DNA of 64,000 nucleotides from Eledone cirrhosa. Lineage: Eukaryota. Shown piece by piece: positions 1 through 64,000 of the stretch. Within the stretch, counting starts at the first letter, position 1. Each line of letters starts with the position of its first letter. The translations under genes and the position numbers were made by a program. The notes under the pieces were generated by a model that made no database searches, was not told where the DNA came from, and saw nothing but the letters and a program-made list of their open reading frames with translations. The stretch spans positions 209,746,001 to 209,810,000 of the forward strand of contig OZ024742.1 in the NCBI GenBank assembly GCA_964016885.1, written 5' to 3'.

Positions 1-19
1 AAACATATCTATGTACATT

Positions 20-132
<113 letters not shown>

Positions 133-1222
133 TTATATGTATATATATATGTATGTATACACATGTAGAAATAGACAAATATATATACGTATATACACAC
201 ATGTAGAAATAGACATATATATATACGTATATACACCAATATCTGTACATGTGCCTCTGTGTATGTGTATGCTTAATGTATTTCGGTGTGTGTACATGTA
301 CGTTTATATAGAAGGAATGCAAGGAGAGACATTGATAAAATTTATTATAGCGTTTTCCATCAGTGTATAATAGGCTTCCTAGAATATTTAGTTGGTTATA
401 AATATACTTCCATACACACATATCTTCTCAGATCAGAATATCAATACACACTTACGCGCAAACACACAGAAACTAACTTTCATATTATACATATAATATA
501 TATATACATACATATACTATATAAAATTAACGAAGATCGCTGGTATTAATTCAACGGACCCGGCCAACGTCTAGCTCAGTCAATGTATTTGTTGAATTGC
601 AGTAATGGAGCTGCAGTCAGCTGTTCAGAGTGTACACATTTAGTTTTAGCAGATTCAGTGGCGGTGTTTAGGTAGAGAGAAAGGTGAAATTCTCATCCCT
701 ATACATATATATGTATGTGTGTGTGTGAGTATATATATGTGTGTGTGTGTGTGTATGTGGATGCGTGTGGGTGTGGGCGTATGTGTGTGTGTGGGGGGGG
801 GTGTAGCGAAGCCTCAACATATTTTTTCCCCGATGGTTTTCTTAGCCTCCTACATTTGACTACTAAATGACTGACTTGTGAATAAAGAGTCAACAACCTA
901 GATAATATTCTCCTGTAGGTGGCTCAGAGCATCAAGGTGTCCGAAAACAAAAACAGTTGAAATCGTCATCGATTTAATGTTTGGAGAAACCTAAATCTTA
1001 TATATAAGAGATTTCGACCCAAAATATAGTCTTCTTTTCGACTCCGCAAAATATAGTCTGCTTCCCGACTCAACAGCGGATAGCTGATGGGATCTGCACT
1101 AGTTTAGATTGCTACCAACGCAGGTTAGTAAATATTACTACCATGGTATTCTACATTTGCTCACATAACACTGCTTCTATACTTACATCGTTTTACTTTG
1201 CTCATTGCTGCACATGATTCTG

Positions 1223-1727
1223 AAGTAAGTCATCTATCTAAGGCGGGTAAAATTCCCGAGATCCATGGACGAGTTCTCTCCAGCGGTCTCTGTCCCTCAT
1301 TATCGCTGCCATGTCCTGCGTCTCCAACAGACCAGTGTCTGTCCTTAGGGCATCAACATACGTTAACCTTGGTCTTCCTCTTCTAGTGTATCCATGTAGG
1401 GGCTCCCAAAGGAGCACTGAGTGCAATGTCAACTCTGGATGTCGGTGAGCATGTCCAGCTAACCTCAGTCTCCTCTGTGTCACTTTTGAGCTGACTTTTG
1501 GGATGCTCCCATACAGCTCTGAGTTTTTCATCCTCAGCTTGAGATCGGTGTGGAAGTCGGACCTTCGTAGAGACCTGAAAGTCCGCCTCTTCATTGCTGT
1601 AGTGGAGTCTGTGCTGCTGTATGGGTCTGAGACTTGGACACTGACCAAGAAACTCACTCAGATGGTGGATGGGTGCTACACGAGAATGCTGAGGATGGCT
1701 CTGAACATTAATCAGTAAGTAAGTCAT
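1223..1727 (-). mobile_element. 5'-truncated, 5'-inverted RTE-clade LINE with an 11-bp TSD
   Basis: Minus strand 1540-1238 encodes the RT C-terminus (KLRMKNSELYG...RRLRLAGH...RRGRPRLTYVD...DRDRWRELV). Plus strand ~1536-1716 encodes the segment directly upstream (VESVLLYGSETWTLTKK...YTRMLRMALNINQ). AAGTAAGTCAT occurs at 1223-1233 and 1717-1727. Confidence 0.9.
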
Positions 1728-3291
1728 GTTAGAAATAAAAACATCTAAATTAATGGAGTCTTGTTCATTTGTTAATTCTCATCCATGTGATTTGTGAAAA
1801 TCATCTTCCCCACAGTAATATCACATCACACCACAACAAGCAAGTACAACTACGTGTTTCCTCAAACATGGCAAAACTTCTCTCGACTCCCTGATACATA
1901 CTTCACTTACTCACTTGCAATTACTCAACCAACAAGCTACTTACTCATCATCTCGCATTTCATCACTACCACTACAAATGAAAAAAATCTATCAGGCAAC
2001 CAACTTAACCAAACCAACATTTATCAACACCCCCTCTAAATATATATGTATGTACAGACGCATATATATATATGCATACATCCATATAAATACACATACA
2101 AACATACATACAGAGAGACGACGGACAAACAGGCATGAACTCTTTCAATTAGTAGAAAAAGGATGGTTTCCTTAGCTTAAAAGATTATGGAACAATTCCC
2201 GTCAGAATGAAACCTCCTTGCAGATACGCATGTAAGTTATATGTTGCAAAATCAATGGTAAAGTTTTTAATCGTCAGTATTGATTAAACCAGCGGCTGTC
2301 ATGTCTCCTATAATAGAATATCGACGAAAACGTTGTAAACGGGGAGGGATTTACTTCTAAAAGTATATCTTCACATTCCTGGTCACGCGACAAGTCTGAG
2401 TTCAAAGAAGAATTGGCAAAGGACTCTACGAACTTGAAAAGAGAAGAAATTAAAAGGAAATTGAATAAAAGGAAACACGTATAAAGAATGACATCATTAA
2501 ATACATGACTTAGATGAGAAAAACATGTCTTTTTTTCTTCTCGAAATTGTAGTGGTGGTGGTGGTTAATAAGTGGCGGTTATTGTAGCAAGTTATTCGCA
2601 GTTTGGTAGTCATCATTTCTGGCTGTGTTGATGTGGGGTTTGTGTGGTGTGGATATGACGAAACGGTCCTTGACAATATTGCAAAAAGATATATATAAAA
2701 AATGGAGGAAGAAGGTGTGTGCTTCTGTATGGGCGAGTGCGTGCGTGTGTGGGGTTGATTTTAGTGATGGAAATTGATTGAAGGAAGACAGTTTTGTAGT
2801 TTGGGGAAAGGTGACAAAGAATGAGGCAATCAATGAAGTATATACGTTTGGGTTTGGTAATTCTATGCGTGTATGTAATATAAAGTGATATAGAGATATA
2901 GATAAAAATTGTCTATTATGTTTGTGTGTAGATAGATGTAGTAGTGTGTGTGTGTGTGTGTCTGCATAAGAGAAATGACCAGAAAAATATGCGTATCTGT
3001 ATGTGGGTTAGTTATAAAAGAACTACAAAGGTATGTTTTTGAGAAAGAGTCTGCATATGAGAAAGTGATATATACTGTGTGTGTGTGTAAGTGCGTGTGT
3101 GAGTAAATGGGTGAGAAAGCGACAAACAGTATGTGTTTGCGTGCGTATTTTGTTAACACCAGAGTTCAAAGTAAACTATTTCAAAGTAGAGAAGATAGCA
3201 ACTATTTGTATAAGGGAGGGAGAATACAGTAATAAGAGAAGCCAACTCTATTACATAAACATATAAACACGCACACTCACATACGGATATG

Positions 3292-3409
<118 letters not shown>

Positions 3410-3567
3410 TAAATTCAGCGAGATCGTATTTCGGCGGTGGCCAAAACAAAACGAAACGCAATCCTCGAGATGAGCCGGCAAGCGCTCAATGGACTAAGAA
3501 GAAACCAAAACAATTAACATGTGTTATAAAGGCCAGATAAAATGAAAACAGTGGTTGTGAAGTTAAC

Positions 3568-3615
<48 letters not shown>

Positions 3616-3618
<3 letters not shown>

Positions 3619-4127
3619 AATGAAGCAACGGAGTAAAGGACTCGCGTTGTTCCCTGTATTATAATGAGCTCAAGGAAAGTTTTCCGGGCTCTTCAAAATA
3701 TATAGGAAAGAATACATGAAAAGAACATGCTTTTTCATTACAGGGTATTTTTACCACCAGAGTGAAAGACATATTGTGTAAGGTACGAGAAAAACATTAT
3801 AATCAAACAGACTAATAAATTTAAAAGCACGTATTTCTCTTACCACGTGCTGAAGACTAGTTTCTAACTTAACATTAGACGCGCAAGTCACATAATCTGA
3901 AACTCCTGCTTAAAAACTATGGATAACGTGATCTTTGCTGCGAATTAGCGAAACAATCTTACATGGACTGTACAGGTGTGATAGTTATTGAGGTACTCTT
4001 TTGAATTTATTAATCTGTTTGATTATAATGTTTTTCTCGTACCTTACACAGTTTGTCTTTCACTCTGGTGGTAAAAATAGCCTGTAATGAAAAAGCATGT
4101 TCTTTTCATGTGTTCTCTTCTATATAT
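3616..4127. mobile_element. Back-to-back inverted Penelope pLTR/retrozyme-like insertion in (TA)n
   Basis: About 130-bp inverted arms (~3698-3830 and ~3993-4127) flank a hammerhead-like motif, with (TA)n outside. Confidence 0.75.
3844..3978 (+). ncRNA. Type I hammerhead ribozyme, slightly degenerate, with long stem II
   Basis: CACGTG-CTGAAGA-CTAG...TTAG-C-GAAA-CAATC ttacat GGACTG-TA^-CAGGTG. Stems I and III each have one mismatch. Confidence 0.6.
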
Positions 4128-4752
4128 TTATATATATGCTTGCGTTTAGGGTGGTCTCTCAATGCATGTAAATAGAACACTAGATGCATCTATATTTATG
4201 CGTGTATGTATGTGTGTGTATATGTGTGTATGTGTGTATGTGTGTATATGTGTGGTTAGATTGATAGATAAGTGTGTAGACCGATGTATAAAAGAATGAA
4301 GAAGAAGCATTGATTGCGAATAATTGGTAAGAAATAAAGAAAGTAGCAAAAAGGAATAGAAAGAACGAGAATAAGAAAGGAAATGAAAAAATATATAGTG
4401 GAGGAAATGAAGAAGGCGTAAAGCTGGATCAAGAACATATAACATGGGGAGAGGTTTAGAGATATAAATTGTGAGCAATGTTTAGAAAGGGGGAGACATG
4501 GAAGGGATGTGAATTGGAGGAAGAAGTTAGAAAGTACCTCTAGCGATGAAGGTAGAATTTGTTTAATCAAGTGGGGAAGCACAGTGTGCTTAAATCAGAG
4601 ATATGATCCGAATGCGAGCAATAAAGTACGCTCAACCAGAGTAATGGATTAGATCTACTACCGAAGTATACCACAGTGTTATTTCAACGGAAAACGCAGA
4701 AGCCAGGACAAATACACAAAGACCTTTAATGCGAAGGCTCTATCATGTCCAC

Positions 4753-4833
4753 CAGTACAGTGCCCTGTACTTATGCTTTATTTTAACGACCCCCAAAGGA
4801 TGAAAGATAAAGTTGGCCTCGGTCGGATTTGAC
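4753..4833 (-). mobile_element. Partial tRNA-derived SINE (family A)
   Basis: Matches the core (aaatccg.ccgagg.caact..cctttcatcc...ggggtcg.taaaataaa) of the copies at 11180, 23515 and 55072. Confidence 0.65.
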
Positions 4834-6891
4834 TGCCAATATGTCACAAAAATCAGAGAGAGAGAAATGTAATGTCGTAGATGAAAAGGGAAGAAATGGA
4901 AGTGAAAGGACAAAGATGTATTGGCTGGCAGTAACAAATAAGAGAGAGAAAATCATTTATGAAAGTGACTTTATATGTGTTTAGGAATATGCTAGGTGAA
5001 ACGACTCCTGATACTTCAGTCAGAGCGTGTAGTTAAAAATATCATAATCATATAATTGAAATCTATACATAGGGTGTGGGCATGTACGATCATTCCAACT
5101 GACTCATATAAAAATGAAAGATTTAGATAAATATCAATTTTGTTATTCAAATTCATTTATAGGATAAGGACCCAAGAGAATAACAGTTCTAACACGGCCG
5201 CGTGTTTAGTTCATGGTTTAAATGTGACACAGACGTGCTTGACAGTGAAAAGTGTGGAGGAATAGAAGAGGTAGGTCATTTGTTAGTTATGAGGTATGCA
5301 GACTGTTATCGTAGTATTAAAAGAGGCAAGTGGGTGAAACAAAGTATGTGTGAGCTAGTGGTCAGGGCGTATTTCTGAGCAAAGATGGCCTTATGCTGAA
5401 TGCGGTCTGTGGTGCTTATTGATGCTGCAGTACAACCGTTCTAGATTTGTGAACAGTATCCCAACATAGTTAATTATCTTTCACATATTGATTATATATT
5501 TCTGTATTCTGGATATTTATGTGTTTTCTTTACGCTTTATTATCTCTGTTAATATCTTTCATATTGCCAAGATATTATTTGACAAGAGAAAATTAAACGT
5601 TTACTTGCTAGAATGATATCTCATCATTTTCAATATATTCTATCCCTAAATAATTAGTCGCTACAGGTTTCTTTGGCATGATAAGCCCTATCGTCAAGCT
5701 GTAATCTTGAGAGTAGAATATTTCTTTCTTTGATTTTTCTATATCCATTAAGAGTATAACTTCAAGAAACAAAAAAGAGATTTATACCCAAGATATATTT
5801 TATTACTGAGAAATTTTATTTTTATGATTTGTTACCGTTTATGTATTTATTGTGTTGTTGTAGCTATTAATGATGCTGTCATTGGTAATGTTTGTACTCT
5901 TTAGCCTCGGTTAAGCCTTTAATAAGTGACCACCATGCCTTTTCGTCTTACTTTATATCTTTACTTTCAGTTTCTAAATACGTTTTGCTTTAAATCGATA
6001 GAGCACCATTCAGAGATTTGATTGCAATTTCTGGGTGGTTTAGTGATTGCAGTTGTCCAACCATTTTATAATCTACATTTTCCCCTTGAAAGGAAGTTCA
6101 TATAATTTAATTCAAGCAACACATGTTTTATTGTTATTGTTTAACAATATAAGACTCTGTGATACCCACGTGTTCACACACGTGAGTAAGACCAACCGAG
6201 GGACCGTCCCTGTTCTTGTATAATAGACTTCATCTGTTTAAAATTTCCACATTACCCATTGGGGAAAGCATTCAATGCAAGTCTCCGGTTTGAGGATAAC
6301 TTCTTATTGGTCTTGAAGAACCTTAAAAATGCTGAGGGTGCAGCCCTGTTTCCATTAAAAAAAAATCTATGAAGTTAAGTCCAAATACAACCTAGATTTT
6401 CAACTATTTAATTGCTGAGTATTTTTTTTTTTTTTTTTTTTTTTTTTTACGAATAAGACGAGATAGTATCCATAGTCTCTGGACATCTTGATTGACTGAT
6501 ATTTAGCATAAGCTTCTACATGTCGATATCAGTAACAAAGTTATGACTAGTGAAGATGTTTCAGAGAGTTGCTATTCCATGGGAGAAAAATTGCTAAGTA
6601 CTGTGTTGTTTATCCGTGAGAGTTGCCTAATAACTTCTCTTTGATAAATGGGTGTAAGCAGGTAAGAGCACTCCACGACAGTTGCACTTATCCATCTTAA
6701 AGGTGGTGATCATACGTATGTATGAAATAAGCGTTAAGACAGAAGTTACATAATCATAATTATTAATTATACGTATTTCTGTGTCACCGGCATGGAGGTA
6801 TTGTAACAATTGCACAAAAGCTTCATGGTGCTGTCGCAAAGATATATATAATTAATAAATATGATTATGTAACTTCTGCCTTGAAGTTTGT

Positions 6892-6974
<83 letters not shown>

Positions 6975-6977
<3 letters not shown>

Positions 6978-7105
6978 GGGGGGGTAAAATACCAGGTGGA
7001 CCATAACGCACCAGAGTACTCGATACTTGGGGTAGTAGAGTGGGAAATATGAAAAGATTCTGAACCCCGACGGCTGAGCTCCGGCCGTTTCGACAGCTAG
7101 ATCCG

Positions 7106-7110
<5 letters not shown>
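6975..7110 (-). mobile_element. Short Penelope pLTR-derived repeat ('ccccgacggc' family)
   Basis: Homologous to copies at 9804, 17150, 35303, 37575 and 38110. Lies between (AG)n and (TA)n. Confidence 0.75.
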
Positions 7111-7141
<31 letters not shown>

Positions 7142-7988
7142 TCATATAAATGTCGACTTGAATTCTTAACAGACAACAGATCAGCATTTATGACTGAAGG
7201 TATTATCCTGACCATAAATATTACAATTTTTTATACATTATTAGACAATTTTTTATACATTATTATATCCTGATATATGTATGAATACTTCACAGAGAAG
7301 AACCCAAATAAGGCTACATCACTTGTATGAATACCGATGATTACATTTGATGTTGACGTGCAGTACCTAGATAAACCGTTGCACCTGAATCCGTTGGTGA
7401 TATCTATTTCTTATGAAATGTTTTATTTATGCTTTGACTGATTACTGAGAAGTAATGCTGCTAGGCCGAAATTGATTACCGTTAAATTATTACATGGACA
7501 ATATATCGTGCCATTATTTTTTATTACTTGTACATTTTATCACACCATTATTTCGCATATAAGCTAGGCAATATGTATTTACCGTTAGCTCATTATAATT
7601 GCTGTATCTCTAAATGGGTACCTAAGTTAAGTACGGTATATTTCGGTGACCTGAAATCATGATAATAAAAGGCTGCCTACTGTTTGCAGTCGTAAACACA
7701 ACTATGGATAGCAAAACATCTTTGTTGAAATGCATTAGCGATATGTTATTACTATCGATTTTGTAACGTCCTATTTTTTAAATTGAAATACTTATCTACT
7801 GATGTATACGGCCTTCTTCGTGTGTTCTGCCACTAGGAATTATATATTTATATATATCAATACGTCAGGATTATTGCAGTAATTCATTGTTTTGTTTTTA
7901 TTCAATTAGCGTCCATTTACGTTTCTGATTATTAACAGGGCATTTTCGATTATCGCATGAATTTCAGCCCTTCGAAGGTAATGTCCAT

Positions 7989-8054
<66 letters not shown>

Positions 8055-8055
<1 letters not shown>

Positions 8056-9746
8056 TAGCAGTAAAGCCTGGCGTTGCTCGGGGCTGCTCAGTAGCTGTGT
8101 TAAAGTTACAATGTTAAGTTCCTTTCTAGGCTTAAAAACTGTAGAGTCTACAGTGTAGACTTTCATGTGGTACTTTTGATTAACATTCCCTCAACCAACA
8201 GTACGCCCTATGAAGTTAAGAAAACATAACCATAACCCGAACGTTAAAACAAAAGAGGATGCTGGGGATAAAAACTGCATTGGTAATCTATTAACAAAAA
8301 TCAAAAATGTAGGCACTGCAACAGTTGTCTATGAGAAAAACATCGATGTATTCAACATCGATGCAGTGTATTGTATTGACACCTAGGCCTCTAGGGACCA
8401 GCATTGCTCGCAAATCAAAGCGGACTCTGAAATCGATGCTTTCGATTGTTAAGGACGCCCCTCCAGTCGCTGAAAAGTCCGGTGTTTAATACATAGACAC
8501 ACACAACTTGGCGCATACATACAAAAATTGTTCCCGTCATTTCTTTCATTGTTTCAATATGCATTCCGACCTAGACAACACGCAACAACAGCATTTCTTC
8601 TGCGCTGAAGTAAACTTTTGTCATCATTCTCAATTGAATGTGAAGATGCAATGGAAGCAGCATTTCTGTTTTGTTGATTTCAGCGATTCTTTTTGGTGAA
8701 TATGGCTTTTGCTGCAGCTGTCCATTTCGCATGCTGTGGCTGTCTAATATCTGCCCGCCAAACTCACCATAGGTATGTGGTGAGCTCTTCATAATTCATA
8801 CTTAAACATCTACGCTATCACATTGTCAATATTTTTTATCACAGGTGCGAACCTCTTTGATGCTGCCTGCCCCCTCGACTTCGGATAACGCATTTTTTTT
8901 TTTTGTTTTTCATGTCCATCCAATTTCTTTGTTTCAAAATAACTGATAGTTTGGTTACGCTGATGTTTTTCTCTGAGACAACTGTTGCAGTGTCTACATT
9001 TTCCATTTTTGTTAATAGATTACCAGCGCAGTTTTTATCCCCAGCATCCTCTTTTGTTTTAACATTCGAGTTATGGTTATGTTTTCTTAACTTCATAGGG
9101 CGTACTGTTGGTTGAGGGAATGTTAATCAGAAGTACCACATGAAAGTCTACACTGTAGACTCTACAGTTTTTAAGCCAAGAAACAAACTTAACATTGTAA
9201 CTTTAACACAGCTACTGAGCAGCCCGAGCAACACCGGCCTTTACTGCTAGTTGCTTCTAAATGAAAATCTCATAAGGCTTTATTCGAGATCAATGCTTTT
9301 TTTACAAAATATTTGCTTGTTTTACGGTGTATTTAAATGGGCTTGTTTTCAAGTAAAAATATTGTTTTAAGACTTTTTAATGGAAATTAAGCAAAATGGA
9401 AGCTTAATGTTGAAACTTCGAAGGTTAAAATTTTGCTGGCCCAAAAACTTTTCATCTATGTTTGTACTTTTGCATGCGTCGTTTATTCGTAACGTAAATA
9501 GATAAACAAGGGAAATAAATCGTCTCTCATCTCTATTTATACATTTGAACTGAAAAATCAATACATTACAAATTCGATTTTTGCGCTTGGCGTGGTCGAT
9601 TTGAAAATCTTTTTCACCGATGTCTCCGCCGGACCTTCATCTATAAGTGTAGCAATTTCACAGAAATTTGAACGTACGTTTTAGGAGGAGATGTGTGCCG
9701 ACCGTTTTAGTAGACAGACACACAGACAGTCAGAGAAACAACCTCA

Positions 9747-9760
<14 letters not shown>
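8055..9760 (-). mobile_element. Non-autonomous Helitron with an internal inverted copy of its 3' end
   Basis: The minus-strand 3' end is a GC-rich hairpin plus CTAG (8055-8082). The 5' end is TATATAAAA followed by a (TGTC)-type microsatellite (~9713-9760). 8055-8345 is repeated inverted at 8961-9250. Confidence 0.7.
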
Positions 9761-9803
<43 letters not shown>

Positions 9804-9807
<4 letters not shown>

Positions 9808-10000
9808 ATGTTTAACCCCGACGTCAGAGCTCAAACCATTTCGACGGCTATTTCTGGACTATTTTAGTCCAGAAATAGCCGTCGAAACGGCTTGAGCTCT
9901 GCCGTCGGGGTTAAACATTTTCCTATTACCCACTCTACTACACTAAGTATTGAGTACTCTGGTGCGTTATGGTCCATCTGGTTCCTTACCACACCTCCTA
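9804..10000. mobile_element. 'ccccgacggc' family copy, palindromic (back-to-back arms)
   Basis: Arms centre on GACGGCTATTTCTGGAC-tatttta-GTCCAGAAATAGCCGTC and carry the HHR 3' half GAAAC-GGC..GCC-GTC^GGGGT. Confidence 0.8.
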
Positions 10001-11179
10001 TCCAAATTTATCCTGTTTATTGTCCGCTTTTTCCTGATTATCGAAATAAAGGCACGCCAACGCAACCTTTTAAGGAACGAGTCCGTTTTCTGTATCAAGA
10101 GTTTTAGGTATGTCTTCCTGCTTGGTACTGGTATGTTTTTTTGTAAAAATATTCAGATGTTGTTTCAGCATGATGAATATAAGTCAATAGATTCTCAAAC
10201 GAGGGAGCCAAATAGTAATAATAATAAATTTGAAGACTAAAATCCAAAGAGGGCTCGATAAGGATAAATATATATCAAATATATAAGAACCCTAGAGCAA
10301 ATATTTATTAAAATAACAGATTAATGTTTAAGCAAAGAATCGCTGCTTTCACCCTTAACGGAATCTTCTGAAACAAAAAAAAATCATTCTGTGAACGCAG
10401 AAGTAAATATTTCGAATAACGATGTAACCGAAAGAAAACAGGAAGACGATACTTTGGTTCGTGAAGACGCTCCCTGGCAATGAACGGAAAAAAGCGAAGA
10501 TAATACGTCATTATGTGGAGCGGTGAGAACAATAACACGCAAAGACAAAACCACGTTCATGGTATAAATGAAGTCGTAGACTAATATTCTATTTAGGAAA
10601 CGGAATGATTCTCGGCTTCAGAATTAAGAATAATGTAAATAAATTAGTAGAACGAAAATGACAGAGCTTATTGAAATCAACAATAATTAAATATATACAT
10701 ACACGCATCCATATACGCACATACACAAGCATACACGAAAACGCCCGCCATGGTATGCATATACAAGCACATTCACATAAACACGCGCGCACATACATGA
10801 ACCCGCGCGCCACCTGTACCCGCACACATACGAACGTATACACCAAATACACATAAAAAAAATATATATACATGTGTGTGTGTGTTTGTGTGTGTGTACA
10901 TATAATTATATAAACGTATATAAATATACACACATAAATACGTATCCTACCAGCATAACCAAGAACCTGGTAAGAAACGTTTCTTTGAGGCTTTCCTGTC
11001 TATCTACAATCGAGCATATTTTCATCAGGGGAAATGCTTCTTAATAAGGGAGAGAAAGATATTAGCTAATGGTGTGGCCACCTCTATATTATATGGTGGG
11101 TCTTCTTCTTTTCGTATCTTCGAATCATGTGATTATATGACAGTTTCCCATTTCTTTACACAGTCCTTTGCATTATTAT

Positions 11180-11372
11180 TGGATTGACAGTATCGGTAGA
11201 GAGTCGGACGCCATGCTTTGCAGCAAAGAGTTACGGCCCTTTATGGTCTGAGTTCAAATCCTGCCGAGGTTAACGTTGCCTTTCATCCTTATGGGGTCGA
11301 TGAAATAAAGTACCAGTAATGCACTGGGATAATTCCTGGCCTTGTGCCAAAAGTAGAAATAATTATTATTAC
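11180..11372 (+). mobile_element. tRNA-derived SINE (family A)
   Basis: B-box-like GAGTTCAAATCC, conserved body and (ATT)n tail. Five copies in the window. Confidence 0.8.
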
Positions 11373-12160
11373 ATTCTGCGAGATCTTTTAAGCTGCACTG
11401 GTTGGGTAGTAGAGGGCAAACAAGGCAGTGCTGCATCGTATGGTCCTCCTCTCCGCATTCGCAGATGGTTGGGCCGGTCTTGTAGCCCCATCTGGCCATA
11501 GCAGCTTTTGATCACCCCATTCCTGTTCTCATGCGGTTAAGTGTCTTCCACTGGACCCATGGCGCTTCTGAGCCAGTGGAGGGCTTCAGAAGGGGGGATT
11601 CCCATATCAATAGGAGAGGACTCATTCTCTAGCTTTCTAGTCCATAGCTGTAGTCTGGCTTCTTCCTGAGATGTTGTTAGGGGCTGCACATAGCTGAGGA
11701 AGCTTCTCCTTGACTTCACTTGTTGAGCTGGAGGTTCAGGTCCGTGAAGGAGGTGGCGTTCATCACTGATAGCCTTTGTGATCTCTACTCGACTGGCAGC
11801 TTCCCGTCTCACATCTGCAGAGGCAATGCCACCGAGGAGATGCAGGTTGTTCGGGTTGATAGGCTTCAGGCAACCAGTGATCAAACGGCAGGTGTTGTTC
11901 AACGCTGCGTCTAGTTTACTGGCATGGGTTGATCTCTCCCAAACATGACACGCGTACTCCGCAGAGGAATAACACAGAGCCAAGGCAGTACATCTTAGTG
12001 TGTGTGCTGTGGCTCCCCATTTGGAGTTGGTCAGTTTCCGTAGGATGTTGTTCTGGGAGCTGACTTTCAATTTGGTGTTTTTGATGTGTTCCTTGAATGA
12101 GAGGGTGTGGTCCAGAGTTACGCCAAAATAGACAGGATTGGTGCTGTCTCAAGTGGTGCT
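11372..12160 (-). pseudogene. Non-LTR retrotransposon RT C-terminal fragment (Vingi/Ingi-like)
   Basis: WGATAHTLRCTALALCYSSAEYACHVWERSTH...RLITGCLKP plus the C-terminal CECG...H...CP motif. Frameshifted. Confidence 0.8.
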
Positions 12161-13332
12161 CCTAACCATGTTATGTTAAGAGGTCGGCTCCTGATATACA
12201 TTATGCCATATAATGCGTCGGGATCTATTTTTCCTTGGTCTATGCTCATACTTAGTATATGCTACCTTATCGACAAATCAACTCCGAGCAAGAGCTTCAT
12301 TAGCACCACATTATAACCTAACAGATAGTACGAACTATACGCGGATAATTTATGTCTTGATGTGGTAGCTAAGTATATTTTATGTTTATACCATTAGTTA
12401 TTTGTATAGGTAAGTATACCTTACCCGTATGTTTTGTGAAGGTACGTATACTTTCTCGTACGTATATTTGCTAATATTTGTTATTGGTGTATATATTATA
12501 TTATATATACTGTTACATGTGTATATGGTTAAGTGTATATGTGTATTTTGTGTTTGTGTGTGTATGCGTGTTTGCACGTATGTAAGGTGTGTATATGTGT
12601 ATTTTGGTTGACGTACGTTTAGTGAACATATGTGTATTTACCTGAACGTATGTGTGTGCGTGAGTTGTATACGTATTTATGTGTGTATATTTATATACGT
12701 TTATATAATTATATGTATATATACACCCACACACACACACATACATATTTATTTATGTGTAATTGGTGTGCGGGTACAGGTGTCGCGCGGGTTTATGTAT
12801 GTGTGCGCGTGTTTATGTGTACGTGCTTGTATATGCATACCATGGCGAGTGTTTTCGCGTATGCTTGTGTATGTACGTATATGGATGCATGTGTGTATAT
12901 ATTTAATTATTGTCGATTTCAATAAGCTCTGTCATTTTCGTTCTACTAATTTATTTACATTATTCTTAATTCTGAAGCCGAGAATCATTCGGTTTCCTAA
13001 ATAGAATATTAGTCTACCACTTCATTTGTACAATAAACGTGGTTTTGTCATTGCGGGTAATTGTTCTCACCGCTCCACATAATGACGTATTATCTTCGCT
13101 TTTTTCCGTTCATTGCCAGGGAACGTCTTCACGAACCAAAGTATCGTCTTCCTGTTTTCTTTCGGTTCCAACGTTATTCGAAATATTTACTTCTGCGTTC
13201 ACAGATTGATTTTTCTAGATTCAAAAGATCCCGTTAAAGGTGAAAGCAGCGATTCTTTGCTTAAACTTTAATCTGTTAATCTATTGTAAAACTATATTCA
13301 TTGAGTAATCAATGAACCATATTAATCTTTGG

Positions 13333-13402
<70 letters not shown>

Positions 13403-13499
13403 CTAGGGAGTGTAACTTGGAGTTATGCAGGTTCACCCGGGTGACCACTCGGTGTTTAGATTCACTTCTGTGTTGAGGTGTAGAGCTATACAGAGTGTA

Positions 13500-13882
13500 A
13501 TATATTGAAAGGATAACAAGGACGATTGGTTACTCCTTCATTACATATATTGGTAGGTGACGCGTGTTTCGCCACTGATCAGCTCAAGGTTCAATCTGTA
13601 TCGATCTTACTCTATAATCGGCAACTCGACGGACCCTTTAAAATAGTATTAGAAAATGAATACATGCCATATGATAAAGACAGACCAACATATGAACTTC
13701 TGTCTTTATCATATAGCATGTATTCATTTTCTAATAGCATTTTAAAGGGTCCGTCGAAATGCCGATTATAGAGTCGGTTAAGATCGATACAGATCGAACC
13801 TTGAGCTGATCAGTGGCGGAACGCGCGTCACCTACCAATAAATGTAATGAAGGAGTAACCAATCGTCCTTGTTATCCTTTCA

Positions 13883-13885
<3 letters not shown>
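13500..13885. repeat. ~380-bp near-perfect palindrome (back-to-back arms) next to (TA)n
   Basis: 13500-13684 is the reverse complement of 13700-13885. The left arm (minus strand) carries GAAACACGCGTC, an HHR stem III/cleavage-like 3' half. The right arm has GGAACGCGCGTC. Confidence 0.85.
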
Positions 13886-13932
<47 letters not shown>

Positions 13933-13979
13933 GTGTGTGTGTATGTGTGTGTGTGTGTGTGTAAGTATGTATGTATGTA

Positions 13980-14245
13980 TGTCAGTGTTGAACAAAAAGG
14001 TGACGTGGTTGCCTAAACACTGTACGGCGTTAATCGGGCTGTTTGTTTGTTTACAAACGGACAAACCGAGCATTATAATAAATGTTCGGTAAACGGATAC
14101 GTGCATATATATGTGTGTGCATGTATGTATATATATATACATACTACGGTATGTCTGTATACATATATGTATGTACGTATACATACATACATACTTACAT
14201 TTAAGTAAGTGCTGTACTAAGAGTGAGAAAGGAAATTTCGTTTCA
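13980..14245 (+). repeat. Dispersed repeat, with copies at 18505-18755 (+) and ~17415-17530 (-)
   Basis: Shared gtcagtgttgaa...aaaccgagcattataataaatgttcggtaaac...tactaagagtgagaaa. The 17.4-kb copy follows an intact HHR. Confidence 0.8.
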
Positions 14246-14252
14246 TTCTATT

Positions 14253-14304
<52 letters not shown>

Positions 14305-14307
<3 letters not shown>

Positions 14308-14450
14308 TAGGCGGCGAATAAACAGAGTTACTAGAACGTCGGATAAAATGTTTTGTGGTATTCGTTTCGTTTCTCTGCGCTCTGAGTTCAAATCCTGCTT
14401 TTCATCCATTCCAGGTCGATAAAAGAAATGTACCAGTACTGGGGCCAACT
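14305..14450 (+). mobile_element. tRNA-derived SINE (family A, diverged)
   Basis: ctgagttcaaatcctgcttttcatcc...ggtcgataaaag..gtaccagtactgggg. Confidence 0.6.
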
Positions 14451-14637
14451 CTTCCTCTGTGTCTCTTTCTCAATTCCATTCTCTAACATTCTGTATTTGT
14501 CTCTGGAAGAAATATACTATGTTCAGATATGGAGAGGAGATGGGTTCCACCAGGTTTAAACATGCCCTAGAAACGCCGTGTGTCAATACGGCGTCCCTAC
14601 GACACCTCACGAGTTTTGGAACCATCAGTCCATATAT

Positions 14638-14748
<111 letters not shown>

Positions 14749-15668
14749 CTGTTGTTGTTGTTGTTGCTGTTGTTATCTGTGAATTTATTAGTTTCGTTAC
14801 AGCGTCGTCTTAAATGCTTTGCCGTATTTGTTCCTGATCTTTACCCGCTGAGTTCAATTCCTAGAATCGAAATGTGTGTGCTCATTAAAACAAGAGAAAA
14901 TACAAAACGTAATAAACTGCTACAAGTGTTTCCTTATCATCATCCCACTACTACTGAGACAGGCTAACTACCTATTGTCTCACCGATAAATCCGTGGCCC
15001 AATCACCAACAAACATTTTAATAAACTTATCACTACAATTCAACAAATTTATTAATATAATATCACAGGTTTGACCATCATCGCCACTATATCAACACGC
15101 AAACAAAACTCTTCAAATATTGTTGATGACATTTTATGTCGTTATGCTTATCATTTATTGACGTTTGAAATTGAAACAAGATAGTCAGCTAAAATTATTG
15201 GTAAATTAAATTGTTTTTATCAAAAGAAATAGCTTGTGAATAGCACTTAAGTGATTAGATATCATAGTCTCAATGTTTTAGGCCATTAATTTGGTTTGCG
15301 TCTATAGACTCAAAATAGAAACGAAATATTCTAAATATATCTAATATTATTAAGAGTAAGTATATATGTTTATATGCTTATAAATAGTGTATATGTATTT
15401 GTGAGTACGGGTGTTAGTGTGTGTGGTTGTAAATGTATGTTTACATACAGAAATATTGTATGTATATATATATATCATCAATAATTGTGTAGGTTAGAAA
15501 CATCCTCGCCAATACAGCAGCGCTCCACAAATTCTTTACCTTTGTCTAAACTTTAATCTGTTATTTTAATAAATATTTGCTCTAGGGTTCTTATATATTT
15601 GATATATATTTATCGTTATCGAGCCCTCTTTGGATTTTAGTCTTCAAATTTATTATTATTACTATATA

Positions 15669-15719
<51 letters not shown>

Positions 15720-15722
<3 letters not shown>

Positions 15723-16190
15723 CATCATCATCATTTTACGTCTGATTTTCCCTGCTTGCAAGGGTTGGACGGGTCCTATTCAGCACCGCATCCCTCCACT
15801 TGTCACGGTCCTTCGTCATCTCCTCGGTGAGTTTCAGCGATCTGAGGTTTGCTCTCACCACCTCCGCCCATGTTTTTAGTGGTCTACCTCTACTGCGTCT
15901 TCCCTCCAGTGGGACTTCCTGGCTCCTCTTCACCCAGTGATCATCCTCCATGCGCATCACATGTCCATACCATCTCAACCTTCTCTCCTGCACTCCACAA
16001 CTTATCCCTCTTATACCCAGTTTCTTTCTCAACTCGTCTATGCTTGGTCGTTCACGCACATTGACATTGCATATCCAACGGAGCATACTTGCTTCATTTC
16101 TCTCTAGCCGTCGCATATCGTCTGCAGTTGCTGCCCATGTCTCACTGCCATGCAGCATCGCGCATCTCACACAGGCATCAGTGAAAGCTG
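15720..16190 (-). pseudogene. RTE-clade LINE 3' fragment with (GAT)n tail
   Basis: AMLHGSETW...ERRLRWYGHVMRM...RGRPLKTW...DRDKWR. The tail appears as (ATC)n on the + strand. Confidence 0.85.
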
Positions 16191-16423
16191 ATATATATAT
16201 ATACCATAAAGAGTCGCTACTCAACGGCTGAACGCTTACCGTTTCAACAGCTAGTTCCCCACAATTTATAATGTAGCCATTCTCTACAACCCTAAGTATT
16301 GAGTACTATGTTGAATCATGGTTTCACTAGTTTCAAATTGGTTCTATCCCGATTTACACACACACACACACACATACACACATACATATATACATACATA
16401 CATACATACATACATACATACAT

Positions 16424-16520
<97 letters not shown>

Positions 16521-17149
16521 TATGTATTTATAGTCTTTGTATGGGCTAGATAGACATTTGGTATTCAGTGGTGCCTGCCACGAGTGTATTATCCAATAAC
16601 CAGCAGATGGCGTAATATATACCGCAGATGTTTGACGTGATACAATAGGGTATGCCCATTCATGTGTGAGTTGGTATTAGAGGCCAAAATCAAATAGTAA
16701 GTCACAACTACATAGGTTGCTTCCCTTATATCAACATCTGGAATGCCTTTTTCTGATTCCATGTTCCATTACTTGTAAAATTCGATCACTAATTCAGTGT
16801 CTTATTTCCTTAACAATACTGGGTACGCTGCTTTTATAGAGATCCAAGCAACTGAAAATGAGGCATATTAAATATGTATTAATATATTGTTTACCTCTTA
16901 ATATTTATATTTTAATAAGAATAATATGGAAATCAACTTTAAAAATTGTGATACATCAAATTTAGTGCAAATTATTATATTTAAAGCGCGTCGGTTCAAT
17001 AACGCATGTATAAAAATATTTTTCATGCAAAATTGATAGTGTTAACATGTCATGTAATCATACAGAACTCCAGGGTAACAAGACTCACATTTTAACCTTA
17101 ATAAAAATAAACATATATGTATATATGTATATATATATATATACATATA

Positions 17150-17340
17150 TAACGAAGGAGGTGTGGTAAGGAACCAGATGGCCCATAACGTACCAGAGTA
17201 CTCAATATTTAGGGTAGTAGAGTGGGTAATAGAAAAATGTTTGACCCCGACGGCAGAACTGAAGCCGTTTCGACGGCTATTTCTGTTCCAGAAATAGCCG
17301 TCGAAACGGCTTGAGCTCTGCCGTCGGGGTCAAACATTTT

Positions 17341-17345
<5 letters not shown>
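17150..17345. mobile_element. 'ccccgacggc' family copy, back-to-back arms in (TA)n
   Basis: Axis at GACGGCTATTTCTG-ttc-CAGAAATAGCCGTC. Both outer ends run into (TA)n. Confidence 0.8.
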
Positions 17346-17415
<70 letters not shown>

Positions 17416-17532
17416 GTACGTATTGGTTATATCGAACATTAATAATATTCAATTCGTTTGTAAACAAACGGCCCGACTAAAGCTGTGCCGTGCCGATGAC
17501 TAATCGTCATCCGTTTGTTCAACATTGCCATT

Positions 17533-17587
17533 GAGGAACAATCAACATGTTTCTGGGTCATTACCCTTCATCAGGACTGTATACCTC
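17533..17587 (-). ncRNA. Minimal type I hammerhead ribozyme
   Basis: Minus strand: GAGG..CAGTC-CTGATGA-aGGGT aatg ACCCa-GAAA-CATG-TT^-GATTG..CCTC. Palindromic stem III (ACATGT). Confidence 0.8.
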
Positions 17588-17684
17588 TGTCAATCTGTTG
17601 AATGGTTGAAAATATATAGTATTTTCTTAAGTATACATCGACTGAGTAGCCTCATTGCATACCAAGCGAATTACAGCTGACCGC

Positions 17685-17805
<121 letters not shown>

Positions 17806-18267
17806 AAAGTATATATTGAGTTAAAAACTCACAATAGTCCCTTATAATCAAAATAGCTCATGCAAAATGTTTTCCGAGCCTTATAATACAATAAAGAGAG
17901 ATGAATACAGATATATACACATATGTGTTCAAATCACAAGGGACGTAAACCGCCAGGGTGAAGAAAATACTGACTAAAGATAGTACGGTTCACAGAACTC
18001 AATTAAAAGGATTTACAATCAAGATTTACAAACCGATTATTATAACTATCAACATCCAGACAGCTTTGGGTAGAACTGTTTCGCAATGTAGTGAAGAGAG
18101 TTAAAGGTCCAATGCTTTTCAATAGATGTTCAGACTAGTTATTGCTCCACTACTAAAGGTCTTAGAGGACTAAATAATGCGCATGTGTTAAGAGAGAGAA
18201 AACGCACATGGTGTCGCGTGCAAGAGTCCCTTGTGATTTGAACGCATATATGTATATATATATATAT

Positions 18268-18384
<117 letters not shown>

Positions 18385-18750
18385 AGGAAAAAAGATGAAA
18401 TCGAAAATGCAACAGGAGTCTTTTTTTAAATATATATTTATTTGGTTCCTTTACCGGTGGTTTCGCAGTTCTTCTCTAAGCTTGAAACTAATACATCCTT
18501 CCTGTGTCAGTGTTGAAGAAAAAGGCGAAGATGGTTGCCTGAACACAGTACGGCGTAATTCGGGCTGTTTGTTTATAAACAAACCGAGCATTATAATAAA
18601 TGTTCGGTAAACACATAGGTACATATATATATATGTGTGTGCATGTATGTATATATATACATACTACTGTACGTCTGTATGCATATATGTATGTACGTAC
18701 ACATACATACTTACATTTAAGTACCAGCCGTACTAAGAGTGAGAAATGAA

Positions 18751-18810
<60 letters not shown>

Positions 18811-18941
18811 ATAAATGCTCTGAAATAGCGATATATATGTGAATATAGACATAGAATATTCGAAAATATTCTGTATGTTTATAATAAACATTTTGAAGAC
18901 CTAATCGCTATAGAATAGAATACGTCACGTATTACAATTAG

Positions 18942-19030
18942 ATTCTCGATAAAAGCAAGGGAAGTAATCTACGCGTTTCATTCTTGTTAGAAATCATCAG
19001 GACTACATATCCAGTGCTTTTATCGAGAAT
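18942..19030 (-). ncRNA. Type I hammerhead ribozyme, first of 6 minus-strand copies (others start at 19252, 19562, 19872, 20182, 20492)
   Basis: Reverse complement of the motif at 20890-20978. Confidence 0.88.
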
Positions 19031-20889
19031 GACACAGCTAGAGACTTATAGAATACTTAGCTGTGTACAGGAACTGGTTTGAAAGAGCGGTTGCCGGTCC
19101 GGCAGAAATTAGAAATTGGAATAAATGCTCTGAAATAGCGATATATATGTGAATATAGACATAGAATATTCGAAAATATTCTGTATGTTTATAATAAACA
19201 TTTTGAAGACCTAATCGCTATAGAATAGAATACGTCACGTATTACAATTAGATTCTCGATAAAAGCAAGGGAAGTAATCTACGCGTTTCATTCTTGTTAG
19301 AAATCATCAGGACTACATATCCAGTGCTTTTATCGAGAATGACACAGCTAGAGACTTATAGAATACTTAGCTGTGTACAGGAACTGGTTTGAAAGAGCGG
19401 TTGCCGGTCCGGCAGAAATTAGAAATTGGAATAAATGCTCTGAAATAGCGATATATATGTGAATATAGACATAGAATATTCGAAAATATTCTCTATGTTT
19501 ATAATAAACATTTTGAAGACCTAATCGCTATAGAATAGAATACGTCACGTATTACAATTAGATTCTCGATAAAAGCAAGGGAAGTAATCTACGCGTTTCA
19601 TTCTTGTTAGAAATCATCAGGACTACATATCCAGTGCTTTTATCGAGAATGACACAGCTAGAGACTTATAGAATACTTAGCTGTGTACAGGAACTGGTTT
19701 GAAAGAGCGGTTGCCGGTCCGGCAGAAATTAGAAATTGGAATAAATGCTCTGAAATAGCGATATATATGTGAATATAGACATAGAATATTCGAAAATATT
19801 CTGTATGTTTATAATAAACATTTTGAAGACCTAATCGCTATAGAATAGAATACGTCACGTATTACAATTAGATTCTCGATAAAAGCAAGGGAAGTAATCT
19901 ACGCGTTTCATTCTTGTTAGAAATCATCAGGACTACATATCCAGTGCTTTTATCGAGAATGACACAGCTAGAGACTTATAGAATACTTAGCTGTGTACAG
20001 GAACTGGTTTGAAAGAGCGGTTGCCGGTCCGGCAGAAATTAGAAATTGGAATAAATGCTCTGAAATAGCGATATATATGTGAATATAGACATAGAATATT
20101 CGAAAATATTCTGTATGTTTATAATAAACATTTTGAAGACCTAATCGCTATAGAATAGAATACGTCACGTATTACAATTAGATTCTCGATAAAAGCAAGG
20201 GAAGTAATCTACGCGTTTCATTCTTGTTAGAAATCATCAGGACTACATATCCAGTGCTTTTATCGAGAATGACACAGCTAGAGACTTATAGAATACTTAG
20301 CTGTGTACAGGAACTGGTTTGAAAGAGCGGTTGCCGGTCCGGCAGAAATTAGAAATTGGAATAAATGCTCTGAAATAGCGATATATATGTGAATATAGAC
20401 ATAGAATATTCGAAAATATTCTGTATGTTTATAATAAACATTTTGAAGACCTAATCGCTATAGAATAGAATACGTCACGTATTACAATTAGATTCTCGAT
20501 AAAAGCAAGGGAAGTAATCTACGCGTTTCATTCTTGTTAGAAATCATCAGGACTACATATCCAGTGCTTTTATCGAGAATGACACAGCTAGAGACTTATA
20601 GAATACTTAGCTGTGTACAGGAACTGGTTTGAAAGAGCGGTTGCCGGTCCCTTGCTTTTATCGAGAATCTAATTGTAATACGTGACGTATTCTATTCTAT
20701 AGCGATTAGGTCTTCAAAATGTTTATTATAAACATACAGAATATTTTCGAATATTCTATGTCTATATTCACATATATATCGCTATTTCAGAGCATTTATT
20801 CCAATTTCTAATTTCTGCCGGACCGGCAACCGCTCTTTCAAACCAGTTCCTGTACACAGCTAAGTATTCTATAAGTCTCTAGCTGTGTC

Positions 20890-20978
20890 ATTCTCGATAA
20901 AAGCACTGGATATGTAGTCCTGATGATTTCTAACAAGAATGAAACGCGTAGATTACTTCCCTTGCTTTTATCGAGAAT
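20890..20978 (+). ncRNA. Type I hammerhead ribozyme (second + copy at 21200-21288)
   Basis: ATTCTCGATAAAAGCA-ctggatat-GTAGTC-CTGATGA-tTTCT aaca AGAAt-GAAA-CGCG-TA^-GATTAC-ttccct-TGCTTTTATCGAGAAT. Stem I is 6 bp, an internal loop and a 16-bp extension. Palindromic ACGCGT stem III, GUA cleavage triplet. Confidence 0.9.
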
Positions 20979-21386
20979 CTAATTGTAATACGTGACGTAT
21001 TCTATTCTATAGCGATTAGGTCTTCAAAATGTTTATTATAAACATACAGAATATTTTCGAATATTCTATGTCTATATTCACATATATATCGCTATTTCAG
21101 AGCATTTATTCCAATTTCTAATTTCTGCCGGACCGGCAACCGCTCTTTCAAACCAGTTCCTGTACACAGCTAAGTATTCTATAAGTCTCTAGCTGTGTCA
21201 TTCTCGATAAAAGCACTGGATATGTAGTCCTGATGATTTCTAACAAGAATGAAACGCGTAGATTACTTCCCTTGCTTTTATCGAGAATCTAATTGTAATA
21301 CGTGACGTATTCTATTCTATAGCGATTAGGTCTTCAAAATGTTTATTATAAACATACAGAATATTTTCGAATATTCTATGTCTATA

Positions 21387-21439
<53 letters not shown>

Positions 21440-22035
21440 GTCAGGTCACCAGTTGGTGCTACTGGTAACATGTATCCCAGTACAACCTGTCTCATGGTCG
21501 TTGGCGTCTAAACTGGCAACCCCACCAAGGTTTCTTGGTGAGGAGGGTGACTTTGGACATCCTGCAGGACTAAAAACAAAACCTGTCAAAGGGCAAAGGA
21601 GCTCTTAAGAGTCAATGGCCATCCAAAATCACCGGGAGAGATGACCCCTTAGCCTTTGTCAAGCCGGAATTCTAGGAGAAGGAAAACTCTGATATAACAC
21701 CTGCAACCCTGATGGTAGCCAATGATGTTGACTTGTTCTTCTTTTTGGTAAATATCATCTTGGTTAAGAGAGTGGGACTGGCTTTGTGCAGTGCCTTTGC
21801 TCAATATAAAAGCTTCACGACACAGGCATTGCTTTATATCTGGAGATCTCTCTGCACTTGTCGTCACATGGTACCATGGGCCCAGCACTATGTGTCAATA
21901 ATTGTGACAAGTGTAGAGTTTTCAAGTCGCTGGCTGGACTAAAAAGTCGCACTCGTTCAGCGCGCATCGGTAGGGGTTCTCCTACATGGATATAGAGTAG
22001 TGGCCGTACTCGAAAACGAGTTGGCAGCCACCATA
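21440..22035 (+). mobile_element. Non-autonomous RTE-derived element (5' UTR plus 3' tail)
   Basis: CTAGGAGAAGGAAAACTCTGA RTE-5'UTR-like motif and 3' hairpin GTACTCGAAAACGAG. Homolog at 53560-53875. Confidence 0.55.
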
Positions 22036-22074
22036 TGTATATATATATATATATATATTTAGGAACGATCGACT

Positions 22075-22280
22075 TTCGTCAAATCGGACCGAGGGAAACA
22101 ATGTTTCCGTTGGTCTTTCCAATTGCTAATACTATCTATCGGTCGCAACTCCAGGTAGAAGGAGCAACGTGAAATAAAATGTCTTGCTCAAGGACATAAC
22201 GCATCGCCTGGTCCAGGAATTGAACTCACAACCTTACGATTGCGAATCCAATTCTCTAACCACCCAGCCACACGCCTTCA
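22075..22280 (-). mobile_element. tRNA-derived SINE (family B, Meta-domain-like)
   Basis: Minus strand: GTGGCTGGGTGGTTAG A-box, GAGTTCAATTCCTGG B-box, then gtccttgagcaagacattttatttcacgttgctcc. Confidence 0.75.
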
Positions 22281-22294
22281 CTATATATATAGAG

Positions 22295-23248
<954 letters not shown>

Positions 23249-23264
23249 CACATATATATATATA

Positions 23265-23320
<56 letters not shown>

Positions 23321-23394
23321 CATTTATATATATATACCTATTTATATATATATAGATATAAATACATAAATATATATACATATATATATATATG

Positions 23395-24060
23395 TACATA
23401 TTCATTAGTTAAGCAAAACAAGACCACAAATTTCACAAGGAAGACATTATTAAAAGATTGTCTACATAGTTTTAGTTTAATGTAAGGAATGTAAAGAATA
23501 ATAATAATAATAATAATTGTTTCTACTTTAGGCACAAGGCCAGCAATTACCCAGTGCATTACTGGTACTTTTATTTTATCGACCCCGTAAGGATGAAAGG
23601 CAAAGTCAACCTCGGCGGGATTTGAACTCAGATCGTAAAGGGACGTAACTATGCTGGAAAGCATGGCGTCCGACCCTCTACCGATACTGCCAATCCACCC
23701 GTTTACAATCGTTTCGCTACTCCATATAATGAACCAGATCAATAATGATCTATAATCATTTGATCCAGAAACATTATATGGAGTAGCGAAACAATTGTAA
23801 ACGGACATTATTAGTATTATTATTATTATTATTCTTTACACTCCTTACATTAAACTAAAACTATGTTGACAAGCTTTTAATAATGTCTTCCTTGTAAAAT
23901 TTGTGGTCTTGTTTTGCTTAACTAATGAATATTTCCAGCTCTGTGCACCTAACTTCTGCATGTAAGTGCTCTGCATCTAAGGTGCTCTGTGCACCTAACC
24001 CAGCCACCTAACTGCCTTCCATGCATATTTCTCATTGAGAAACAAGCCTTTACGCTTTGG
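23395..24060. mobile_element. Truncated back-to-back copy of the 27.9-29.9 kb Penelope pLTR, with a SINE inserted in the left arm
   Basis: Arms match 29655-29862 (gagtagcgaaacaattgtaaacgg...ctaatgaatat). Confidence 0.8.
23515..23698 (-). mobile_element. tRNA-derived SINE (family A)
   Basis: Nearly identical to 55072-55256. Inserted in (AAT)n. Confidence 0.85.
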
Positions 24061-24160
24061 CTTCTAACTAATTCACGAATCTCTCTTCTCCTCTCCTATC
24101 TCCATCTCTCTCTTTAAGATTGGTTACTCCTGAACTGTATATATGTACATATATATATAC

Positions 24161-24191
<31 letters not shown>

Positions 24192-24502
24192 CATATATAT
24201 ATACATATATATACATATATATATACATATATATATACATATATATATACATATATATATACATATATATATACATATATATATACATATATATATACAT
24301 ATATATATATATACATATATATATACATATATATATATACATATATATATATACATATATATATACATATATATATACATATATATATATACATATATAT
24401 ATACATATATATATACATATATATACATATATATATATACATATATATATACATATATAAATATACATATATATATACATATATATATACATATATATAT
24501 AC

Positions 24503-24540
<38 letters not shown>

Positions 24541-24734
24541 ATACATATATATATATATTTATACATATATACATACATATATATATATATATTTATACAT
24601 ATATAAATACATATATATATATATATTTATACATATATACATACATATATATATATATATATTTATACATATATACATGTATATATACATATATATACAT
24701 ATATATATATATACATGTATATATATGTATATAT

Positions 24735-25146
24735 ATTCTTTATAATTATCTCCAAATTATTTGTCGAGCAATATTGGCCATGCCTGCTGCTATGGTAGTA
24801 GGCAAGCCGCTGTCTTATTAGCAAACCACTTTCCACTGATTGACCTCGATGTCACGTGATTGATTCTTTTTGAATTTGCCACAGACGCAGATGCAGTGAT
24901 TTTCTCAATGGCTAGGAATTCAGTCCACGTTTTGCTATTTCCTATCCACTGAATTATTTTTTAATAAGTTTCCAGAGTCCTCGCTTTGCCTGGAAACTTA
25001 GCCGAGAATAGACTTCCCTGACGACGGAATGTTTCTCACTATCTTCTTCGGAAAATATATTTACTCCATTCCAGAAACTAATTAGTTGGAAGTGATATTT
25101 TAGTAAGTAAGTTAATTTTATAATTTCCTTATTTTAAGTCTCTCAT
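24735..25146 (+). mobile_element. Diverged paralog of the 533-bp retrozyme-like unit, in (TA)n
   Basis: Collinear with 22690-23112 (atctccaaattatttg...gtcacgtgattgattc...acttagc.gagaatagac...tttagtaagt). Confidence 0.85.
25012..25093 (+). ncRNA. Type I hammerhead ribozyme
   Basis: ACTTCC-CTGACGA-cGGAATG...CATTCCa-GAAA-CTAATTAG-TT^-GGAAGT. Covaries with 22974-23055. Confidence 0.88.
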
Positions 25147-25164
25147 ATATATATATATATATAG

Positions 25165-25655
25165 TTTTGGTGACAAATACAGGAAGTCCTCAACCAATTC
25201 TAGCGGCTTCCCGCCTACATTAGTGATCCCCTCTGGCTTCTCAACATCCTCTACCAGATATTTTGTTTTAGTCTCATTCATTCTCAGCCCCACACTCATC
25301 GACACAGTCTCAACCTCCTGCATCAAATCATCTGCCACCTTCACTGTATTTGTCACCAAAACTATGTCGTCGGCAAATTCAGCATCTGATAACTTTTTCG
25401 CCTTAACTCTCCTGCTCTGAGCCGGTGCTACAGTAAAGCCAGAGTCCTGGTGTTTCTCCAGTACAAGGCGCATACAATAGTCCACTACGATGATAAAAAG
25501 GTAGGGAGCCAATGTATCTCCCTGGAGCACTCCAGCCAGTATCTCAAAGAACTCTGTCATCCTATCAGGTGTAATGACTTGGTGTTGGTGTAGAGCAGTG
25601 ATATCAGGTCCAATATCTTCTTGGGGATTCCATAAGCCTGTAAGATCTTCATCAG
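25165..25655 (-). pseudogene. RTE-clade LINE RT core fragment
   Basis: LMKILQAYGIP (frameshift)...GVLQGDTLAPYLFIIVVD...EFADDIVL...EDFLYL. Confidence 0.88.
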
Positions 25656-25798
25656 GAACACGTAGGAACACATACTTTATATATATATATATATATATAT
25701 AAAGTATGTGTTCCTATGTGTAAAAAATGCATATAGGGATACAAGTATTATTCAACCGTATGCCAATGTGGTTCTATGGCAGGTTAATAAATTATATA

Positions 25799-27269
<1,471 letters not shown>

Positions 27270-27781
27270 TTTAACATGTCTATCGAGCACTCTTATTCGA
27301 TATGTGGTTTCCCACATTACCGAAATTTTTTCGCGGATATAGAGGTTATCTCCCTTGCTGGACTCCATGTGCGTCCCAGCTAGGGTTAGCTTCTTTATTC
27401 GTTTGGACATGACCCGTTGATAAAGTGTTCCGGTCTATCCGCTCTCTAGAAGTCTTATATATTTTTATGTGGGCTGATAGGGGGCGGATTAAGGAATTGC
27501 AGAAACCCAAGGAGCTAGATTTACCATCTTTCTAGTGGGTCCGGGTAAGTTTTTACATTCATATGAATTATTGATTTATTGATATTTTATCTGAGTGACC
27601 CGAATCTTCCTGGTCGTTATTTTTCGGCTGCATGGGTGATTTTAGGCATAATCTTTGTGTGTTGGTATTTTAACGATAGTTATAGCTCTGATTTATCTGA
27701 ATTATTGAGCCCTCTACCACTCATGTCGGATTTGTTTATCGTAAACTCGTGAGCTGATTTTCCGATACCCGATTATTCTAT

Positions 27782-27873
<92 letters not shown>

Positions 27874-28521
27874 CATATATATGTATATATATATATGTAT
27901 ATGTATATATATATATACATATACATATATTCATTAGTTAAGCAAAACAAGACCACAAATTTCACAAGGAAGACATTATTAAAAGATTGTCAACATATTT
28001 TAGTTTGATGTAAGGAATGTAGAGAATAATAATAATAATATTAATAATAATAATGTCCGTTTACAATTGTTTCGCTACTCCATATAATATTTCTGGATCA
28101 GATGACTATATATCATAATTGATCTGGTTCAGTTGAAAATAATTAACATATTTAAAAGACAGAGCGGCTCATCGGAACTTCAAAGTAATATAAATTAAAA
28201 TAAAGAGAGAATGTTACATAATATTATGTTCCATATATTGTTTTTTTACTATGGTTTCTTGGTTGCATCAGTTGTCGGCCATAATCAAGCAGTATTCATC
28301 TGTCGAGACTGCATTGTGTGAGATCTGCCTATGGGTGACAGGATGGCTGCCAAAGGACATATTTACCTTACTAATTAGAGGGTGGTTTCAGGGGATGTAA
28401 CTCCTCGAGAGGTTAGAAATTGTGGGTGTTTATAGTTAAGTGCTAATTTTTAAATTTTTTACTTGAGAGACAATATAGGGGAGGTAACTTATAATAATCT
28501 AAGTTGTTCATAGCAATTTAA

Positions 28522-29259
28522 CTTATTACCATAATTAGATATTACAAACTCTTTAATAAAAATAACATTAAAATCTCATTCTCCACAACACCTAACCTAG
28601 CTAGCCACATCGCATTCAGTAACCATCATAAGCTAAGACAGTATAACTCCGACACCGCGGTACCACCACCCCTATCAAATACAACAGGCCACTACACCAA
28701 TAATTACTCTAGTAGCACACCTTCCCCATCTAATCCTTCTAGCACGGACCTACCGCTTAGGTTAAACTGCCCTACTCTCACTAACCGCAGGAGCAACTGC
28801 AACTGCCGTTACCCCAATGCATTCCCATTAAATGGACACTGCCTGACACCCAACATAGTCTATAGGTGCACGGTTAAAACTGCTTCGAATACCAGCTCTT
28901 ATATCGGGTCTACCTCTAACCCTTTTAAGGTACGCTATAACGCCCACTCTTTTTCCTCCCGAGACCCTAGCAACAGATGCTCGACATCGCTAGCTAGGCT
29001 TATTAAAAACCTTAAATTAAACAACGTTCAACACTCACTAAAATGGGATATCGTGGCTAGGGCCCAACCGTTCAATGGACGAAGAAAATCTTGTGATCTC
29101 TGTATTACAGAAGCATATTACATAACTCTATCACGACCTCTACCGATTAATGATAGAACGGAGGTAACTATTAGCTGTCAACATCGAAGGGCTAATTCCT
29201 TCGCCAATAGAATACTTGACCCAACTTATTCATCTAGCCCCATTTTTACTTGTAGCTAA
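28522..29259 (+). pseudogene. Penelope-like (Naiad-type) RT C-terminus plus GIY-YIG endonuclease, open frame without ATG
   Basis: KLFNKNNIKISFSTTPNL...CNCR..FPLNGHCL..NIVYRCTV...SYIGSTSNPFKVRYNAH...LKWDIVARAQPF...CDLCITE...INDRTE..SCQH. Confidence 0.88.
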
Positions 29260-29597
29260 TAAGTTAAATTGCTATGAACAACTTAGATAATTATAAGTTA
29301 CCTCCCCTACATTGTCTCTCAATTAAAAAATTTAAAAATTAGCACTTAACTATAAACACCCACAATTTCTAATCTCTCGAGGAGTTACTTCCTCTGAAGC
29401 CACCCTCTAATTAGTAAGGTAAATATGCCCTTTGGCAGCCATCTTGTTACCCATAGGCAGATCTCACACAATGCAGCCTCGACAGATGAATACTGCTTGA
29501 TTATGGCTGACAACTGATGCAACCAAGACACCATAGTAAAAACCAATATATGGAACATTATATTATGTAACATTATCCTATTATTTTAATTTATATT

Positions 29598-29728
29598 CCT
29601 TTGAAGTTCCGATGAGCCACTCTGTCTTTTAAATATGTTAATTATTTTCAACTGAACCAGATCAATTATGATATATAGTCATCTGATCCAGAAATATTAT
29701 ATGGAGTAGCGAAACAATTGTAAACGGA
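29598..29728 (+). ncRNA. Hammerhead ribozyme in the Penelope pLTR (inverted copy at ~28056-28185)
   Basis: TCC..GTT-CCGATGA-GCCACTC...GAGTAGC-GAAA-CAATTG-TA^-AAC-GGA. Long stem II, palindromic stem III. Confidence 0.65.
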
Positions 29729-29984
29729 CATTATTATTATTATTAATATTATTATTATTATTCTCTACATTCCTTACATCAAACTAAAATATGTTGACAA
29801 TCTTTTAATAATGTCTTCCTTGTAAAATTTGTGGTCTTGTCTTGGTTAACTAATGAATATATATATATATAGTTAGGGAAGCAGAAAATTGCTTATTGTA
29901 ATCCATATATATATATATATATTCCTTCTATATACTGTACCGATTGTATTGCTATTTCTGTTTACATTTTACACACACACACAC

Positions 29985-30015
<31 letters not shown>

Positions 30016-30035
30016 TGTATGTATGTATGCATGTA

Positions 30036-30115
<80 letters not shown>

Positions 30116-30129
30116 ACATATAAGAAATG

Positions 30130-30645
30130 GAGATCAGCTCAGAAATGAGTAATAGAAAGGTTAACATCATACTGAAGGGAGAAAAATGAACTATTGGACC
30201 CAAGTACATAGAATCAACTTTGACCAAGGACGACAGATCTCAAAAAAAGATAATGACAAGTCTTCTACTGGCTCTTCTGCCATGACGAAGTTGAACAAAA
30301 TATTGAAAATCAGCCCCATTAGTTTTCCAACGCGGCTCAAAATGTACAAGTTCCTGGTGAATTCTGTGTAAGGAAACACTCCTTACAATGATTAGAAAAT
30401 GGAAGCTCGCTTGTACGGTCATGTATCCAACCACCACTCACTTTCTAAAACCATCCTTCAGGGCACACTTGAGGGAGGGCGAGGAAGAGGCACATAAAAA
30501 GCAATTCTCCGACAAAATCATGGGCTGAACAGGTGATAACACGACGGAGAATACAGACCAGTTGTGTCCGTTGACTGCAAAAGCCTGTATAATGACACCC
30601 ATGTGACTGGCTACTCCAGTTGCGACAACTTTATGATGACGATGC
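30130..30645 (+). pseudogene. Highly decayed RTE-like LINE 3' fragment
   Basis: SAMTKLNKILK...ISFPTRLKMYKFLV and LSKTILQGTLEGGRGRG in shifting frames. Confidence 0.65.
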
Positions 30646-30766
30646 ATATAAACACCTATATATATATATATACGTGTGTGTGCGTCTATGTGTCTGCGTG
30701 AGTATGTGTATGTGTATACACATGCACATTATATGCATGTGTGAATGTATGTGTATATATATGTGA

Positions 30767-30820
<54 letters not shown>

Positions 30821-30950
30821 ATGTGTGTGTGTGTGTCTGTGTGTGTGTGTGTGTGTGTTTAACGCTTAACATAGTAGTAAAATAGTATGAATGTTTTTTC
30901 AGGAGGAAGACACATGCATAGTTAGACATTCATAACGGTATGTGTGTTTA

Positions 30951-31003
<53 letters not shown>

Positions 31004-31869
31004 ACACACACACATATATATATATATGTATACGTACATACATATATAAATATATATATGTGTATACATACATATATATATATATATACATACATATGCA
31101 CACATATATGAGTATGTATGTATGTATGTATGTATGTATGTATGTATGTATGTATGTATGAATTGTTTAGACATACACACATACATTCAAGCGCACACAT
31201 ATATATAGAATGGAATTAATTAGCTTTAAAATCAATTCAAAATTTAGTTTTCTTCTTTTTCCGTCAATTTACTTGTACAGCAAGAGCCAAGGTGATTATC
31301 AGCAAATTCCACGTGAAATATCTTCTAGGATGGAAACAAAGGAATTATATCTGAGTTAAAATATAAATCGGCTTTCCTACTAATTAGCGAATATTCTCTG
31401 CTATCAGTTACACTTCACCTATATGTCATAGCTTTGAAGAAGACAAAAAGTAATTGGACGTCTAGAAACTCACACATATACAGACACACACATGCATGTA
31501 TATATGTGTGTTTGTGTCTTCATGACTGTGTGTCTGTGTGAGACTGTGTTTGTGTGTGTGTGTGTCTGTGTGAGACTGTGTTTGTGTTTGTGCCTCTGTG
31601 TGTGAATGTGTGTGACAGTGCTTGTATCTGCGCGTGTGTACATTGTACTATTTCTTCTATTCCTTAGCTTCATTTGCAGTCTGGACATGATTCATATTAT
31701 TATCACTAACTTCTTTTATATAAGTAAAGTTCGTTGCAGAGAATTTCACCTTTGGATTGAGTTGTCCGATATTTCGAAATCTAACATCTCGATAAGTTTA
31801 GTTAAATATTATATCGAAAACAGTGGAGTATTTATTTTTGCTATGAACATTAAGGATTGAGAGGTACTC

Positions 31870-32060
31870 ACTGTCTCTATTAACTTTTTAGATATCACTA
31901 TGGATCTATTCACAAGTCGCTACCGCCCTTATCTCAAGCCAAATGAGAACCTTCACTGCGTACATCGGAGCTCCAATCACCTCAAATTGTCGGCAACCGA
32001 GGAACTTTTCATGGAAAACGAGACCCTAAGTAGCAGTGGATACAAAAATAAAGTATATAC
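31870..32060 (+). pseudogene. Penelope-like (Naiad-type) RT thumb fragment
   Basis: INFLDITMDLFTSRYRPYLKPNENLHCVHRSSNH, matching the NFLDxT..YxPYxKPN..SNHP motif. Confidence 0.7.
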
Positions 32061-32389
32061 TAAAGACTACAAAATCTGATACTTCTAATACGAATACTCC
32101 ACCCATGGGTATTACTAATGATAACTTTTTTAAATCCCTACTAAGAATTTAAAAAACCAGAATGGTCGTGATCGCATTCAGCCAGGGCTTAACAATATTA
32201 CTACTGTAAGTAAAACCTACACAAATTTTAACGCAACGCCAGACACCCCCTAAGATCACTACACGTATGAAAATAATAACTCTAGGATAATAGATAATAC
32301 TAATCATAAGCCAGCTTTTACGTCCAATAACTCTATAAACCTACAAACAACGATAAAACAAAATACAATAAACATTTAACTCGAAGTCA

Positions 32390-33030
32390 CATTCGTGTGC
32401 CCGCAGTCTGCCACCCTTGATGCTAGCTCAAAGCGTTCATGCGACCGCGTAAACGCGAAACTCATCGAGGGGGATGTCTCGGCTGCCATTTGGGTAGTCG
32501 CCTCTGGCGACACTGTCCTCAACCCCACCGAGGAGGTCTTGGCTGCTCTTCAGCTCAAACATCCCGAGCCACCTGCAGACCTCAGACACACACTCACCTG
32601 ACCCTCAACCACTTTACCTGGCCTCCGAGAAGCAGAACATCTCTGCTCTGGGGTCTTTTTCTGCCAGTAGCATCTGAGGCGCCGATGGTCACCGACACGG
32701 ACACCTCAAAGTCTTGGTGTCCCCCCTCCATGCCGAAGTTGAACGCCGCCTGCTGAGCGCCATCCTGGCCCTCAACAAATTCATTCACGGCGCCATGGAC
32801 CCTTATTTATGAGGCCGCTTTCTCCATACCGCACCACTCTCAGGAAGAAAGATGGGGGAATAGGTCCATCGCGGTAGGAAACGTCTTCCGGAGGCTCGCA
32901 GCCAAGATCATCTGCAAGTGTGTTGCACCTAAGCTAGGCGAGGATGTCAGCCCAGTGCAGTTGGGAGTTGGTGTGTCCAGTGTGTGTGAGGGAGCCTCCC
33001 ACTTAGCTAGACAGTCCTCCTGATACTGTG
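32390..33030 (+). pseudogene. CRE-clade-like non-LTR retrotransposon RT fragment
   Basis: AKLIEGDVSAAI...LAALQLKHP and KKDGGIGPIAVG-like/NVFRRLAAK...PVQLGVGV..VCEG. Confidence 0.7.
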
Positions 33031-33107
33031 CATCAAATTTAGGTATAAGCATTGAGCACAGAAACAGGTACCTCTTGTGTGGGGATGTGAGTGAGTGTTT
33101 GTGTGTA

Positions 33108-33196
<89 letters not shown>

Positions 33197-33201
33197 TGTG
33201 T

Positions 33202-33276
<75 letters not shown>

Positions 33277-33458
33277 CGCGCGCGCGTGTGTGTGTATGTA
33301 AAAAGAGGAAGTTAGACGAGATATCTCGTTGAGTCTTAACTAGATATGGATACAGAAATATACACCTAACTACACACAAACTGAATACTTATATGTTCAC
33401 AGACACATTTATGTCTCTCTCTCTCCCCCTCTCTCACACACCCACACACACCCACACA

Positions 33459-33528
<70 letters not shown>

Positions 33529-33605
33529 ATACATTTATACATTTTATAGCCATGTCAGTAGAATGAACCCTTCATTCTTGCTCTTGTCGTGGCATGTAAA
33601 CAGAA

Positions 33606-33648
33606 CTGCAGACACTAATGTTCTGGGTGTCACCCTTCATCAGTACAG
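33606..33648 (-). ncRNA. Degenerate minimal hammerhead (one A lost from GAAA)
   Basis: Minus strand: CTGTA-CTGATGA-aGGGT gac ACCCa-GAA-CATTAGTG-TC^-TGCAG. Same stem II as 17533-17587. Confidence 0.55.
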
Positions 33649-33675
33649 CTCACTGTTCACCTGCCAATATATATA

Positions 33676-34722
33676 CTAGCCGGATTACCCGCGCCTTGCT
33701 GCGTTTCACACATTTTTTTTTTTTTTTGAAAGAAAATGATAATTTATTTTAAATCAGTGATATAATTTATGGAGAAAAACTCTGCATTCCAATATTACTC
33801 AATGTAAAATGTAATGCATGAAAAATTGGAAAACATTACTTTTTGTAATATATCAAATCAAAATTACATTATTCAATCTTATTCTTATTTTGTTTCTTGT
33901 AAATAATTTTTTTCAAAATATCAATTCAAAACTTGATCATTTCATTTTTGTGTAAAGCATTATTTTCAAATTAGAAATTCAAAGTTTAATAATTTTTTTT
34001 TTGACATAATAAATACATGAAAATATATTTCATACTTTGTCTTAATGAAGAACTTCCGGGTAAACAACATTTCTTGTCTTTCTTTGATTGGCTAAAATGT
34101 AGAGATTTTTTGAAGTTCCAGTCCTTGAAACAGCCACATAAAACATGCCATGACTGAAACATGGGTTTGTCAGATCTATACCAATAGTTTTGAAAGTTTG
34201 ATCTTGACTCTTATTGATGCTCATGGCAAAGCATGGCCTCACTGGGAACTGCAGCCTCTTAAATGTAAAAGGCAACTCGCTATCACTTGGTATAAGTGGA
34301 ATCCTTGAAATGAGAAGAGCTTGACCTTTGTAAGCCCCAAATATAATGGTTGCTTCAATCAAGTTCTCATGCAATCTTGTTACAACACATCTTGTTCCAT
34401 TTATTGACCAACATTTTCATTATAGGGAGTTTAAGCCCCATTAGAGTATCTTAATATTGTTGAAATATGCTGAAATTTTGTGACTAGGCTTCATACCTTG
34501 TCATTTACCTATAGTTTAAATTTCATATAAGTCGAAGGGAAAATATTTTCAGCGGGGGTTTGTGCCCCCGGGGAACCCTTTGATTAAAATGAAATATACT
34601 TATCCAAGTACTCTGGGCAATGTAGTTTCGGAATATATATGGTTATGGGGATCTATCTCCAAAACCATAGGGGGAGTTCGTGAACAAACAAACAAATAGA
34701 CAGGAATTACAACTTTAAATAT
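33676..34722 (-). mobile_element. Internally deleted Helitron retaining the Pif1-like helicase C-terminus
   Basis: Hairpin plus CTAG at 33676, and a 5' TATATTTAAA plus (TTTG)n end. Contains the helicase fragment below. Confidence 0.8.
34042..34400 (-). pseudogene. Helitron RepHel Pif1-family helicase C-terminal fragment
   Basis: RIPLIPSD..LPFTFKRLQFPVRPCFAMSINKSQ..T...G.DL..PCFSHG.FYVAVSR...TRNVVYPEVL. Confidence 0.92.
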
Positions 34723-34728
34723 ATACAG

Positions 34729-34761
<33 letters not shown>

Positions 34762-35197
34762 CTTTTTCGAGTTTTAATCCAATCTTGGTCAATAATTCAT
34801 CAATACGCTAGATTCGAAATCCAATAGATCTCTCTGAATATCATATATTTTTGAAAGAACAAATAATTTCCGCGTAAAACATAAAAGAAATAAAAAGGAT
34901 TGACTTCAACTTGCGAAGTTAAGCATAATATTGGTAATGTTGAAGAGAATTCTTAACCGTGTGAGCGATTTATTAAATGACTCGATGCATAAGAGATGCA
35001 AAATATATATCTATAAAAAGAGAGGGGGAGAGAAGATAAAAATACAAACATACACATACACATACATAGACACATGCATACAAAGACACATGCATACATA
35101 GACACATGCATACAAATCAATATATACATATATACATACAATATATATATATATACATACAATATATATATATATTTATTATATATATATATATATT

Positions 35198-35567
<370 letters not shown>

Positions 35568-35605
35568 AATATATACATATATATATATATATATAAATAT
35601 ATACA

Positions 35606-35667
<62 letters not shown>

Positions 35668-35676
35668 AATATATAC

Positions 35677-35709
<33 letters not shown>

Positions 35710-35710
35710 A

Positions 35711-35761
<51 letters not shown>

Positions 35762-35762
35762 A

Positions 35763-35813
<51 letters not shown>

Positions 35814-35814
35814 A

Positions 35815-35949
<135 letters not shown>

Positions 35950-35954
35950 TATAC

Positions 35955-36051
<97 letters not shown>

Positions 36052-36544
36052 AATGAAGGATTTTACTGTACGATTTACTGAATTAGACTGATCGTGAACA
36101 ACAAGCTAATAATAATACAAACACAGACACATACATACAAAGAAATATATATGTGTGTATCACTGTGCGTTTGTGTGTGCGTGTAAAGTCTGACAAGTTT
36201 CGAAAACATTGTGACATGACAAGAGCATTTCAAGCTCAAAATGTTTCTACAGTGAGCAATTAAAAAGAGTATATACATCCGAGGTATAATCCATCAAGTC
36301 GAATAAATTGAATGAATGCAACTTTACAGAGCATTACTTCTTTAAAATAATTTTGAACCAAGAATAAATTTGGAAGAATTTCATTTATTCAGTTTACAGT
36401 GGGGTGGGGGGTAAAAACATTGAGTTATTTGGTTTCTTGATTATTCAACAAAGTTAATTTACAATAGATTAGAAGCACTCAACGGTGTTTACCCGGAGTA
36501 TCATTAATATCAATAATATTTATTAATGGAAAATATCTTTATAA

Positions 36545-37715
36545 AACCATATTTAAATAGCCGAACTTTTCAAGGGGGTACTTCCTTATATGGGAAGATT
36601 GTAGTTGTCAAGAGGATTGGTTAAAATTTGTTGTTAACACAAATAAGTCTACCATGGTATTTGGTGGGAGATAGGGGTGGCTGAACTTGCCTGTAGAACA
36701 ATAGGGGAGTAAGTGGAGCGGACAAGCAGTTGAAGTGATATCTATACAGCCGATTCTAAGGCTTGTGTATGAAGTGGAGGAGGGAGGTAATAGAAAAGGT
36801 AAATCGAATGAGAGTAGGAGACAATAAAAGATAATAGAAATAAATAAAAAAATATATATATATATATAAAATTAGATAGTGAGAAATGAATTAAAAAAAT
36901 CACAATGCTATCTTACAATTTCGGGTTAATAATTTTAGAATAGAAAAAACTTGTAGAAATTTAGTAGTACCAGAGTGATACAGAATTAAAGGGGTTTAAC
37001 ACGTCTGCTATAAGTAGTTAGAAAAACGTATTCGGCCAATTCTATCTTAAAATTACAGGAGTGGGGGAACTGATGCTACAGAGGCCCGATGGGCTGCATC
37101 GGAGTAGGCGAAGAGGAAAAGCAGACAAGGAAGAAAATAGAGGGTGGAAAGAAACAGGGGGAAGAAGAAGACAAAGAGGAAAAGAAAAGAAAAGAGATAC
37201 ATCTACCTAAGTAAGGTGGGGTTTCCTCTAACTTATTCGGCAAGTAGGGGGTATCAGCCCTAGTCTACCCACCCGGGTCGTTATGGGGTTTGAGGGCGAG
37301 GTAAGTCCTACGCAATCTGTGTTTGCATGCGGTTACCAGTTCCTCTTTCTTGTTTAGGAGCTGGTCCTTCGAAAACAGCATTTGTAATGTTTCATCCGAG
37401 CATAATATAACCTACGATCTCACTTGGAGCTTACTGTCCAAAGCTAACTCTTACACGGGAGGACGCCGTCCGTGTAATTTATGCTCGGAGGAAACATTGA
37501 CAACTACAATCTTCCCATTTAAGGAAGTACCCCCTTGAAAAGTTCGGCTATTTATTCACCAGGCTAAAAATTTTAATTTAGTCCAGAAATAGCCGTTGAA
37601 ACAGCTTGAGCTCTGCCGTCGAGTTCATACTTTTTCCTATTTCCTACTCTACTACCCTAAGTATTGAGTACTCTGGTGCGTTATGGTCCATCTTGTTCCT
37701 TACCACAATTCCATT
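36545..37715. mobile_element. Rearranged Naiad-type Penelope fragment: split GIY-YIG C-terminus plus pLTR
   Basis: Plus 37400-37497 encodes NITYDLTWSLLSKANSYTGGRRPCNLCSEE. Minus 37395-37290 continues ETLQMLFSKDQLLNKKEELVTACKHR. Inverted repeat at 36555-36610 / 37497-37554, followed by the 'ccccgacggc' unit. Confidence 0.75.
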
Positions 37716-37963
37716 GTTATATATATATATGTGTATACCTGTGTATTTGCTAGCATTAGCGTACATCTGTACGCATATGTTAGTAGATATACTAAATTCT
37801 CTCTCTCTATATATATATATATATGTTCATCCCTGGTTCAATCGAGGGTAACCAAAGTAAGTAAAGTACTCAATACATAGTAGAGTATAAATATTTAATA
37901 TCGAAATGGCTTCTTCAGGACTAGAACTATTTCATTCAGGAGAAATCACGAGGAAATCCTTGT

Positions 37964-38014
37964 GTTTTCCTGATGATTTCTTCCGAATGAAACAGTTCTA
38001 GTCCTGTAGAAGCC
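37964..38014 (+). ncRNA. Type I hammerhead ribozyme with a decayed inverted copy at 37908-37956
   Basis: GTTTTC-CTGATGA-tTTC ttcc GAAt-GAAA-CAG ttctagtc CTG-TA^-GAAGCC. Confidence 0.75.
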
Positions 38015-38017
38015 AAT

Positions 38018-38111
<94 letters not shown>

Positions 38112-38199
38112 CGAGGGAGGTGTGGTAAGGAACCTGATGAATAATAACGCACCAGAGTACTCAATACCCCGTCGGGGGTCAAACATTTTCCTATATATA

Positions 38200-38291
<92 letters not shown>

Positions 38292-38949
38292 TAGAGTAAG
38301 AGAAGAGACAGGAGAAGAGAGAGGAAGAGAGAGAGATATAGTCAGCGAGAGAGAGAGAGAGAGAGAGGTGGGGGAGGGCAATATTCAACAATAAAATCTA
38401 ATTTCGTATGCATGATTTCTGTGATTAAATATTGCCAAGAAATGAGAACACTGGGAAATATGTTTGTGTAGACTAAACAGTTGGAATACCATGTTGGAGA
38501 GGAATTATACTCAGTCAGGTGTGAACATATCAGCGTAATAGAAGATAGAACCGAGAGATATGTAATAACATAAATAAATACATGAAATAAAAACATATCA
38601 GGATATAGATTTGAGAAGAGATGGTTAAGGTCGACAACACCAACATTCACATACTTGTGAAAAAAATATGTGTATATATACATGTGTATGTATGCACATA
38701 TATGTGCGTACCTCTCATTATTGTCTCAAACTCCCTCACGGGCGAGTAACCACGGAAGTATAGTAACTGCTTTTAAGCAAACACTATAACGACTTTCAGT
38801 CAACCTTACCACCCCTCTGTAGCCTCGGTATCATGTATCAATATCTCCCTCCGCCTTCTGAGATATCTTTCACTGCTACAAGGGATTTAGTTCTCTTTTT
38901 CCTTTTTTGACCGGTGTATCACGTGATAATATCTCCCTCCGCCTTTTTG

Positions 38950-40180
38950 AGATTTTCTAGCCTGCATCCCTATGTATTTTGTCAATCAGGTATTTCGTGT
39001 TAATCTCCTGTTCTTGGATTGCAAAAGCTTATCCTTCAAAGTGGGAGCCAATTTAGCGGTTGTTGGTCCAAGATAGACTACTTTTCTTATCTATATTACT
39101 CTCACTCTGGAGCTTCCTGGCAACATATCCATGCATGATTTTTTTGCTGATAAGCATCCAGTTTTTCATCCATGGATTCACTGCGATACTGCTGAACAAC
39201 ATCCCTGGGTGTGAGTCTTTGATTATCACACAGGGAATATCTCTCGAGGAGTTCCTTCCCAACTCTCATGAACTTATCTGTTTCATGCAGATAGACTTAC
39301 TCGAGAGACGAGCTCCTACGCTTCGAGGTTTGTAGATGTTGTCGGAGAGATATGATGCGACATTCAAATGCTGTCTGGACTGATGTTAGGCATCCCTGCT
39401 TACGTTTCAAGTAAAAGCGTTCTATGTCACTGATGATGTGGACGTTTCCGGTGTTGTTTAGTTTTTTCGAGTTCTAACATCAACTGCTCGGATTTCGTCT
39501 ATCATCCAATTGAGTATTCCAAACGTTGGTGTTAGGACAGGCACAGCAAATACATTGTGAGCCACTGTTTTATTTTGCGCAGAGAGTTCCGATGACCAAA
39601 TCTTTCTTAATCGGGCGTAGTATTCCCTGGTTACGCGTTCTTTATTACAGATACCATTATAGGATATGTTCTCATCTATCCCCAGGTATCTGTAGCAGCC
39701 CTCATCAGATACCGGTGAAACAGTTAGGCCATTGATGACAATGTTGCTAGATTGGGTTGTTGTTTTTCCCCGCTTTACAGTCATGTATGAGCATTTATCT
39801 TGGCCAAACTCCATTCCTATATCCTTTGAGAACGTTGTAACCAGGTCAACATTTTTCTTCATCCCATCCATGTTCTTGGCATAGAGTTTCAGATCGTCCA
39901 CAAAGAAATTATGGGTTAAGTTCGTATTTCTATCCTCCTGTGAGCCAATGATGTATCCCTCACATTTCTTGAGCAGAAAGGACAAGGGGTTAAATGACAA
40001 GATGAATAATATCACACAGAGACTGTCCCTCTGAAATATACCCCTGCAATATTTTATTTTATCAGTGAAAGTAGAGTCCTCCCTCTCTGTCTTTAACCTT
40101 AGAATAGTAGCCCAAGAAGAAGACAGCCTCTCTATGGCTCCAACAATAATGTCTGGGACTTTAGCAAGTTGGAGGGCCTA
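38950..40180 (-). pseudogene. R4/Dong-like (RLE-type) LINE RT fragment
   Basis: RGIFQ.DSL...LSFNPLSFLL...HNFFVDDLKLY...FGQDKC...YRYLGI...AIQEQEINTKY. Confidence 0.85.
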
Positions 40181-40249
40181 TGTATGTATGTATATATGTA
40201 TGTATGTATATATCCAATAACACAAAGCTGTTGTACAGTCTCTTGTGTG

Positions 40250-42420
40250 AAGTTTATGGACCGTCTTCTTCTCTGGTGACACCGCTTCGCAGCAAGGATG
40301 GCAAATAATTTCTTCGTGACTCACAAGGAATTCTAAGAAGGTGGCGAGAGCACTTTCATGAGCTTTTGAATCAGCCGTCTGTCGTCAATGAAGATTTCCT
40401 CAATCTCATGCCAGAAAGTCCTGTGAAAGTAGCTCTCACAGAACCTCCGACGCTTGTGGAGGTTGCAGTGACTATCTCGAAGCTGAACAGTGGAAGGTCT
40501 CCAGGTATGGATGGCATACATGCAGATCTCCTACAATATGGTGGTGAGAGACTACTGCAACATCTTCACTCTTTCTTTGGAAGGATATGGGCTAATGAAT
40601 CCGTACCTGAGGACTAGAGAGATGCAGTATTGGTGGTCTTGTACAAGGGAAAGGGTAACAGGAATGATTGTGGGAACTACAGAGGTATATCATTGCTTTC
40701 TGTCGTAGGGAAAGTTTTATGTAGGGTGCTTCTGGACCGTCTGCTGTCACACATTGCAGATTGTGTTCTTCCTGAAAGTCAATCTGGTTTTCGTGTTAGA
40801 CGCGGCACTACTGATATGATCTTCTCAGCTAGACAGCTCCAGGAGAAGTGCATGGAACAAGGCTTGGATCTGTATCAGGTTTTTGTCGATCTGACAAAAG
40901 CTTTCGATACTGTTAACAGAAATGCATTATGGAAGGTTCTCCAGAAACTTGGTTGCCCTGATAAGTTCCTTGCTTTAGTCAGGTCTTTCCATGACGACAT
41001 GAAGGCTTGGGTTAATGTCGGAGGTAACATATCGGAGCCTATCTCAGTAAAAAGTGGAGTAAAACAGGGGGATATTCCAGCACCGACCCTGTTTGCCATA
41101 TACTTTGCGATGGTTTTCTATATTGCATTCAGGAATTGCGAGCATGGTGTTTACATCCGATATCGAACCTCAGGCAGCATATTTAACATCAGGTGCTTTG
41201 CTGCAAAAACAAAAGTATTTACATCAATCATAAGAGACCTCTTGTATTCAGATGATTGCGATCTTGTAGCGCACACAGAGTGATATGCAGCACATTTTGA
41301 ATGCATTTTTCTGATGCTTGCACTGCCCTAGCATTGACTGTCAGTCTCAAGAAAACCGTCGTCATGTACCAACCTGCTCCTGGTAATCAGTACAGTGAAC
41401 CAAATATCTATGTGTATGGTAAACGGCTTGGAGTGGTTGATCAGTTTGTCTACCTGGGAAGCACTGTCAATCGATACAGCAACCTTGATAATGAAATTCC
41501 ACTCAGGATTAGGAAAGCAAGTGATGCTGTCGAAAAGCTAGAAAGGCGACTCAGGGGTCAGCAAGACATATGCAAGAGGACAAAGGTAAAGGTGTACAAG
41601 GCATGTGTGCTCTCTTTTTTTCTTTATGCCTGTGAGACCTGGGTCACATATCGTCACCACCTTAAGCAATTGGAGCGTTTCCATCAGATGTGTCTCAGAC
41701 GAATCCATGGCGTTCACTGGAGGGACCACATCAGTGATGTCGAGATTTTGGAAAGCTCTATGTGTGACAGTATAGAAGCTCTTGTGCTTAAGCAACGACT
41801 CCGTTGGAGTGGTCACCTTGCCAGGATGAAGGATTCTAGAATACCAAAACAACTCTTTTATGGAGATTTAGTTAAAGGAAAACGATCGCCACATAAACCA
41901 AAAAAGAGGTATAAGGATTCCTTGAAAGCCTCTTTGAAAGACGCTAATATCTCTGCTGATACATGGGAAAATGTTGCTGCTGATCGTAATAAATGGAGAA
42001 AGACTGTATAGGAGGGAAAAGTTGCCTTTGAGGCATCTCGAATCGCATACGAGAAAGTAAAGCGGGATGTGAGCAAGGGCATTGCTGTTGCACTTCCAGA
42101 CGGCGAAGGTCCTTCTATGGTGCTGACATGCAGCGTCTATGCGGGACTCTGCCTAAGCAAAGTCATCTTCGCAGTCATAAAGTAAGACCAGTGGTTGACT
42201 ACCAGGCTGCTGTTGGAGATGCTACTCATCATGCTTGCCAAGCATGTGGTAGAGAATGTAAATCAGCAGGAGGGCTCAAACGACATGCAAAAGTACATGA
42301 ACTCCAACCACAGCCGGCTATTCCCAGTGAATGTTTTGGTTGCCAACTCTGTGCAAGACATTTTAGATCATTGGCTGGGCTAAAAAGCCAAATTCGATCG
42401 CAGCGCTGTTAATTGCTATC
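40250..42420 (+). pseudogene. RTE-BovB-like LINE ORF2 (RT plus C2H2 zinc fingers), 5'-truncated, with in-frame stops
   Basis: SPGMDGI...NYRGISLLS...PESQSGFR...FVDLTKAFD...GVKQG...LLYSDD...RLRWSGH, then CQACGRECKSAGGLKRH. Stops at ~40615, 41281 and 42009. Confidence 0.93.
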
Positions 42421-42603
42421 GTGTGTGTGTGTGTATAGATATGTTTGTGTGTGTGTGTATATATATATGTATATTATTATTGTTGTTGTTGTCGTTATTA
42501 TTATTATTATTATTATTGTTATTGTTATTCCTTGAATCTCAGTCATTGATGTTGGTTAACTGGAAAGTCCGTTGGATTGAATATCAAGCCACTACCTGCA
42601 GCC

Positions 42604-45600
42604 TCAGATATTCAGGACGTATCGGAGGGTTCTTGCCGTTCCAAGCAAGCATGCCTTTTGAAGCGTTCCAAAAAGCGTGAAGGGGCCGATTTTCTTTAAC
42701 CATCCCTGGAAACCTTTGGAGATAGTCCCCAGTGCGCCTATGACAATCGGGATCACTTTGACTTCATGGCAGTTCCAAATCCTTTTCACCTCCCACTTTA
42801 GGTCCTGGTATCGGTTAATTTTCTCCCTCTCCTTCTCTTGCACTCTCGTGTCGAACGGGCAGGCCACATCCACAATCAGGCACGATCTTTTTTCTTTGTC
42901 CACAACCACCAGGTCAGGTCTATTGTGTTCCAGTTTTTTGTCCGTCTGTATCCTAAAATCCCACAGCACCTTCACCTGACTGTTCTCCATCACCGCCTCT
43001 GGCCTATGCTCATACCATTTCTCAGAATGTGGTAGATTGTTTACTTTGCACAGGTGCCAGTGGATCACCCTGCCCATCACATCGTGTCTCCAGCCCTTAT
43101 AGTGGGTCTGGGCTAGGTGTTTACACTCGGACACAATGTGAGCCACAGTCTCCTCTCTCTCTCCACAGATCCTGCACAGTGGGCTAGCCTCCTCCTTGTA
43201 GATATGGTGCTTCAACCACTTCGTTTTGAGGGCCTGCTCCTGCGCAGCCATTAGCATTCCTTCTGTAGCCTTTTTGAGGTCTCCTCTTCTCAACCAGTTC
43301 CATGTCTGTGGATCTCTAAATTCAGTTTTCTCAAAGAAGGTACTATGAAGGGATTTTCCCTTAAGGCTGCTCTTCCTCCTTGATGTTATTTCCTCCTTGG
43401 GTATCCCCTGGCCTACTGTCCCCTCCTTCAGTACAGCTCTGAGCATTGGCTCCTTACTATAGGTCACGTATTTGTATAGGTTGTTTTTCTCCATCTGAAC
43501 ACAGTCCTCTATGCTGATAAGACCTCTTCCACCCTCAGATCTCCTTAGGTAGAGTCTATCGACATCACTCCTCTTGTGGAACATGTTGTAGATAGTCAAT
43601 AGCTTCCTAGTCTTCCTATCCATTTCTTTTTGTTCAGCAACATTCCATCTCAGAATTCCCGCACTGTACCTAATAATAGACACAGCTCGGGAATTTACTG
43701 CGCTTATGGCATTTCTGCTGTTCAGATGTGACTTCAATACGCTCCTTACTCTCCGAATGTATTCAGTTCTTAACAATTCCTTCATTTTTTTGTTCTTTAT
43801 GCCATCAGCCTCCAGAACGCCCAAATACTTGTATCCTTCCTCAGAGTCAATTTCCTTTATCATCTCACCTGTTGGTATCTGGATCCCGTTACTTCTGCTC
43901 AACCTACCCCTCCTCATCACAATGACTCCACATTTACCAATACCAAACTGCATACATATATCACTGCTGAAAATACGGACAGTGTCAACAAGCACATCCA
44001 ACTCCTTCTCACTTTTCCCGAAGAGCTTAAGATCGTCCATGAAGAGGAGGTGATTGATGGTAAGCTCTCCCCTTCCCAACTTGTATCCTGCTCTCACTTT
44101 TCGCAGCATAATGGTCAAGGGCATCAGGGCAAGGACAAACAACAGAGGGGACAGGCTATCTCCCTGGAAGATACCTCTCTTGATCTTCACGCTTCCCAAG
44201 GATACTCCAGTTGATGTCAACTCTGTCTCCCAGGACCCCATACTCCTGCCCAGCAACTGTCTGATGTTATCTGCCACCCTGAAGATCTCCAGGCTTTTGG
44301 TGATCCAGGAATGAGGCACCATGTCAAATGCCTTTCTGTAGTCTATCCATCCCATGGCAAGATCAGTGTGTCTCCTCCTGCAATTCCCCATTACCATCTT
44401 ATCAATAAGCAACTGGTCCTTTGTACCACGTGACTTCTTTCGGCATCCTTTCTGTTCGTCCGGCAACAAGTTGTTTGTGTGGAGGTGATGGTAGATTTCC
44501 TCAGACACAATGCTCGTCAACAGTTTCCACATTACGGGCAGACATGTGATAGGTCTATAGTTGGTAACATCATTACCCTTGATTCGGTCTTTCATTATCA
44601 GAACTGTGGTACCTTTTGTCAACCACTCTGGCACCTCACCCGACACCAAGCAGTCATTGAACATGGCCGTCAGCTTCGGGTGGAGGGATGTTAAATGTTT
44701 AATCCAATACCCCTGCACACCATCTGGGCCTGGTGATTTCCAGTTGGTTAGTTTTTTGGCTTGCCCCTTAAGAGTTTCAACTGTGATACTCAAATCAGTC
44801 TGTTGCTGTGCCTGCTCACCGATCTCCCTCTGTACTGTCTCAATCCACCCTGCCTGGGCATTGTGTCTAACATCCTGCTCCCATATTCCTCTCCAGAATG
44901 TTTTAGCTTGTTCCGCCCCAGGGATCAAGTCGGTGCCTCTTTCTTTCCCCTCAAGCTGTCCAAACAGCATCTTCTGGTTGTTGTCGAACATGCGGTTCTG
45001 TTTATACTGACTGACTCTGTTCTCGTATCGCCTGATTTTGGCACTCTTTGCTACAATGCGTTGCTTCAATTCCTCTATGATAATGTTTAGCTTTTTACTC
45101 CTAGTTTTGTATTTTATTTCCAGTCTATTTTTAGTGCCTATGTTTTTTAGTGTCCCATTCAGTAGTGACTCAAGCTTTCCTATGTCATTTCTCATTTCCC
45201 CGATTTGCCCACTCAGTCGCTTCTTCCACCACGGCTCTGCTCTTTCTTGTCTGTTGTTTCCTCTCGCTTTTATACCAAGTAGTTTCCTCACCGTATTTGC
45301 TGTTGCTTTGAGGATATTGTTGCACTGGTGAAGACTCCTCGCCTCAAGGTATGGGATGACTTTGTTTACCTTAGCTGTTGTTTCTTTTAACTTTTTCCTG
45401 TCTACAAATCTTAGGTTCATAGGTCTCCCACTATCATTGTTCAACTCATCTACCACTAAATTTAGGATGTCAACCGAATCTTGTCCTAGCCCGTCAGCAT
45501 TCATCTCCTCAGTGGCCGTATCTCTGTTCCAGGTATTATTTATCTCAGTATTCAGATCATTGTCTGCTTCGGGTGGTTCCTCCGCTCTCAGGACCTCCTC

Positions 45601-45996
45601 ACCTTCATTTCCCGCCGGCTCGCTTGTCTGGCATACTACACCCGCCATCTCCAAGCCATTCTCTCTGCTCAGTTCCTCCAGTTCCAGCTCGCTTATCCAC
45701 CCATTAGTTCTTATTACCCGAGCCTGCCCGGCCAATTTTTGTTCATCTAATTTAAATAAACCAATCTCGTTCCAGATGTTATGCATCCGTCTCCTGTAGC
45801 CCCTCTCCTTGGGGTTACTTTTCAGGTAGCATTGCATAACAGTTCTATTCAATTCTTTCGTCCAGTTGGTTCTGGCCCCTTTCCTTCTTCTTCTTCCTCC
45901 AACATCAGCAGTATTTCGTTGACAGTCAGGTTCCTGCTGCTGAGCCAGGTGGCACCTGTTGGGTGAGAGTCTGTCACATGACGTTCTAGTCTCCAT
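42604..45996 (-). CDS. Intact R4/Dong-clade non-LTR retrotransposon ORF (N-terminal Myb-like region, RT, CCHC, PD-(D/E)xK endonuclease), 1130 aa
   Basis: KSPGPDG, NYRPITCL, WIDYRKAFD, RGIFQGDSLSP, HLLFMDDLKL, CRIC...ETVAHIVSEC, RHD, HNRPDLVVVD, KINRY. (TAA/CAA)n tail at ~42470-42530. Confidence 0.95.
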   Translation of the reverse strand: METRTSCDRLSPNRCHLAQQQEPDCQRNTADVGGRRRRKGARTNWTKELNRTVMQCYLKSNPKERGYRRRMHNIWNEIGLFKLDEQKLAGQARVIRTNGWISELELEELSRENGLEMAGVVCQTSEPAGNEGEEVLRAEEPPEADNDLNTEINNTWNRDTATEEMNADGLGQDSVDILNLVVDELNNDSGRPMNLRFVDRKKLKETTAKVNKVIPYLEARSLHQCNNILKATANTVRKLLGIKARGNNRQERAEPWWKKRLSGQIGEMRNDIGKLESLLNGTLKNIGTKNRLEIKYKTRSKKLNIIIEELKQRIVAKSAKIRRYENRVSQYKQNRMFDNNQKMLFGQLEGKERGTDLIPGAEQAKTFWRGIWEQDVRHNAQAGWIETVQREIGEQAQQQTDLSITVETLKGQAKKLTNWKSPGPDGVQGYWIKHLTSLHPKLTAMFNDCLVSGEVPEWLTKGTTVLIMKDRIKGNDVTNYRPITCLPVMWKLLTSIVSEEIYHHLHTNNLLPDEQKGCRKKSRGTKDQLLIDKMVMGNCRRRHTDLAMGWIDYRKAFDMVPHSWITKSLEIFRVADNIRQLLGRSMGSWETELTSTGVSLGSVKIKRGIFQGDSLSPLLFVLALMPLTIMLRKVRAGYKLGRGELTINHLLFMDDLKLFGKSEKELDVLVDTVRIFSSDICMQFGIGKCGVIVMRRGRLSRSNGIQIPTGEMIKEIDSEEGYKYLGVLEADGIKNKKMKELLRTEYIRRVRSVLKSHLNSRNAISAVNSRAVSIIRYSAGILRWNVAEQKEMDRKTRKLLTIYNMFHKRSDVDRLYLRRSEGGRGLISIEDCVQMEKNNLYKYVTYSKEPMLRAVLKEGTVGQGIPKEEITSRRKSSLKGKSLHSTFFEKTEFRDPQTWNWLRRGDLKKATEGMLMAAQEQALKTKWLKHHIYKEEASPLCRICGEREETVAHIVSECKHLAQTHYKGWRHDVMGRVIHWHLCKVNNLPHSEKWYEHRPEAVMENSQVKVLWDFRIQTDKKLEHNRPDLVVVDKEKRSCLIVDVACPFDTRVQEKEREKINRYQDLKWEVKRIWNCHEVKVIPIVIGALGTISKGFQGWLKKIGPFTLFGTLQKACLLGTARTLRYVLNI

Positions 45997-46565
45997 TTCA
46001 CCGTTATTCGAACTGTTTATGTTCGATATTTAAACACTCTTATCGAGGATTGGCGAATGTATGTTTACATAGCCATCTGTGGATCCGCCATCCCACTTGG
46101 CCCTTGTGTGGCATTATCACCACGCTGTATACGGACACACATAAACAAACAAACACACGGGCAGAAAGGGCCCCAAAAATGAATAAGCATAAGTTTCATT
46201 GTAATGTAGTATTCGAATGTCTGACTTAGTTTTTGTTTTTTAAGTTTTACTTTTTCCCCCCTCTTCTCTGTCCGTCCGCCTGCTTCTCTCTTCATTCTTA
46301 TTTTCTTTACGTTTTGGGGGTTTCTTTTTTTGTTTTTGTTTTTCTCTGTTTTTCTCGTTTTTTACTGTTGTTGCTGTGCTGCTTTTGTTGTTTGTTTTTT
46401 CTTTTTTCTTTTGAGTCTATATATATATTTTGATGCCTTCCTCTTTGTTAGTAGTAGGAATTCTATAATGTGGAAGTGGTAGCCAGCAGAGACTAGCGGC
46501 GTTGGCGATACTGAGACAGTGGTGGCGGTGATGTCGATACCGAGGCAGTGGTGGCGGTGATGCGA

Positions 46566-47208
46566 CCGTATTACTGTAGTGATGGTGCTGTAGCGGTGGC
46601 AGCAGCAGTGAAGGAGTCAGGGGGTGGTGGCGGCGGTGATGGGATAGTGGTGGTAATGATGGCCGTAGTGAGCGGTGGCGGTGAAGGTGAAAATGCTGTT
46701 GTGTTTAGTGTACACAGATGATGGGGTGGGTGGTGTATCTAGTTTCTGGTGTTGGTGAGTTTCGCTGTCCTATATAGTGTAGCCAGAGGAGAGGAGGGGG
46801 GGGGGGTTCTTCTTCTTCCATTTATAGCCATTTTATTATTTTTTTTTGGATATACAGTGTACAATACAAAGTTGAATATTTGAATATTTTAGCCGTATTA
46901 CTGTAGTGATGGTGCTGTAGCGGTGGCAGCAGCAGTGAAGGAGTCAAGGGGTGGTGGCGGCGGTGATGGGATAGTGGTGGTAATGATGGCCGTAGTGAGC
47001 GGTGGCGGTGAAGGTGAAAATGCTGTTGTGTTTAGTGTACACAGATGATGGGGTGGGCGGTGTATCTAGTTTCTGGTGTTGGTGAGTTTAGCTGTCCTAT
47101 ATAGTGTAGCCAGAGGAGAGGAGGGGGGGTTCTTCTTCTTCCATTTATAGCCATTTTTTTTTGGATATACAGTGTACAATACAAAGTTGAATATTTGAAT
47201 ATTTGAGC
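46566..47208. repeat. Tandem duplication, 2 x ~327 bp, GGT/GGC-rich
   Basis: ccgtattactgtag starts at 46566 and 46893. Confidence 0.9.
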
Positions 47209-47571
47209 CTTATAACAATATATTTTGGGTCCGAATTTTTTGGGGCTCAAGCCGGGTGCTTTACGTAGCATTTGTACTAAGAGTTGTTATTTCACAAATG
47301 ATTTAAATATGTTAAAAATTCAAAACTTACGGGAGCGATTTCATGACCTCCGTCACCTCGTGCGTCTTCTTCCCTTCCATTATTATTATTATTATTATTG
47401 AATGCCATGGTTGACGGAGGCTCGGCTCTGTAAGGTATAGTAATTTTTAACCGTTAAAACAATTGTAAATTGCTTAAAACTTGAACCAAATTGTTGATAA
47501 AGACACCCTCCTCCTCGTGAGAGGGGTCTTTCTGTCCGTTATTTGGCCCTTCGGGGTTAAATAACCAGTTA

Positions 47572-49713
47572 TTGGGGTTTTGTACCCAAAATTTCATTTT
47601 AAACAAAAAAACATGGCTACCAAAAAAAAAAAAATTTCATACGTCACTCCCACTCATTCCGTCTTCTTCTTCCTCAATCATCACTACAGGAGAGAGAAGA
47701 TTGTCTCTCTCCCTCCCTTCTTTAAATGTGTCTCTCTCCCTACCTTCTCTTTCGCAAGCGACGAAAGAAAAGAAAAGTCTCGTGCAAAGCGTGCAAGGTT
47801 TCTCCACGACGACGACGACAGCGACGAAACAGGTGTGCGGGAAATACGAAAACCCAGTTCATTCGTCTGACGTCAGGAATAATAGCAGTAGCAGCCGTAA
47901 TAACAACAGCAACAGTGACAATGAAAACAACAGTAGCAGCCGCAACAGCATCACCAGCAGCATAAACAACAACACCATTAGCAGCAGCAACACCAACAAC
48001 AACCACAGCAACAGCGGCGGAGGCAGTAGTCGTAGTACCTGCAGCAACAACAAAAGTACCAGCAGCTCTGACGACAACAACAACAGCAGAGAAAAACCAA
48101 TCTCATTTGCAGGTATTGCGAAAAACCTGGAAACAATCCTCATAACAAATGAGGAATTAGAGGAAGCGAAGAAGATGGTGACAAAGAACGGACACCGAGC
48201 AATCTGCAAGGCAGCGAAAAATTTTTTCGAAACCCAAGAGCACTGTACGGTCACGTACCGTACAGTAAGTACAAAATCCCGTAGGGTGGAAAGAGCCACA
48301 GAGGCCCAAATACAAAAAGCCTTGGGGTCTGTGTGGCAGAGGAAAACGCACATCACCCGAGGCAAAAAATACGCCACCGTAGACGTACTTTTTGCCACAC
48401 CCCAGGAGGCAAAGGCCCAATCAGTAGTGACCCTAAGGAGCGAGGAAATGGTGTTGGTGCCCTCCTACTGCGGGCAAAAAATTGTGAGGGTCAAACTGAC
48501 CCACGTCCCCCCCGGAATGACCCCTTCTTGGCTGGCCGCGTCTGTCCTCGTCGGAATCGAGGACAAAACAACTGTACTGCAAGTACAGAAAAAAGTAAGA
48601 GAAGATTGGGTCGGCTCCTCCATTGAGATGCTAATACAAACCAACCAGGAGTGCATCGAAGCTATCCCGGATGTGATAGACTTCGATAACGGCACTCAAC
48701 TGCCCATAAGTGTTGAGGGCAAACGCCCGAAATGCTTTCGCTGTGGATCGAAGACTCACCTCAGGGCCTTCTGCAACGAGAAGACCCTGAGAAAGGAGAA
48801 AACCCCCCTCCTCCCGAATCCGGTTCCACGGCTACCAGCAACAGGACAAGCGGCAACCAGGAACGATAGGTCCGTGGCACCCATACCCACTCCACGGAAA
48901 TCAAAGACAGCAGCAGCAGTGGAAATATTAACAACAACAACAGCAATACCAAATGCAGCTGCAACAGAGACTCCAGTGCAAACATCACCAACAACAACAA
49001 GTGAAAGAGTGGAGCTGGTACCCCTCCCCGACCTTACAGAATCAGACATGGAGTGTGAGGTGGGAGAGGGATGGCAAAAGGTCTCAAGAAGGCACAAACG
49101 CAGAAGCAGCGCATCGTCGCCTTTGAAAAGGGAGGAAAGAAATGAGAAAAGGGTAAAGTCTACTGCAAAGAGACCCACAGCAGCAACACCACCAACACCA
49201 TCACCACCCACACCAGCACCACCATCACCACCGGCGACAACCCCACCGCCAACAACACCTTCAACACCACCACCACAAGCACCAACATCGCAAACACAAC
49301 AACAAAACACACACACCCAGCAACAACGACAAGAAAATAGCAGAACCACACCCCACCCCCAGAAAAACAAATGCACGGCAATAAACACACACAACAAGAA
49401 ACTAATGACTTACATAATTGAACACACAGACATTTCACAACAGGACTACATAATACCAGCACCAATCAAAACGCCAACTAACATAAGACTGCTAAAAATA
49501 GCACAGAAACAATACACAAACATTAAAACGAAATTCCCCAACGCAGTTGGTGATTTCAGGGACCTAGGAGGAACCATTAATCGAAGAGTATATTCAGACA
49601 TTCTCTTAGAAGAGCCGACGACCAGCCGAAGGGACGATTCAACGGTCCCTTCACCAGACGATCAAGTGAAAAGGGATGTAAAAACCATCCCTCCTCTACC
49701 AAAAATACGGTAA
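47572..49713 (+). CDS. Tx1/L1-clade LINE ORF1 (gag-like, CCHC zinc knuckle, low-complexity N/S and P/T tracts)
   Basis: CFRCGSKTHLRAFC, GWQKVSRRHKR. Lies directly upstream of ORF2. The true start is probably the ATG at 47613. Confidence 0.85.
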   Translation: MGFCTQNFILNKKTWLPKKKKFHTSLPLIPSSSSSIITTGERRLSLSLPSLNVSLSLPSLSQATKEKKSLVQSVQGFSTTTTTATKQVCGKYENPVHSSDVRNNSSSSRNNNSNSDNENNSSSRNSITSSINNNTISSSNTNNNHSNSGGGSSRSTCSNNKSTSSSDDNNNSREKPISFAGIAKNLETILITNEELEEAKKMVTKNGHRAICKAAKNFFETQEHCTVTYRTVSTKSRRVERATEAQIQKALGSVWQRKTHITRGKKYATVDVLFATPQEAKAQSVVTLRSEEMVLVPSYCGQKIVRVKLTHVPPGMTPSWLAASVLVGIEDKTTVLQVQKKVREDWVGSSIEMLIQTNQECIEAIPDVIDFDNGTQLPISVEGKRPKCFRCGSKTHLRAFCNEKTLRKEKTPLLPNPVPRLPATGQAATRNDRSVAPIPTPRKSKTAAAVEILTTTTAIPNAAATETPVQTSPTTTSERVELVPLPDLTESDMECEVGEGWQKVSRRHKRRSSASSPLKREERNEKRVKSTAKRPTAATPPTPSPPTPAPPSPPATTPPPTTPSTPPPQAPTSQTQQQNTHTQQQRQENSRTTPHPQKNKCTAINTHNKKLMTYIIEHTDISQQDYIIPAPIKTPTNIRLLKIAQKQYTNIKTKFPNAVGDFRDLGGTINRRVYSDILLEEPTTSRRDDSTVPSPDDQVKRDVKTIPPLPKIR

Positions 49714-49748
49714 GTGGTCTTTCCCATCTTTTCCACTCTATTTTAAAC

Positions 49749-52700
49749 ATGACCTCACTCAGAATAGGCAGCATAAATGCGCGTGGCTTGGGGTCGTCAT
49801 GGAAGCAGGGTCACCTGCTCAACGACCTCAGGTCACTAAACATAGATGTAGTGGCCATCAGCGAGACCAGAATCTCCGAAGCACGGGCCTTCGCACCGAT
49901 CTTCGGCGGCTACGATGTGTACGCATCTCCCAGCCGTCCTGGATCGGGTGGAGGAGTTGCTGTGCTTTTTCGGAGAGGTTTGGATCTCGCCATACGGGCC
50001 ATCTTCCTGGACCCAGAGGGTAAGCTGGTGGTGCTGGACGTGACCAGCGGAGACGGGCAAGCTTTCAGGCTAGTGGCCGTCTATGCCCCGACAGGAGCAG
50101 GGCGGCCTGATTTCTTCCGGCGTCTGGAGACCTTTCTTGGAACGTCGCGCTCTTTAGTGTTAGTGGGCGACTGGAACGGGATCTTAGATGCACGCTGGGA
50201 CTGTGTGGGATTAGCGGATAGGGGTGGAGGGTGCAAGAGCCTCACCAACCTGCTCAGGCGTTTTGAACTGTCTGACAGGTACCGATTGGATTTCCCGAAT
50301 GTGCCAATGTGGACTTGGACAAACCGCATAGGGTCATCCAGATCATATCTAGATAGAGTATTTTGTAGGGAAATAGATAGGTCTAGCATAGGCTGTCCAC
50401 AATTCAAGATAGTCAGCTACACGGACCACAAATTCGTGATCTGTGTGCTTGACTTAGATAGGCTTCATAGACGAGGACCCGGCTACTGGAAGCTAAACGC
50501 GTCCTTACCAGCGCGCAAGGCCTACAGAGACCGGATTAGCGAACTAGTTAAGCGGGCGTTGACGGGGGCCATCGTCAACAACAAGTGGTGGTTTGCTCTG
50601 AAAAGAGCGATTAGAATAGAATCGATTAGGTTTAGTAAGGCTTTAGCAATAGAGAAAAATAGAGCAGAGGGAGAACTAGTTAGAAAATTAGACGAGGCGC
50701 TTAGCAAAGGCATTGCGACCGACGTGCTTGCGGCGAAATTGGCCCTTGACCAATTCTTCAATGCAAAGCACGAAGGCTGCGTTGTCAGAGCTAGGGTGCG
50801 TGCTCTCAGACACGAGGGGACGAAAGCCGTTCAATGGGCCCGAGTGGCGGAGGCGCGTCGTGGCAACAAAGCCACGATCCGGTCTTTGGTGGACCACGAC
50901 GGGCGCATGCTACTCGATCCCGGGCAAATGTGTGAAGCTTTTCAGCGACACTTCGCTCAGCTGTTCGGGGGCAGCGGGGGGCCGGGTAGAGGGATGGACT
51001 TTAGTGTCTACCTCGACGGACTGCCGCGGCTCTCGGCCACTGAGGCGAAGTGTTGCGAAAAGCCGATAACAGCCGCTGAAGTAAGGGAGGCAATGACTGG
51101 CTGCACAAGGGGTAAATCGCCTGGTTTGGATGGTCTGCCCTATGAACTTTACGTACAGATGCCAGACTTGTTCGGAGGCCTCTTGGCGGACGTCTACTGC
51201 AACTGGCAACAGAACGGGAGAATTCCCAGTTCTGTGAGCCGAGGAGCGGTGGCACTGCTGAGAAAGGATCCGAACAAGGGGGATAACATAGACAATTTCC
51301 GGCCCATAACTCTGCTAAACACAGAGTTTAAGATTTTGGCCAAGGTGCTAGCAAAGAGGTTGGCGCTTGTCGTTGGTGGTCTGGTGGGAGAGGCGCAGAC
51401 ATGCGCCATTCCCGACAGATCCATCCACGACAACCTCCACCTCATGCGATACATCGTAGAGAGGGTAGCTAGGGAACCTGGCACGGGTGGGTCCTTGATC
51501 AATTTAGATCAGTCGAAAGCTTTCGATAGGGTCGACCATCGTTACCTAGCGGCAGTCCTGAGGGCGGCTGGCTTTGGGCCCGTCTTCAGAGGCTGGATCG
51601 CTGCCATGCACAGCGACATCTGCTCTGTGGTGAGAGTGAACGGTCACCTGTCGGAACCGTTCAACATCATGCGCTCGGTCCGCCAAGGATGTCCCCTCTC
51701 GTCCCTCTTGTACGTATTGACTCTCGAGCCATTACTGCACAAACTGGAGACGTTGAGGGGAGTCCCGCGCGAACTAGGATGCGGAAGATCCGTGTCAGCA
51801 TATGCGGACGATGTCACCGTAGTGGTGTCGAACGCCAAACACATCGAGGCGATCGGCACTACACTAAGAGAATACGAAGCGGTGACAGGAGCAATGATCA
51901 ACCAGGAAAAGTCAGTGGGCCTGCAGCTCGGCACCTGGAGAGGCAGGTCCATGCCGTCCAACAGCGTCGTCGGGCGCTGGACGGACGGACCGGTTAAATT
52001 GCTAGGGGTCTGGTTCGGTCCGGACCTCCAGACGGACAAAAACTGGGACGAGGTGACGAGCAGGGTGGCTTCTCTCACCCAGAAATGGGCGGAGAGGAAG
52101 CTATCCCTGAAAGGTCGAGCGGAGGTGGCTAACGCGTACATCGCGTCTGTCATCTGCTACCGCCTAACCGTCGTACCTTGTCCTAAGCCTCGCCTGACTG
52201 CGCTGGAGCGTTTGCTCTTTCGCTTTTTGTGGAAGGGACGTGCTCCGATGGTCAGGCGGTCCATCTGTTGTCAACACCCGCTACGTGGAGGGCTGGGCAT
52301 GCCGTGGCTGATGATGCGCAGGCACGCGCTCAGGCTACGACATCTCCACCTCTTCCTCGACGGTGATCAGGTGTGGTCGCCGTTTGCTAGACGCGTTTTT
52401 CCCCAGCTCGTTTCCTTGACGGAGCTGCAGTCCTGGGTCAAGCGAAGACCGAGAGGGAGCGCCTGGAGACTGGAATGTCTTCAGGCGCTCACAGCCCTCG
52501 ACCAATCGGGCAATGTGATCGGTGGAAACTCCACCTCGGCGTTCTATAGAGGATTAGTGGAGGGGAAGAGCGACGACGTACTTGGGGAAACTCTAGGCGT
52601 CGACGAAAATCAACTAGCCAATCTCTTCGGAAGAACTTTCGGGCCAGGGCCTATGGACAACTTCCAGAAATCTCTGGCCTGGCAGTGCTACCGAGGAGCC

Positions 52701-53168
52701 TTGCCAGTTCGGGATAAACTCTACAGGCATGGAGGTGCCGTCAGCCGGGCATGTCCGAGATGCGCGCAGGGCGACGAAACCGTCCTGCACGCACTCGTCC
52801 AGTGTCCGAAAATTGCTGACTTGTGGGTTTATGTCGAACACCTGCTGTCGCGTTTAGGACGGATCCAGCTATCATCTGAGTCTATCGTGAGGATTGCCCC
52901 GCCCTCCTCCTTTAGCCGGGAAGGGCAGGCAGTTTTTATCTGTCTGGTGGCCATGGCGAAAGAGATAGTATGGTGGACACGTTTGAAAGGGCTGAAGACG
53001 AGCACTTACCTCTTCGGTGATGCTCTGATTGACTTTTTCAAATTTCATTTGAAAAGGAAAATCAGAGTAGAGAAGGAAGTGCTCTCTTTCCAGCATTTTG
53101 TTGAAAGATGGGTGAGAGAAGCAAGAATGGCCCGAGTGAATGGGCCGACTCTGAGTATATATCTGTAA
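49749..53168 (+). CDS. Intact Tx1/L1-clade LINE ORF2 (APE endonuclease, RT, C-terminal zinc finger), 1139 aa
   Basis: SINARGL, SET, VYAP, GDWN, SYLD, TDH, GYWKLN, KSPGLDGL, RPITLLN, LDQSKAFDRVDH, RQGCPLS, AYADD, CPRC..ETVLHALVQC. AATAAA then (ATT)n tail at 53419-53485. Confidence 0.96.
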   Translation: MTSLRIGSINARGLGSSWKQGHLLNDLRSLNIDVVAISETRISEARAFAPIFGGYDVYASPSRPGSGGGVAVLFRRGLDLAIRAIFLDPEGKLVVLDVTSGDGQAFRLVAVYAPTGAGRPDFFRRLETFLGTSRSLVLVGDWNGILDARWDCVGLADRGGGCKSLTNLLRRFELSDRYRLDFPNVPMWTWTNRIGSSRSYLDRVFCREIDRSSIGCPQFKIVSYTDHKFVICVLDLDRLHRRGPGYWKLNASLPARKAYRDRISELVKRALTGAIVNNKWWFALKRAIRIESIRFSKALAIEKNRAEGELVRKLDEALSKGIATDVLAAKLALDQFFNAKHEGCVVRARVRALRHEGTKAVQWARVAEARRGNKATIRSLVDHDGRMLLDPGQMCEAFQRHFAQLFGGSGGPGRGMDFSVYLDGLPRLSATEAKCCEKPITAAEVREAMTGCTRGKSPGLDGLPYELYVQMPDLFGGLLADVYCNWQQNGRIPSSVSRGAVALLRKDPNKGDNIDNFRPITLLNTEFKILAKVLAKRLALVVGGLVGEAQTCAIPDRSIHDNLHLMRYIVERVAREPGTGGSLINLDQSKAFDRVDHRYLAAVLRAAGFGPVFRGWIAAMHSDICSVVRVNGHLSEPFNIMRSVRQGCPLSSLLYVLTLEPLLHKLETLRGVPRELGCGRSVSAYADDVTVVVSNAKHIEAIGTTLREYEAVTGAMINQEKSVGLQLGTWRGRSMPSNSVVGRWTDGPVKLLGVWFGPDLQTDKNWDEVTSRVASLTQKWAERKLSLKGRAEVANAYIASVICYRLTVVPCPKPRLTALERLLFRFLWKGRAPMVRRSICCQHPLRGGLGMPWLMMRRHALRLRHLHLFLDGDQVWSPFARRVFPQLVSLTELQSWVKRRPRGSAWRLECLQALTALDQSGNVIGGNSTSAFYRGLVEGKSDDVLGETLGVDENQLANLFGRTFGPGPMDNFQKSLAWQCYRGALPVRDKLYRHGGAVSRACPRCAQGDETVLHALVQCPKIADLWVYVEHLLSRLGRIQLSSESIVRIAPPSSFSREGQAVFICLVAMAKEIVWWTRLKGLKTSTYLFGDALIDFFKFHLKRKIRVEKEVLSFQHFVERWVREARMARVNGPTLSIYL

Positions 53169-53428
53169 ACTAAAGGTGGAAAACTGGGAGAGGGCACTTG
53201 CCTTGGTGGTCAGGGTCATTGTGGCTTTTTACTGGGCTTTCTCCACAAATGTCCCTCCGAAGTCTCCCCCCTATTGGGGAATTTTTCATTGTTATTTTCA
53301 TTGTTATTTTTGTTACATCCTCTGTTTTTGTTTTTTTACACGCAGAAATGCCCATTTGTACCGTCCTGCATTGTCCTGCACTGTCCTTAATGTCTACTTT
53401 ATGTAAACCCTTGTGGTTAATAAAGAAA

Positions 53429-53486
<58 letters not shown>

Positions 53487-53496
53487 GGGTTTTTTT

Positions 53497-53878
53497 TCTC
53501 GTGCAATAGCCATACTCGATAACGAGGGGGCAGACATCATCATGTATATATGTATGTAACACTGGGAGTGAAGGACCCCTAGCCTTTGTCAGGGCATTCT
53601 TCTAGGAGAAGGCAACTCAGGAAACTGGGATAACTGCGATATAAAACATGCGGCTCAGTAGTTACCGATGATGTTGATCTTTTCTTCTTTTCGGGTTATA
53701 GCTACTGTCGCCCAGAGAGTGGGATTGGCTCAGTGCACAGTCTTTCCTCACTTTAAAAAATATCTTCACGCACAGGCATTGCACGATAGAATTAATTAAT
53801 AATTATTAATAATGGTATATCGTGCAATGGCCATACTCGATAACGAAGGGGAAGCCATCATGTATGTATGTATATGAA
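53497..53878 (+). mobile_element. Non-autonomous RTE-derived element with a duplicated 3' hairpin
   Basis: Homologous to 21630-21830. gtgcaat.gccatactcgataacga occurs at ~53500 and ~53821. Confidence 0.55.
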
Positions 53879-54363
53879 CCCAACTATCTCCTCTCCATTC
53901 GTCCAACCACAGCCTCTTTTTTTCACACATTTTTCTGATACTCTTTCCGTGCAAAACAAAACTTTAAACTCCAAGGTTTTGTTATTCACCAGAAGTAGGA
54001 TCCCTGACGCCAGCATCTTCATGACAACTATTTACTAAAGGGATATGTATCGTTTGATTGCAAATATTAAATAAAAATGGTTATTTTCAGCAGTGTGGTC
54101 GGTTAACGACGCATGATGTTCTATATTGGCTTCTGTTGAATAATGCATCAAGCCGCGCTGACATTGAAACGTTCCCTTCAGTATCGTCTTTATATTGATA
54201 GTCACACGCTAGCTTTTTCTTGTGAGCCAACCAAATGTCTAATGTAAAAAGCAGGCCTCTCCGTCACGTAACCATAGGTTTGTATATGTAAGTGCATATG
54301 TATATGTGTATATAAATAGAGATAGATAGGTAGAGGGATAGAGATAGATAGATAGATAGATAT

Positions 54364-54404
<41 letters not shown>

Positions 54405-54559
54405 GATTGGGGGTCGATGGAGAGAAAAGAGAGAAAACCTCTGACAACAGACGTTTATACACTCAACTAAGGCACATACGCGCACACACGTTTATCAGTG
54501 TGTGTACACACATACATATAAATATATGTACGTGTTTCGAGTTATGAGGAAGGGAAGTA

Positions 54560-54626
<67 letters not shown>

Positions 54627-54649
54627 TGTGTGTCTGTGCGTGTGTCTGT

Positions 54650-54900
54650 GTGGAGGCACGTGGTAAGGGTGTTGGACTTACGATCATAATGTCGTGGGTT
54701 CGATTCCTGGGTTGCGTGTTCTTGATCAAAACATTTTATTTCACGTTGCTCCAGTATACTCAGCTGAAAATGATTACCAGCAATAGCTGGGGGCTTAACC
54801 CTGCGATGGACTGGCGTCTTGTCCTAGGGGATTCTTGTACTCTCAGTCGCTTCACACCATGAAACCGGGATAAGCACCGGCCAAATGAGCCTTCTGGCTT
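54650..54900 (+). mobile_element. tRNA-derived SINE (family B, Meta- and V-domain-like)
   Basis: GGTTCGATTCC B-box, acattttatttcacgttgctcc, and ccctgcgatggactggcgtc. Confidence 0.75.
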
Positions 54901-54929
54901 AAGATAGATTTTAGACGTATATATGTATG

Positions 54930-54960
<31 letters not shown>

Positions 54961-55071
54961 ATATACATATATGAATTCATGAAATTAAAGATTTATTTTT
55001 AGCATGTATAAGTTCTTGTACATTTGCAATTCGCTTTTAGCATCAACAGGTTTTCTCACACCTATATATGT

Positions 55072-55256
55072 ATAATTGTTTCTACTTTAGGCACAAGTCC
55101 AGCAATTACCCAGTGCATTACTGGTACTTTATTTTATCGACCCCGTAAGGATGAAAGGCAAAGTCAACCACGGCAGGATTTGAACTCAGACCGTAAAGGG
55201 ACGTAACTATGCTGGAAAGCATGGAGTCCGACCCTCTACCGATACTGCCAATCCAC
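55072..55256 (-). mobile_element. tRNA-derived SINE (family A)
   Basis: Near-identical to 23515-23698. Confidence 0.85.
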
Positions 55257-58200
55257 ATAATGAAACTAGATAGCCTTTTCTATTTTGTAATTTACTATTT
55301 TCGTTATTTTCCATTTTAATTGTTTTTGGTGATGATTATTGTCAACGAAGGTAGTAAGACTGAGAATGGTGTGCGTAGTGGTAGTAATTGTGACAGTGGT
55401 AATGGTAGGTTTGATGGGGGTGGCATTGAAGAATATGTTGGTTATGGTGGCGTAGTGAAGGTGATACTAGGTATGGGTGATGCTGATATAAGTGCATTGC
55501 CTGTTTCTTGGGAATCAATTACAGGATCAAAAAGAAACTAATAACAATATTATGACAACAACTAATAATACATACGTATAAAAGTTCATTTCGCGTAGGA
55601 AAATTTTGATTTATGAAGAATATCATTTACAGCAATTTAGGAAATTCAATAGTAAATACTACTAATGAAAGGAAAAAAGAATTTAATTAGTAAATAGAAA
55701 TTTTCAAATGTTAAATAATGATTAATACTATAAATATTTTGAGCAAATTAGTCATTCCGTATCAAAGATACTGCTGCGGTTATTTTTGCTTATCACCAAG
55801 TTAATTCTGATTTAGCAAACGTTTGATAAAAACCATTCCATCAGTGACCATCCTCTTATTACAATTACATTATCTCATTTGTCCTTTTTTTCTTTTTATG
55901 ACGACAACATTTGGTTTCGAGGAGTTTGTCTTTGGTTTTAAGAAGGTTGCAAGATAACATCGAGTCTTCCTCGTTGCTTCGTACCGAGGTTTGCAAAATT
56001 AGCTGCAGTTGAAATCAAATATTTAATATGTTTACATTTTTATTAAAGTGTGAGTTAAGATGACACAATGATTCTGCAGTATTTGTTTCCATTTGAAACA
56101 ATTTTGTTTTCATGCAGAGTGTAGATTTATTTTCTAAAATTAAAATAAATCTACCTTTACTAGCTAAATTACTTAGGTTTTACATATACCGACGCTGTGG
56201 CGAATATTGCAACGTTTGATAACAATCTAATGGTGACAACACAACATCATTGAGGCAACTAGGGATAAACTCTAAAGTAAAGTGCTCGTTATTCCCAATT
56301 AAACTGTAGCGCTCTCTAGACAAAGGGAAGTAGCTAGAGTTACTTCCTGTAGAATTTCTAGAATATTCCTGGAACTTCTGTTCCAGAGATTATAAAAGAA
56401 AGAACAAAGGGCAATCTCCCTCTCTTGCAGCTTGATCTTGCTAAGGTAAACTCCAATTCTTCTTTAGCTCCGCAAGCACAAACAATATGTAACAACAAAA
56501 CATTACTACGGCCTGGCCAACGCCTCAGCCAGTCGACCGTACTTTCTCTTGCAATCTTAATTGCTTTATTTCCTTTCTTTTGGCATGCCAGCTTAATCCA
56601 CTTCTTAACCTTTGTTAATAAATTATGTAAAATCATGCTAAAGTAATGGTGATATATCTACTATATCTTATTGCTAAAATGGTGATATAGCTATTATTAT
56701 ATATCTGCTAAAAACTATACTCTCAATTCCGTCTTCATATTACTTTATAAATGAATTGTTTCAGTGAGACACTATAAGGCGAATTAAATGAACAGCAGAA
56801 AAATAATATACATGTTTTAGGACTTTCCTCTCATATATGTTCCTTGGCCTTCAACGTTTCGATCGCCAGAAGTCTTTCGATACACACCAATATTGTTCTA
56901 GAAAATTTAAGAATTAAACTTATTTCAACAAATGACATAATTTCTCTTTTAATCTACTAATATAATACCCAATGTGTATTTGTTCTTCACGCAAAGGAGG
57001 TAACTCATCTATGTATGAGTATATAAATATAAACACACACATATACATAAACATTATACAAAATAAGGATGACATACACACACATCTATGTGATGAGTGT
57101 GGAAGGAAGGGGGCAAAGTATAGAAAACAGCGATCAATGTGTGTGCATGTAATAATTATTTTCTCTAATGCGTTTGTTTTTATATATATATATGTATGTA
57201 TAATTATGTGTGTAATAATTAATTTTAACCTGCGTTCTTAGATTGGCTACACGTGTGTGAGTGTATGTGGGTGTGAGTGATTGTTTGAGTGAATGTATGT
57301 GTGTGTCTGAGTGTATGTGTGTCCGAGTATATGTGTGTCTGAGTGTATATGTGTATATGTTGTCCAAGGAGTCATGCCCCTAGCAATATCGGAATAAGCT
57401 AGAATTATCAAGAATATAAAACGACCGCAGCTGAAAGGTATATTACAAATACACATCTACCCTTAATTTAACAGTTCACACATGTGCCTAATATATTCAT
57501 ATTAAGAAATGTATGTAATACATTTTAAATAGGGATTTTTTACAACATCAACTATAAGTCACGGCCTGCTTTATGTGGTTTTAATTCGTACGAGTTTAGA
57601 TTGGTTTCAATAATGGAGAATGCAATTGAAAGGAAACGTCGTTTAGCGAGAGAAAGACAGACACTTTTTATATAGTTGATTCTACAATTAGCCGTCATTT
57701 AGTATATAATAATTCTTTCACGTGGAAAAATTGTACAATCAGTTAGATTGACTAAGTTATACATATGGAATCCAGAAGAGATTGACTCTATGAAACATTT
57801 AGTTCAATATTTTACCGTTTCTGCCAACCCACTGCCATTTATATTCGTTATAATGTTGATATCCTGTTAACTAAAATTGTGGCTGCTATTGTTCTTGTTT
57901 AGCCCCAAGTCAACTGTGATCGGTTATACTTATAATTTCCTAAAGCTTTATTATCCAAGGTGTCTTTTTCTAAGAAGCTTCGATATGATTTGAGGCAGAT
58001 TTGGCTGCCATTTCCAGTAAGCCTATCGAGTGCCTACTAAAGGCTCCGCTATTGACTGTATTTTGCATTGCAATTTGTAAAATCTCAATTTGTGAACCTA
58101 TAATGTATCACTACTAGTTAGTTGTGTCCGCAAGTCTTTTCGAACACACTATATATTTATTTTTACTTAAGCGATAAGGCTTTTTTCATCGATTTCAACA

Positions 58201-60318
58201 GTGTTCACTTAACACGTCATATAAGATCAATATAATATAATTCATCTTCTTTAAACGCTTATTCTCCCTCAATGAAAACATCTCCTCATTAAGCTGTCTC
58301 CGGCTATTTGACAGCAGAATCTAAATGAATCGTAATACTGATGCTCTGTCTCTTAAATTTCTCTACAATAGCAAAGTTGGAACCGCGGAAGCAACAAATC
58401 GTTCGAATGTCGAAATTTTAATAAGCTTCCATCCTTCTACTTGAAATAGTAGCTTTGTCCAGCAAAGTAACAGAAGCCATTTCCTGACCACCTTCCGTGC
58501 TTTCTGGATGCCAGCTCTCATTAATCCAACCGATATAATATTCTCCTCCTTCGCCCAACACAATAATCTTTAACAACACGTTAAAATTTATATGATTCTG
58601 GCAGATTACTAGCGTCTGTCTATTCCTGCCAAACATCAGAATCCACCCCGAACAAGAGCTGCAACAATTTCAAAATCGATATGTCAGCATGAACTTCATG
58701 GCAAGTAGACTTGTTGAAATCAGGTTGGCAAGCAGCAAAGGGTTTTCATTATTTACTCTGGCTATACAAAAATAACAAAAACAGCTGAAGTGACCTCTAC
58801 ACTTTGACCAAATCAATATAGGTTCATTATTAAAGATTACCGATGCATGCTTTCCTCTTTCATAAAATATTAAGAGAATATGTAATACCTCAAAACCATA
58901 AAAAATCCATAAAGTCTCAAATTCATAAGTAAAAGATGAACGAAATAGTAAATAGGATGTTGTGATATTCATTCGTTATTACACCTACGTCAATAATAAT
59001 CATGCATGTGAATATGTTTTGGAAACAATCATCATAAGCTCGATCCGGTGTGGATAGAACGAAGGGACGCCCCACAATTTTTATGCTCCGCAGAGGTAAG
59101 CTCTTCGTCTAGTTCATGACAAGCAGGGACACTTTTCCCAGTGGCAACCTGGTGGATTTGGTGACAGACCCAGGTTTCGTTTACTGAGATTTGCTGAAGA
59201 TCGCAAGTAGTTAAAGTATCGATCACTTTCCAATGGGTTTGTCGTTGACACTATAGCAAGTTTAACTCTTGGTGTTCTTGGTCTCCGAACCACCTTCTTC
59301 TTCTCTGCGGTGTTGGCCACATGCAAGACTCAGTTTCACAAATTGGGATAACTATTTCAACGCACCTCCCTCGTTATCCCCCAGGGTAATGCTTTCTCTA
59401 TTCTATCCACTGAGACCATACTCCAGCTTGTATCTGGTGTATTGCACGACAGGGAGCTTATCCCACATTGTCTAGGCCTACCTATATCATTGAGGTAACG
59501 ATGGTATAAGATGCCTTCTGATTTTATTGCCTGCTAAGAATGTATATACACATACATAAACATAAACACACATTATCACAACCAATCTTGATTTGGTTTA
59601 TCATTCTTCATTGTTTTCTTTTCAATCTCATCTCTGTCACTTTTTCTCTGTCACTGTCTCTCTAGCCCTTTCTCATCTATCTATTTATCTATCTATCGCT
59701 CATTCTCTTCTTCTAAAATATGCCCTGTGTTCTCCTAACATATACATATATTACCTACATGTTCCTTACACTTTTTCCTCTCTCTTACGTTTAAGGTTCA
59801 ATTCATTTATATTTATTTACCTTTTCTTTCGCCATTAAAGTCCCTATTATAATTAAAATAACATTAGCTCTTTCTGTATACCTGCCACTCTGCTTTCTAG
59901 TGTCTGCTTGTCGGTGTGTCTATCTGTCACTATGTCTGTCTATCTCTTTGCCTGTCTGTTAAAGTGAAATACACACTAAGATGAAATGAACACTACCACC
60001 TACAAACATCTCCAAACAGTAACCAGTCATCAAAGTTTCTTATACAAAATATGCTAAATAGTAAGCTTCAATATGGCTCCCGAGAGAAATCGACTTCCTG
60101 CAACCATAAAAAATGATTATCTTTTCTATGAGAATAATTTCAAGAGAGAACTTCAATTTCACATAAAATATACAGCAGTTAAATGTGAAATATAGCATAA
60201 TACCAGCATCAATAAACTACCATCAGGTGGCGTTGTGGAAAATCCCATTTCGTGATTAGATTATATATTCAAATTTCGCTTTACTCTCTTTCAATGACAT
60301 TTTATCTTCCAATATATT

Positions 60319-60349
<31 letters not shown>

Positions 60350-61098
60350 TACGTGTGCGTGTGTGTGTATGTGTGTGTGTGTGAGTGTGTGTGCCTGTGT
60401 GTGTGTGTGTGTGTGTGTATGGGTGTGTGCGCGTGTATCCGTGTGTGTTTGTGCGTGTGTGTGTGTCTGGAGAGAGAGAGATATATGTTTCTTTCTCTCC
60501 AGAACGAATACAACAAAGCATTCTAGCCGGCGTTCTAACGACTGTCAACTCACCGCATACGTAAGTGTGCGTGTGTGTATGTATTATTGTATGTATATAA
60601 CAACTATATATGTATATATATTGGTTCAAGTACATATACACAACTATATCTACACAAGTAGAGTACATGTACATAGCTAGAGTACGTATGCATGTTGCAT
60701 ACATACATATGTGGATGAATGTGTTTGTATGCTTTTCTCAAAGGAACATGTTTAACATGTTTAACACATATTCACTGTATCACTACACAAATGGCTCGTG
60801 GGTATAAGAAACAATCTTTTCAGCTATTGACTAGATTATTCCAGTACTTCCATCGTCGTACCTATGTGTGTGCATATATACATATATGTATATATGCATG
60901 TATACATGTATGTGGTATGTGTATGTATGTATATACATACATACGCTCACACATACCACATACATGTATAGATATATACCATGGTTATATGTATATATGT
61001 ATGTATGTGTACTTCTGGTTTTATAATTTCACAAATTTTTTCCCAATAGAGAGAGAGAGTCGGTTTCTAACATAGACACAAGACTCTCTCATTGCAAT

Positions 61099-62721
61099 TT
61101 ACACATCAACTAGGTAGATTATGTATGCATGTCTGCATGTGTAGATATAGATGTTATTGTATGTGTGGGTGTGGATGTTTTGAGTTGTATGTGTGCATGT
61201 GTATATGCTTTGTATCTGTACATGTGTATATGCAGTTATTAGATACAAACATTTTTGGAATGTTTTACATATTTTTACTGTTCCATTAATGGATTGTACT
61301 TGTAATTTCCTAACTAGTTGTGTTCTTTCTGTGAAGCCTAGCTTCTCAAGATTTGTATTGAGGCAGTTACTAACATACCCCAGTGCCCCAATAATCACAG
61401 GCATAAATCTGAAGGTGTAATCAGGGTGGAGTATCTGCAGATTTCTCATCAGTTCTGCATAAATATTCTCCTTTTCGCTAATCTTTGATATTATATTGGC
61501 ATCTGCTGGGCAGCTAATTTCCATTACTGTGCATGCTTTCTTCTCCCTGTCCGATATCATAATATCTGGTCTGTTATGCCTGCATTTTATTGGGGTTTTT
61601 ACTGGAACATTCCACCAGTACTCTTTCATATTATGTACATGGATGTCTTCCACATTGCTGTAGCTTTTAATGTGTTTATTATTGGGGCTATCTTTTTTAC
61701 GAACTGCATTGTACAGGGTTTCGGCCACTACATCATGCCTCATAGGTAGATAGTACCGCGATGACATCTTTGGACAGCTGCTGATGACATGGGTGATATC
61801 CTCGATATCATTGAGGGTGATCAGCTTATATTGAAGAGTTCTGGTTCTACTGTTACCAAACATCGTCTCTATTTTATTTTTCACTCTTTGTTGGTGAGGG
61901 GTGAGGTTTTTTTGTGTTTGTTTGCATGTAAGGAGCATGGTCACATATCCTATGGTTTTTCGTAGGGCAGCAATCTTTTTTTCTATTTTAGTTATATATG
62001 ATGGTATTTTTGGTGGTGTTCTGTTCTTGTTAATATCTCTGCTATCACCAAGATAATGCTTCACTGTCGTTGCTAAGGCATATAAACAGGCGTTGATTTG
62101 CCAAAATGTTGGGGTTTTTATCCGTCGTAAATATTCATTCCCTATTTCGTCAATAACGCGTAATATTTCATTATTTGTTTTTTTATTAAACATTGTCGTT
62201 TTAACACGTTCAGCAAAAGAGATATTTATACATGAATTAATTTCTCTCTGGAAGATTTCGTTGAGGGAAATTTTCAATTGTTTAAACTTTTGATTATCAT
62301 TATCGATAGTATTTTCCACAACAGTCGAAGTAGACTCGGATGGTACACGTGGTGTCAAATTTCTTCGATTATTATTATTTCTTTGATTATTATTATTATC
62401 GATAGTGTTTTCCCCAGTATTCGAGGTAGACTTAGATGGTACAGGTGGTGTCAAGTTTCTTACAGGCATAGTTGTTTCAAGGCACTGTTCAACCTGGCTG
62501 CTAGGAAGTCTAGTAGCATGGCGACCTGTAGCACGTGTTGTTGATCCCATGTTTGTTGTGGGGGACTTACAATTAATACTATTTATCTTATTTTTACGTT
62601 CAACAAACGTCGCTTGTTGGCGTAATTGTGTCGCTGTGAAATAATTTAGCTCTGGGAGCATTTTGTCCCAGTGTAGCTTCATTCTACTCATATAGCCAAT
62701 GGAGGGATTGTTTTTTGACAT
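61099..62721 (-). pseudogene. R4/Dong-like LINE deletion derivative: N-terminal domain fused in frame to the RLE endonuclease, RT missing
   Basis: GYMSRMKLHW...QLRQQA N-terminus, then directly EDITHVISSCP...RHD...HNRPDIMISD...EISCP...IIGALG. The last ~45 aa read into microsatellite. Confidence 0.85.
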
Positions 62722-63013
62722 TTTATAACAATTAAATAAATCATTATTAAATTCTCAGACATGGGTCTGTTAATTTCATGAATAGGCCGTTCCGTTGTTC
62801 GAAAAACTGAAACACTCATCAGAGCCGTCGAAGATCCATCACTACCGAATGTATGTATGTGTGCGCTCCCGTATGTGTTTACATCTGTTTCACTGGTGCT
62901 TTGAGAGAGCAACACCAAATATCAGACCGGAGCATATCAATGAATCGAAGCAACACAAGTAAGCTTTAGTTCCGTTTATGTTTTTTTCTGTGGGGTTTTC
63001 TGTTCAATTTCTA

Positions 63014-63074
63014 GCTGTCTGATGATGTCATAACTGTTGTATAACGGTTATCATCGAAATATATATATAACAGC
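63014..63074 (+). ncRNA. Type I hammerhead ribozyme with an (AT)n palindromic stem III
   Basis: GCTGT-CTGATGA-tgtc ATAACTGTT gtat AACGGTTAT catc-GAAA-TATATATA-TA^-ACAGC. Confidence 0.7.
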
Positions 63075-63748
63075 GATGATGAAAAAAGGAATTATAACCT
63101 GTTGATTTGTACTTCATATTTATAGATATTCTCCGGAGGAAACAGACCCCTTGTGTATTTCTTCGAGTGCTCTACTCTGCATACGAAGTGCCGGTGATAA
63201 ACTAACACATACGTTAATTTATATATATATGTGTGTGTGTATATACACATACATACATGTATATATCGTTTATATCTAGCTACTGTTACCTACCACCTAG
63301 AATTTGTGTTCCAGTATTTGGTTAATGTCCATCTATTCCATGGACATCTCTGTTATTTTCCCACTGAGCTTGTCTTGAATTCACCGAACACATCTTCTAA
63401 ACAAGTGGCATTTCATAATGACCTTTTCTCGGCCGAATAAACAATGAAATCATGGAATTTTGTCAAGTAAACTAGGTGCGTCGATTTCTTCACTTTTATT
63501 TTATTTCCTTTTCATGCTTCAATTTCTATGGGTGTTTGTGTTTGTTTTGTTTTTTTTTTCGGTATTATTCGATTTTTGTTTGATTCTTAAAGATATTTTC
63601 AATATTTTCTCTAAGTTCATTGACACATTTTTAAATATCGATTTCTTGCAAAAATCATTATTTACTTACAACTTCTGAACTTCCCTATCATCCAATCTGT
63701 CTGTCAACCTCAATGTCGTGTTCTCAGTCTATCTCTCTATCTATCCCT

Positions 63749-63860
63749 CCATACTGGAATGAAAGACGCCCCTGTGAACTATGTTTGGCGGAGGTAATTG
63801 AAATAGTGACCGGAAAGGGTCTTCTAAATTCCCGGCACAAGGTTCTAAAAACCTTCGCTT
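63749..63860 (+). pseudogene. Penelope-like (Naiad-type) GIY-YIG C-terminal fragment
   Basis: PYWNERRPCELCLAEVIEIVTGKGLLNSR, homologous to 37440-37497 and 29060-29170. Confidence 0.6.
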
Positions 63861-64000
63861 AATACAAACTGGACAAGAACAAGATTCAATCCCTAATACC
63901 TAGATTTTATTACATCCTATTTAGTACATTTCCTGTGGCATTTCAACGTTTCATACCCAATGGATTCAGTAATATTCAAAACAATCCCATTTTCTTAATT

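What the first reader, a model, noticed from the sequence alone, without database searches (positions are those of the whole stretch)
18805..21390. Hammerhead-ribozyme array: likely footprint of rolling-circle reverse transcription of a 310-nt circular RNA (retrozyme)
Seen: a 310-bp non-coding unit repeated ~5.95 times, then ~2.4 times inverted. Units are virtually identical (one SNP seen, at 19493) and sit inside (TA)n. Each unit has a complete type I hammerhead (GTAGTC-CTGATGA-stem II-GAAA-CGCG-TA^-GATTAC, plus a 16-bp distal stem I). The rest of the unit is a chain of hairpins: ACACAGCTA/TAGCTGTGT, AGAATATT/AATATTCT, TGCCGG/CCGGCA, ATACGT/ACGTAT. Known: tandem 170-400-nt units with type I HHRs (non-LTR retrozymes) give self-cleaved monomers and circRNAs in some metazoans, and palindromic minimal stem III HHRs cleave as dimers. 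Inference: this is a very recent insertion of a viroid-like circRNA copied several times around by a Penelope RT. I am not aware of such a system being described for this lineage.
Basis: partly seen in the sequence, partly recalled or inferred. Interest (0 to 1): 0.92.

Follow-up and report, generated by a model that had tools for sequence, protein, structure and literature searches.

The report
Ribozyme RNA circle copied into genome
This is one of about a thousand or more near-identical insertions of a 310-letter non-coding repeat that carries a predicted self-cutting RNA motif; their shape suggests each was likely written into the genome by a jumping-gene enzyme copying round and round a single RNA circle.

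Summary
The array is real and is a non-LTR retrozyme: a 310-nt non-coding unit with a type I hammerhead whose short palindromic stem III would need a dimer. The genome holds at least 15,002 units in at least 987 insertions. Most insertions examined have two arms set head to head in (TA)n. Their outer ends are not permuted: they are fixed at monomer positions ~165 and ~131-139, which matches the two-start-site 'tail' signature of Penelope-like elements (PLEs). Arrays are clonal. There are 25 array-wide haplotypes among 69 arrays, and both arms share one in 55 of 57 (shuffled mean 10). Single-unit mutations are almost never shared between arms. All 669 passes over the cut site are free of unit-private damage. 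This fits one monomer copied repeatedly, most simply a circle read by a PLE reverse transcriptase from two primers. Not shown: cleavage, the RNA circle, or which PLE supplies the enzyme. Four coding PLE families have the same geometry, but none matches in sequence. Three arrays show order patterns that a pure single-circle model does not explain. Verdict: known kind of element with unusually direct genomic evidence for its proposed mechanism.

The parts
18805..20650 (-). Arm A: 5.95 tandem units in ribozyme sense on the minus strand; outer (3') end at monomer position 165, inner (5') end at position 180
20648..21399 (+). Arm B: 2.4 units; inner (5') end at monomer position 8, outer (3') end at position 131 (to 139 by TA homology)
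20648..20650 (.). 3-nt microhomology (TCC) joining the two arms head to head
20951..21260 (+). Predicted self-cleaved monomer / circle, 310 nt (position 1 = 20951)
   Evidence: circular fold z = -4.7
20914..20956 (+). Type I hammerhead: stem I 20914-20919 with 20951-20956, CUGAUGA 20920-20926, stem II closed by U-U, GAAA, palindromic ACGCGU stem III, predicted cut after 20950
21224..21266 (+). Second plus-strand hammerhead, predicted cut after 21260
18964..20556 (-). Six minus-strand hammerheads, 310 bp apart (18964-19006 ... 20514-20556)
20890..20978 (+). 16-bp distal stem (20890-20905 with 20963-20978) that extends stem I
18805..18838 (-). 'Tail': the ~26-34 nt (monomer ~131/139-165) present on only one outer end, inferred to lie between two reverse-transcription start sites; conserved in a 65%-identical sibling family
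19493..19493 (.). The only substitution in the array
18751..18806 (.). (TA)n target, left
21390..21439 (.). (TA)n target, right

Best explanation
This is a young, high-copy non-coding tandem element with a predicted hammerhead ribozyme (a non-LTR retrozyme), and each insertion was likely made by a Penelope-like reverse transcriptase/endonuclease, borrowed from another element, copying repeatedly round one 310-nt RNA circle. Steps: (1) read-through transcripts of arrays self-cleave as dimeric hammerheads (inferred). (2) The monomer is ligated into a circle (inferred). (3) A PLE protein cuts both strands of a (TA)n tract and primes two cDNAs inside the RNA, at ~165 and ~131-139 nt after the cut site (fixed ends and target shown; enzyme inferred). 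(4) Each cDNA runs round the template, on average 5.6 and 3.7 turns and up to more than 22 (arm lengths shown; circular template inferred). (5) The two cDNAs are joined at variable points, mostly with short microhomology, giving head-to-head arms (shown).
For: Copy number: 15,002 exact 21-mers, 987 '165' ends and 715 '131' ends abutting TA; reversed-pattern controls 0. Architecture: of the first 10 arrays on C1 chosen by the ribozyme alone, 8 are two-armed head to head, 1 is one-armed and 1 is cut by an N gap. Of 20 loci chosen by the 165 end alone, 17 have an inverted arm ending at 138-139, 1 has none and 2 run off the fetched stretch. This is the PLE signature of an inverted 5'-truncated copy plus a 30-40 bp tail (bioRxiv 2021.04.23.441226), which PMC11167929 ties to two internal RT start sites and AT-rich cleavage on both strands. 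Four coding PLE families in this genome show two fixed 3' ends next to (TA)n. Clonality: 25 array-wide haplotypes among 69 arrays. Both arms share the haplotype in 55 of 57 typable arrays, against a shuffled mean of 10 and maximum of 22. In 55,372 bp covered in register by both arms, 67 variant positions are unshared and 8 are shared, the 8 lying in 3 arrays. Cut site crossed 669 times: 613 exact, 56 with array-wide variants, none with unit-private damage. Only 1 of 126 inner ends lies at positions 1-6 (2.4 expected). Heritable variants keep the fold: 8 of 11 keep pairing against 14 of 44 private ones (Fisher p = 0.019). 10 of 23 fall in the ribozyme (p = 5e-4) and none in its core, whereas 4 of 13 private ribozyme variants hit the core; 287A restores the 10.1-11.1 pair in 12 arrays. 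Long target duplications appear where the target is not pure TA (L034 15 bp, L032 34 bp).
Against: No RNA evidence was obtained. L057: both arms begin with two units of one haplotype and then switch to another, and L097 shares a single-unit variant in register; a linear multimer predicts this, and a circle needs a simultaneous template switch or later gene conversion. L090 switches in one arm only. In L037, L083 and L100 the same variant recurs in non-adjacent units, implying DNA-level exchange or hopping between templates. Inner ends are mildly enriched at positions 1-30 (19 of 126, 12.2 expected, p = 0.049). No coding PLE matches the unit in sequence, and the end spacings I could measure are 65-85 nt (families B, C, D), not 26-35. 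In PMC11167929 hammerhead cleavage was not needed for insertion in vitro, and 8 of 9 Xenopus retrozyme dimers did not cleave. The ribozyme has a U-U at the base of stem II and is mostly unfolded in the predicted circle. 60 of the 69 arrays were chosen by end patterns, and all but the window's array lie on contig C1.
Confidence: 0.62

Rival explanations
1. The same PLE machinery, but the template is a linear, uncleaved multimeric transcript of an existing array; the ribozyme is not needed for insertion.
For: L057 and L097 share ordered patterns between arms. Mild excess of inner ends just 3' of the cut site. PAc uses unprocessed RNA in vitro (PMC11167929). Coding PLEs here also insert as more than one unit (L172).
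Against: Only 1 single-unit variant is shared in register, against about 47 unshared events (my hand count). 17 singleton haplotypes fixed across whole arrays need a one-monomer bottleneck. Repeated truncation would shorten arrays each generation, yet arms exceed 22 units. Selection on ribozyme structure is visible.
Confidence: 0.18
2. A single cleaved linear monomer is copied repeatedly by RT jumping from its 5' end back to its 3' end.
For: It gives the same clonality and needs no ligase.
Against: End-to-end jumps by non-LTR RTs usually leave added or missing bases (recalled from R2 work, not from a call); 669 passes show no unit-private junction damage.
Confidence: 0.1
3. Short insertions are made first, and the arrays then grow at DNA level (unequal exchange, slippage, or DNA-circle rolling amplification).
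For: Recurrent variants in non-adjacent units of long arms (L037, L083, L100). This is the model favoured in bioRxiv 10.64898/2026.07.22.740005.
Against: Arrays average 5e-4 private changes per bp, so growth would have had to be immediate at about a thousand loci. Stepwise growth should leave many intermediate-frequency variants, but there are 13 partial against 97 fixed. Fixed ends and two arms need the PLE step anyway.
Confidence: 0.08
4. Assembly or library artefact (fold-back chimeric reads).
For: Inverted arms with near-identical units resemble chimeras.
Against: The arms end at two different fixed sites, the flanks are not mirrored, the junctions are asymmetric, arrays carry their own haplotypes, and target duplications exist.
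Confidence: 0.02

Closest known systems
Metazoan non-LTR retrozymes (coral, mussel, axolotl; PMC7229834)
   Same: 150-450 bp low-GC non-coding tandem units with a type I hammerhead, self-paired predicted circle, long TSDs when visible; U-U at the base of helix II as in axolotl HHR_Amex2.
   Different: That paper has 0 occurrences of 'inverted', 'orientation' or 'microsatellite'. Two head-to-head arms, fixed tail ends, (TA)n targeting and array clonality are not reported there. It shows circles experimentally; none is shown here.
Penelope-like elements with GIY-YIG endonuclease (PAc, PMC11167929; Naiad and canonical PLEs, bioRxiv 2021.04.23.441226)
   Same: Tandem plus inverted 5'-truncated copy, tail on one end, internal start downstream of the hammerhead, AT-rich or (TA)n targets.
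   Different: No ORF; 310-nt unit repeated up to more than 22 times per arm; no sequence match to the four coding families examined.
Vertebrate retrozymes derived from PLE pseudo-LTRs (bioRxiv 10.64898/2026.07.22.740005)
   Same: Tandem hammerhead units that co-occur with intact PLEs.
   Different: There the link is sequence homology and tandems are proposed to grow locally; here the link is insertion geometry, and arrays look clonal from birth. No pLTR homologue was found.
Viroids and viroid-like satellite RNAs
   Same: Size, self-paired circular fold, hammerhead.
   Different: Ribozyme on one strand only; genome-encoded; no evidence of RNA-to-RNA replication or infectivity.

Membership tests
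non-LTR retrozyme | Tandem unit of 150-450 bp, GC under 50% | tested here: met
   310 bp, GC about 0.35
non-LTR retrozyme | Type I hammerhead in every unit | tested here: met
   8 of 8 by motif scan; all core nucleotides present; U-U at 10.1-11.1; below Rfam gathering score
non-LTR retrozyme | No coding capacity | tested here: met
   One search lists no frame of 120 aa or more inside the array, apart from one at 18488-18907 that is mostly TA-repeat flank
non-LTR retrozyme | No LTR, PBS or PPT | tested here: inconclusive
   No LTRs: arms run straight into (TA)n; PBS and PPT were not searched for
non-LTR retrozyme | Dispersed multi-copy family, long TSD when present | tested here: met
   At least 987 insertions; TSD 15 and 34 bp in two informative targets, unresolvable in most (TA)n targets
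non-LTR retrozyme | Self-cleavage of the transcript | not testable with these tools
   Only indirect: heritable variants avoid the core
non-LTR retrozyme | Accumulates as circular RNA | not testable with these tools
   No RNA holder listed
PLE-mobilised insertion | Inverted 5'-truncated copy adjacent to the tandem | tested here: met
   8 of 10 arrays unselected for ends; 17 of 20 chosen by one end
PLE-mobilised insertion | 30-40 bp tail on one end (two fixed 3' ends) | tested here: met
   Ends at ~165 and 131-139, i.e. 26-34 nt apart
PLE-mobilised insertion | Sequence shared with the pLTR of a coding PLE | tested here: inconclusive
   No match to families A-D; at least three further PLE lineages seen were not followed
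autonomous PLE | RT plus GIY-YIG ORF | tested here: not met
   Non-coding
viroid-like replicon | RNA-to-RNA replication, often ribozymes on both strands | tested here: inconclusive
   Ribozyme in one polarity only; replication not testable

The most novel reading that the evidence does not exclude
The genome holds about a thousand or more single-molecule records of in vivo rolling-circle reverse transcription. In each, one ribozyme-made RNA circle was read by a two-primer (probably dimeric) Penelope-type enzyme. The records give its processivity, start sites and template-switch rate, and show the circle's ribozyme evolving under selection between rounds.
Probability: 0.5. Interest if true: 0.8.

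Novelty: new member of a known kind. Interest (0 to 1): 0.62.

Why it matters
Reviews state that animal retrozymes show no motif pointing to the machinery they borrow (PMC7761336), and that how PLEs form tandem and inverted insertions is undefined. This family carries the PLE end signature on a retrozyme and shows, array by array, that each insertion descends from one monomer. That makes two open questions directly testable: whether circular RNA is the template, and how the two arms arise. It also supplies a defined 310-nt substrate and intact candidate enzymes from the same genome. The family occupies at least 4.6 Mb as long inverted repeats.

Tried and rejected
A DNA search of the own genome with the monomer returned nothing, even for the window itself; the tool skips very common words, so I used exact patterns. 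Rfam: no gathering hit. SRA: no RNA holder listed. 20 of 24 listed runs, under 17 coded organism labels, hold the unit. Three of four laid runs gave one 340-nt contig (310 + 30, as a tandem repeat or a circle would both give) at depth 10-128, and the Hi-C run gave 0 reads. Run kinds are mostly unknown, so this says nothing on expression or horizontal transfer. Partner search: family A (decayed), B (intact 714-aa frame, no hammerhead found), C (one locus, L081) and D (intact 775-aa frame) show no sequence match to the unit. The 272-nt insert in L037 belongs to a repeat cluster on C25 and was not shown to be PLE-derived. Similarity of the older 17574 family to the unit is marginal (score 147, shuffled maximum 146), so homology is not claimed. 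The constrained-fold energy failed and is not used; its structure served only as the pair table. Twin priming on one linear RNA was considered for this locus alone and dropped, because fixed ends in both arms are explained by two start sites. Five more end-unselected arrays could not be fetched, so the unselected sample stays at 10. Earlier findings: none by place, sequence or words. The host lineage was not established by any search; the TA-rich 3.0-Gb genome and its SINE look octopus-like from recall only.

Full report
Observation. The window holds a 310-bp unit repeated 5.95 times (18805-20650) and then 2.4 times inverted (20648-21399), between (TA)n tracts. The only substitution is at 19493. 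The ribozyme strand reads outward in both blocks, so the blocks are joined at their 5' ends through a 3-nt microhomology. Each unit has the full hammerhead core, a 6-bp stem I extended by a perfect 16-bp stem (z = -6.98), a 4-bp stem II closed by U-U, and a palindromic ACGCGU stem III that does not form in a monomer (probability ~0) but gives a -9.5 kcal/mol duplex. Rfam does not call it at gathering score. The circular monomer folds at z = -4.7. Below, monomer position 1 is the base after the predicted cut (20951).

Family. The own genome (3.0 Gb, 1,796 contigs) has 4,593 exact copies of one 30-nt ribozyme variant and 15,002 of a 21-mer at the cut site, so at least 4.6 Mb. It has 987 places where position 165 abuts TA and 715 where position 131 does. 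I analysed 69 arrays, about 679 units: the window's, 8 from loci chosen by the ribozyme, 40 chosen by both end patterns and 20 chosen by the 165 end only. All but the window's lie on contig C1.

Architecture. Of the first 10 arrays listed by the ribozyme pattern, 8 are two-armed and head to head, 1 is one-armed and 1 is cut by an N gap. Of the 20 chosen by one end, 17 have an inverted partner arm ending at 138-139, 1 has none and 2 leave the fetched stretch. One outer end is at 165-170 and the other at about 131-139 (L034 is a few bases shorter), while the 126 inner ends are spread round the unit (chi-square p = 0.12). Inner junctions mostly overlap or gap by a few bases. Arms ending at 165 average 5.6 units and those ending at 139 average 3.7 (n = 63 each, p = 0.011); the lengths of the two arms correlate weakly (rho 0.32, p = 0.01). 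Five arrays with incomplete or single arms and two with extra segments were left out of the length and inner-end counts. Target duplications of 15 and 34 bp are visible in L034 and L032; in most of the 65 arrays tested, pure TA hides them. This is the pattern described for PLE insertions, an inverted 5'-truncated copy and a 30-40 bp tail on one end (bioRxiv 2021.04.23.441226, passages). PMC11167929 (parts 1-2 of 4 read) shows that the tail lies between two internal RT start sites, that the enzyme cuts AT-rich DNA on both strands, and that it is predicted to be a dimer.

Coding PLEs. Four coding families in this genome end at fixed sites next to (TA)n: A (decayed; hammerhead remnant about 131 nt before the end), B (intact 714-aa frame; ends 65-70 nt apart), C (one locus; ends about +48 and +133 after its hammerhead) and D (intact 775-aa RT-GIY-YIG frame; ends about 70 nt apart). 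None matches the retrozyme in sequence, so the enzyme donor is not identified. At least three other PLE lineages appear and were not followed.

Template. Arrays fall into 25 array-wide haplotypes, 17 of them seen once; this is a lower bound because short arrays could not be typed. Both arms carry the same haplotype in 55 of 57 typable arrays (shuffle mean 10, maximum 22 of 10,000). Where both arms cover the same register from the outer end (55,372 bp), 67 variant positions are unshared and 8 are shared, in three arrays; by hand this is about 47 separate unshared events against one shared single-unit event. Private changes run at 5e-4 per bp, so the insertions are young. The cut site is crossed 669 times: 613 exact and 56 with variants fixed in their array. 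Together these need a one-monomer bottleneck followed by repeated, seamless copying, which a covalent circle gives most simply (inference).

Selection. Of 23 heritable variants, 10 lie in the 43-nt ribozyme (p = 5e-4). They fall at the free position 7, in loop II, in stem I as wobble, repair or one bulge, and as U10.1 to A, which closes stem II in 12 arrays; none is in the core. Four of 13 private ribozyme variants hit the core. Among paired positions, 8 of 11 heritable and 14 of 44 private changes keep pairing (p = 0.019). The pair table is a prediction and the numbers are small. A sibling family at 65-68% identity keeps the tail sequence and both ends.

Against. In L057 both arms start with two units of one haplotype and then switch, and L097 shares a private variant in register, as a linear multimer would predict. 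L090 switches in one arm. L037, L083 and L100 repeat a variant in non-adjacent units. Inner ends are mildly enriched at positions 1-30 (p = 0.049). PAc did not need cleavage in vitro, and 8 of 9 Xenopus dimers did not cleave. No RNA data were obtained.

Comparison with print. Non-LTR retrozymes and the hypothesis that PLEs copy their circles are published: PMC7229834 (passages, section 13 and Discussion), PMC4209133 (passages), PMC7761336 (passages) and bioRxiv 10.64898/2026.07.22.740005 (parts 1-3 of 5, the main text). In these I found no description of inverted arms, tails or array clonality for retrozymes. Six searches listed no such paper and none on octopus hammerheads. PMC13282606 (passages) does not mention ribozymes, and PMC8490949 (passages) added nothing. 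I did not open any supplements, and those of the preprints are closed; they or subscription papers may show such structures. The host lineage is not established here.

Verdict. Real; a new member of a known class, on all features testable here. The value lies in the genomic record: PLE end signature shown, one-monomer origin of each array strongly supported, circular template likely (about 0.6), enzyme donor and RNA untested. Interest 0.62.

Noticed in passing
window 17416-17687 (-): Older, diverged non-coding hammerhead element (palindromic ACAUGU stem III); 461 matches genome-wide at up to 1 mismatch, mostly dispersed single copies. Probably an older retrozyme family.
   Followed up: partly
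window 18385-18750: Directly left of the array: a 3'-end fragment of PLE family D abutting a decayed hammerhead-type element with two terminal hairpins (matched by eye).
   Followed up: partly
window 27930-29860: Decayed coding PLE (family A) with GIY-YIG frame 28522-29259 and two head-to-head arms in (TA)n; hammerhead remnant mostly CCGAUGA.
   Followed up: yes
window 37940-38020 (+); L135 5007; L196 8230-8310: Short hammerhead elements with the same U-U-closed stem II but a long, stable stem III that could work as a monomer; inverted pair in L196.
   Followed up: no
L197 22-476 and 6706-7005; L186 2548-3195; L154 163-411: Sibling retrozyme, 65-68% identical, with the same two ends; by eye its core reads UUGAUAA, a possible compensatory U3-A8 change.
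   Followed up: partly
L199 7319-8224: Another hammerhead tandem (about 465-nt spacing) with an inverted copy.
   Followed up: no
L172; L191-L202: Two young intact PLE families: B (714-aa frame, ~4.3-kb tandem units, no hammerhead found) and D (409-aa ORF1 overlapping a 775-aa RT-EN frame, suggesting a frameshift).
   Followed up: partly
L037 3099-3370; L078 2491-2615: Arm junctions with extra DNA: a 272-nt piece of a repeat clustered on C25 (97-98% identical), and a run of slipped short repeats copied from the unit.
   Followed up: partly
arrays L041, L045, L054, L098, L052: The only heritable indels in the family are single-base insertions 2-4 nt after the predicted cut/ligation site.
   Followed up: no
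window 42604-46029 (-) and 47521-53168 (+): Long open frames of LINE-type retrotransposons (1141 aa; 730 + 1195 aa), judged by eye.
   Followed up: no
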